Assembly: GCA_030390025.1 (NCBI GenBank)
Contig: CM059432.1
Span: forward strand, 30,816,001 to 30,880,000
DNA length: 64,000 nucleotides
Origin: Squalus acanthias
Lineage: Eukaryota
Direction: 5' to 3'
Shown here: in pieces, positions 1 through 64,000 of the stretch
How the letters are laid out: every line of letters starts with the position of its first letter
Position numbering within the stretch: position 1 is the first letter of the stretch
Notes under the pieces: model-generated
What the model saw: the letters and a program-made list of their open reading frames with translations, nothing else
Told to the model about the DNA's origin: nothing
Databases searched by the model: none
Position numbers and translations under genes: made by a program

Positions 1-1830
1 TCCCTGCGGTACACCACTGGACACAGGCTTCCAGTCACAAAAACAACCTTCGACCATTACCCTCTGCCTTCTGCCACTAAGCCAATTTTGGATCCAATGT
101 GCCAAATTGCCCTGGATCCCATGTGCTCTTACCTTCTTGACCAGTCTCCCATGCGGGACTTTTTCAAAAGCCTTACTGAAGTCCATGTAGACTACATCAA
201 CTGCACTACCCTCATCCACACACCTAGTCACCCCCTCTCAAAATTCAATCAAATTGGTTAGACATGATCTCCCCCTGACAAAGCCATGCTGACTATCTTG
301 ATTAGTCCTTGCCTCTCCAAGTGGAGACTAATTCTGTCCCTCAGAATTTTTTCCAATAATTTCCCTACCACTGATGTTAGGCTCACTAGCCTGTAATTCC
401 CTGGTTTATCCCTACTACCCTTCTTGAATAATGGTACTACGTTAGCTGTCCTCCAGTCCTCTGGCACCTCCCCTGTGGCCAGGGAGATTCTGAAAATTTG
501 TGTCAAAGCCCCTGCAATCTCCTCCTTTGCCTCACACAGCAGCCTGGGATACATCTTTTCTGGGCCTGGGAATTTATCAACTTTTAAGCCCACTAAAACT
601 GCTAGTACCTCCTCCCTCTCAATACTAATTTGTTCAAGTATATCACAATCCCCCTGCCTGATTTCTATGCCTACATCGTCCTTCTCCATAGTGAACACAG
701 ATGCAAAATATTCATTTAAAACCTCATCCACATCTTCCGGCTCTACACACAGATTGCCACTTTGGTCCCTAATGGGCCCTACTCTTTCCCTGTTTATCCT
801 TTTGCCCTTAATATACTTATAAAACACCTTGGGATTTTCCTTTATTTTGCCCGCCAGTGTTTTTTCATGCCCCCTCTTCGCTCTCCTAACTTCTTTTTTA
901 AGTACCCCCCTGCACTTTCTACACTCCTCTAGGGCTTCCACTGTTTTTAGTCCTTTGTATCTGCCAAAAGCCTCCCTTTTTTTCCTAATCCATTCTTGTA
1001 TATCCCTTGACATTCAGGGTTCCCTGGGCTTGTTGGTCCCACCCTTGACCTTTACGGGAACATGTTGGCATTGTACTCTCTCTATTTCCTTTCTGAAAGA
1101 CTCCCACTGCTCTGATGTGGATTTCCCAGTCCACTTTGGCCAGATCCTGCCTTATCATATTAAAATCGGCCTTCCCCCAATTTAGAACCTTTTCCATGAC
1201 TACCTTAAATCTCACCGAATTATGGTCACTGTCACCAAAATGCTCTCCTACTAACACTTCTACCACTTGCCCGGCTACATTCCCTAGAATTAGGTTCAGT
1301 ATTGCCCCCTCTCTTGTAGGACTTTCTACATGCTGGCCCAAAAAGCTTTCCTGGATGCACTTTAAGAATTCCGCACCCTCTAAGCCTTTCACACTCTGAC
1401 TATCCCAGTTAATATTGGGGAAGTTGAAATCCCCTATTATTACCCTATTATTTCTACACTTCTCTGAGATTTGCCTGCCTATCTGTTCCTCTATCTCCCC
1501 CTGACTGTTTGGGGGCCAATAGTACACTCCCAGCAAAGTGCTTGCCCCCTTTTTGTTTTTAAGTTCTACCCATATGGCCTCATTAGAGGAACCTGCTAAG
1601 ATATATTCCCTCCTTACAGCAGTAATTGACTCCTTAATTACACCCCCCTCTGTCTCGCCTGAAGATTCTATACCCCGGAATATTGAGCTGCCAGTCCTGC
1701 CCCTCCCTCAATCATGTCTCTGTGATAGCTACAATATCATACTCCCATGTGATCATCAACACCTTCAATTCATCTGCCTTACTCGCAAGACTCCTTGCAT
1801 TAAAATAAATGCCATCCAGCCTTGCCATAC
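1..1830 (-). pseudogene. CR1 ORF2 (AP endonuclease + reverse transcriptase), frameshifted
   Basis: IIGDFNFP and GDSDHN endonuclease motifs (985-1536); PEDWRTANVVPLFKKG...GNYR (258-1013). Confidence 0.92.
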
Positions 1831-1972
1831 TCCCTTGTGCCATTACATATTTGCTCTGCCTTCCAGGCTGACTTGTTTTTTCCTCTATATTTGGCTGTGC
1901 ATCACCCCCTAATATAGCTCCACTCCGTATCCCATCCCCCTGCCAAGTTAGTTTAAACTCCCCCCGACAGTA

Positions 1973-2875
1973 CTAGCAAACCTCCCCGCAAGGATGTTGG
2001 TCCCGTTCCGGTTCAGGTGCAACCCGTCCGACTTGTACAGGTCCCACCTTCCCCAGAAGCAGACCCAGGAAACTAATGCCCTCCCTCCTGCACCAACTCT
2101 TTAGCCACGCATTCATCTGCTCTATCCTCCTATTCCTATACTCACTAGCACATGGCACCGTGAATAATCCAGAGATTACAACCTTTGATGTCCTGCTTTT
2201 TAATCTGCTACCTAGCTCCCTAAATTCTTGTTGCAGGACCTCATCCCTCTTTCTACCTATGTCGTCGGTACCAATGTGAACCACGACCTCTGACTGTTCG
2301 CCCTCCCCCTTCAGAATGCCCTGCAGCCATTCAGTGACATCCTTGACCCTGGCACCAGGGAGGCAACATGCCATACTGGAGTCACGTCTGCAGCCACAGA
2401 AACATCTATCCGTTCCCCTTACGATAGAATCCCCTATCACTATTGCTCTCCCACTCTTTTTCCTCCCCTCCTGTGCAGCTGAGCCACTCGTAGTGCCACG
2501 GACTTGGCTCTTGCTGCATTTCCCTGAGAAACCATCTCCCCCAGCAGTATCCAAAACGGAAAATCTGTTGGAGAGGGAGATGGACCCAGGGGACTCCTGC
2601 ACTACCTTCCTAGTTCTTTTACTCTGTCTGGCGGTCACTCATTCCCTGTCTGCCTGTGCACTCTTTACCTTGTTAAACGTGCTATCCATGAAGATCTCAG
2701 CTTCGCGGATGCTCCACAGTGACTCCAGCCGCAGCTCCAGCTCTGAAACGCGGATTTTGAGTAGCTGCAGCTGGAGACACTTCCTGCACATGTGTTCGCC
2801 CTGGACACCGAAAGTGTCCCTAACTTCCCACATAGTACAGGAGGAGCACTCCACGGTGCCGAGCTGCCCTGCCAT
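1973..2875 (-). pseudogene. CR1 ORF1 (zinc finger/leucine zipper + SGNH esterase), disrupted
   Basis: CSSC...CRKC plus leucine heptads (2639-2875); in-frame stop near 2639; VIGDSIVRG, CLPGA and VHIGTDD esterase motifs; frameshift near the end. Confidence 0.9.
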
Positions 2876-3242
2876 GTCCTACCCTTAATTTACTCCCTTT
2901 ACTTCCTTTGAATTAAAGAATATTAAATACACTAGGGACCTTACTTCCCTTTAAATACCACTTACTCTAAACTAGAGACCTTACTTTTACTTCAACGACT
3001 GGACTGTAGAAATACTCACCAGGTCCTACTTACCAATCAGCTCCTTCCCTGGTTGTGACATCACTTTAGCGGTTTTGCAGTTGTTGTTGTTTGACAGCTC
3101 CCACTCCCGGACTCTTTCCCAACTCGCAGCATTCCGGTGTTGGGCCTCCATTGCAGCGCTCTTTTTTGGCCAATCCACCTTCTCTCAGGTCCCGCTGCTG
3201 CTCCGGTGGTTGGGATCCCGCTCTGAACCCGCCTTTGTGTTA

Positions 3243-4928
3243 GTTTCCCAAGTGTGGGGTCTGCCTGCGCTTTGCAGACCCGGCACTAAGCGGCGGGTCA
3301 GCCAATTGAGATAGTTAAGAGGGCCTTTAAAGGTAGTTTAACAGCATTTTACCACCTTCTAGCCATTTATCCAACTTTTCCACAAGGTTTCCATTGCTCG
3401 GGGATCTCGTCAGGTAAGTGTGTCGGGTTCTCTATGACTCTTCCATTGCTGTGAATAGGTGACAGCTGCAAAAGTGGTATAAAAGCTACCATTTCACAGC
3501 TGTTCACTTTCCAATGTCAGAAGCTTGGGCCTTCAGGATTTGGAGGACACTTTTGAGCTGTATGCAGTTTGGAAGTGTTTGGAGTAAACTCTCTATCCAC
3601 TGTCACCTCCTTGGAGCAACCTATCACACCATTGACAGATCGCTTCTGTCATCTCAACTTCAGCTGCCATCTATTCCAGCAGCATCGGTACCCTTGAAAA
3701 AATCTCACCTTGCTCCTCAGAATCCCTCCATGATCAGCCCCAACACCAACATCACCAGGCACATCAGCAGCACCAACAACAACACCAACCTTCTCCACAA
3801 TCACCTGATGCTGCACAGGACACAGGACATCAGCACCCAAGCACATTGCTGCCCGGGATGCCAGCGATGGCCTCACCATGGCCAGATTTACTTCACTTGA
3901 CGCTGTACACCCTGGCTGCCATATGATGCACCAGGTTGGCACCACCCACACCAGCACCATAAAGCATCCCTACAATGTCCAAGCCATCACCACTGGGAGG
4001 TGGGCGGGGGGCGGGGAGGGACGTTATGTCTCACCATTCACTGGAACTCACTAAGACACTTCCAAAGATGCACACAAATCTGTCCAAAATAAAGGTTAAT
4101 TCTGTTAAAAATAAAGGTTTCAATGTTTGTCACCACAGTAACAGAAACTTTACATGAACATTGGCTAAAACATCCAAGTGCCTATCCTTGTGTGTTGTTC
4201 ATTGGTATGATTTGACAAGGATGAGGGTGAGTGTGAGGGGTGGCTAGTGAGATGGGAATGTGATAATGTAGATAGAGAGGGATGGATGGAGGTGCAAGGT
4301 AAGTTGGTGTGAGTAAGGATGTGCAGGAGTAGGGTAGAGAAGGCAGAGTGATGGGGATGTGATGAGAGGCACAGCAGGATGATGTTGAGTATGGCTTTGC
4401 AGTAACGTTTCGTGATCTACTGAGATCATTGAAAGGTTTGTGCCAATGCAGCCTGGTCCTCCGGATGACATTCCTGCTTGTGTCCTCTTGTGCATTGTGC
4501 AACCAGGCTGCATTGGTGTCGTGGGTAGGTGTCTTCCGCCCATTGGAAGGGAAGAGAACCTCCCTGCGTGCTGTGACTCCCTTCATAAGCAAATGGAGGG
4601 AGTCATGGGAGAGCCTGGGTGCAGCCATCCACCTTTGTGCAGTGCTTGTCAGTGTTTGCAGCACCTCAATGCTGCAGTACACTGGCAGCAGAACTGTCAA
4701 AATGAATGTGGACATGGTCCCTTTAAGGATACCGGCTGATGATGCGTCATCAAATGATGTCATCAGAACCACTTCCTTTTAATTGGCTGGGAACCTTCGC
4801 AGGGCGGGCTTAACAAGCCCTATTAAAGTAAAATCATGTCAGAGGCTGGGATCCAGACAGCTGCAGGGTCGACACCCACCACGGGCATCGCCCGCCACAG
4901 ACCCGCCGAGGTTGGTAAAATCCAGCCC
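3243..4928. mobile_element. Non-autonomous Harbinger derivative (putative transposase 5' remnant on +, Myb remnant on -); left end cut by the CR1
   Basis: Terminus AAAATCCAGCCC at 4917-4928; Myb-like residue REVLFPSNGRK; reverse-complement homologue at 38369-39787. Confidence 0.7.
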
Positions 4929-4929
4929 A

Positions 4930-5087
4930 ACGTTTCAGGTCGATAACGTTTTGTCAGAACTGGAAAAAGTTAAAGATGTAACAGGTTTTAAGTAAGTACA
5001 GAGGCAGGGAAAGGGGGGAGAGGAGGAAAGAACAAAAGGGAAGGTCTGTGATAGGATGGAAGGCAGAAGAGATTAAATGACAAAAGA
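4930..5087 (-). mobile_element. Penelope-like element 3' end fragment
   Basis: Minus strand reads CTGACAAAACGTTATCGACCTGAAACG; same family as 21935-22052 and 52278-52368. Confidence 0.55.
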
Positions 5088-5261
5088 ACCCCAGTTGTGT
5101 TTGTTTCATAAGACTATCTATAAATACTCATATTAAATGCTGTTGATTGTACTTGAGAGTGCATGTGTGTGTAGAGTGAGTAATAGATGACCCATCAGAC
5201 TATTAATTTTATTGGATATATTTAAAATATAAATGTATCTTACATAACTAGTAATGATAAC

Positions 5262-5608
5262 TGGTGGGCAGAGGAAACGCTTCAAGGACACCCTCAAAGC
5301 CTCCTTGAAAAAGTGCAACATCTCCACCGACACCTGGGAATCCCTGGCCCAAGACCGCATAAAGTGGCGGAGAAGCATCCGGAAAGGCACCGAAACACCT
5401 CGAGTCTCTTCGCCGGGAGCAAGCGAAAGCCAAGCGCAAGGAGCGCACGTCAACCCAAGCACTCCACCCACCCGCCCCTTCAACCACTGTCTGCCCCACC
5501 TGTGACAGAGACTGTAGGTCCTGCATTGGACTCCTCAGTCACCTGAGAACTCATTTTAATGTGGAAGCAAGTTATCCTCGGCTCTGAGGGACTACCGAAG
5601 AAGAAGAA
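5262..5608 (+). mobile_element. RTE-clade LINE 3' end
   Basis: GGQRKRFKDTLKASLKKC...DRIKWR, then a frameshifted C2H2-like CPTCDRDC...SHLRTH; (AAG)n tail. Confidence 0.8.
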
Positions 5609-5619
5609 TGATAACTACT

Positions 5620-5990
5620 GCTTAAGGAATAGGGAAGATTTAATGAAAGCTATGAAAGGGCTTGAGCGGGTAAGTAGTTAACGATTATTTCCACTGTTTA
5701 GTGAATCAGTAACAAGGGGCTGTAAATCTAAGATTAGAATGAAATAATAAAGGGGAAGGTTAGAAGAATTGTTTTTGCAAAACAGGTTATTAGATTATGG
5801 AATACAACACAAGAAGTTGTTGAAACTAAGTCAATCAAAGTGTTTAAGAGTAAGTTAGACAAACGCTTTAGGAAGAAAAAGATTAAAGAAAGGGGGTGGG
5901 ATCTGGAAAATCCAATCGAGAAGATAGCTCTAGTAGCCTGGCACAAATATAATGGGCCAAATGGCTGAGATTTCTATAATTCTATGATAA
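5620..5990 (+). mobile_element. Old CR1 3' fragment
   Basis: Decayed similarity to the CR1 3' ends elsewhere in the window; TTCTAT-type tail at about 5971-5986. Confidence 0.6.
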
Positions 5991-6149
5991 TACTTCAATA
6001 AGAGGCAATTAAATACATGTCTGAAGGGACAAGGGATTGAGGGATATGGTGAAGAGGCAGAAAGGTTAATCTATCAAAAAGAATTCTTGGGCCCTTTCCT
6101 AAGTTCTTATATAATGTTCTCACATTCTAAATCAACACCTGAACCGTGC

Positions 6150-9100
6150 TGCGACCAGTGTTCTGGTGAGTCGTATAACTGGGGCGGTAGAGAGGGCTTT
6201 AAATTAAATATTGGGGGCATGGGATCAAATTTGGGAAGATGTGGTAATTCAAAGATTAGAGACAAGGCAATAGAGAAAAGTATTAATATGGGAAATGATA
6301 AACAGACCGTGACAGGAAGGGATAGAGAGTACAAATCTAAGAGTAAATCAACAGATAAGGCTAGAGGTTACAAAAATAATAAAAGGACAAAACTAAAGGC
6401 TCTGCATCTGAATGCACGTAGCATTCGAAATAAAACAGATGAACTCATAGCGCAAATAGAAATAAATAAATATGATCTAATAGCCATTACAGAAACATGG
6501 CTTCAGGATGACATAGATTGGGACCTGAATATTGAAGGGTACATGACATTTAGGAAGGACAGGAAGATGGGAAAAGTTGGAGGGGTGGCTCTGTTAATTA
6601 ATGATGGTATTAGTACAATAGAGAGGGATGACCTAAGTTCAGGAAACCAGGCTATAGAAGTGGTTTGGGTAGAGATGAGAAATAATAAAGGCAAGAAGTC
6701 ACTTGTGGGAGTGGTGTATAGGCCCCCTAACAGTAACAACATGGTAGGATGGAGTATAAAGGAAGAAATAATGGGAGCTTGTCAGAAGGGTACGGCAATA
6801 ATCATAGGGGATTTTAATCTGCATATAGACTGGAAAAATCAGATGGGCAAAGGTAGCATAGATGAGGAGTTCATGGAATGTTTTCAGGATAGTTTCTGAC
6901 AACAGCACGTTCTGGAGCCAACCAGAGAGCAGGCTATACTAGGCCTGGTATTGTGCAACGAGATAGGATTAATTAATGGCCTCATAGTGAAGGCGCCCCT
7001 AGGTAGCAGCGATCATAATATGATTGAATTTTACATTCAGTTTGAGAGAGAAGAGTGGATCTAAGACTAGTATTTTAAACTTAAATAAGGGCAATTATGA
7101 GGGCATGAAAGCAGAGCTAGCTAAAGTGAACTGGCAAATTAGGTTAAGGGATAGGTCAATAGAGTTGCAGTGGCAGACATTTAAGGGAATATTTCAAAAT
7201 ACACAGAATATATACATTCCAACAAGAAAGAAAAATTCCAAGGGGAGGACCCACCATCCATGGTTAACTAAAAAAGTTAAAGATAGTATTAAGCTTAAAG
7301 AAAAAGCATATAATTGCGCAAAGATGGGTGGCAGGTCAGAAGATTGGACAGAATATAAAAAACAGCAAAGAATGACTAAAAGATTAATAAGGAGAGAAAA
7401 ATTAAAGTACGAGAGAAAGCTAGCTAGAAATATAAAAACAGATAGTAAGAGTTTCGATAGATATTTAAAAAAGAAAAGAGTTAACAAAGTGAGCGTTGGT
7501 CCTATAAAAAGTGAGTCTGGGGAATTAATAATGGAAAATAAGGAGATGGCAGTTGAATTGAACAGGTATTTTGCATCGGTCTTCACTATAGAGGATACAA
7601 GTAACATCCCAGAAATAGCTGTAAATCAGGAAATGGATGGGAGGGAGGAACTCAAGAAAATTATAATCACCAGGGAAGTGGTACTGAGCAAATTGTTGGA
7701 GCTGCAGGCTGACAAGTCCCCGGGTCCTAATGGACTTCATCCTAGGATCTTAAAAGAAATGGCTAGTGAGATAGTTGATGTGTTGGTTTTAATTTTCCAA
7801 AATTCCCTAGATTCGGGGAAGGTTCCATTAGATTGGAAAATAGCGAATGTAACTCCTTTATTCAAAAAGGGAGGGAGACAGAAAGCAGGAAACTACAGGC
7901 CAGTTAGCTTAACATCTGTCATAGGGAAGATGTTAGAAGCTATTATTAAAAATGTTATAGCAGGGCACTTAGAAAAGTTCAAAGTAATCAGGCAGAGTCA
8001 ACATGGCTTTGTGCAAGGGAAATCATGTTTAACCAATTTATTGGAGTTCTTTGAGTAAGTAACATGTGCTGTGGATAAAGGGGAACCAGTGGATGTACTG
8101 TACTTAGATTTCCAGAAGGCATTTGATAAGATGCCACATCAAAGGTTATTGTGGAAAATAAAAGCTCATGGTGTAGGGGGTAACATATTGGCATGGATAG
8201 AAGATTGGCTAGCTAACAGGAAACAGAGGAGGCATAAATGGGTCATTTTCTGATTGGCAAGATGTAACGAGTGGTGTGCCACAGGGATCAGTGCTGGGGC
8301 CTCAACTTTTTACAATTTATATAAATGACTTGGATGAAGGAACCGAAGGTATGGTTGCTAAATTTGCTGATGACACAAAGATAGGTAGGAAAGTAAATTG
8401 TGAAGAGGACATAAGGAGGCTTAAAAAGGGATATAGATAGTTTAAGTGAGTGGGCAAAGATCTGGCAAATGGAGTATAATGTGGGAAAATGTGAAGTTGT
8501 CCATTTTGGCAGGAAGAATAAAAAAGAAGCATATTATCTAAATTATGAGATATTGCAGAGCTCTGAGATGCAGAGGGATCTGGGTGTCCTAGTGCATGAA
8601 TCGCAAAAGGTTACTATGCAAGTACAGCAAGTAATTAGGAAAGCTAATAGAATGTTATCGTTTATTGTGAGGGGAATTGAATACAAAAGTAGGGAGGTTA
8701 TGCTTCAGTTATACAGGGTATTGGTGAGACCACATCTGGAGTACTGTGTACAGTATTGGTCTCCTTATTTAAGGAAGGATGTAAATGCGTTAGAAGCAGT
8801 TCAGAGAAGGTTTACTAGACTAATACCTGGAATGGGCGGGTTGTCTTATTAGGAAAGGTTTGACAGGCTAGGCTTGTATCCGCTGGAGTTTAGAAGAGTA
8901 AGAGGTGACTTGATTGAAACATATAAGATCCTGAGAGGTCTGGACAGGGTGGATGTGGAGAGGATGTTTCCTCTTGTGGGAGAATCTAGAACTAGGGGTC
9001 ACTGTTTAAAAATAAGGGGTCGCCCATTTAAGACAGAGATGAGGAGAAATTTTTTCTCACAGAGGGTCGTGAGTCTTTGGAACTCTCTTCCTCAGAGGGC

Positions 9101-9294
9101 GGTGGAAGCGGAGTCTTTGAATATTTTTAAGGCAGAGGTAGATAGCTTCTAGGTAAGCAAGGGGGTGAAAGGTTATCGGGGGTAGGCGGGAATGTGGAGT
9201 AATCAGATCAGCCATGATCTTATTGAATGGCGGAGCAGGCTCGAAGGGCCGAGTGGCCTACTCCTGCTCCTAATTCGTATGTTCGTATGTTCGT
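6150..9294 (+). mobile_element. 5'-truncated CR1 LINE with nearly complete but disrupted ORF2
   Basis: [46 protein letters not shown]; stops at 6897, 8056, 8850 and 9150 plus frameshifts; (TTCGTATG)n tail. Confidence 0.95.
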
Positions 9295-9344
9295 AGATCC
9301 TTAGGTTGGCTTTCCTTTGGGAACTGAGACAGTTACTGATTGCA

Positions 9345-9920
9345 GCAGTAACTTACTTTTATATATTGCCCTTAACATAATTAATTCTTCAAAAAAAATC
9401 CAACATTAAGCAATGATTGGGAGAAAAGTTAGGGGACGTAGCAGAAGGTGAGGCTGATGAGGTATGTTTTGAGGATCCTTTTAAATATGGTGAGAGATGT
9501 AGCAAGACGGATGGGTATAGAAAGAGAATTCTAGGATACAAGGCCACGATGGCTGAAGGGTCTGGTACTGATTGTGGAAAGAGAGAGAGATGGGGCACAC
9601 AAAATAATTGAGACTCAGAAACTCAGGGGGTGTAGAGCTGGAGGACGAGCACAAATTTGGAAGGATTTGTAGATTAGGATGAGAATTTTGACGTCAATGA
9701 GTTGAGGAAGGTAAAATCAGTGGAAGTAGCAATGACAGAGGTTATAGGCAAGTGGGACCCATTATGGAATAGGATGCAGAGTTTTGGATGAATTGGAGGT
9801 TATGTAAGATTCAACTCAGGTGGCTGCTGACGATAGCACTGGGGAAATCGAGCCTGTAGGTTACAAAAGCATTGGTTGAGGTCTTTAGCATTGGTAGGGA
9901 TGAGATACGAATGGAGTCAG
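9345..9920 (-). mobile_element. Decayed L2 LINE 3' fragment
   Basis: Collinear similarity to the better preserved L2 end at 55684-56215. Confidence 0.6.
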
Positions 9921-10637
9921 GCAGAAGTAATTGGTTTAGACTGCAAAGAAAGATTCAACTGTTGTTATACTTTTAAGATTTTTTTGCCCTCGCAGGCAGC
10001 AAAGGTCGGGAAATCGTAGGCCCACAGCTCATCAATAACAGATGGAAAAATCATGGGCTCTGGGCCTCCTGATGGAAGCACATTGTAACAATTACACTCC
10101 AAGGTTTTTCATGTTATTCTTTGACGGAATATTCTAGAGGGTCTGAAAATAAAATCAGCTAGTTATTATCACACCGATACGAGTGTTTATTCGGACATAA
10201 CAGTGCCTAGGTCACACAACTCAGGACAAATACACTACACAACATATTTAGATGAAGATTTGTTCATAATCCTCTGTGAACCCCAAAGAGGAAGCAAGAC
10301 AATGTTTTGAATTTGGATTTACAACTTTACACCGTTATTAATGTCAGCTTACTCAAGTATTGGTCATAATGATAAGATCAGCCCACCTTGCTTTTTATCT
10401 TGTTTTCAAATACCAGATAGCTTTAATTGAGAAATCTAGGTTAAGACCAAGTTCTGTAATGCATGACATCACCAGGGTTAAAAAGAGTAGGAAAGAAAAT
10501 GAGGCGAATCAGTTCAGTGACCTCAAGCTTGGGTTTTAAAAGAGTGTAGATTGTAGGAGGAAGGGAAGGCTGAGAAAGATAAGGAGTTCTACAGTTTTGC
10601 AGTTCTAGCAAAGAGTGAGTTAGAGTAGGAGTCTTCA

Positions 10638-10776
10638 GGGTAAATTTAACCAAATGCGATGGGCAGGAAGCGGGTTCGGGTCAGCCTCTAATTGAAGTCA
10701 ATGAAGAGTAAAATTGGACGGTGTCCAACCTGAACCTGCCCGTTTCCTGCCCGATGGGTTAGGTTAAAATTATCCC
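10638..10776. mobile_element. Short MITE with Harbinger-like ends
   Basis: GGGTAAATTTAACC...GGTTAAAATTATCCC ends; internal inverted GGGCAGGAAGCGGG / CCCGTTTCCTGCCC. Confidence 0.6.
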
Positions 10777-11468
10777 CTTGGTTTCAACACAGTGAGAACA
10801 AAGAGAGGAGGAAAAGTGTGAAAGATGGTGCATTTGGAGATTAGTAGGAACAGGAGAGGAACGTTCATAGAAATCATGAGATCTCCAACCTGAGGCATTA
10901 GGAACATCATAAACACACTTTTGAATACATTTCCAATGTCACTACTGCACAATGATTGGAGCAACTTTCCCTCGTGCTGTGCATTTCTGGCATTTTGCTG
11001 TTATATCACTTCGTAAATTTAAGCCATTTAAATTCATATTGAATTCTTTTTAAAAATTGGATACTAAAATCTGAAATTCAGATGATGTCAGTGTTGTAAC
11101 AATTTCTTTTGGTGTAGGGAATTAAAACAAATAAAAATGTTTATGCTAACTTTTAGTCCCCTCTTGCTACTAACCAGAGAAACTCCCAGTGAGATGCGAA
11201 GATATGGGGGTACTTTGGGGATAGGGTGAAAACAGGCACTAAGTAGGTGATGTGCTAATAAGATACGCCTGTTTAAAAGTCTGGTTTTAGCCTGCAATTT
11301 GGGGCTAATTGCTGATTAGCATGATTTAAACGTGCCTGGAGGCATTAAACCGGAGACCTGCATGTTCAGCACTCAAGCACTGATTAGGAGCAATTTTCAT
11401 GAAGTGGTATCTGTCGCCTCCACGCACGTACTTCCACTGAAGATGTGGAGTACGTTGGCTGATAGACA

Positions 11469-13160
11469 ATGGCAAAAATCAGGAGGGCTCAGGGACCGAG
11501 GGAGAGGGTTTCATGGACATGGTACTGGAGGTCCTGGTGGAGGACGTACAGAGGAGGAGGGATGTCCTGCACTCGCAGGGGGAAGGAGGCCACAGAGACA
11601 AATATTGCGGCGGATGTGGGAGGGGATTGCTGAGGAGGTCACAGCCAGGAGCCCTGTCCCCAGGACAGGCCCCAGTGCCGGAAAAAATTTAACAATTTGA
11701 CATGAGTGGTCAAGGTAAGATCTCATTTCACAAACACTAAATAACTGCACCACCACCAGAATCACAACCTCAACACTGCATCCACTATCTAACTATACAC
11801 TTACATTCTCACACCCTACACTATTGCATCCTTCACAGGCACTACTCACACCTCAGACACATCTCACAGCTCTTCAACTAATGTGAGGCATCTCACACAC
11901 ATACAAACATATCTGACAATACACTCATTCACAATCACCACTCTTTCTCTTCCAGGACAAGATAGCACATAACAGGCAGCAGCAGAACTTGACTGGGGGA
12001 GGAGATGCATGACTGCATGAGATCACTCCCCTTGAGGAAGTAGTGCTGGTGCTGATCAGGGGATTGGAAGATGCCGTGGCCACAGGCAGAGCAGGAGACA
12101 TCTCATCTATAGGTATGTAACCACTCCAGCTTCCTTCCATATCCACAACTATTCCTGATCCCTAATCCCCCAAACCTATCCTCACTCACAAGCTCCATAT
12201 GGTCTCATCACGCACATCCTCCTATCGTGGCCACACGTGCTACACCCTAACCCTTCTAGATTTATCATTGCAGGCACCCAGGAGCAAGATCCACCTCGCT
12301 CCCCGGAGGAACTGGAAGAGGAGCAAGAGCCACCTCACCTCCCGGAGGAGGAGGAAGAGGAGGAGGAAAACAAGGAAGGCGGCACTGCATCACTGTCGCA
12401 GGCACCAGCTCAGAGACCAGCACCACGCATAACTTCAAGGCTAGTGTAGAACACGGATCCCCATAGTGGGACACACTGGGCACAAGTGGGCAGCTGCCAC
12501 TCCGGGTGGAAGGGAGACCACAGGTGCCACCTTGCTGGGGGGCAAGGTCGCATACTAGTTCTGCTATAGAGGAGTCCGATGAGGACCTCGCAGGGCCAAG
12601 CTTCAGAAGAAGGCTGATGGGTTTAAAAAACCAAATGCTTGGTGCATTGAACAGTCTCCCTGAAAGCCTACGGATCGTGGTTAGAGGGATGGAGGAGTTT
12701 TCACTTCAGTCATTGCAGCTTCCATGGAATGACAAAGTGCTGCAATGGAAGCTCAGGCAGCTGCCATGGTGGTGCTTGGCTCCTTGGTTGAAAGGAGCTT
12801 GCAGGGTGTCTCAGCAGCCCAAAAATTTGTCCTTCAGCAGATCAGTGGGCTGGCTGGAGGAAGTGGCATGTGAATCATGGAGCAGGAACCTACTGCCTCT
12901 CTCCGGATGGCAGCATTGCTGCTCACCATTGCCCACGCAATTGCCTGTCAACCAGGCAGCCCGGACTGCTTAAGCTCATGCTGAGATGGTGCAGTCTGAG
13001 GCGGGGCCATCAGGGCCTTCAGCCTCTTGAGGGCGTCCCAGATTCTCAGCAGCCGTCCGCCTTGCGTGCTGCAGCCACTCAGGTTGCACTTCATAGAAGC
13101 ATCAGAGTAGGCAGGAGTACTTATAGGATAGCCACTAAGGGTAAGCACGAGGGTGAATAG
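11469..13160 (+). pseudogene. Harbinger Myb/SANT gene remnant, 3 exons (about 11469-11714, 11956-12112, 12274-13160)
   Basis: RRMWEGIAEEVTARSPVPRT in exon 1; exon 2 DKIAHNRQQQNLTGGG then TGA; GT/AG introns at positions homologous to the intact copy. Confidence 0.8.
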
Positions 13161-13396
13161 TTTAATATTTGTGAGTGCTGTTGGTTATGTCATGTTTTCA
13201 TTAATAAAGAGTGATTATGGTAATTGTGTAGTGCTCGAATTGTTGATCATTTTTATTGTGTTCTTCATGGGGAAGGGGATGAAAGGATTGAGTACAGATG
13301 GTGGACTTCTTGATGGATCCTCAGTCGCGGAAGGTAAGTCATGTGGCAGCAGTGCTCCGAAGTTTGATGGTGGAGGACGTCTCTCAAAAGTAATCT

Positions 13397-13700
13397 TCAA
13401 TTAGATGGCGGTGAGCATCCTCCTCCGGTGCTCCCCCGGTCCTCCTCCTCTTCAACCTCCTCCCCCTCCTCCTCCTCTTGTGGCTCCTCAGTTTGACCGT
13501 CTGGCACAATTGCTGATGGTAACGGCTGGTCTCTCATGATCACCAGATTGTGGAACATGCAACAAGTCACCACGAATCTGGAACCCTCCTTGCCCTCCTG
13601 TCCCTCCTCTTCCTCTCTCCTCCAGCAGCTGGTACTGCTCTGCCTGGCCTCATCTCCTCCTCCCAATATCCTCGTCCAGACCAAGGAGGACCCCTAGCAA
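13397..13700 (-). pseudogene. Harbinger transposase remnant lacking the DDE core
   Basis: FVVTCCMFHNL plus acidic tail (compare FVVVCCMLHNM in the intact transposase); no DCxH or GDxGY upstream. Confidence 0.75.
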
Positions 13701-14225
13701 GATCCCCATGTCCAAGCACTCCCTTTTTCCTGGTAACTCCTATAAGGTCTGCAATAAGGTACAGTAGCACAGCACTCATTCTCTTTAGTCCTCAGAGAAT
13801 TTGCAAAATAAATGTTGATAGAGTGTTGGTGAAGCCTTGGCAAAGTGCCCCAAGAAAGTCTCCGATGTGTATCAAAAGTCCTCTTCAAATGCAGTGTAGT
13901 CAGTCAATCTCCAGCAGCAAGTGAACAGTGAAAGCTGAGCATGACTTTAAGTCGCGCTTGCAATCCTCACCAATGACTTCTTTACTCCTGTACAACTGGT
14001 CACTGTTAGGAGAGGTCATTCATTGCAGCGTAAGCCAGCAAAATGGCGTGCAGCCTATTTAATGAGCATTAGGAACCACTTTAATTGGTCATCAGAACCT
14101 TCATCATCCTCGGGGCGGCAGTTCCTAATACTTCAACTCCTTTACCAAGATGGCATATTGTGCTAAAGGCATTGCAGCTCAAGATCCCATCTTGGCATGC
14201 TAAAAGACTCTTTAGTGCCTAAAGT

Positions 14226-14850
14226 ATCCTGTGCCGGCTCTTGTGAAAGAGCTATCCAATTAGTCCCACTCCCCTGCTCTTTCCCTAGAGCCCTACAATC
14301 TTTTCCTTTTCAGGTATATATCCAATTCCCTTTTGAAAGTTATTATTGAACCTGCTTCCATCACCCTTTCAGGCAGTGCATTCCAGATCGTAACAACTCG
14401 CTACTATTGGGAAAGATTGAACAGGTTGTGGCTTTTCTATTTAGAAAAGAAAAGACATCGAGGTGACCTGATAGAGGTCTTTAAAATTATGAATGGGTTG
14501 GACAGGGAAGATGTGGAGAGAATATTTCCACTTATGGGAGAATCCAAAACTGGGGGTCATAAATACAAGATGGTTACTAATACATTTTATCAGGAATTAA
14601 GAGGAAATGTCTTTACTCAGAGTGGTTAGAATGTGGAACTCGCTACCACAGGAAGTGGTTGAAGTAAATAACTTTGATGCTTTCAAAAGGAAACCAGACT
14701 AGTGCATGAGAGAAAAAGGAATAGAAAGATATGTTGAAAGGCTGAGATGAGGTAAATGGAATGGGAGGAGACTCGTGTGGAGTATAATTACCAGCACAGA
14801 CTAGTTGGGCCAAATGGCCTGTTTCTGTACTGTATGTAATTCTATGTAAT
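14226..14850. mobile_element. Two CR1 3' fragments in opposite orientation (14226-14400 minus; 14408-14850 plus)
   Basis: RGDLIEVFKIMNGLDR on the plus strand; CR1 3' UTR similarity on both. Confidence 0.8.
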
Positions 14851-16486
14851 CCTAACTTCACATTAAGACTGCACTTGATCTTGACTCCCCTTATACAATG
14901 CCACAGGAGATCAACTAGCAATATATTAAAACAGCTGTTGGTAACACTGCCACGCCCTAGTCCATTGAAGTCAACTGTAGTGGTAATGCCTGTTGCTCTT
15001 ACTTTCTCCAGAGGTGGCTGCATTCAGGTATCTCAGCCCTAAACTCTGGAAATCCCTTCTGAAACTTCTCTGCCTCTCAACCTCTCTCTCCTCCTTTTAA
15101 GATGTCCATTAAAACCTACCTCTTTGACCAAGCTTTTTGTCACCTGTCCTAATGTTTTCTTCTTTGGATCAGTGTCAATTTTGTGTCTGGTTACACTCAT
15201 GTGACGTGCCTTGGGACATTTACTACATTAAAGGCATTATATAAATGAAAGTTGTTGTTGGTGGTGGTTCAGTTTGTAGTTGACTGACAGTTCCTGTTTG
15301 AATTTGAAGGGCCAAACATTTAGAATTCAGGAAGTCCAGGAAACTCTTCTTCAAGATATAAAAGAGAATTAAGGGAGGCAACAGTTTGTAATCTAAGAAA
15401 GACAAAATAACTGGGAGCCAGCTTGAAAATGACTGACAGTTCGATATAGATGAAAGGAGAAACATTTAGGTAGATTTTCAACTTGCCACCCTGATGTAAG
15501 ACTGACATTGAGCGGCCACCCATTATAGAGACCACTCAATTTTTATTTCCATTCAAATCTACCTCACTGTGTCTATTTAAAGGTTATGTACAAAGGATTA
15601 GCTTAGTTCTCAGAGTTGCAATCATGTCCATTTGAGGAGCTGGTTATAAATTTGTCTATCATAAATACATATCTATTATATAACAATTACTTACATGTTT
15701 GTTCATCTTTCATAAGATGAATTTGCTCAATATTTTAAACTTAAAATGCCGTCTGATGTGATGTTCTACTGCTTCTGAAGACTGGAGACAGAAAGCAATC
15801 ACCAGACAGGGGTTGTTGTTTGTTTTCCCTGGCATGTTACCAAAAGCTTACCTAGAACTCAAGACAAAGATAAACACTCTCTGAAAAGGAATGGGGAGGT
15901 GCAATTCAGTCAGAGCTGAAATATTTGAGTGTAAGAAGCATAGAAAAGATCCAGAAACAGAACCAGCTCTAAATAGGTTATCCTAGGCACGCATGCTCCT
16001 CCCTGCATCTCCACTGTGTTGAAATCATGACTTATTACACAATCTTGTATTCTAGTAAATTCTTTTCTAGGCGCTCTAAATTTGGATCTCTTTACTTCTC
16101 TCAGTCTTCCTTTCTCCTTATAAGCTCTAGATGGCTCCTGGGCTGGTAGCTCCTTACTGAGCTTCTTTGCTTTGCCTAATCTTTGCCATGCCTATGTAAC
16201 CTGAGTTTCCCTGTGTCCATTCACATGTGCATTATGACTGCCTCTCCAGACCCGAGCCCGTTACTTATATCTCCCTTTTGCTTTCCCTTCTATTTCTCCT
16301 TAAAACCTAACTCTTTGACCAAGCTTTTGCTCACCTGTCCCAATGTATCCTTTTTTGGCTTGGTGTCTTTTCTTGTCGAATTACACTCATTGGAAGCACC
16401 TTGGGATGTTTTACTACTTTAAAAATACTATATAAATGCAAGTTGTTGTTGGTGTGTTTAAAGCAGGGTTGGTGTCACATGATCAC

Positions 16487-16630
16487 CAATGTTCCCCCTA
16501 AGGTGCGCGGGCGCGCCAGGAGGTCCCGCGCAGGCCGTTCACCGGCTGCTGCTGCTAGAAAGGATACAGCGCGAGCGCGGCCGCACATTTAAAGGGGCTG
16601 CACACCAAAAACAAACTTGGGGGAACATTG
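16487..16630. mobile_element. hAT-type MITE
   Basis: TIR CAATGTTCCC / GGGAACATTG; 8-bp flanks ATGATCAC / ATGAACAC (7/8 match). Confidence 0.85.
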
Positions 16631-16646
16631 ATGAACACTACTTATT

Positions 16647-18536
16647 GGTCTAGAAATTCCAGAGCGCTGGAAACCTGCCTGTGCCACCGCTGGCCACAGT
16701 TAATGGCCACCAAAATTAATAGCGCTGGCAGCACCGGTATATTGATGCTACTTGCTAATTAACATTAGTGCAACACTAAACTCACAGTGCAAGGCCAGTT
16801 TTCCTGGTGGTAGTCTCAGCAGGAGGCCCAATGTAGCGTGGCTGTAGCAACATTGGAGCAGGAACAGCCTTCTCTTAAAGCAACGCTGCCATTTTAGAAA
16901 GCAGTGCAGTCCCTTAAAGGGGAACTGCCTTCTAAAATGAAAAAACTAAAAATCATCTAAAAATAAGCAGTTTTTAGCCCTTGGAGATCAACTGCCTTCT
17001 GAAAAACAAATAAACATTAAAAAGAATTCCCAAATAGCAGTCTTCAGCTCTTAAACTGAATTGCCTTCTGCACCTAAACAAATGGGAAAAGTGCTTCAGC
17101 ATTAACACAAATGGCTCAGCAGGCCAGGGAAGGGGCACCCAGTGGTCTTGCATGCAGCACTCCAGCTTTGTGCAGGGGGTCAAAACTGCAAGAGAGGTCC
17201 TCTACCCACAGGTACCAGGAGGCCCTCCAGAAGAAGGACGTGGGACCAGATCACCGAGGCCGTCACTGACAGCAGTGTCGCCCCCACGATCTGGCGCCAG
17301 TGCCCAAAGAAGCTTCATGACCTCAGACCAGTAGTCAAGGTCAGTGAATGCATCTTCAAAAGCCATCTCCTATCAACTGCACCACTAGCCTCGCACACTG
17401 CTCAATGCACGACTCTTCCCCCCCTCAATCACTCACCTACCAACAATCTGTACCAAACACGATGCACACCTCCCATTCCTAGCTTCACCTCACACCCTTA
17501 GAGGAGATGGTGCTGGCCATTCTTGGCAGGGGCATGGCTGAGCACTTGGTCAGTAGCAGGGCTGAATGGATACAAGATGCTAGTATCCTCAGACATTATC
17601 CCTCATCTCGCATGCACCTCTTACTTTTCTGCCCTCCCCTCACCTCAACTCCACCCTTGTGCCTTCCTCATTTCATACACCCAAGAAATGCAGCCTGCCC
17701 AGCCAGTAATTGACCAAGAAGAGGGAGAGGAGAGTGAAGAAAAAGAAGCACCGTCATTCGATTTCACACACCCAGACACCTGCTCCTCAACGTCGATCTG
17801 CAAGGCCATTTGCAGTGGCCCCCCACTGAAAGTCAGCAGTTTCTCACCAGCTATGCTGCAGCCACTAGGGTAGCACTGCGTGACATCAGTAGAATAGGCA
17901 AAGGCACAAACAAGACAGTCACTAATGGAATGCAAAAGGATGATTAGTTGATTTCTTGATGTCATATTGGATTGATAGATGTATAAAGTTGGATTGGAAA
18001 GTTTGCTTTTTGGTGGCTTTTATTTCAGCATTTTGACCAAGAGGACACTGTGGTCAGTAACAGAGGGAAGGTAAGGTGTGGGACTAATGTTGAAAGGGGA
18101 ATTGGGATTGTGGTCACTGGTACCACAGGCGGATGATTCCATCCCAGATATCCCGACCAGAAAGGGGCTGTCTGGGTTGCATCCTTCCTTCTACTCCCTC
18201 CTCTTCTGCGTCTTCCTCTTTTTATTTTTATCAGTTCAGAGACATGGCCCTTTTAATACATTGCCTTTTTAATGTCCCACAATGCCTAGCAAACTCATTG
18301 CCTCACTTCCAGAGGCTGTTGGAAGATGGAATGCCACTTCTGGATGCCAACTTCGCTACCGATGCCTGCACTAACACCACCAGGAGGCCCTTACATGGTG
18401 AGTTAGCGCTGGGCTAAAAATCTTTAGTCCCCAATATGAATTTTTCCCTCCCATCATCGCGACCATTCTCAGCTGCCGCTAATTCAAGGCCGCAGTGACA
18501 CCGGCAACTTTTGTGGTGGCCACGAATTTCTAGGCC
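16647..18536. mobile_element. Non-autonomous Harbinger derivative (Myb remnant on +, transposase acidic tail on -)
   Basis: TIR GGTCTAGAAATTC / GAATTTCTAGGCC; WDQITEAV...WRQCPKKLHDLRPVVK Myb remnant at 17142-17340. Confidence 0.85.
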
Positions 18537-19856
18537 TATGTGTCTTAACCTGCCAATCAGACTTCACAATAAAAAAGTGTTTATTTAAATGATCCTAACT
18601 TGAATTGATTTAGACTGACAATTTGATTTAGCACCAATGATTCTCACTAATAACACATAACCTTTATCTGATGCACAACGTGTGTCTTTTTGGGATGAAG
18701 TCCAATTAAGCTTTTTACTTAATTAGCAAGATTGCAATAGAATTCATTTGGGACACTTATTAGGTCACTGGGTTGTAATTAGCTATGCTACACAGTAGAG
18801 CAACCCAGATTATTGTTTGTCTGCACCAACTATGTTAATTACTGTTAATTAAGAGCCTTTAGCTCCAAACCAGCTCAAGGACAACTTACCTTCCTGTCAT
18901 GAATGCAATGGAACTTAAGTTTAGCTTCTAGTATCTGACATGCTCACAGAATAAATACTATTCAGATAGGTAGGATTTTCCTTAGTGGCTTACTGAGTAA
19001 GTCTTCTGTCCACTGTCATATGGCACTGGGCCATAAAGACTACAAGAATGCCTAAGTTTTATCCCTGCTCTTTGTTAAGGTAGCTGATCTCATCTAGGGG
19101 AAATTCAATTAACCTCAGTGACCCAGCTGTAGTGAGTGGCAATTCAGTTCCCTCTCCTGATTACTATTCAGGAACTTCTGGGTAAGAAAGCGATTGGATC
19201 GAATAGATTGTTAACACTCTCTGTCTATGCTCATACATGAGCGATGGCCACTTTGGTGAGATATCAGAGGGTGGATGGCACCCATGAAACTGTACCAAAC
19301 TATGAATTAGAACATTCAGGTGAGAAAAGGGGAACTAGCCAAACTTCAGTTTCAATCAGCTGTAACTGTATAACTGTAACCACAGCAAACTATTCAAATT
19401 TTAAATGGGTGATTGCTGAGGCACTGATGTGATTAGTGATGTAGTGGTATGGCTGGATACTGTGATTGTTGATTGGATCATGTGTTTAGGGATTGGATAG
19501 TATTTTGATGAAGGGACAATGTGCTTGGATGCTATGACTGTTGTGATTGTGTGACTGATGAAGGATTGGTGCAGTTGCTATGAGGCTATGATTGGCGATG
19601 AGACGATGGGACTGACAATGGGATGATGTGATTGGCAATAGGACAGTGTCATGGTGTAATTGATAATATAACGTGATTGTATAACATTTACAAGAGTGGC
19701 TGGGATATTTTGAACATTCAACACTCTGGGACATAACTCTATGATTTTACCAGTGCCCCCATCCCCCTTCACCCAATTAGCAAATGTCTTTCCTCACTCA
19801 CTGCAACCCAGCAAAACAATGGCTCAGTTCATCAGTCTTCATTTGCTGAAGTCATG

Positions 19857-20790
19857 CAACAACAACAACAGCAAAAGCAAATTGCATTTATATAGTGACT
19901 TTAATATAGAAAAAAACATCAAAAAGCACTTCAAAGGAGGGGGTTGTAGGACTGGAGGAGGTTACAGAGATAGGGAGAGGTGAGATCATGAGGGATTTTA
20001 CGACAATGATGAGGAAGAGGAGGGGATCAAAGATAGAGGATTGTTAATGTTGTGGGGTGGAAAGAGAAGCCATTGCTGGAGATACTCTGGCTATGATTGA
20101 ATAGGTAAGAGTGGAACCAAGGGCAGTCCCACTGAGCTGCACAATGGAGGAACTGTGTTCGATGAGGATGGTGTGGTTAACCGTGCCAAAGGCTGCAGAG
20201 AGGTTGAGAAGGATGAGGAGGGATATGTGCACCACAGTCATAGTCACAGAGGATGTAATTTGTGACTTTCATTAGGGCTGTTTCAAAGATGATGCGGGGA
20301 AGAATCCTGATTGGAAAAATTGAAACATGGATCTGTGGGAAAGATGGACACAGATTTGTGAGGCGGAAACACATTCAAGAACTTTGGAAAGAAAAAGTAG
20401 CTTGTAGATGGGGTGATAGTTTGCAATGATAAAGGGTTTGAGGATGGGTTCTTCGAGAGGGGAGGTGATAATGGCAGTTTTGAAAGGGAAAGGGACAGCG
20501 GACAGGGAACCATTTGCAATGTTAGCTATCTTGGGGGCTAGGAAGAGAAGTTAGGTGGTCAGCAGTTCAGCAGGAAAGGGTCAAGGCAGCAGGAGGTATG
20601 TCTCGTGGACAAGCTGAACTCCTGAATGAGGAGAAAAAGGAAAGAAATTAGAGAAGATGAGGGTTCAGAGCTAGGACGACGGGAGGGAGCTTTAGAGGAG
20701 GTTTAAAATGTTGAGTAAGGGGATGATGGGGAGGAAGCAGCAGAGGCAGATGGATGGATAATCTCAATCATAGTGACAAAGAAGCCCTTT
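19857..20790 (-). mobile_element. Decayed L2 LINE (RT fragment + 3' tail)
   Basis: ETALMKVTN and LILLNLSAAFGTVNH L2 RT motifs; CAA-repeat tail at about 19857. Confidence 0.8.
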
Positions 20791-21934
20791 AGCTCTGAAT
20801 TTGATGCACATTAGTTATAACTCACTTTCTTTTTCTTCTTAGCTGCTCTCGGGCATATCTCCAGTCATGCCACCTTTCATTTCTCCCCTCTCGGTTACTT
20901 TGACCGCGCGACCGTGCCCCCCACCAACCCATCACTATAGCTCTGCCTTTCTAGGCTTGAATCCCTTGCATGAATGTAGGCACAAGCCTGTTTCCTTTAA
21001 TATCACCCGCATGCTTGAATGGCATACTGACATTCACTGTCTAGACACACAGTTGAAAGATAGTCACTTGAGGGAGATATCTGTTTTTCTGTTGAATAAT
21101 AGATGTTGGGGAGGACACTGCACTGAAATTACTCCCCCATTCTGTGCTTGAAAAGAAAGTGATGTAAATAGGAAACAAAAAAGATATGAATTGTAAACTG
21201 TAACTATTAAATGTCGAGCATGATGAACTGATGGTGACACTCATTCCTTAAAGGCTTGTGTGGTGCGGGCTTTGAAATACAAAAAAAGGAAAATATAGTC
21301 CAGCATCTAAGAATAGACATGGAATCCAATCCAGGCTACCTGATATCCAAACTGGTCTGTGAGAACAGGATCCTGGCAGCTACCCAGTGTATTAGATATC
21401 CTGAAACAGTGAAATTTAAGGATATGTCTTGTAAACTTCATCTTGGCTATATGTCATGTTTATACAGGAAACAAAGAGGCTGATTTTACGGGACATTTCC
21501 TAGACAGGCCCAGTGGTGATAATGCATAGAAATATTTGTTGGAAGTTGCAGTTTTCTCTCCTGAAAGTGCAGACTCATCCATGGGTGCAATTCCAGTAAC
21601 AGATCCCTCACTCACATATAAATCCAGACAGTGAGCGTCAGCAGGCTATTCTACCATGCGAGTGCTTTAAAACCTGAGCTTCATTCTGTTCTCACCCAGC
21701 ACTTGAACACTCACCGTCTCCAGGGATCACTGAATGGTAACCACGCACAGAAAACCCGAATGCTCTTACATTTATTTCCTTCCTCCGAGTAAAGGATTCT
21801 ATTGTCAATTGTAGCATTGTAGCTAACTGAGCACTGATCAAAGATTGAACTTGAGGGTGCCCTGCACTGTACGGAGCAGCACCACACCCTATGGTGTTCT
21901 TACACACTGAGCCAATCAGGGTGTGACAACAATC

Positions 21935-22052
21935 ACCGACCTGAAACGTTAACTCTGTCTCTCTCTCCCCAGATGCTGCCTGACCTGCTGAGTGTTTCCA
22001 CCATTTTCTGTTTTTTATTTCAGAGTTCCAGCATCCGCAGTACTTTGCTTTT
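21935..22052 (+). mobile_element. Penelope-like element 3' end
   Basis: GACCTGAAACGTTAACTCTG...GATGCTGCCTGACCTGCTGAG, near-identical to 52278-52368. Confidence 0.6.
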
Positions 22053-22569
22053 GTTGTTGTTGTGTGAGGATGTGGCAAAGGATTCAGTGCTCTATTTCCC
22101 CCAGCGCTTATTTAAGGTATTTTATCCCAGTGTAATTATTTTGTTAGAATGTGAAAAGGATAGGGAGATAGGCAGAGTGAGACAAAGAGAAAGTAAAGGG
22201 GAAACAGGGAGACAGAATATTGGTGAGCGATAGAATGTGGAACAGGAAAAAAGAAAGGTCAGACGGAGGTGATGGAAAGAGAGAAAATAACATTTTGGAG
22301 CAGGAGAGAGAGAGCTGGAAAGGAAAGACAACTAGAAAGCAAGGAGAGAAAGAGACAGACAGACAGACAGACAGAGAATATGTGTCACAATTGAGACAAA
22401 GGCTGAATTGTAAAAGATGCAGTTCATACTATATGACACAAAATCCATAATCAGTGGGGAGGTGTGAGTGCAATTGAGGGAACCAGAGGAAGGGGAACGA
22501 TTGACTCCATAAGACAAGCTCAAGCAGTAAAATCGCTGCAATGTTTTCCTCCATAACTACAGTCACTGC

Positions 22570-22935
22570 AGTTTCTCACTTCTGAGTCAGAAGGTTGTGG
22601 GTTCAAGCCCCATTCCAGAGACTTGTGCGTATAATCTAGGCTGACACTTCAGTGCAGCACTGTGGGAGTGCGCATGGCACTATTCAAAGTAGTGTAAGTG
22701 TGTTTTCTAAATGTCTTGGACAGCATTTATCCTTCAACCAGCACCACCAGAAGCAACTTATCTGGTAATTTATCTCCCTGCTCTTTTTGGGACCATGCAA
22801 TGCTCAAATTGGCTGTCACTTTTCCCCACATTACAACAGTGACTACACTTCAAAAGTACTTTATTGGCTGTAAAGCATTTTGAGATGTCTTAAGGATGTG
22901 AAAAGTGCTATATAAATGGAAGCTTTTTCTTCTTT
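22570..22935 (+). mobile_element. DeuSINE (SacSINE1-like) copy, internally deleted
   Basis: tRNA-like GGTTCAAG box, Deu-domain start, L2-type tail GCTATATAAATG. Confidence 0.75.
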
Positions 22936-23168
22936 CAAATGTAATTTATTGTGCGAAGCACTTTAAGACCAAATCTTTGAAGGTGTCAGGGCAAGTTGAT
23001 AAGGCTATTAATAAAGCATACGGGATCCTGGGCTTTTTAAATAGATGCATAGAGTACAAAAGCAAAGATGTTGTGCTAAACCTTTATAAATCACTGGTTA
23101 GGCCATAACTGGAGTATTGTGTCCAATTCTGAGCACTACACTTTAGGAAGGATGTCAAGGCTTTGGAC

Positions 23169-25627
23169 TGGAATCCATTATTAAGGAAGCAGTAGCAGGA
23201 CATTTGGAAAATCATAATACAGTCAAGCAGAGTCAGCATGGTTTTATGAAAGGGAAATCATGTTTGACAAATTTGCTGGAGTTCTTTGAGGATGTAACAA
23301 GCAGGGTGGATAAAGGGGAACCAGTAGATGTAGTGTATTTGGATTTCCAGAAGGCATTCGATAAGGTGCCACATAAAAGGTTACCGCACAAGATAAGAGC
23401 TCATGAGGTTGGGGGTAATATATTAGCATGGATAGAGGATTGGCTAACTAACAGAAAACAGAGAGTTGGGATAAATGGTTCATTTTCCGGTTGGCAAACG
23501 GTAACTAGTGGGGTGCCACAGGGATCAGTGCTGGGGCCTCAACTATTTACAATCTATATTAATGACTTGGATGAAGGGACCGAGTGTAATGTAACCAAAT
23601 TTGCTGATGATACAAAGATAGGTGGGAAAGCAAGTTGTGAAGAGGACACAAAGAATCTGCAAAGGGATATAGACAGGCGAAGTGAGTGGGAAAACATTTA
23701 GCAGATGGAGTATAATGTGGGAAAGTGTGAGGTTATCCACTTTGGTAAGAAAAATAAAAAAGCAAATCATTATTTAAATGGAGAGAGATTACAAAATGCT
23801 GCATGGGTCCTTGTGCATGAAACACAAAAAGTTAGCATGCAGGTACAGCAAGTAATCAGGAAGGCAAATGGAATGTTGGCCTTTATTGAAAGGGGGTTGG
23901 AGTATAAAAGCAGGGAAGTCCTGCTACAACTGTACAAGGTATTGGTGAGACCACACCTGGAGTACTGCATACAGTTTTGGTCTCCTTATTTAAGGAGGGA
24001 TATACCTGCATTGGAGGCAGTTCAGAGAAAGTTCACGAGGTTGATTCCTAAGATGAAGGGGTTGACTTATGAAGAGAGGTTGAGCAGGTTGGGCCTATAC
24101 TCATTGGAGTTTAGAAGAATGAGAGGTGATCTTATTGAAACATATAAGATACTGAGTGGGCTCGACTGAAGTGATATTTACTAGTCCTAGCCCATTTAGG
24201 GCTACCCCAGATCAGGCGTATTTCTCAGACGTTCACTTTCAACTATAGTTTGAGGTAGCCGAATCCTAAAGACGCTTAATTGGGTCTAAAGGTCTGGGCT
24301 ATCTCTCCCTAAAGGAAAGGAATAACCCAAGACTGTTACCATCCTCCAGATAGCACTTTTAATAAGTTTAGCTAGACTGTAACGTCCCGAATATTATGAG
24401 GGTCTGGAAAACTCCCTCAGAATTCTGCAACTCTTCACCAAAGAGTGTACCGAGATTGAGTTCGCGAGTTTTTGATACAGAAGACTTATGTGAGATAATT
24501 CTAAAAATATATAGAGATTTATTAAAATAACCGGCATGCACTTTACAGTTGGTGAATCAGTCAATCGTAACATTAACAGTTCTAAAAAGAGAAGAAATAC
24601 GATCTTTTTAACAGAGAATCTTACTTTTAAATGTTAACTTTGCTACAGTATTACAGTTCTTAAAGTTCTCTATACAGGATATCCATCAATATCAAATACC
24701 TTTGATCCCCGAGGTACATAGAGTGGTAGACTACAGAACCGCCTCTGAAGCCGAGAATCGCTTTGCCTGATTAAAACGAGTCTGATATCCCATTTGAGAG
24801 TTCAATATTTATACCCTTTTCTAGTGGTATTTCCTTTAAGGTTTTCTGCTGATGCAAGTTAATTATCTCTATTCATCTTTCTGCGGACCTCTGCAACTCT
24901 TACTGCCACATCAGCCAGAATCTTGTCTCATCTCCAGGTGTTCTGGGTTGACCATATAAAAACGGTGTGAACAGCAGGTGTTCCTTATTTTATGTCATCT
25001 TTACGAAGTTTAAATTAGAACACCTTATCCAGGGTAAACCATTATTTTGTTCCCAAAAGGTCAGCTTGTCGGAGCCGTGCACCTTCTGTTTCAATAAGGT
25101 TATTTATTCAGGGTCAACAACTGTCTTATCTCAATAGCCAGAATGCTTTCATAGCTATTTCATAGTTAGGTTTCTAAATTTCCAAACCCAGTTTGTCATG
25201 TTTTAATAAGGCCAGAATTCTTTCATAAGATAGTGTATTTTTCTAAATAGGTTATATGGCTTATTCCTTCACACGACAAGGTAGATGCAGAGAAGATGTT
25301 TCCCCTCATGGGGGAATCTAGGACTAGGGGGCATAGTTTCAGAATAGGGGGTCACCCATTTAAAACTGAGATGAGGAGGAATTTCTTCTCTGAGGGTCAT
25401 AAATCTGTGGAATTCTCTGCCCCAGAGAGCGATGGCAGCTGGGTCATTGAATATATTTAAGGTGGAGATAGACAGATTTTTGAACAATAAGGGAGTGAAG
25501 GGTTATGGGGAGCGGGCAGGGAAATGGAGCTGAGCCCAAGATCAGATCAGCCATGATCTCATTGAATGGCGGAGCAGGCTCAAGGGGCCAAATGGCCTAC
25601 TCCTGCTCTATTTCTTATGTTCTTATG
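23169..25627 (+). mobile_element. 5'-truncated CR1 (RT + 3' end) split by a solo LTR
   Basis: ORFs 23204-23701 and 23705-24169 with RT motifs; resumes at 25278; (TTCTTATG)n tail. Confidence 0.92.
24167..25271 (-). mobile_element. Long retrovirus-like solo LTR, copy 1
   Basis: TGAAG...CTTCA termini; flanks CTCGAC / CACGAC; TATA (24808-24813) and AATAAA (24518-24523) on minus; homologous to 62246-63687. Confidence 0.85.
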
Positions 25628-27254
25628 AGAGGATGCAGAGGAGATTTACTAGAATGATACAAGGGATTGGGGACTTCAGTTATGTGGAGGAACTAGAGAA
25701 ACTGGGATTGTTCACCTTAGAGCAGAGAAGGTTAAGGGCGATTCAATAAAGGGTCAGTAACCAGAGGACACAGATTTAAGGTAATTGGCAAAAAAAGCAG
25801 AAGGGAAATGAAGAGAATTTTTTTAATGATCTGGAATGCACCGCCTGAAAGGTTGGTGGACGGAGTTTCAATAGTAACTTTCAAAAGGGAATCGGATATA
25901 TACTTGGAAAGGAAAAGTTTGCAAGGCTATACGGAATGAGGGGGAGGAGTCGGACTAGTTGGATAGCTCTTTCAAAGAGCTGGCACAGGCACGATGGCCT
26001 CCTTCTGTGCTGTATGATTCTGTATGAGAAAGTGCTCTATAAACACAAGTATTGCCATTTGGCAAAAAATATCTCGTGGTGCATACAAATTTATTTGAGA
26101 AAAGGAATCCTTTTAACAGGGCACTGTGTTATGGTATTAGCGTGGGACCCATGGCAACTACCTTTGACATTATATTGCTTCATCCTTAGATTTAGCGTGA
26201 AGTGGAGTCAGGAATGCTGTTTATATAATGTGATATAATTAGCCTTACTCTTTTGTCAAGTGTCATGCTACAATTAAGGGTCCCCATTATATACAAAACA
26301 GATTTTTTTTCCCCACCAAGTTTTAATTTGTATACTGTACCGTATGTCTGTTTAGAAACTTGTAATTCAACAGACAATGTCAGTCACAAAAGAAATTATA
26401 GTCAATGAAAGTCATTTAAACATGATGAACCTTCCAACGATATTCTCTCTGAGATTTCCCAGCTTGTTATTTGTTTCATGTCAAGCACATGTCACAGAGG
26501 GGATCAGAGTTGTTTGATGTGCATTAAATAAATCAGGTTACTATATTTACACAGCAATGCAGATCAGTTACATGGAAACACATTGTAATTGCATAAAGAT
26601 ATGGTAATATTCGACAGCATGCCCTCCCCCCACCTTCCAGGCTTCCCATACAGCGGGAATATTTAGGTGCAGGCTGTCTCCCCTTTGTAGGTTGTTTGTC
26701 TATTTAGGCCTCAGAAATGCATCGGGTAGATCCACATTAATCAACAGGTTACATTCCAGCCATAAGTTCCTTCCACTTTCGTAATTGTGCTCTCCCTCAC
26801 ATTCAACCTCGCAGATGTGTGCACTCATGCACTCTCATGTACACTCACGCACTTACAAACACACTACACGTGCACTCTTGAGCATTCTCTAGCACAGTGC
26901 ATTGGATTGTCCTCCAATATCCCGGCTGAAATCAGGCAGGGTGGTGGGGTATTCGGCAGGAAAATCAGGCAGTGAGGACTACCACCGTGTTCCCGCCCAT
27001 ATCTCAATTTGCCCCTTCTCCCTCCCACGTTGCTGACCCACCCGCTGCATGTAATTACAGTGGGCACAGGACTTGGGTTTCCATCCGATTTTCCTTCTTG
27101 AAGTCCTGCCCTCCTGTAAAACCACCAAGGGCAGGGAAATTCAGCCCAATCTCTCACACAGATACACAGATTCGCGCACATTCATACACTTGTAACAATC
27201 ACACACTCTCATGCTCACCTATGCACACTCTCTATCAAACACAATCCATCAGCC

Positions 27255-27690
27255 GTACCTCAGTGGTAGGACTCTCGCCTTTGAGTCAGAAGGTTGTGGG
27301 TTCATAACCGTACTCCAGAGATTTCTGAACCTAATCTAAACTGACACTTCAGTGCAGTACTGAGGGAGTGCTGTACATCGGAGTGTGCTGTCTTTCAGAT
27401 GTGATGTTAAACTGAGGCTCTGTCTGCCCTTTTTGGTGGATGTAAAAGATCCCACGGCACTATTTTGAAGGAGAACTGGGGAGTTCTCCTCAACCAACAT
27501 CACGAAAATAGATTATCCGGTCATTATCCCATTGCTGTTTGTGGGAACTTGCTGTGTGTGAATTGGCTGCCGCGTTTCCCACATTACAACTTTGACTACA
27601 CTTCAAAAGTACTTAATTGGCTGTAAAGCACTTTGGGATGTCCTGAAGTTGAGAAAGGCACCAGATAAATACAAGGTCTTTCTTTCTTTA
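27255..27690 (+). mobile_element. DeuSINE (SacSINE1-like) near full-length copy
   Basis: tRNA-like head, central domain AAAAGATCCCACGGCACTATT, L2-type tail; homologous to 47787-48243. Confidence 0.8.
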
Positions 27691-28507
27691 TCCCAGACTC
27701 TCTCACAGATATCAAAAATATTGTATCAGGCTGTGTTAGATGTACAAACCTAATGTTTTTATGTTTCCACAGCAGATCTGCAATGAACTTGTAAATCAAT
27801 CACCTTTCAGACAGACAGCTCCTGCGGGTGTGCCATGTGGCCTGACCTGCACATTAATCTGATTTATTTTTACAGGACACTATTTTATGTGTGTGTGTGT
27901 AACCTTTCGCTACACCACCCCAGCAGTGAGATTTTAAACCTGTCGATGCTGATATTTTAGTTTCTGTTCATCAGCTAGTTCTGAAGACATCGCAAAAGGG
28001 CTGTTATAAATATCAGCGCAGTGGGTTATTGGTTTGGCATTTTTAAAATCAATTGTCTCCCAGTTCTGCAAGGGACCCTTAGAAATGTGACAACCAGAAC
28101 TAATTGATTTTTGAAAATGGCAAAGCAATATTCCCCGAGCAGCCGCATTTCTGCATGGAAAGTAATTAAATATATGTCTCTAATTACAGAAATGTTATAC
28201 AGACAATGGTTCAAGCATGTGTGTGAACAAAGGAACACAGACTAATTTTGGCATAGCAAAGTTACCACGGTAACAAGGAATAGAAAAGAACCATTAAATG
28301 TCAGTGGGTAAATGCACTGTCCTGTGCAGCGCTTAAACCTTATATAATCACAATTTCTTTTGGTTCTCTGGTTTTGGGAAAGACTGGCAAGGCCACATTT
28401 ATTACTCTTATGGCATTAAGATTCAACTACAAATAGTGTAGATTGATAGGCCATCTTGAGTAAGTGTGGTAGGTTCCCATTGTTACAGAACATTAGTGAA
28501 CCAAAAA

Positions 28508-29072
28508 CAACAACAACTTGCTTTTAACGTAATAAAACGCCCCAAGGTGCTTCACAGGAGTTTAATCAGACAGAAAATTGACACTGAGTCAAAGAAGGAG
28601 ATGTTCGTATCGGTTGGTCAAAGAGGTACATTTTAAGGAGGGTCTTAAAAGAGGAGGGAGAGATGGAGAGACAAAAAGGTTTAGGGAGGGAATTCCAGAG
28701 TGTAGGCTTAGACAGCTGATATTTTTTTATTTGTTCATGGGATGTGGGCATCGCTGGCAAGGCCAGCATTTATTGCCCATCCCTAATTGCCCTTGAGGAG
28801 GTGCTGGTGAGCCGCCGTCTTGAACCGCTGCAGTCCGTGTGGTGAAGGTACTCCCACAGTGCTGTTAGGGAGGGAGTTCCAGGATTTTGACCCAGCAACA
28901 ATGAAGGAACAGTGATCTATTTCCAAGTCAAAATGGTATGTGACTTGGAGGGGAACTTGGAGGTGATGGTGTTCCCATCCGCCTGTGGAGAGGCGAAGGA
29001 ATTCAGTGATGCACAAGAGGTCAGAATTGGAGGAATGCAGAGTTCTCAGAGGGTTTAGGGCTGGAGGAAACA
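28508..29072 (-). mobile_element. L2 3' end interrupted by the 3' end of a second LINE family (about 28722-28983)
   Basis: L2 tail matches 55684 onward; the insert matches 49240-49500. Confidence 0.75.
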
Positions 29073-30014
29073 GCACTAATAAAAACAGTAGCTATGATCA
29101 TCTCTTAATGGCGGTCCATAAATAGTCAAGTGTATTAAATTCACTTCACAATTTGCCTTGTTAGGATTTCAGCTCACAACCTCTACAATGCAAATCCAGT
29201 ACCATAATCATTTACACCACTGCAACCTTTATTCTTACAGCAAAGGACAAGGACTCAAAGTCAGTAAATAGACAAGGTGCGCAGATGGTTTCACTTTAAT
29301 TACTTCACGTGATCAACTGCCAGGATGGGCAATGAAGTGGGATAGTCTCAAAAAATTTCAAATGTAGCTGGATAGATATTGGATAGAGAAAGCTATTGAG
29401 AGGCATGAGAGATCGAGTAGTGTATGGGAATATTCAAATTTTGGGACCAGACAGAAGAGACACAATGCTTTAACCTTCATATGTTTCGAAACGGGAGGTC
29501 CCAGGTTCAATTCCAACTCTATCATGGGTTGGGTTCTATAATTGGCCTGTGAACCCCAGGACAAGGGAGGGGAAACATCAGCACATGCTCCTGATTGCTA
29601 TCCAGCAGTTCTGGTAATATAATTACCCTCTGCTCTTTTGGGTTAGGGAGGGGAAAATGAAACTAAGTTCCTTGGCTGTTATTCACTGACCTCTGCTGTA
29701 AAGTGTATATGTGAGAAAAGGATATTACTCTGTAGCTCCTTAAGATCAAATAGTCTGCTCACACTGAGGCTAAATAGCCTTCAGACACTGAATATCAAGG
29801 CTAAGCAATGAAGATTGGCCATTTGGTCAAGATACTGGGGGACAGTTGTTGATTGGGGAATTGTACTCCTGTGATCATGTATGTTTTGTAAAAGTTTTGA
29901 ATAAAAGGTATCAAATAAAAGCTACCACTGAATCAAGAAAATTCATGCTGCAATAGATAATAAACATTATGAGAACCAATCATTCCATTGCTGATGTAAT
30001 TGTAAGCTTGGTTC

Positions 30015-30440
30015 AGTTGCTTTCATTATCACCTTTAAATCAGAGGGTTGTAGGTTCCAGCCCCACTCCAGCAAATGATCTAGGCTAACACTCCAGTGCA
30101 ATGCTGAGGGAGTGCAGTATTGTTGGAACTGCAGTCCTTTGGATGCAAAGTGAAAATGAGGCCCAGTCCTCTTGCTCAGGTCTCAGGTGGGTGTTAATGA
30201 TCCCAGGGCACTATTTGAAGAGTTCTGCTGGTGCCATGGACAATATTCCTCTCTCAAACAATGTTACCAAAAATAAATTAACAGGTGACTTGCTGTTCAT
30301 GAGCGCTTGCTCACTCGAAGTACCTCCACATTTGGCCTCATAACACCAGCCACTTTCAAAGTCGTTCATTATAACTGAAACGCTTTGCGACGTTTCCGAG
30401 AGATGTGATGAGGTGCTTTATGGATGAAAGTCTTTCTGTA
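30015..30440 (+). mobile_element. Decayed DeuSINE copy
   Basis: Collinear with 27255-27690. Confidence 0.65.
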
Positions 30441-31879
30441 ACAATTCTGTTGGGTTTAGACATTTGGACTGAGATAAGGAACAGTCTTATCAGATTATGC
30501 CCTTGATGATGAAATATGAACATACAAAATTGACGGGTAGGAAAAGACCAGCTGGTCCATCAAGCCTGCCCCACACCATGATGGCCGGAGCATCATGGGT
30601 AAACACTTCTTCCCTCCCCCGACCTTCCCGCCACCCCCACCTCACACCCACCCCTGCAGCCAAGTAATCTCCTGGGAGAGCAAAAATACAGAGAAAAAAC
30701 CCTGGGGCAATAATGGAAAAATATACACTTGTACAATTCCTCACTGACCCCCCTCGGGTAATCAAAACCATTTCAGGAGATCACATGGACCAAGTGTTAA
30801 TTATAAAGGCACTTGCCTTCTATATGATGTGATCTCTGCCCCAGTCAGCATTGTTAGAACTTCACTCCGTTGGATGTAAAGTTAAAATGAGTCCAGCTCC
30901 GTCTTGAAGGCATGCAGAGTGTCAGCACCACCACACCAGCCGTCAATGTATTCCAGAGGCTCACTGCTCTCTGGGAAAAGAAGAACTGCCAAACATTCAG
31001 TCTATTCCTATTCTTACAAAGTTTAAACTCGTGTCCTCTGGCCCTGCCCAATCTGTTGAACTGGAATAATCTATCAATAGGGACACCACCCAGCCCTTTA
31101 ATTATTTTATAGACCTCTATCAGGTCACCTCTAAGTCTACGCTGATTTAGAGTAAATAGACCAAGGTCCTTGAGCCTATCCGAGTAGCTGAGGTTCTTTA
31201 AGCTCAGAATCATTTTTGTAGCTCTCCTCTGGACCTTTTCCAAGGCCACTTTATCACCCACCATGTGGGGGGACTAAAACTGGGCACAGTACTCTAGATT
31301 TGGTCTGACTAGCGTCCATAGTGTCAAAATGGTGTCCTTTGATTTATACTGAATGGATTTATTAATACAACCCAAAACCTTATGGGGTAAAAATTCACTT
31401 GGTTGCGCCTCCCGTTAGTGCCTTAAGAGGGCGCTAATTGGGCGTTAAGCCGCTAACGCCCGGGCGCAGCGATGTTTGCGCCGCTCGAGAACTTAACTTG
31501 AGATTGTGCGGCGGCGCTAAAACTTACCGCTGCGACCACCTGCGCGCGCAGATTATGACGTCATTCCATGGTGCAACGCCCTTGGGGCGCCCCGGAGCGG
31601 AAATTGAGTGGCGCCCCCTGCCTTACCGCCTGGCGCTTCCAACGACCGGAAGACTGGAACGCTATCAATCGGTGTGGGGCTGGGGGGGGGCGCTATTTAA
31701 AGGGGGCCTCTTCCTGTCTTTTTCTGTGGTCGACATTTATGCACCACTCGTTCTGAGAGAGAGAGAGAGAGAGAGACTTCTACATTGACTCAACGCTTTG
31801 TGAGGTAGTTTTGCCTATTCATCCTAACTTTGTTGCTACTTTAGTTGCTGTACCTCATTACTTTTCTGGCAAAGAGAAT

Positions 31880-33040
31880 ATGGGGGCTGCACTGATTGGG
31901 GGCGTCGTCCTGCTCCAGCTGAATCGGAGGATACAGAGACACAGACAGAGAGTGGCAATGATGGCCAGACGGAGGAGGGCCATCAGGCGCATGTACAGGA
32001 GAGCTTACCCTCCCAGGGTATATCGTGAACAGCTCTCCTACATCCATATGTCCGAGGAGCTGTGTTTGCGAAGGCTGCGATTCAGCAAGGAGGTGGTCAC
32101 TGAGCTCTGCCACCTGCTGCAGCCAGATCTGCAGCCTCAGCTGAGGTCCAGGACGTCTCTGTCGGTGGCAGTGAAGGTCACAGTGGCTTTGAACTTCTAC
32201 GCCACTGGCTCATTCCAAGCTGCTGTAGGGGACCTCGCCAATATCTCCCAGTTCGCGGTGCATCGCTGCATCCGGCAGGTCACCAATGCCCTCTTCAGAA
32301 GGAGACGAGACTTCATCTCTTTCCCTATGACCCCAGACAAGCAGCGTGACCGTGCTCTGGGCTTTGCGAGGGTAGCGGGCTTCCCCATGGTGCAGGGCGC
32401 CATTGACTGCATGCATGTGGCTTTGCGTGCTCCGCGAGAGAATGCAGAGGAATTCAGGAACAGAAAGGGGTTCCATTCCTTGAATGTCCAGTTGGTCTGT
32501 GACCACAGACAGGTGATACTCGCTGTCAATGCCCACTATCCGGGCAGCTGCCACGATGCTTTCATCCTGCGCCAGACTACTGTGGCAGAAGTTTTCGAGG
32601 CACCGCATCAGCCAGTTGGTTGGTTTCTCGGGGACAAGGGGTACGCATTGAGCACCTGGCTGATGACACCGCTCCGTACGCCAAACACCCCTGCTGAGCT
32701 GCGGTACAATGAAAGCCATAAAGCAACCAGGAACATTATTGAGCGCACAATCGGCGTGCTGAAACAACGGTTCCGCTGTCTGGACCATTCCGGAGGAGCC
32801 CTGCAGTACTCGCCTGAGCAAGTTTCGAACTTCGTAGTCGTGTGCTGCATGTTGCACAACATGGCAATCCTCAGGACCCAGCCAATGCCACCAGGCCTTG
32901 TAGCACCACCAGAGGAGGAGGAGGAAGAGGAGGAAGAGGACGAGGACGATGATCATCAGCAGCACCAAGGCGGGAGGGCGGCCCACAATGGTCAAACTGC
33001 AAGGGCCGTCCGTCAACGACTAATAGCAAGCCGCTTCTAG
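31880..33040 (+). CDS. Harbinger DDE transposase (HARBI1-like family), 386 aa, uninterrupted
   Basis: ATG at 31880; HTH region; GAIDCMH, NRKGFHSLNVQ, YPGSCHD, LGDKGY, IERTIGVLKQRFR, CCMLHN; acidic C-terminal tail. Confidence 0.93.
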   Translation: MGAALIGGVVLLQLNRRIQRHRQRVAMMARRRRAIRRMYRRAYPPRVYREQLSYIHMSEELCLRRLRFSKEVVTELCHLLQPDLQPQLRSRTSLSVAVKVTVALNFYATGSFQAAVGDLANISQFAVHRCIRQVTNALFRRRRDFISFPMTPDKQRDRALGFARVAGFPMVQGAIDCMHVALRAPRENAEEFRNRKGFHSLNVQLVCDHRQVILAVNAHYPGSCHDAFILRQTTVAEVFEAPHQPVGWFLGDKGYALSTWLMTPLRTPNTPAELRYNESHKATRNIIERTIGVLKQRFRCLDHSGGALQYSPEQVSNFVVVCCMLHNMAILRTQPMPPGLVAPPEEEEEEEEEDEDDDHQQHQGGRAAHNGQTARAVRQRLIASRF

Positions 33041-33334
33041 GGCCCCTGCCATTGCTACAAACATTAATCAACCCAGCACGCAACCCCTAAGCCGGCCAAG
33101 GCACCAATAATTCCAACCACCAGCCATGTATATTTTGAATGCAGAAACTTATTTATTTTACAAACTCTGTGTGTGTCAATTCCTCATGACAAACTCATAG
33201 AAATAAACACAAAAAAACAGTCAATAACATAACTGGTTCTCACAACCTGGTGATAATGTCCAAAACACTAAACAAAAGTTGGACCATGAACCTCGGCCTT
33301 TAATAAAAAAATGACCAGCATTTTGTCACACCTC

Positions 33335-35204
33335 CTACTTTTTGCCCTTCGAGGGTGATCTCCTTCCCTTGCGCACTTCCCCCCTTCTAACCCTACTGCT
33401 CCTCCGTAATGGGACCTCAGTGGCTGCAGTGGAAGGCTGCTGCTCGTCAGACCCTGACACTGCAGATGCCCCTGAAGGACGGCCTCGACCACTTCTGGGC
33501 CTGGAGGGCCCGGCTGCAGACTGCACCAACTCTGCATGGGCGGCAGCAGTCTGTCCTACAGGCGGTGGCAAGTGCAGTGGAGAAGTGACAGTGTTGGCAG
33601 CAGGAATGCTGTCATCGTGCGAGAGGACAGCAACTCCCTGCTCGCCCGACACACTGGCACTCCCACGGGGCAGCACTTCAGCATCCGGAGCAATCTGCCG
33701 GAGAACAGATTGCTGGCCTGCTGCGGCGCGGTGACAGCCCCGGGGACATGTGCACGAACCATCGAGGTTGGCAGCAGTCTGTGCTCGCGTGGCCTCCATC
33801 TGAGTCTGTATGAGAGCAGTCAGAGGTGGGATCACGGCAGCCAGTGACTGAATTGCAGCACTAAGCGTTAGTGTGGCATCCGCCTGTGCTACAGCGAAGT
33901 GCTCCACACTCCTTGCCAGTGACTCAATGCATTCGGGCACCCTTCCCACTGCACCCATGAGCTCAGTGTGCATGCCCACCGCCTGGGTGTTCATTTCTGC
34001 AATCAGCCGCTCCTCCTCTGCGTCCATTGCAGTAGGAGTGTCTGGCATACTCTCCCTCTGGGGAGAAGGCCCCCGTTCTTCCCTAACCCCCCCCCATGGC
34101 GTTGCTGCAGCCCGCTGGGTCCTGGAGCTTCACCATCATCAGCCCCTTCCCCCCTGCTCCCCTCCGGGGAAGGCGTGTTCCCAGTGTGGGCATGGGCTTC
34201 CTCGGGAGAGGGTGGCACTGATGCTCCGGCTTCCTCTTCCCCCTCAGCTGCAGCTTCACTCCCAGTGGCAGCTTCAGGGCCCGTCTCCTCAGCTGGTGAA
34301 TCACCATCTGAAAGCAGGGAGGTACAAGAGTGGCTTTAGCGTGAGGACAGGGTGGCAGTAAGGGAGGAATAAGTGCAGCGAGTTAGCAAGTTGGATTGAA
34401 AGTGTCAAAGGCTGGTGTTGTGAGGGACAAGTGGAAGGACAGAGGACAAAAAGCAGATGACCTTACCATTGCTGTCCACAACGGGGTCGGCGTCTCCAGT
34501 GGCGACGGGACCGATCACCCGGCTTACTACAATCCTGTGGACGCGCTCCTCCAGATCGCTGAGGGGTTGCAGCTGAGGCCGCCCTCCACCTGTCCGTTGC
34601 TGCTGTCTCCTATTATGAGCCAGCTTAGCCTGCAAGAAAAAGGACAGCATCTGAGTAAATATACAGCCATGGTCTTGCCTGATGTGCCTCCCATAGGTGA
34701 ATAGCCCTTACAATATACAGCCATGGTCTTGCCTGATGTGCCTCCCATAGGTGAATAGCCCTTACAATATACAGCCATGGTCTTGCCTGATGTGCCTCCC
34801 ATAGGTGAATAGCCCTTACTGTATGCAAAGTGTGGAATGTGTGTGTGTGTTTGATGAAAGGGCCATAGGTGTTGGATGAGTGTTGTGCATTGGGGTTTTA
34901 AGACCCTCTGGCCGTAGAGTGAGGTTGAGATGGAGGGATGGAGAGGTATTGAGAAAAAGCCACTCACCCTGACGACCCGAGTGAGGTCGTTGAACTTTTT
35001 GCGGCATTGAGTATGGGTCCTGGGCACCATGCTCCTGGAGGAGACGCTCTGAGCCACCTCCCTCCACACTCTTCTGAACTCGCGTGGCAAAGGCCTCCTG
35101 CCACTCTCAAGGAACAGCATACATCGTCTGCGCTCCACTGCGCCAACCAGAGCATCCAAGGCCCGCTCGGTGAAGCGATGAGCGCGTTCTCTCACCCTCT
35201 CCAT
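33335..35204 (-). CDS. Harbinger Myb/SANT DNA-binding protein, 3 exons (35204-34968, 34629-34467, 34307-33335), one apparent frameshift in a G run
   Basis: Exon 1 RF...WREVA...RTHTQCRKKFNDL; exon 2 AKLAHNRRQQQRTGGG; GT-AG introns with matching phases 0 and 1; frame change at the C9 run 34087-34095; basic C-terminus. Confidence 0.85.
34658..34819. repeat. Perfect 3 x 54-bp tandem repeat in Myb intron 1
   Basis: Unit AATATACAGCCATGG...GAATAGCCCTTAC starts at 34658, 34712 and 34766. Confidence 0.97.
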
Positions 35205-36180
35205 GCTTGGCAGCAAAATGGATTCACAGGTCTCTCCAGGCTGAGATTCAAGGCTGCAATGAGCAGGGTGTGGCTGGGGAGCAAGTGGCCCCCCCCGCTT
35301 TAAGAAGTGTCCGGCGCCAGTGTGTCTGTGTTCCCTCGCTAACTGGCAGCAGCTGCGCTGCGCTCGCGCGCTGAGTTAGCGCCTCACTCCTTGGCCTTTG
35401 CGCCTTAAGACAGGTGTGCAGCGCCTGCTTTAGCGCTCCACTCACCTCCCGGGGCGGTAAAAGTGAAGTTTCCTGTCAGTGCCGATAATTAGCGCCAGGC
35501 ACTAATATTTGCGTCCAGACGATATTTGCGCCCCAAATGGGGCGCGACCTAATTTCTACCCCTATTAGCGTTAGCTACAGTTCTCTACATTTGTCTTGAA
35601 CCTTTAGTGATCTGTGCACAATAAGCCCAATATCTTTTTCTCTCGCATCCTCTTTCAATATTGTTCCCTGCAAGTGATAGAGGTGCAATGTTTGCCCTAA
35701 CAAAATTCATGACTACATTTATCTAAATTACATGCCATTTGTCAATGTGTGGCCCACATCGAGCACATCTAATTCTTTTTGGATTTGATTATACTCCTCT
35801 ACCGTCTTAACCCTTTCACATATTTTGGTGGCATCTGCAACCTTACTTACCGTACTCCCAACACCACTGTCCAGGTCATTATAAAGAGTAAAGGGCTTGG
35901 GACCGATTCCTGGGCAACACCACTGGTATCCTGTCTCCTAGCTGAACCACAACAGTTAACTACAACTTTTTGGCTGCTGGATTGGAGCCAATTCCTAATC
36001 CAATATTTCAAATTTCTACTGATACCACAAGATTCTATCTAGTAACCTAGATGGAGGTGCCTTATCAAAGGCTTTCTGAAAGTCCAGTAAGACAATGTCT
36101 ACTGGATTTCCCTCATCCACTACCCGAATGACATCCTCAAAAAACGCTTATAAAATGTAGTAGGCACAACCTTTTTTTTT

Positions 36181-36276
36181 GACAAAAGTGAGAAGTCGCA
36201 CAACACCAGGTTATAGTCCAACAGTTTTATTTGAAATCACAAGCTTTCGGAGCTGCTGCCCCTTTTCAGGTGAAGT
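36181..36276 (-). mobile_element. Penelope-like 3' end with a degenerate minimal hammerhead motif
   Basis: Minus strand CAC-CTGAAAA-GGGGCAGCAGCTCC-GAAA-GCTT-GTG followed by AATAAA. Confidence 0.6.
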
Positions 36277-37401
36277 AAAGGAATACGAATCGACAAAGCA
36301 TATATAGATAGAGAACAATGCATATGTAGCGTACAATGTCAGACGACTACATTTAATCCTCCTGACTGTCTTTCGTCACACCTCAGCAGAGAAACAATCA
36401 GGTCAGCCAGGAAGGCACCACATCAAAGACATAGCAAGATACAACTGAGACAATGAGGTGGGGTTACAGGGGGTCTACTGTGTCAAATGCTGCAGTCTGT
36501 ATGGAAAACCATAAACTTTAAAATTTTTACTTTTTTTTACTGGAAATCACATCTGTGAACAAGCCAACGACGACTCGAGTCTGGATGACTTTACGTCATG
36601 TAGCGTGACATGAACCCTAGATCCCGGTTGAGGCCATTTAGCAACTCTGCCATAACCTGGGAATCAGTTTGAATCTGCCCTACAGTATCCTTTAGTGGCC
36701 CTATACGATCCTCTATGGTCTTCTGACTTCTGACATAGCTAAAAAAAAGCTTTTGCTATTACTGCCATAATTACTCACCATCTTCTTTTCCAGAGATCTC
36801 TCAGATAATCTTATGGCTGTTTTTGTCTTTCTTAATTGCTTGAATATAAGAGTGCAGGAAGATTACATTCTGCCTCCAATATTCCTTTACATTTAAAAAA
36901 CTGCAGCTGGCAGCAAACACACGGCTCTCACTTTGTTCTGCCCACTACAGTAACCAATTCTTTCATAGGCCTTATGAGCTGCCAGTGAGTTTACCACTCT
37001 GCTCTTCCTTGCTTCTGATAAGAGAATGTTGCTGGGTGGAACTGTAAATGGGAGAGCGTGGCACCAGAAGGTTGGTTTAGTGCCGATCTCCTAAAACCAA
37101 CAGCACAGCGTAAAAGCACCATTTTAATGTTGGAGGCAATGATCGAGATATTATTGATGCCAAACATACAGACGCCAAGTTAGGAAACTGCTGTGTAAAC
37201 AAGCTGAGTTTGGCTGGCGGTGTCAGCATTGTGCTAAATTGGGGATGACCTCCAGGGACCAACAAACAGAATTTATTAAATAAACAAAAAACTTGGCTTA
37301 AGTAGAAACACAGACAACACAACAGTTGTATTCATGTCCAGAGGACTGGAAAACACTGAGTACCATCAATACAGGAGAACTTAAAATGGGTACATTTGTG
37401 T

Positions 37402-37445
<44 letters not shown>

Positions 37446-37454
37446 TTGTTAGAA

Positions 37455-38357
37455 AAAGAAAGACTTGTATTTAAATTGCACCTTTCACAACCTCAGGATG
37501 TCCCAATTAAGTACTTTGAAGTGCAGTCACTGCTCTAATATAGGAAACGTGGCAGCCAATTTACGTATAGCAAATTCCCACAAACAGCAATGAGATAAAT
37601 GACCAGATCATCTGCTTTAGATGTTGGTTGAGGGATAAATGTTGGCCAGAATACCGAGAGAACTCAGCCGCTCTTCTTCGAATAGTGCCATAAGAACATA
37701 AGAAATAAGAGCAGGAGTAGGCCATATGGCCCCTCGAGCCTGCTCCACCATTCAATAAGATGATAGCTGATCTTCAACCTCAACTCCACTTTCCCACCCA
37801 ATCCCCATATCCCTTGATTCCCCTAGAGTCCAAAAATCTATCTATCTCAGCCTTGAATATACTCAATGACTCAGCATCCAGTCGGGTAGAGAATTCCAAA
37901 GATTCACAACTCTCTGAGTAAAGAAATTCCTCCTCATCTCAGTCTTAAATGACCGACCCCTTAGCCTGAGACTATGCCCCCTATTTCTAGACTCTCCAGC
38001 CAGGGGAAACAACCTCTCAGCATCTACCCTGTCAATCCCCCTCAGAATCTTATATGTTTCAATGAGATCACCTCTCAGTATTCTAAACTCCAGAGAGTAT
38101 AGACCCAATCTACTCGATCTCTCCTCATAGAACAACTCTTTCATCCCAGGGATCAATCTAGTGAACCTTTGTTGCATCGCCTCTAAGGCATGTCTGTCCT
38201 TTTTCAGATAAGGAGACCAAAACTGTGCACAGTACTCCAGGTGTGATCTCACCAAAGCCCTGTACAATTGTAGTAAGACTTCCTTACTCTTAAACTCCAA
38301 CCCCCTTGCAATAAAGGCGAACATGCCATTTGCCTTCCTAATTGCTTGCTGTACCTC
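37455..38357 (-). mobile_element. DeuSINE 3' half (37455-37690) adjoining a CR1 3' fragment (37690-38357)
   Basis: ORF 37863-38324 encodes the CR1 C-terminus; SINE tail; the remaining SINE half appears at about 39930-40070. Confidence 0.85.
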
Positions 38358-38368
38358 ATAGAGTCATA

Positions 38369-39787
38369 CGCTGCGATTTTCTCATTGGTGTCAAGATGGG
38401 GGCGGGCTTACCGGCCACTTAACAGGAAGCGGGTCTGATGATGTCATTTGATGACGCGTCATCTGCCGGTTTCCTTAAAGGGACCATGCACAATTTTATT
38501 TTGACAGTTGATTTTTCAGTGTTTGACAGCATTGAGGTGCTTAAAACACTGACAATCACTGCAAAAGGTGAACTCTTGCACCCAGGCTCTCCAATGATTG
38601 AAGGAGTCACAGTAAGTAGGGAGGTTCTCTTCCCTTCCAAGGGTGGAAGAGACCTCCCCAGGACACCAACTTACCTTGTACCTCCACCCAACCCTCTCTA
38701 TCTACTTTATCACTTCCCCATCTCACAAGCCACCCCTCACACTCACCCTCATTCTACTGCAAGCATACCAACTAACAACACATAAGGGTGGGCACTTGAG
38801 AGGTTTAGCCAATGCCCATGTGAAGTTTCTGGAAATGTGTTGTCATACAGTAAAATTTCTTTATCAAAAAGTGCCCCTTATTGGACAGATCTGAGCACAC
38901 ATTGAGAAGTGTCTTACTGAGCTCCAGTGATTGTTCAGTCATAACTCCACCTCCCCCCCCACCCAGCTATAGTGATGTGTGTGCATGGAATGGCTTGGAC
39001 ATTAAAGGGATGCTTCACGGTGCTGGTGTGGGATGGTGTCAACCTGGCACATCATGTGGCAACCAGGGTTTACAGCATCAAGTGAAGAAAGTCTGGCCAT
39101 GGTGATGCCATCGCTGGCCTCTCGGCCAGCAATTTTGTCCGGGGCTGATGCCCTGTGTCCAGTGCAGCATCAGGTGATGGCGGCGGAGGTTGGTGATGTT
39201 GGTGTTGGGGCTGATTGTGGAAGGATTCGGAGGACCAAGGTCTGATTGTTTCATTGGCTCTGATGTTGCTGGAATAGATGACAGCTGCAGGTGAGATGAC
39301 AGAAGTGATCTGTCACTGGTGAGAGAGGTTCTCCCAATGAGGTGGCACTGGACATACAGTTGGATTTAAAAACTTGTAAGTTAAAGGAATCTGTATATGT
39401 ATTAAAAATGCAGTAACCAACATTTTCTTTGCTCTGAAACTCACCATGTGCAACATGGCATCCTTGACACCACTTCTGCAGCTGTCATCTTTTCACAAAC
39501 ATCAAACCAGACTCACAACACGCCACACCAAAACCCGACCCAGAAGCTGGAAAATCGAAAAAGACCCTGAAAGTTGTTCACAAGTACCTGTTAATAGGCA
39601 GTTAATTGCCTTTAATCCGTTTCCCGCCGCTGGGTGTCGGGTCCATTCGCAAATTGGGGATCCGACACTTGGGAAGGTTGTGTGGAGGCGGGATAACAGC
39701 GGGTGTGGAACCCGCCATCAACCAAAACAACTTTAACCTCTGACACGCCTCCAAACCCGCCCTCTGAACGCCAGCAAAATCACGGCC
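38369..39787. mobile_element. Non-autonomous Harbinger derivative, second copy of the 3243-4928 family
   Basis: Ends CGCTGCGATTTT / AAAATCACGGCC; reverse-complement collinear with 3243-4928; sits within a CATAGAGT CR1 tail repeat. Confidence 0.75.
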
Positions 39788-40110
39788 AAAGAGTCATAAC
39801 AGCACAGAAGGAGGCCATTCGTGCCCATCGAGTCCGTGCTAATTATCTGTGTTTCCTGTATGAGGACACCTAAATATCTCTGAACACCAACATGTAATAG
39901 TTTCTCACCATTTAAAAATTATTCTGTGTCGTGGGATCTTTTGCATTCACCTGAGAAGGCAGACAGGGTCTTATCCGAAAGATGGCACCTCCGACAGAGC
40001 AGCACTCCCTCAGTGCTGAACAGAAGTGCCAGCCTAGATTGTGTGCTCAAGTCTCTGGAGTGGGGCTTGATCTATATGGATGGAATAATTTGAGATAGTG
40101 GGAGATGTAG

Positions 40111-40385
40111 GGGGAGAAATTCATTATAGCCCCACTTGGGGCACTAAATTTTAAAAGCTTGGAAAGTTAGCCAGGCGCTAATGTTTCCAAACTTTAAAAA
40201 AAATTCGGTTTTGCGCTCCAAGAAGTAAGTGGAGCGCTAAATCAAGCGTTCCACTTCCTTTTGGAGCGCAATCGGCAGCAGGTGGGGCGGAGACTTCAGC
40301 AGCGCTGCACACTGGGCCGTTCAACGCTGCCGCGTTCAAAGGCTCCTTCCCGCCCTTAAAGGCAAAGGCACCCAATTTCAGCCCC
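40111..40385. mobile_element. Harbinger-type MITE
   Basis: GGGGAGAAATT / AATTTCAGCCCC ends; GCGCTA subterminal motifs; flanks TAG / AAG. Confidence 0.7.
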
Positions 40386-41064
40386 AAGGAATCTAAATAG
40401 AAAGTCAGCTGCCACATGCTGCAACTTGACAATGATGTGGAAAGTGGGGTTGTATTTGCAAACAAAAGTCTATATGAAGCTTCTGTATTGCTCATCTTGT
40501 GCCGTGGTCTACCTCGACTGGTGCCAACAAACAAATGAACTGGTCGTTCAACTAATTGATGTTTATGGGTTATTGTTGACCCTGAATGGCCGCTGTGTTT
40601 GCCAGCATAGCAGTCAGTAATGGCACATTCATTCCTAGAGATTTCCATGCCATGATAAAGTGCTATATAAATGCAAGAATTTCTTTTGATTTCTTTTATT
40701 GAATGCGGATGAAAGATGGGGCCTCAGGGTGAAATGGTTTACCTGAAATGTATTCCAGTCATTTCTATGTCCTAACAGGAACACAGTTCAAAGGAAACCT
40801 AGACTGAACAAAATGGTCGTTGACCACAGAACACTAAAAGATGACTCTGGTAGTTCAAAGAAGTAATGTGTGATAACAGATTGGTGAAATCCATTAGGAA
40901 CTCTTTTATATAGAAGGAATGAGACTGAAAGGAAGACCTTGAGAACACTGGTGCGACCATATTAATAATGATATTGGATCCATGTAACTTAGTTTAATGA
41001 ACGCAGTCCACTTTATAACAGACAGAACGTCTCGGTACAGTGTTACTTATATGTGACTCTTCCA

Positions 41065-41400
41065 CTATACAGCACCTTTCATGTCCTCAGGCTGTCCCAA
41101 AGTGCTTTAAAATGAACTACTTTTGTAGTGTAATCACCATTGTTATGTTAGCAAATGTGGAAGCCAATTTGCACACAGCAATGTCCTGCAAAAAACCATC
41201 AAATGAATGCCAGTTTAACTGTTTGGATGGTGTTGGTTGAGGGATAAATATTGATGACGACACTGGGAGAACTTCATGTTGTTCTTCAAAGAGCACCATG
41301 GGATTGTTAACATCCACCTGAACACCTGATGGTGGCTTGGTTTTGCATCTCATCCAAAAGATGGCTCCTCCAACACTGCTTCAGTACTGCACTGAAGTAT
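41065..41400 (-). mobile_element. Decayed DeuSINE copy
   Basis: Collinear with 47787-48243. Confidence 0.65.
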
Positions 41401-44159
41401 TAGCCGAGATTAGGTAGAATCAGCAAGTGGCATACTAATGAGGTTCGTACATTAAAATCTGCTGAATCGGCCCTGCTGCTGCTCCCAAATTGGCGTATTC
41501 CTGCCCGGGAGTTAAAATCGAGCCCCATACCTCCAATTTGTGGGTCAAAATCATTTATGCATATGGTGAAGAACAATGGTCCCAGCACGGATCCCTGTGG
41601 GACACCACTTCCCAGTTACTGCCAGTTTGTGAAATGTCCCTTACCTCCTACCCTCTGTGTTCTGGATTGTAGCCATCTTTTAATCCATTCTGCTATCTGG
41701 CTCCTGACTCCACATGCTCTGACTTTTGTCATGAGATTATGTGCTCAAGCCTTGGAATAGGCCTTGACTGAAAACCTCTGTTAAAATACAGAAATGTTTA
41801 GTGTTTGGATGCTATAATTGCACATCATAATTTTAAGGTCTTAGTCACTTTAAATTTACCCTTTCCAGCTGCACTAAGTTTCCTTGGCAGCTAATAGATA
41901 TGGGGGACATTTTGCCAGTAACCAAGCCTCCTCATGAGGTAATAATGCTCCTTTTAGCATGTGTGTAAATCTATATAGCTCTGCTATGTCCAGGTGTTGC
42001 TCTGATAAAAGATAGCTATGTCAGACATAACTACCGGTGTTAAGAGCAACAAAATCGTAACCCTGACAACAGTCTCCAAGCACATCTGTTTCAGTCTGAT
42101 AAAATGCTACTTCTGAAAATATAGAAAGCCCATGCTTCAGGAGAGGCCCTCAGCTCACTGTCAGTCTGTTGGTTGTCTATAAACTGATCAGGATGAAAGA
42201 TATGACATCAAAGCAACCTGGCCTTTCGCAGCACTGTAGCTGAGAGGCCAGAAAACCAGAAGTTTCAGCTTTTTTTTCTAAGTGTTTTTTTATTTTGTCC
42301 TAGTTTTCTCCTCTCCTCTCCTTACTTTTGATGGAGTACGGTTCCACTGGAACCAGCACCCTCTGGTTCTGCCTCCAAATCATTGTTGTTCTTATGCGAG
42401 CTTAGGCAGTGAGCGTCGGTTGGCTACTCAAATGTGAGAACCTCACAGCCGTTCCTGTCCATTGCCCCTACACACACCGTTTCCAGCAGTGGTCCATGGA
42501 TAACGATCAAATGAAGAATCCCTGGTTGACATCCTTATCCACCCTAGCCCGAGGCACCTTGCCCAGTTGTACCACCGTTACTGATAAACTGGCTGAGATT
42601 ATCCACATCAATGCAGATCAGAGTTCAACCTGAGAACAAGTGGGATGACTTAAGTATATCAACCAGAGGGACTGGCAACCAGAATATCAACCACAGGAAA
42701 CCTTTGCACATTTTTTTCTCCATTGGTCCTATACATAGTGACCAGCCAAATTATCTCCACTGGCTAGTATTGCATAATGAGTGGTGCACTAATCGAGAGT
42801 TAAAGCTACAAAACCATAAAGACGTGCATTTATTGTGTTGAAACATTTCAAGCCACTTCATACAATGAAGCAGGTTCTCTCTCACAAATGCGATTCTTCT
42901 GAAAAGAAAGTTGACCTAGAACATTAAGGAGAGGCGTCATGGCAACAGGATAGCTTTCTGTTGCGCGCATACTCCTAATTCTATTCTGAGGTCTGAAACA
43001 GGAATTCCTGTTTGGTTAAAAGTACCTGAACAAGTTATTATCATTTCCGACAGCTGTGGTTACACATCATACTTGCCAATTCTAGCAGATGTTTCACCTG
43101 TACATGTTAGTGACTGTGTCAGACACTTGTAGCCTCTCTCTCTATGTCAGTTAATGCTGTGGTTATTCATTATGGCTGGTGCTCACCAATGAATGATGGA
43201 AATGAAAAGAAAGCCTTGCATTTATATAGAGCCGCATCACTACTGTCAGAAACATCTCAAATGTTTTGCATATAATGAATCACTTTGAAGTGCAGTAATG
43301 TATTATTAGACAGATGCTGCGCCATTTTGTGCAAGGTAAGATCCCACAAGCAGCGATGTACTGAATGGCCAGTTAATCTGTTTTTTGCTGGTTTTGGTTG
43401 AGGGAGGAATGTTGGTCAGAAAAGGCCCAGCAAGGTAAATTTTAAAATTTTAATTTTAGGTTTACTTATGTACCAGGAGGGGCAGGAGTGCTCTTCTAGG
43501 CCTCAAAAGGAAGCTTTGGGCCTCCATTCCCCCCTGGCTCCTCCCTCTCCCCTGATCGCAGCCAGAAAGCTCCCCCAGAACCCCTCCACCCTCCACCACG
43601 ATCGCCTCCAGAGCTCCCCCCTCAACCGATAGCCAGGGACCATTCCCACAGGTTGTGGCCTCCTGTCACCTTACTGCTTTTTCTGCCCATCAGTAGATGG
43701 GCTGAGCCACCACATCCCGGGACTCCTCAGGTTTGCCGTCCACTTCGGGGATCGCATGCTCCACTCCCATCCTCACTTTAAAATGGAGCCCAATTTGTCT
43801 GATAAAAATACACTGATATTGGGGGATTGTTTTACCAGTGCCACTTGAGGGGGAAGTTTCAATGAGCCAACAACTTCAGTAATTTAATTTAATGTGACTT
43901 ACATTTTAGATACTCTTGTTAGTCACTAAATATTTGATTTGGCTGAATAGCTTCCAAGGCTGTCAAAGTTTTATGGAGCAATAAAATGCCCTACATTTAG
44001 CAGTTTCCCATGGCAATAAATACCTAAAGTCCCAAGAAACTAACTAACATTCCTCTCAGTGCCAAAGCCAACTGAGATAAACTGATAGGACAATAATAAT
44101 ATCGGAATATGAAAAGGCCATGCAGCCCATCCAGCTCACTCTGCCATCCAGGCCCAGTT

Positions 44160-44512
44160 TTGTGGAGTTTGCACATTCTCCCCGTGTCTGCATGGGTTTC
44201 CTCCGGGTGCTCCGGTTTCCTCCCACAGTCCAAAAATGTGCGGGTTAGGTTGATTTGGCTATGATAAATTGACCCTTAGTGTTAGGGGGGGATTAAATAT
44301 ATGGGGATAGGATGGGTTATGTTAGGGGGAATTAAATACGTGGGGATAGGGTGGGATAGGTGCAGGCTCGATGTGGGGATTCTGTGTGAGAAAGCAGGGA
44401 CAGGGTACTGGATTTGGATGATCAGCCATGATCGTATTGAATGGTGGAGCAGGCTCGACGGGCCGAATGGCCTACTCCTGCTCCTAGTTTCTATGTTTCT
44501 ATGTTTTTATGT
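44160..44512 (+). mobile_element. V-SINE (HE1-like) fragment with CR1-type 3' tail
   Basis: V-domain TGTGGAGTTTGCACATTCTCCCCGTGTCTGC...GGTTTCCTCCCACAGTCCAAA, then CR1 3' UTR and (TTTCTATG)n. Confidence 0.8.
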
Positions 44513-45746
44513 TTTGGGGCCTAAACAGACTATTTTTCATTGTTTTTCTTGATGCAAACCTGTAGCGTCACAATGCTAAGTAGCGAATCATTACCATTTC
44601 AATCTGGATCACTCATTTAAACAACAGGATCAGTTACTGTAGATCTACATTTGTGATAAAATAGCAGAAGCATGAAGGACCTTGAATTGGAGGGATGCAC
44701 AACAATGCTGTATTATGAACAGTAACATGAAAAGCAAAGCAGCAAGACAACACCATGAAGAACAGGAAGGTGAAGAAGAACATTGAAATGCTATATTGTG
44801 CACCAGAAAGACCAGGAACTTCCATCAGCCAATCGTGGAAATTACAAGACAGAAGGAGACCATTAGCACACTGTGCTTGTGCCAGTGCCAGTGATAGCTG
44901 ATCAATTAAAATAATTTATTTAATCCCATTCACTTGCTCTTTCGTCCTTTGGGCGGACAATTGGTAAGTAATATTTGCAGCACAGAAGTGCGAGGCATTG
45001 ACCATCTACAATAAGAAAAGGAAAAACCACCTCCCCTTATCTTCAAAGTCCACCACCATTAACATCCTGGGGAGTTACTGTTGACAAAATGCTGGACCAG
45101 CCATATCAACAATGTGGCTACAAGTGCAAGTCAGAGGCAGGGTACTCTAATGAGTTGCTCACCTCCTAACCACTCAAAGCATCTCTAGAATCTACAATGC
45201 TCAAGTCAGGAGTGTGGTAAAATACTCACCGCTCACTTGGATTGGAGCAGCTATAACACCACATCCAGGACAGAAGAGTTTGGTTAATTGGTGCTCTCAA
45301 AAAATATCTGAATTAGGTTTAATTTTTGGAAAAACCTGAGTGCTCTAACAGCATTGTTAAATAACTAAGTACTGTACGTTTTTAAGAGATAATTTCAACA
45401 CATGAAGATTATCAAATTTAATAAAATTTAATAAAAAAATCTGAGGACCACAATCGCTAAGAAATAACACAGTAATGCTACATCAAGAAGAGCTGGAGAA
45501 TAGCATCCCAAAGACCAAGTAGAGATGGCACATTGTGAGGAACAGAAATCTGAAGATAAGTATTACAATAGTATATCATGAGAAGCTTCAATGCGAGGAT
45601 CATGACTGTAACCCAAAATTCAAGCATGAAGGAAGAAAGATAATCCAATTTTATGCTTGAAGAAACAACCTTGTAATACTCTGAATGCTCCTCATGATAT
45701 AGTATTGTAATACTTATGTTCAGAGTTCTGTTTCTCACAATGTAAT

Positions 45747-46489
45747 GGCCCAAAAATTAGTGCCGCTACGCGAGAGTACGCATTGTGTACTCTCGCATAT
45801 TCTGTCTCCAATTGCCGGTTTTCTGCATGCACTGCGCATGCGCTGAAAACCGGCACTTGGTGATTTCAAAAGGGGGCAGTTCCTAGGTGAACCGCGTGCG
45901 CGCTACAGGCTGCGCGCACGCAGTGCACTTAGTGCTTTGAACGCGCAGGTAAGCATGGAAGATTTTACACATAAAGAAAGGAGGCGTAAGACCCTCTTTT
46001 AACAAGGTAAGTAGTTAATTAAGTATTATTTTGAATTTTTTTCAACAGGTATATCTTTTTTAGAGACTTTAAAGAAAGGTAAGTTTATTTTTATAACTTT
46101 TTAAAAGATTTTAAATTGTTTCAAAAATTTAATTTTTTGTTTAAAGTGGTTAATTTATTTAACTATACTTATTTTATTAATGTGATGGGGTTTTTTTTTA
46201 TTTAATTGAGGTTTAGCTGTTCTTTTGGGGGGGTATAGTATTCATAGCTTTCACAGCCGTGCTGTGAAAGCTATGAATGAAAGATGGTGTGCTGCCATTG
46301 GCTCTAACTGAGTCACGTGATCCCACAGCTCGCACAAATTAACTGCGCCTGTGGGATACGGAAGCACTGCACAGCTGCTGTCCAGAACATCAAGTTCGTG
46401 CGAGCTGGGAATGAAAAAGCCAGCGCGCAGTGAGAGATCGCGGGGAAGCCTTATCCTCGCACGAAGGCTCACTCACTAATTTTTGGGCC
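45747..46489. mobile_element. 743-bp Harbinger-type MITE
   Basis: Perfect 16-bp TIR GGCCCAAAAATTAGTG; AAT on both flanks. Confidence 0.9.
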
Positions 46490-47786
46490 AATAGCTCAAA
46501 GAAAGGGAGGATTGGGAATTTAATATTCCTGGCTACAAGGTATTCAGGAAAGACAGGGAAGGGAAAAAAAGGAGGGGGGTGGCAGTATTGATCAAAGAAA
46601 CTATTATAGCACTGGAAAGGGATGATGTAGTTGAGGGTTCAAAGACAAAATCTATTTGGTTAGAATTAAGGAACAATAGAGGAGCTATTATGCTGCTGTA
46701 TGTATACTATAGGCCTCCAAATAGTGGGAAGGAGATAAAGGAATAAATTTGCAGGCAAATTACAGAGCAAAGAACAGTGGAGTAGTGATAATAGGTGACG
46801 TAAATTATCCTAATATAGACTGGGATAGAAGGATAGTAACAGTGTCAAGGGCAAAGAGGGGGAGGAATTCCTGAAATGTGTACAAGAGAACTTTCTTGAG
46901 CAGTGTGTTTCCAGCCCAACGAGGAAGGAAGCACTGTTGGATCAAGTTCTGGGAAATGAAGTGGGGCAAGTGAAGCATGTTTCAGTGGGGAAGAATTTGG
47001 GGCACAGTGATCACAATATCATCAGATTTAAAATAGTTATGGAAAAGGACAAGGAACAATCAAGCGTAAAAATACTAAACTGGAGGAGGGCTAATTTCAG
47101 TAAGTTAAAAAGGGATCTGGCCCAGATGGATTGGCATCAAAAATGGTAGTCTAAACAGTAATTGAAGAATGGAAGGCCTTCAAAGACGAGATAGTTCACG
47201 TACAGACTAGACACATTCTCACGAGGGGGAAAGGAAGGGCAAATGTAAGGTTGATGCAAGCCCATGAGATTAAAGGGGCAGTGACAGTGTGGATATGAAA
47301 TTAGCTAAGGAACAGAAAGCAGAGAGTAGTGGTGAGTGGTTGTTTTTCAGACTGGAGGGAAGTACACAGTGGTGTCCCCCAAGGACCTATATTAAGACCA
47401 CTGGATTTTTTGCTATATATTACTGACCGGGACTTGGGTATATAGGACATAATATCAAAGTTTGCAGATGACAGAAAACTAGGAAATGTAGTAAACAATG
47501 AGGAGGATAGTAAGAGACTTGTTTTATAAATACATAAAGAGCAAGAGGATAACTAAGGAAAGAGTAGGGCCTTTTAGAGAGCAGCAAGGTAACCTGTGTG
47601 TGGAGGCGGAAGACATGGGTATGGTTCTTACTGAATACTTTGGGTCTGTCTTCATAAAAGAGTGGCACAGTGCAGAAATTGTAGTTAAGGAGGAGTGTGA
47701 AATATTGGATGGGATAAACATGGTAAGAGAGGAAATATTAAGGGGTTTAGCGTCTTTGAAAGTAGATAAATCGCCAGGCCTGGATG

Positions 47787-48243
47787 AAAGAAAGAAAGAC
47801 TTGCATTTATATAGCGCCTTTCACGACCAACGGACATCTCAAAGCATTTTACAGCCAATGAAGTACTTTTGGAGTGTAGTCACTGTTGTAATGTGGGATA
47901 CGTGGCAGCCAATTTGCGCACAGCAAGCTCCCACAAACAGTAATGTGCTAATGACCAGATAATCTGTTTTTGTTATGTTGATTGAGAGGTAGATATTGGC
48001 CAGGACACCGGAGATAACTACCCTGCTCTTCTTCGAAATAGTGCCATGGGATCTTTTATGTCCACCTGAGAGAGCAGACGGGGCCTCAGTTTAATGTCTC
48101 ATCTGAAAGATGGCACCTCTGACAGTGCAGCACTCCCTCAGCACTGCACTGGAGTGTCAGCCTAGATTTATGTGTTCAAGTCCCTGGAGTGGGACTTGAA
48201 CCCACAACCTTCTGACTCAGAGGCGAGTGTGCTATGCACTGAG
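47787..48243 (-). mobile_element. Well-preserved full-length DeuSINE (SacSINE1-like)
   Basis: tRNA-like head with GGTTCAAGTCC box, central domain, tail GGCGCTATATAAATGCAAG followed by (TCTT)n. Confidence 0.85.
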
Positions 48244-49235
48244 GGGCAGCAGACAGTTGAAATGTATCCCAGGCTGTTAAGAGAAGCAAGGGAGGAAATA
48301 GCAGAGGCTCTGACCATCATTTTCCAATCCTTTCTGTCTACAGGTGTGGTGCTGGAGGACTAGAGGACTGCTAACGTTGTACTGACCGTTGTTTAAAAAG
48401 GGAGAAAGGGATAGACCGAGAAATTACAGGCCAATCAGCCTAACCTCAGTGGTGGGCAAATTATTGGAAAAAATTCTAAGGGACAGTATTAATCGTCATT
48501 TAGAAAGGCAAAGATAAATCAAGGACAGTCAGCATGGATTTGTTAAGGGAAGGTCATGTCTGACCAAATTGATTGAATTTTTTGAGGAGGTAACAAGGAG
48601 GGTTGATGAGGGTAGCGTATTTGATGCAGTCTATATGGATTTTAGAAAGGCTTTTGACAATGTCCCACATGGCAGAACTGGTCAGAAAAGTAAAAGCCCA
48701 TGGGATCCAAGAGAAAGTGGCAAGTTGGATCCAAAATTGGCTCGGTGGCAGGAAGCAAAGGGTAAAGGTCGATGGGTGTTTTTGTAACTAGAAGGCTGTT
48801 TCCAGTGGGGCTCTGCAGTTCTCAGTACTAGGTCCCTTGTCTTTTTGTAGTATACATCACTGATTTAGACTTCAATGTTGGGGGATGATTAAGAAGTTTG
48901 CAGATGATACAAAAATTGGCTGTGTGGTTGATAGTGAGTAAGAAAGCTGTAAGCTGCAGGAAGATGTCAATGGACTGGTCAGGTGGGCAGAAAAGTGGCA
49001 AATGGAATTGAATCCAGACAATTGTGAGGTAATGGATTTGGGGAGGGCTAACAAGTCAAGGGAATACACAATAAATGGTAGGATACTGAGAAGTGTAAAG
49101 GAAAAGAGGGAACATGGAGTGCATGTTCACAAATTATGAAGGTAGCAGGACAGGCAGATAAGGTGGTTAAGAAGGCATACGGGATACTTTCCTTTATTAG
49201 CCGTGGCATAGAATATAAAAGCAGGAAGGTTATGC

Positions 49236-50410
49236 GTTGTTTTTATTTGTTCATGGGATGTGGGCGCCGCTGGCGAGGCCAGCATATATTGCCCATCCCT
49301 AATTGCCCTTGAGAAGGTGGTGGTGAGCCGCCTCTTTGAACTGCTGCAGTCCGTGTGGTGAAGGTACTCCCACAGTGCTGTTAGGGAGGGAGTTACAGGA
49401 TTTTGATCCAGCGACGATGAAGGAACAGCGATATATTTCCAAGTCAGGATGGTGTGTAACTTGGAGGGGAACTTGCAGGTGATGGTGTTCCTATGCGCCT
49501 GCTGCCTTTGTCCTTCTAGGTGGTAGAGGTCACGGGTTTGGGAGGTGCTGCCAAAGAAGCCTTGGCGAGTTGCTGCAGTGCTTCTTGTAGATGGTACACA
49601 CTGCAGCCACGGTGCGCCGGTAGTGGAGGAAGTGAATGTTTAAGGTGGTGGATGAGGTGCCAATCAAGCAGGCTGCTTTGTCCTGGATGGTGTCGAGCTT
49701 CTTGAGTGTTGTTGGAGCTGCACTCATCCAGACAAGTGGAGACTACTCCAACACACTCCTGACTTGTGCCTTGCAGATAGTGGACAGGCTTTGGGGAATC
49801 AGGAGGTGAGACACTCGCCGCAGAATACCTAGCCTCTGACCTGCTCTTGTTCACACAGTATTTATGTGGCTGATCGGTTAAGTTTCTGTTCAATGGTGAC
49901 CCCCAGGATGTTGATGGTGGGAGATTCGGTGATGGTAATGCTGTTGAATTTCAAGGGGTGGTGGTTAGACTCTCGCTTGTTGGAGATAGTCATTGCCTGG
50001 CACTTGTGTGACATGAATGTTACCTGCCACTTATCAGCCCAAGCCTGAATGTCGTCCAGGTCTTGTTGCATGCGGGCATGGACTGCTTCATTACCTGAGG
50101 AGTTGCGAATGGAACTGAACACTGTGCAGTCATCAGCGAACATCCCTACTTCTGACCTTATGATGAAGGGAAGGTCATTGATGAAGCAGCTGAAGATGGT
50201 TGGGCCTAGGACACTGCCCTGAGGAACTCCTGCAGTGATGTCCTGGGGCTGAGATGATTGACCTCCAACAACCACAACCATCTACCTTTGTGCGAGGTAT
50301 GACTTCAGCCAGTGGAAGGTTTTCCCCCTGATTCCCATTACCTTCAATTTTACCAGGGTTCCTTGATGCCACACTCAGTAAAATGCTGCCTTGATGTAAA
50401 GGGCAGTCAT
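49236..50410 (-). mobile_element. Second CR1/L2-group LINE family, RT + 3' end
   Basis: [30 protein letters not shown]; 3' UTR differs from the main CR1 and is shared with 28722-28983. Confidence 0.88.
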
Positions 50411-51039
50411 GTTGAACTGCTTGTCATGTTACACATGCTTGAACTGTGTAAAACACTAGTTAGTTAGCCACGAGTTAGTTAGCCACAGCTAATGTACTGC
50501 AAACAGTTCTGGTCATCACATTACAGGAAAGATGTGATTGCACTAGAGAGGGTACAGAGCAGATTTACGAGGATGTTGCCAGGACTGGAGAATTTTAGCT
50601 ATAAAGATTGGATAGGCTGGGATTGTTTTCAGAGGAGGCTGAGGGGAGATTTAATTGAGGTGTCTAAAATTATGAGAGGCCAAGATAGAGTGGATAGGAA
50701 GGACCTATTTCCCTTAGCAGAGAGGTCAATAACCAGGGGTCATAGATTTAAATTAATTGGTAGAAGGATTAGAGGGGAGTTGAGGAGAATTTTTTTCACC
50801 CAGAAGCTGGTGGGGGTCTGGAACTCACTGTCTTAAAGGGTGGTAGAGGCAGAAACCCTCACCGCATTTAATAAGTACTTGGATGTGCACTTGAAGTGTC
50901 GTAACTTACAAGGCTACAGGCAAAGAGCTGGAAAGTGGGATTAGGTTGGGTAGCTCTTTTTCGGCCAGCACAGACACGATGGGCCGAATGGCTTCCTTCT
51001 ATGCCGTAAATTTCTATGATTCAATGATTCTGTGATTCA

Positions 51040-51855
51040 GGAAGACATAGACAGACTGGTGTAAATGGGCAGACACATGGCAGATGAAATTTAACGCAGA
51101 AAAGTGTGAAGTGATACAATTTGGTAGGAAGAATGAGGAGAGGCAAGATAAACTAAATGGTACCTTTTTAAAGGGTGTAGGAATAGAGAGACCATGGGTG
51201 TATGTACACAAATCTTTGAAGTTGGTAGGACAAGTTGAGAAGGCTATTAAAAAAGCATATGGGTTCCTTGGCTTTATTTATAGAGACATAGGTTACAAAA
51301 GCAAGGAAGTTACGTTAAACCGTTTTAAAGAACTGGTTAGGCCTCAGCTGGAGTATTTTGTTCAATTCTGGGCACCACACTTTAGGAAGGATGTCAATGT
51401 CTTGGAGAGGGTGCAGAAGAGATTTACTAGAATTGTACCAGGGATGAGGGACTTCAGTTATGTGGAGAGACTGTAGAAGCTGGGCTTGTTCTCCTTAGAG
51501 TTGAGAAGGTTAAGAGGAGATTTGATAAAGGTTGGATAGCAGAAGGGTCGGGAACTAGAGGACACAGATTTAAGGTGATAGGCAAAAAGAACTAGAGCAG
51601 ACATAAGGATTTTTTCTTTATACAGCGCGTTGTTGTGATCTGGAATGCAATGCCTGAAAGGGTGTTGGAAACAGATTCAATAGTAACTTTCAAAAGTGAA
51701 TTGGATAAATACTTGAAGGGAAAAATTGTATAGGGCTATGGGGAAAGAGTAGTGGAGTGGGACCAATTGGATAGCTCTTTCAAAGTACCAGCACAGGCAT
51801 GATGGACCAAATGGCCTCCTTCTGTGGGGTATCATTCTATGATTCTATGCTTCTG
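51040..51855 (+). mobile_element. CR1 3' fragment
   Basis: ORF 51084-51476 (MKFNAEKCEV...LERVQKRFTR); TTCTATGA tail. Confidence 0.9.
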
Positions 51856-52277
51856 AGAATACCCTTGTGCCAGGTGCATGAGTGATGATTCCTATCTGTT
51901 GATGTCAAAACAAGAATGGTTGTCAAAATACATTCTTGAGTTTAAGGCACTATACAAATGTCAGGTACAACAGGATTGGGAAGCTGGCTCATAATATTAG
52001 CCAAATCGTTCTGTATTCTTTCAGCTGAAGAACATTTGTTGTAAGCAAACTGACATTTGACAACCCAGTGAGTAAAGCTTTGAGACCTGCGATTCTCCAG
52101 ACCACACTTCTGATGGTGAGCCTCACCCCATCAGGACGAACATGTATCAGAAAGCTGGGTGCACACTGGTTTCCAGCTATTAAAGTTAATAGTATCATAG
52201 AGAGTGTGGCCCCTGACTTTTTTATGTGCTCCTGTTGGACACAGCTCCCCAACGGGAGCACAGACATGTAAAATTAT

Positions 52278-52838
52278 TAGGGTCATCGACCTGAAACGTT
52301 AACTCTGTTTCTCTCTCCACAGATGCTGCCTGACCTGCTGAGTATTTCCAGCATTTTCTGTTTTTATTACGTAAAATTATTTCCTGGCTTTAATCAATTG
52401 AATTCCTCTCCCCCTTGGCGCTGCCAAAAACATGACGGCGAGGTGACGTCAATCGGTGTGCAACACCGACTTAACATCACTAACGCGAACTTCGACCCTA
52501 GCGCTGAATTCAGCGCTGGGCCCTATGTGTGGCGATGTCTGCAGCTCTTAAAGGGACACACACATCTTTCAGGTAAGTTTGAATTTAAGGGTTTGGACTT
52601 TTTTTTAATTTTATTGAAGTGGTGGCTTGCTGCAATAGATGCAAAAAGTTTTTTATGTGTGTAGGGAGTGCTGCTGGATACTTGCAAGGGCTCGGATGGT
52701 AAATGAAGGCCTTTGAGAAGACAGAACATGCTGCAAATACTCAGCAGGTTACGCAACATCCGTGGAGAGAAAAGCAGAGTTCACGTCTCAGGTCAACATG
52801 CTGCCTGACCAACTGAGTATTTCCAGCAGTTTATGCTA
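52278..52838. mobile_element. Penelope-like end fragments (52278-52368 on +; inverted pair 52717-52838)
   Basis: Same family as 21935-22052; the second block is a head-to-head pair. Confidence 0.55.
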
Positions 52839-52857
52839 TCCTTTCACATTTACAGCA

Positions 52858-54083
52858 TCACTTGCAGAAGGATGAGGAAGACGTAGAAGAAGAAGACACA
52901 GAAGAGGAGGAAGCTGAAGAGGAGGAATCAGACAAAAGGATGCAACCCAGACAGCCTCTTTGTGGCCGGGATATCCGGGATGGAATTATCCACCTGCGGT
53001 CCCATTGGCTGGACAGGCTGTTCTCTTCTTGTTGACCCACTGGCTGGGCAGGCTGCATTTCTTGGGTGTGTGAAATGAGGAAGTCACAAGGGTGGAGTTG
53101 TGGTCATGGGAAGGCGGGAAAGCAAGAGGTGCATGCGAGAAGGAGGATAATGTACGAGGATACCAGCATATTTTATCCTTTCAGCCCCGCAGCTGGCCAA
53201 GGGCTCAACCATGCCCCTGCCAAGAATGGCCTGCACCGTCTCCGCCAAGGGGGTGAGGTGAGGCTAGAAATGGGAGACGTGCCTCGTGATTGGTGCAGAT
53301 TGTTGGTAGGTGAGTGATTGGTGGTCATGCATTGAGCAGTGTGTGAGGCTAGTGGTGCAGGTAGTAGGAGACGGCTTTTGAAGATGCATTCACTGACCTT
53401 GACCAGTGGTCTGAATTCATGAAGCTTCTTTGGGCACTGGAGCCAGGTAGTGGAGGTGACATTGCTTGCAGTGAAGGCCTTAGTGATGTACTCCCACATC
53501 GTTCTTTCTGGAGGGCTTCCTGGCCCCTGTGGGTAGAGGGCCGCTCTTGCAGTGTTGAACCCCTGCACAAAGCTGGAGTGCTGCGTGTGAGACCCTGGGT
53601 GCCCCTTCCCTGCCTTGCTGAGTCATTTGTGTTAGTGCTGAGGCAGTTTTCCCATTTGTTGAGGTTAGAAAGGTAATTCAGCTTTAACATTTGGAACTTC
53701 TTTTAAATGTTGAATATTTTTTAAAAGGCAGAAGGGGCTGAAAAATGTATTGATTCACTGCATTTTATTTTGTATTGCTTCAATGTGCATGGCCCCTTCA
53801 ATTCTCAGACCTCTTCATTGCCCACAATTCCCTGCGAGCTCCACAGCTTCGCCCACAGAGGCGGTGGGAAGCTGCAACGCTGGACCTGGACAGAAACTTC
53901 ATCTCGGATCCCTCCAGCAGCGCCACCAGGATGGCGTTGCATGGAAGGTTGGCACTGCGCCACCTATCTCCATGCCCCCCAGACCAATTTCACTCGGTTA
54001 GCGTTACAGCCATTTCCGGCAGCCGTTAACTGCAGTTGCCGGTGACACTGGTAGCTTTGCTGGCGAACACGAATTTTTCTCCC
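52858..54083. mobile_element. Harbinger derivative related to 16647-18536
   Basis: Myb remnant on minus (WLQCPKKLHEFRPLVK); terminus CACGAATTTTTCTCCC. Confidence 0.8.
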
Positions 54084-55683
54084 ATAGAATCTTACAGCAC
54101 AGAAGGATGCCATTCAGCCCATTGTGCCTATATCATGTCTTTGGAAGAGCTATCCAATTAGTCCCACTCCCCCCACTCATTTCCCAGAGCCCAGCAAATT
54201 TTTCCATTTCAACTATATATCCAATTCCCTTTTGAAAGTTACTATTGAATTTGCTTCCACCACCCTTTCTGGCAGTACATTGCCTATCATAACAACTCAC
54301 TGCATAATTTTTTTTTCTCATCTTCCCCTCTAGTTCTTTTGCTGATAATCTTAAACCTGCGTCCTCTGGCTACCGACCCTCCTGCCAGTGGAAGCAGTCT
54401 CTCCCTATCTACTCTAACAAAACCCCTCATAATTTTGAACAGTTCACGATAAGGTGATTGCATATTCTACAAGCTTCCAGTGTGCTGTATTCTGCCGCCT
54501 TATTGAAAATAGCCTGTACTTTTGCATATTATGTAGATCTATAGTGGTGATTCAGCTATCTGGCGCTCCTAGTGGGGTGCAGCACTCACAGAAAGTGCAT
54601 CATGGGAAACTGTGAACACACGGCCTATGATTTTCCAACCAAACATTTTACTGGAGGAAAAATCACAGGCTGTACGCCCAGAATTTCAAGGATGCACTCC
54701 TTGCCAATGTCAAAATAGTTAATCACTCCTAAAATATTTATATAGATAGATAAATATCTGTCTTTCAAATAATATGGTAAACCAAGCTGCCAATTACTGG
54801 TTCAGCTAGTCATTATGGCAATATTTGAAGAAGGGCCTGGCATTCTCCCAGTATCCTGATTAACATTTCCCTCAACCAACATAACAAGAGTTGCTGTGTT
54901 TCAAATATTAATTGGTATGTGATGTGCTTGGCGCTATTTCAATGTGAAAAGGTACTATATCAATGCAAGAATTGTACACAAGATACAAAATATCTCACAA
55001 TGAATTACTTCTTTCAAAATATATTTTTTATTATAAATTCTCCTTGTTTTTTCATTTTTTTTCCTTTATCACTTAATAACACTGAATCGGAAACTGGCCA
55101 CCTTCCAGCAACTCACCCAATCGAATATTGCTTATATGTGAGTAAGGCAATGAGTATCTGCAACCTAGACAGTTATTGAGGGGGGATGCTATAGTCGAGT
55201 GCAACCCAGTCCACATCTGACCTCTGAACATAAAGTTTCCAGCAGCGTTTGAATAGTGAGCAGAAGCAAAAAACCTGGTTTAGCTTCCTCTCCAGCACAG
55301 GTGCACTGAGACTGCTTGTGACACCACTTACCACTGAGCTCAGCTAACTTGGCAACAGGTCAGAGACCAAACCTAGGCTCTTCCTGATCTGGTCTGTATT
55401 GCACACTAAGCAATGCACTTAAGAGCTGAGCTATCAGAAAAACTCAGAGAAATAATCTGATAATATTAAACTTATTACCTCCATTGGAAACCTAAGAATG
55501 AATTATTTTCTAAAGGCCCAATTTTAACCTGCCTGGTGTTTGTGATGGGGAACAGAACTCTTCCCATTTCAGGCACCCAATACCAGCATTAAACAATTCC
55601 AAACCGGGTACAGTCCATGTCCACTAGGAATTGGATTTAGACTGCCTGAACTCATCCCATATAGGACCATTACAGCTGGCAGA

Positions 55684-56215
55684 CAACAACAATAACAACT
55701 TGCACTTATATAGCGCCTTTAATGTAGCAAAACGTCCAAAGGTGCTTCACAAGAGCGATATCAAATTTGACACCGAGCCACAGAAGGAGATATCAGGACA
55801 GGTGACCAAAAGCCTAGTCAAAGAGGTAGGTTTTCATGAGCATCTTAAAGTAGGAGAGAGGTAGAGTGGTGGAGAGGTTTAGGGAGAGAATTCCAGAGAT
55901 TAGGGCCAAAGCAGCTGAAAGCACGGCTGCCAATGGTGGAGCGATTAAAATTGAGGATGCTAGGTGCACAAGATGTTAGAACTGGGGGAGCGCAGAGATC
56001 TCGAAGGCTTGTGGGTTTGAGGAGGTTATAGAGATAGGGAGGGCTGAGGACATGGAGGGTTTTGATAACAAGGATGAGAATTTTAAAATTGAGGTGTTGC
56101 CAGACCGGGAGCCAATGTAGGTTAGCAAGCACAGGGATGATGGGTGAATAGGACTTAGTGCGAGTTAAGATATGGGCAGCAGAGTTTTGGATGGAAGATC
56201 GGAGGCCAGCTCGGA
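55684..56215 (-). mobile_element. L2 LINE 3' end
   Basis: IQNSAAHILTR...PVLANLHWLPV...GSRAFS...LWNSLP; CAA-repeat tail. Confidence 0.9.
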
Positions 56216-56520
56216 AAGACATGAGACTTTCAATCCATCGGTCTAGGCCAAAAGTGAAAGGTCAGTTTCTAACCCATTGTGCTATCCTAATTTTAACCTA
56301 ACATTTTATCGGATAAATCATTAAAACTGACTCGTTTTAATGACCTATCCAATAAAATCCCAGAGCTCATTCGTGCTAAGTTCCTCAAGCATATTGCTAC
56401 CTAATGTGTCATGCACAATCTAATTTCATCTATCTAATCTTACACTTATGCACGTTGAACTCCATTTACCCACTTTTGTCCCATTGTCCCACTCTCTTCC
56501 CTTTGAATTATTGTGCATTG

Positions 56521-56735
56521 TGTCATAAATCGCAAATAACAACTCAGGAAGTACTACTGGGCGGCCAGCTGGGGCGCCGTCCAGGGAGTATAAATACTCA
56601 GGCATGGGCCCACCTTGGGCAGAGACAATCTGGAAACAGGAAGCTAGTGACTGCTAACTAGACCTCCATGTTTTGTTACAAGTTGATTAAAGCCTTGCTT
56701 TATGTTCAAGTGCGTAGTGAGTCTTTATTACGTCA
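56521..56735 (+). repeat. 5' LTR (215 bp)
   Basis: 4 differences from the 3' LTR by eye; TATAAAT 56589-56595; ATTAAA 56686-56691. Confidence 0.97.
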
Positions 56736-56835
56736 ATTTAATCAACTTGGTATCGTCTCCACGCTTTGGGTGATTCGGAACAACCAGCTGCAACTCGAAC
56801 CACAGAAGGGAACTAGGGCAAGAAACTGATCCATC

Positions 56836-58068
56836 ATGGAAAAACTCCTTAGACCCGCTCGTCTCGACCTGGACCCGAATGCACCTGCGGCAGCGAAGGT
56901 ATGGAAGCATTGGTTTCGTACCTTTAGCAATTTTCTTGAAGAATGTGGGGCGGATGTCCCTAATAAGTTACGAATGCTTATCAACTACGTGTCTCCTCAT
57001 GTGTATGATTATATTGAGGACTGTATAGACGATGACACTGCTATTGAAATCTTACAGCAGCTATATGTCAAGTCCCCAAATGAAATCTTTGCTCGACACC
57101 TACTGGCCACAACTCGGCAGCAGCCTGGGGAATCACTCGATGAATTTCTCCAGAAACTTCGCAGGCTCAGCAAGGATTGTAACCTTAAAGCAGTTACAGC
57201 TCAACAGTATCAAGAGGAACTAATCCGCGATTCCTTTATCAATGGGATCGCGTCCCCTTTTATACATCAGCGCCTGCTGGAAAATAAAACCCTCAATTTA
57301 CGGGCTGCTTATGACCAGGCGTGTTCCTTGGACTTGGCCAAGAAAAATGCAGACACTTATCTCCCACCACGTGCACGGGCGGCGGCTATCTCCTTTAATG
57401 AGTCTTTCGGTAGGTCTCGGGCGGATGCCCCCACTGATGTCGACTCTACTCTAACAGACGACGACTCTACCCTAGAGGCCTTCGCTGATGACGACCCCGC
57501 CCTAGCAGCATCCTGGCAATCAGGAAGAAAGTGTTTCTTTTGTGGAGGGGCGTGCCATCACAGAAAATTTTGCCCGGCTCGTAATGTGACCTGCAATCAT
57601 TGCAGCAAGAAAGGACACTTTTCCAAGGTATGCCAGTCACGGGCCTTTGCTAACAAGAAAGGCCGCTCCTCTAAAGTATACCGGTCGAGAGCTCCTGTTA
57701 GCTTCACAGCTGCTATCTATGGAGCTGCTCCTCCCCCAGGAACCACTGTTAAGGCTACAGTTGCCGAAGGGAAAATTGCCCCTCCTCCCATCACGGCTGT
57801 TTTTCCCCAAAGTTTGTCCCATGCAGCCACGAAGGTTTCAGTAAATGGGCACACTCTAAGCGCGCTAATCGACTCCTGCAGCTCTGACAGCTTCATTAGT
57901 AAGCGGGCTGTCAACAGGTTAAAACTGCACACTTATCCCTCGGACAGGGAGATTGCAATGGCTCTGACGACTCTGACCACCAATTCTTCTGGCTTCTGTC
58001 TTGTCAACCTCATCCTCAACGGCCGCACGTATCTCTCCACCCGGCTCGGAGTACTCAAACTTATGTAG
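56836..58068 (+). CDS. gag: Gag-protease (two Cys/His knuckles, aspartic protease); frame broken near 58060
   Basis: CFFCGGACHHRKFC and CNHCSKKGHFSKVC; ALIDSC protease motif. Confidence 0.9.
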   Translation: MEKLLRPARLDLDPNAPAAAKVWKHWFRTFSNFLEECGADVPNKLRMLINYVSPHVYDYIEDCIDDDTAIEILQQLYVKSPNEIFARHLLATTRQQPGESLDEFLQKLRRLSKDCNLKAVTAQQYQEELIRDSFINGIASPFIHQRLLENKTLNLRAAYDQACSLDLAKKNADTYLPPRARAAAISFNESFGRSRADAPTDVDSTLTDDDSTLEAFADDDPALAASWQSGRKCFFCGGACHHRKFCPARNVTCNHCSKKGHFSKVCQSRAFANKKGRSSKVYRSRAPVSFTAAIYGAAPPPGTTVKATVAEGKIAPPPITAVFPQSLSHAATKVSVNGHTLSALIDSCSSDSFISKRAVNRLKLHTYPSDREIAMALTTLTTNSSGFCLVNLILNGRTYLSTRLGVLKLM

Positions 58069-60766
58069 CGATGTGCTTCTGGGACAGGACTTCCAGAAGC
58101 AGCACAAGAAGATCACTTTTGAGTTTGGAGGGTCAAGGCCGGAGCTTACCATTTCTAAGGTGCCGTTTTGTGCACTCTCGGCGGCCTTACTCGGTGAACC
58201 CTCCCTGTTTGCCAATCTTCCCCCCCGCTGTAAACCCATAGCCACCAAATCGCGGCGCTTTAGCCAAGACGATCGAGCGTTTATTGAGGCGGAAATCTCT
58301 CGCCTTTTAGTCGACGGTATTATCGAGCCATGTTCATCTCCCTGGCGGGCTCAGGTCGTCATCATGAGGAATCCCTTAAAACAACATAAAAAACGTCTGT
58401 GTATCGATTATTCGCTATAATATACCGATCTGGATGCCTACCCGCTGCCACGCATAGATGACATGGTTAACAACCTTGCCAAATACAAGGTATTCTCGAC
58501 CTTCGATTTAAAAAGCGCGTACCATCAGGTGCCACTGCAAGACTCCGACAAGAAGTATACGGCCTTTGAGGCCAATGATCGGCTTTTCCAGTTTCGCCGC
58601 CTTCCATTCGGGGTCACCAATGGGGTGGCCGTCTTCCAACGGGCCATGGATGGCCTAGTCCGGCAAGAGAACTTGACGGATACCTTTCCGTATTTAGACA
58701 ATATCACTATTGCCGGCCATGATCAAAAGGAGCATGACGCCAATCTTCAGAGATTTTTTGACGTACTCCGCCGTCGCCACTTAACGTTAAACGAATCCAA
58801 ATCGGTGAAGTCAGTACCATCGGTGAACATTCTTGGCTACTGGGTGGGCAACGGTGTTATTAAACCGGACCCAGAGCGACTTCGTCCACTTCAGGAGCTC
58901 CCTCCCCCGACGAACCTCGGCTCTCTTCGTCGGGCACTTGGCATGTTTGCTTATTACGCAAAATGGATACCACACTTCTCCGATAAAATACAGCCCCTGC
59001 TTCATGCGAAGTCTTTTCCATTGGAAGCTACGGCTATTTCTGCCTTCAACCTCCTCAAACGACAGCTGGAGAAAGCCACACTTCGCTCCATTGACGAAAA
59101 TCTTCCTTTTGTCGTCGAATGCGATGCATCGGAGGTGGCGATCTCCGCTACCTTGAATCAAGGTGGCCGACCCGTGGCATTCCTATCCAGAACCTTGCAG
59201 GGTAGCGAGCTCCATTACCCCCCCGTCGAGAAGGAGGCTACGGCCATCATCGAGGCTGTACGCCAATGGGGTCATTTTCTTGTTCGGCGTCATTTTACGC
59301 TTATAACTGACCAGCGCTCTGTGGCCTTCATGTTGGATAACCGGAGGCGCACGAAAATCAAAAATAATAAAATTCAACTCTGGAGGATGGAGCTGGCTGC
59401 CTTTGGATATACTATCTGTTACCGACCCGGCAAACAGAACGTGGCCCCAGATACCTTCACACGGGAATTTTGCTCCTCAATGTCAACGTCGACTCTGGCG
59501 GATTTGCATATGGTCTTATGCCATCCTGGTGTGACCCGCATGTTGCACTTTGTGCGCTCCAAAAATCTACCATTTTCAACCGAGGACGTAAAGAAAACAT
59601 GCTCCTCCTGTAGGATTTGTGCAGAATTGAAACCACAATTCTTTCGCCCATCAGATGGCTTACTCATACATGCAATGCAGCCTATTCAGAGGCTCAGCAT
59701 AGACTTTAAAGGGCCATTGCCTTCGTCGACAAGGAACACCTACCTACTTACGATGGTGGACGAGTATTCACGCTTTCCCTTCGCCTTCCCCTGCCCTAAT
59801 ATGCTTACCTCTACGGTAATTAAATGCCTCGATCAGGTCTTTTCCCTTTGCGGGACGGCCAATTTTATCCACACTGATCGGGGTCCCTCCTTTATGTCGA
59901 GTGAACTTAAAAGTTATCTCTCCCAACGGGGAATCGCCTCAAGTAGGACGACACCATATCACCCAATCGGTAACGGACAGGTTGAACGATACAATGCCAT
60001 CATCTGGAACACTGTCCGTCTGGCACTAAGGTCACGCAACCTGCCGGACCAGCAGTGGGAAACGGTGCTCCCCGACGCGTTACACTCTATCAGGTCTCTT
60101 CTCTCCACATCTACTAATGTCACGCCTCATGAGCGATTCTTCAAATTCCGGCGTCGCTCGACACATGGGACGTCTCTACCGTCATGGTTGGTGGCTCCAG
60201 GCCCGGTGCTACTCCGGAGGTTCGTCCGGTCTGCCAAAAACGACCCTCTCGTTGACAAGGTGGAGTTAACGGAGGTAAACCCCACGTATGCGCACGTACG
60301 GTACCCTGATGGCCGGGAGACCACCGTCTCGCTCCGAGATCTGGCTCCCTGCCCAACCGGTCACACGGGCCCGAATGATGAAGGATCCCCCGACAATGAT
60401 ATCAACACTCCGCACCCCTATGAAAATGACGCCCCGCCTGGGACATCGGGGGATCTGCCGGCAACGCTACCGGATCAACTCAGGGAGCTGGACGCTCCCC
60501 GTAGGATGGCCACCCGAAACCAGGACGCCGGACAATCTCCAGCCACGACCCGGGATGAGGCCAGCTCAGCACCTGTGGGGACCCGCACCCGGAGTCATGA
60601 TATTCCCAGTCCTCCACAGGATGATCAAAATGACGCGGACTCTACTGACTTACCGGTACGGGCCAAGCGACCCAGGGACCAGGACACGGTCCGGGGAGAC
60701 GTGCCTTCCAGTCACAAGCAGAGAGCTAAACGTCTACGGCTATTTCTGGTCCACCTAGTCCGTTAA
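58060..60766 (+). pseudogene. pol: Pol (RT-RNase H-integrase) with a lesion near 58420
   Basis: RLCIDYS* then DAYPLP; LPFG; YLDN; CDAS; HHCC zinc finger; IDF / TDRG / VERYN integrase triad. Confidence 0.92.
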
Positions 60767-60788
60767 AGGAAGACTGGACTTCCAAACC

Positions 60789-60804
60789 TTTTAGGGAGGA
60801 AGAA
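60789..60804 (+). other. Polypurine tract
   Basis: TTTTAGGGAGGAAGAA directly before the 3' LTR. Confidence 0.85.
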
Positions 60805-61019
60805 TGTCATAAATCGCAAGTAACAACTCAGGAAGTACTACTGGGCGGCCAGCTGGGGCGCCGTCCAGGGAGTATAAATACTCAGGCATGGGCCCACCTT
60901 GGGCAGAGACCATCTGGAAACAGGAAGCTAGTGACTGCTAACTAGACCTCCATGTTTTGTTACAAGTTGATTAAATTCTTGCTTTATGTTCAAGTGCGTA
61001 GTGAGTCTTTATTACGTCA
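60805..61019 (+). repeat. 3' LTR (215 bp)
   Basis: Direct repeat of 56521-56735, followed by CATTG. Confidence 0.97.
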
Positions 61020-61174
61020 CATTGGTTGGCATCTTTCACCACTGCACCTAATTTGGTATTATCTGCAGAGTTAAACACCTTGAACAATATTCCATTCTCT
61101 AAGTCAATTAGAAAAGTTCTAAACAACAGCAGCCCCAACACTGGCAACCTGTTCCCACACTGATGCCTCCACAT

Positions 61175-61745
61175 GCATAGGAACATAGGAACAGGAGTAG
61201 GCTACTTAGCCCCTCGAGCCTGTTCTGCCATTCACTGAGATCATGGCTGATCTGCGACCTAACTCCATATACCTGCCTTTGCATCAAATCCCTTAAAAGC
61301 TTTAGTTAACAGAAATCTATCAATCTCAGTTTTAAAATTAACAATTGATCTAGCATCAATTGCCATTTGTGAAAGAGAGTTCCAAAATGCTACCACCCAT
61401 TGTGCATAGAAGTGTTCCCTAATTTCACTCCTGAAAGGTCTGGCTCTAATTTTTAGACCATGCCCCCCAGTCCTAGACTCCCCAACCAGCGGAAATAGTT
61501 TCTCTCTATCTACTCTATCTGTTCCCCATAATATATTGAAAACTTTGATCACATCACCCCATAACTTTCTAAATTCCAAGGAATAAAACCAATATTCCCT
61601 TTATTTTTTTTCTCGGTGCCCATTCAAAATACCGCGCATGTGCGGTTTTACCCATTTAAAAGCCGGTGAACCAGCTGCATGGGCCACGTGGCCGCACAGC
61701 TTAAGGAGAACATTGAATACACCGTTAGTTTGTGTAATCTCTACC
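61175..61745 (-). mobile_element. CR1 3' fragment containing a MITE
   Basis: ORF 61259-61579 encodes the CR1 C-terminus; GGAACATA tail repeats. Confidence 0.88.
61590..61715. mobile_element. hAT-type MITE, second copy
   Basis: CAATATTCCC...GAGAACATTG ends; flanks AATAAAAC / AATACACC; reverse homologue of 16487-16630. Confidence 0.75.
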
Positions 61746-61784
61746 ATCACCATTTGCTGTCTCCCTTTCAGCTATTGATCAATT

Positions 61785-62245
61785 CAGCCTAATACTGTGC
61801 TATCTATCCCATGGGCCCTCACCTTGTGACTCAGTCTGTTAGTTGGGACAGTGTCAAATGCCTTCCTGAAAATCCAGGTGGAGAACATCCACTGCCTCAC
61901 CCCTGTACTTCTAGATGACCCCTTATGCAGTCTCCTATCAAATTTTAGAACTTTCCCACAACCAAGGTAAGGTTCACAGGTTTGTAATTTGAAGGTAGGG
62001 GTAACATTTTCTACTTTCAATTTGGGATGTTACCCAATTTCAATGAGCTTTGAAAGATATCAGCGAGGGGATTTGTAATCTGCTCCGCCAATTGCACCAG
62101 CATTATTGGATGAACTATATCAGAGTCTGGATCCTTGTTAAACTTCAGCTTCCTAAACCTTTCTATTATCCATCCCTTTGTGATGTTAAGTCTGTTCTCT
62201 GTGTTATACCCTTCTTCCAAAATGAATCCCACTGCTCTGCTCTTG
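61785..62245 (-). mobile_element. Old CR1 RT fragment
   Basis: PLADIFQSSL...NVTPTFK...FRKAFDTVP. Confidence 0.8.
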
Positions 62246-63687
62246 TGAAGGAAATAACCATATTCCAAGAAATATATCATCCTATAGACAGATTTGATAA
62301 TATTAAAACATGACAAACTGGGGTTAAAAATCTAAAAGCCTCAACGACACAAGCCGTAAAACAGAAATACAGGCTTCTGAGATAAAGATCAGTTGTTAAC
62401 AAAGTTGTAAACATCACAAGCTTTGAAATGGGAAATGTTTGTAAATACAAAGACATGGCCCTATTGAAACATTGGAACCAACACAATGGAATGACCCAAG
62501 TAAAGTATCAAAATCTAACACGTCGAACAGGTGCACAGAACATTAAAAAAAACAAGTGCCTTTGAAAAAATGACATCAAGTAAAAGAAATACCTGCCGTA
62601 AAATAGTTTTATGTTAAACTTAGAAACAGGAGACATGATTCTTAATACAACCAATTGAAGTAAATAAGAACTTCAGGGAACACCCTAGATGAAGTGTTTA
62701 CAAGTTATAAAAGGTACAAATAGGAAGGCTTTGAAAATATAATATCAATAGATGACACCAAGCAATTACATTGTGTTTGTATTGAAAATGGAATAGTTAG
62801 GAGACACGACGTCTGACTTACAAGCAGTTAAGTGATATTAAGAATTCAATAGAAAGACTTCCTAAGAATAGCATCAAATAGATAAATCGATAATAACCAT
62901 TTTATGATAGTTTTTGAAACACCTAAAGGTAAAGACAGAATTTTAAAGAGTTGGCAGCTGAAATGACAGTAAGAATAGAAAACAATTCAATAGAGTATCA
63001 CGAGAGACAATTAGCTTACATCAGCAGAATACTTCAAAGAATAAACCACTAAAAAAAGTATAAAAATAAGAGCTTTTTAGATGAAAAGTCAGAAGTCGCT
63101 GGAAGGGCAAGCGTTTCTCAACTTCACAGGCACGCTCTGTAAGTTTATAACTCTGAGTCTCGGGTAATCAAGGTATTTGATTTTGGTGGATATTCTGGAT
63201 TAAGAATTAAGTAGAAGTGTGGAAATGTAACAAAGTTAAGATTTGAGAATAAGGATCTCTGATAAGAAATGTAAGCTATTTGTATTTTGAACGGTTAAAG
63301 TTGCGATTGCCATAACAGCTGTTAACTAAATGTCGATTCTTTAATAAATCTATATATTTTTAGAATTATCTCACAGAGTATTTCTGTATAAACTCGCGAA
63401 CTCAATTTCTGTATACTCAAAGGAGTTGCAGAATTCTGGGAGGTATTCTGGACCCTCATAATATCCGGAAGGTTACAGTCTAGTTAAACTTATTAAAAGT
63501 GCTATCCGGAGGACGGTAACATCTTCTCGCCGTTCCTTTCCTTAGGGAGAGGTAGTCTGACCTTTAGACCCAATTAAGCGTCTTATAGAATTAGGCTATC
63601 TTTAACTTTAGTTGAAGGTGAACGTCTGGGGAATACGCCTGATCTGGGGTAGCCCAAAAAGGGCTAGGACTTGTAATTATCCCTTCA
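62246..63687 (+). mobile_element. Long retrovirus-like solo LTR, copy 2 (1442 bp)
   Basis: TGAAGG...CCTTCA termini; flanks CTCTTG / CTCTTT; TATAAAA 63059-63065; AATAAA 63343-63348. Confidence 0.85.
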
Positions 63688-63714
63688 CTCTTTCCCTGTA
63701 GTCTTATACTTTGT

Positions 63715-63975
63715 CTAATTGGAGCTCATTCACGTGAAAGCCTGGACAGTGAGTCTCAGAAGGCCATCACAGCTGAGCCAATCTTATCTTCACTTAACGT
63801 CCATATACAGATTTCCAGCACGGGCCACTGTAAGCGGACAGGAGTGAGAAGCCTGATCGATTCTCCCTTCTATATCATAAAGATGCTGTGGTGCAACTGT
63901 ATCACCCTCCAGTCGAGATTAGATGACTCAGCACAAAAAGAGAACTGAACCCTGGACCTTTCTGGTCTTCACCTC
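63715..63975 (-). repeat. Old SINE-like dispersed repeat (similar pieces near 19020-19330, 21610-21900, 29480-29870, 42380-42640, 55130-55430)
   Basis: Recurrent, highly diverged blocks such as GACAGTGAG...TTTCCAGCA...AGCTGAC; family not identified. Confidence 0.45.
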
Positions 63976-64000
63976 TGATGTATCGTAACTGCAGAAACTT

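Follow-up and report, generated by a model that had tools for sequence, protein, structure and literature searches.

The element described here raises the question of how a Ty3/Gypsy LTR retrotransposon primes reverse transcription when its 5' LTR is not followed by the TGG of an ordinary primer site. It occupies 56521-61019 of the window, the whole 64,000-nt stretch of DNA that was analysed. It was classified by its two TG...CA LTRs, target duplication and polypurine tract, by the Pfam domain order Gag-protease-RT-RNase H-integrase, and by its RT, whose best solved relative was Ty3 RT (E 2e-50). The features on which the argument draws are listed by window position and strand.

56516-56520, + strand: 5' target-site duplication CATTG, repeated at 61020-61024
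56521-56735, + strand: 5' LTR, 215 bp, TG...CA, a direct repeat of 60805-61019 with 4 differences
56589-56596, + strand: putative TATA-like box TATAAATA, 90 nt upstream of the target; its position varies in relatives
56679-56691, + strand: LTR arm, the predicted 13-nt self-primer, with 13/13 pairs to 56737-56749 and matched changes between families
56686-56691, + strand: ATTAAA, likely poly(A) signal, within the predicted primer
Between 56691 and 56692, + strand: predicted cut, by analogy with Tf1
56692-56735, + strand: loop between the arms (rest of R and U5), from folding
56694-56710 and 56712-56733, + strand: predicted hairpins in the loop, from folding
56736, + strand: unpaired A between LTR end and primer site, an unpaired A in 15/15 duplex families
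56737-56749, + strand: primer-binding position, leader +2 to +14, complementary to the element's own LTR
56750, + strand: recurrently changing base adjoining the duplex; A, G or C, never T
56836-60766, + strand: gag-pol, with two CCHC knuckles, protease, RT, RNase H and integrase, without a chromodomain
60790-60804, + strand: polypurine tract preceding the 3' LTR, from sequence
60805-61019, + strand: 3' LTR, with the target copy at 60963-60975 and a private two-base change at 60976-60977
61020-61024, + strand: 3' target-site duplication, copy of CATTG at 56516-56520

The gag-pol frame of 1313 aa was unbroken in many copies and broken near 58055 and 58415 in the window copy; two C-X2-C-X4-H-X4-C motifs were read in the Gag translation. 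The host genome of 3.7 Gb contained at least 622 exact LTR-leader junctions of this family and 2020 matches to its LTR pattern, and the two LTRs of most compared copies differed by 0-3 bases. The family is young. A search of the genome with a distant protein returned the window family only. Several other features of the surroundings were recorded. LINE-like fragments flank the element on the - strand (55845-56261 and 61259-62331), which we take to resemble the ends of LINE reverse transcriptases, and four loci (L181, L216-L218) were tandem or nested copies of the window family and the second family described below. The stretch around the TATA box (56586-56617) was the only part shared by contigs in several sequencing runs at far higher depth; judged from this contig depth, another abundant LTR family has the same TATA box. 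Five organisms among the sequencing runs contained the 5' part of the family in nearly identical form (0.58-0.73 of sampled words), which may reflect closely related hosts or transfer between hosts.

The preliminary description had reported a 15-nt complementarity between the primer-binding position and the 3' LTR, and its letters were accurate: 56735-56749 is the exact reverse complement of 60963-60977, and 56737-56749 is that of 56679-56691, the 13-nt match in the 5' LTR. As also described there, no TGG follows the 5' LTR, which ends in CA at 56735; the target overlaps the ATTAAA signal, placed at 56686-56691, and lies about 90 nt downstream of the TATA box, which is TATAAATA at 56589-56596. 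The length of 15 nt, however, although exact in the 3' LTR of the window copy, did not extend to the family, whose form is 13 nt. The two extra pairs arose from a two-base change at LTR positions 172-173 that is private to the window copy's 3' LTR and was seen in none of the first 100 of 2020 LTR matches listed; the count of 15 also includes 56735, the terminal base of the LTR, and +1, which does not pair. The 13-nt form was present in the 5' and 3' LTRs of 60 loci, apart from an older subfamily and single changes, with leader +2 to +14 as its primer-site arm. From base composition, 1.6e-5 perfect 13-nt complements starting at +1 to +3 would be expected in the LTR. The 186-nt region folded no better than its shuffles (z -1.17, 25/200 as good), so the signal is one duplex and not overall stability; the loop was likewise no more stable than shuffles (z -0.7). 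Two loci (L068 and L177) shared a C>T change in the primer site that gives a G-U pair, with the LTR unchanged.

We further examined the duplex in related elements. A protein search found 382 relatives, of which the 120 listed had 48-69% identity, and the named ones among these came from shrimp, copepod, isopod, tunicates and cnidarians. Metagenome and genome contigs were scanned and yielded 92 loci, of which 34 were inspected upstream of the match. The 23 loci with the Gag start were kept, L133 and L135 were left out for want of a CAAT, and five rows that were extra copies of two families were also left out (L087 and L088 had one mismatch each); the pairing test comprised 16 families and the window family, 17 in all. 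The LTR end was set by a second LTR in L083, L086, L089, L119, L121, L129 and L164 and by the CAAT rule in the rest; L119, L149 and L161 had several CAAT, of which the one with TT next was chosen after the first pairing result had been seen. The partner of each primer site was the best window in the 150 nt upstream, a choice for which the cross-family control allows.

In 15 of the 17 families, 12 or all of the 13 bases from +2 were paired; L142 and L096 had no duplex. Pairing averaged 12.3 within families versus 9.1 across families, and 0/100000 permutations reached the observed sum, although the families are not independent, L081, L082, L083 and L142 being close kin and the window family and L089 sharing one 13-mer. 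As controls, the next 13 leader bases gave 6-10 pairs, like shuffles, and shuffled LTRs gave near 8. In the 15 duplex families, 192 of 195 cells were Watson-Crick pairs, and 9 of 13 columns contained two or three Watson-Crick pair types, with RT-RNase H identities to the window family of about 47-60%. The duplex started at +2 in 15/15, and +1 was an A and never paired in 15/15, an A that is partly fixed by the CAAT rule. Past the duplex, at +15, +16 and +17, pairing fell to 8, 7 and 7 of 15 families. Three loci outside the clade (L169, L171, L172) had an ordinary TGG primer site, and an RT-RNase H tree of 30 rows split the 27 clade rows from these three at full support.

Matched changes were found at short distances as well. 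Of 655 junctions in the host genome, the first 100 listed included 4 with an A>G change in the primer site; these 4 copies represent an older subfamily, and each of them had the corresponding T>C in one LTR or both. L084 and L089, two members of a metagenome family, differed at 8/600 positions, and among the differences was a change at paired bases of the primer site that was matched in the two LTRs. The covariation that the preliminary description had proposed to look for was thus present, the primer-site arm changing with its LTR target both across families and inside the genome, and the duplex was kept in 15/17 families where a lack of conserved complementarity would have spoken against self-priming. 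The older subfamily (L173-L176, L214) has LTRs about 90-94% alike; some of them have reverted to T at what is now a CpG, and L214 lacks one base at the variable position.

Further observations were made on the same alignments. The G:C pair at leader +11 (56682 and relatives) was invariant in 15/15 families while its neighbours varied, perhaps through a second constraint such as an initiator. The bases after the arm (56692-56710 and relatives) were RCCT-like and often paired with AGGY 4-31 nt further on; a stem of at least 4 occurred in 11/15 families, the window family not among them by this rule, with 59 pooled versus 42 in shuffles (P 0.001). Such a stem would place the predicted cut at a helix junction. 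CATGTT, often as GCCGCCATGTT, lay 12-93 nt upstream of the target in 7/15 families (56663-56674 in the window), and either form presumably resembles a YY1 site. In the 5' LTR region of L134 (3425-3495), the segment separating the two arms had the opposite orientation to that in the 3' LTR, as though it had been flipped by recombination between them. Gypsy elements of animal type were also present in contigs filed as bacterial MAGs (L161-L169, L171, L172), likely from host contamination of the bins. A search of viral contigs returned no relatives.

The base adjoining the duplex behaved differently from the rest of the element. Among the first 100 of 622 junctions listed, 56750 was A in 77, G in 21 and C in 2. 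Genome-wide, T had 0 matches and G or C had 119 versus the 622 junctions, with 84 G and 16 C among the first 100 G/C junctions listed; the overall proportions were roughly A 80%, G 16%, C 3% and T none. On a tree built without it, from 104 unique copies at 116 loci in a sample deliberately enriched for G, 56750 required 32 changes versus 34.4 for shuffled labels (P 0.195), whereas the other 15 informative sites, one of them 65 nt away, tracked the tree (ratio 0.07-0.59, 0/200 shuffles as low). In 50 full-length copies it was the most four-gamete-incompatible of 34 sites (25/33 pairs, the next having 17), and it was unlinked from LTR sites too; six G copies shared one haplotype. In two small metagenome families the same base differed in 1/4 and 1/3 copies, once to T. 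Contigs from 8 runs had A at 56750 in all 7 runs that covered it, which was not taken as evidence of expression; neither a start nor an end of the RNA was visible in them.

Three ordinary sources of this variation were tried and rejected: decay of a CpG, since the context is not CpG; a subfamily marker, since the base is independent of the copies' tree; and recombination alone, since the site 65 nt away tracks that tree. A-to-I editing beside the duplex may contribute, though it would give neither C nor the one-base loss in L214. We infer that plus-strand copying runs off the end of a 13-nt primer starting at 56679 and there adds an untemplated purine. Had copying continued past 56679 into a 5' extension, the preceding base would have specified T, and T was not found at 56750. 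Should the variable base prove to be a trace of such run-off, genome sequence would suffice to locate primer ends; the pattern held in one family of the two tested.

The second clade family of the same genome (L213:4770-9235; G000:C8, about 36.174 Mb) has 69% amino-acid identity to the window family, a 197-bp LTR and at least 1708 junctions. Its duplex of 11 bp also began at +2. Of its 1708 junctions, the first 100 listed all had T as the first unpaired base, and an A/G site at +16 mostly tracked the tree (ratio 0.57 with P 0.01 in 31 copies; 0.89-1.11 for flanking bases, the positive control). The hot spot past the duplex was therefore not repeated in this family. After the fact, one might excuse this by supposing that an added purine is poorly extended opposite the family's first unpaired base. 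The duplex of this family begins at the A of TTAGTT, which we take to be an initiator-like motif; about 70 nt upstream of its target there is a TATA-like box. Short inverted repeats flank the TATA box in both the window element and L213.

The reading that we consider probable is Tf1-like self-priming, with the 13 LTR bases as primer and likely forming the 5' end of the RNA; that the element primes itself at all, whichever way the primer is made, appears highly likely from comparison of the sequences. The proposal of self-priming in the preliminary description is accordingly upheld by the clade-wide duplex with matched changes, by the matched change inside the genome and by the search for a tRNA with a gene-end pattern and Rfam, which gave no candidate. 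In the proposed series of steps, the RNA would begin at 56679 or be trimmed to it, and 56679-56691 would fold onto 56737-56749. The element's RNase H would then cut after 56691. From the 3' end so released, RT would begin copying at the unpaired A, 56736, and proceed into U5 and R. In later plus-strand synthesis the 13-nt primer would itself be copied, so that the primer site would be rewritten from the LTR and the arms would stay matched, and run-off at the primer's end would add the untemplated purine and give the recurrent A/G/C change at 56750. In families whose arm includes a poly(A) hexamer, this fold may in addition mask the 5' signal.

The manner in which the primer is made is where this reading meets its closest competitor. 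TATA boxes upstream of the target in both genome families would give 5'-extended RNAs, which argues against a primer at the RNA 5' end. The RNA could instead start near 56620, about 30 nt downstream of the TATA box, with the 13-mer inside R, to be freed by the 3'-side cut together with a second cut or 5' trimming, or supplied by the 3' R or a second packaged RNA. TATAAATA at 56589 does have a CA 32 nt after it and could drive transcription in the window family, and the TATA-like box of the second family fits the same scheme. The first base of the predicted primer is a pyrimidine in 14/15 families, and a pyrimidine is unusual as the first base of a Pol II transcript. The hot spot moreover fixes the primer's 5' end and not how the primer is made. 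Nevertheless, only 2/15 families had TATAWA upstream of the target, one at -90 and the other at -62, and no family had it at -25 to -35; the 11-nt duplex of the second family starts at the A of its initiator-like motif; and an internal primer needs one step more than the known mechanism. We regard it as unlikely. Since the TATA distance is not a feature of the clade, and since 56750 points to 56679 as the primer 5' end, the different geometry suggested in the preliminary description found no support. That the duplex is only regulatory or structural, hiding the 5' poly(A) signal or aiding packaging while another primer is used, is improbable. In its favour, A(A/T)TAAA occupies target bases 8-13 in 8/15 families, and ATTAAA is the only such hexamer from the target start to the LTR end in the window family. 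The other 7/15 families keep the duplex with no hexamer in the arm, however, so masking cannot be why the duplex is kept, and the suggested masking survives only as a possible second role. The arm also begins at +2 in 15/15 families, where copying must start, leaving no room for another primer, and 56750 would have no explanation.

Priming by a host tRNA or tRNA fragment, either at the TGG of 56748-56750, which is present in the window copy, or at +2, is very improbable. TGG is a minority allele, found in 21 of the first 100 of 622 junctions listed. A 5-bp target duplication adjoined the same LTR ends in 48 of 50 full-length copies, so copying must start a few bases from 56736; a start at +13 would make the LTR 12 bases longer, and the duplications rule this out. 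The tRNA search covered a gene-end pattern and Rfam. The pattern gave 1 match at 1 mismatch, not a tRNA, versus 18 in the control, and Rfam gave no tRNA family match in 56480-56900 at E up to 10. The tRNA complementary to the region at 56748 that the preliminary description had named as contrary evidence was thus not found by either route. A tRNA reading would also demand a different fragment for each family, each equal to that family's LTR. Hardly any weight can be given to a chance match or a DNA-level inverted repeat with no role in the RNA. Both arms are A/T-rich, the region folds no better than shuffles, and the L134 inversion indicates that the arms sometimes act as a DNA repeat; against this stand the expectation of 1.6e-5, the matched changes and the fixed position across families.

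To our knowledge, self-priming has been demonstrated in elements of fission yeast alone; for the related chromoviruses and for a single Copia lineage of plants it is a prediction. It is also mentioned in some Repbase entries for Gypsy elements of animals. The Tf1-like reading, if true, would make the present clade, which lacks a chromodomain and is spread through marine invertebrates, a large animal case, very active in a vertebrate-sized genome with two families of at least 622 and at least 1708 junctions. It would then be relevant to the question whether hairpin priming is an ancestral trait or arose anew, and to the escape of elements from host control by tRNA fragments. LTR finders that require a tRNA site miss or mis-annotate such elements. 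In its most far-reaching form, which we hold to be rather doubtful, the mechanism would be an independent invention in a widespread animal Gypsy clade unrelated to Tf1/sushi, with a 13-nt primer cut on both sides from a TATA-driven RNA, a fold that also hides the 5' poly(A) signal, and 56750 as the record of the primer 5' end. Outside subscription journals and Repbase entry notes, the available portions of the literature did not describe self-priming for any animal Gypsy clade that lacks a chromodomain.

In body plan the element resembles Mag and other animal non-chromovirus Gypsy elements (Micropia/Mdg3, CsRN1, Cigr-1, Saci2, MolGy) by their partial descriptions, with a short LTR, a compact single frame and two knuckles. 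Unlike those clades, it has motifs of its own, mostly YLDN in RT and TDQ.S..FM in RNase H. According to the accessible text, Mag and Micropia/Mdg3 usually have two CCHC knuckles (PMC2577118); since these are shared with Micropia/Mdg3, they are not diagnostic for Mag. The Mag A LTRs, in the part of the source available, contain AATAAA and no conserved TATA (PMC3601003). The Saci2 families, as far as the available part of their description goes, have tRNA primers (PMC12471100); they were not matched to the window clade. Five supplementary files of PMC6238403 contained no matching motif, and the accessible part of that article no passage on primer sites. The ESM Atlas returned only eukaryotic Gag clusters without names.

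The Tf1 self-primer is 11 nt long, whereas most clade families have a 13-bp duplex, and about half of them, unlike Tf1, have the poly(A) hexamer inside the primer. The clade resembles Tf1/Tf2 (S. pombe), Tj1 (S. japonicus) and Tf1/sushi in its LTR-complementary primer site, lack of a tRNA site and Gypsy order, so far as the available parts of the sources describe these (10.1101/2022.12.06.519325, PMC4600332, PMC11042837, PMC5341516). The Tf1 self-primer lies at the RNA 5' end in the accessible text of 10.1101/2022.12.06.519325. According to the portions available of PMC11042837 and PMC3185545, the cDNA ends made by Tf1 RT include a copy of the primer site, and the enzyme also adds untemplated bases; such additions would fit the variable base of the window family. 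Unlike Tf1/sushi, whose integrase usually has a chromodomain at its C-terminus, 8/8 clade proteins had no Chromo match at E up to 0.05, and the clade has two CCHC knuckles. The side helix of the three-duplex "pretzel" of Tf1, from the loop to the downstream leader, was not found, such pairing being no better than in shuffles in 15/15 families (z -0.6 to 1.3); the loop ends paired weakly and in some folds only, and a small hairpin directly after the arm was enriched in many clade families. Because it has neither a chromodomain (8/8) nor the pretzel, the clade was not filed in Tf1/sushi. In plants, the available part of the REXdb paper predicts self-priming for Tcn1 (Gypsy) and TAR (Copia) from complementarity between primer site and LTR (PMC6317226). 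Tcn1 and TAR are plant elements of other lineages, whereas the window clade was found in animals. As with TAR, self-priming is deduced here from that complementarity outside Tf1/sushi (PMC6317226), and the Tcn1 and TAR predictions, to the extent that the source gives them, mean that the mechanism is predicted in more than one lineage.
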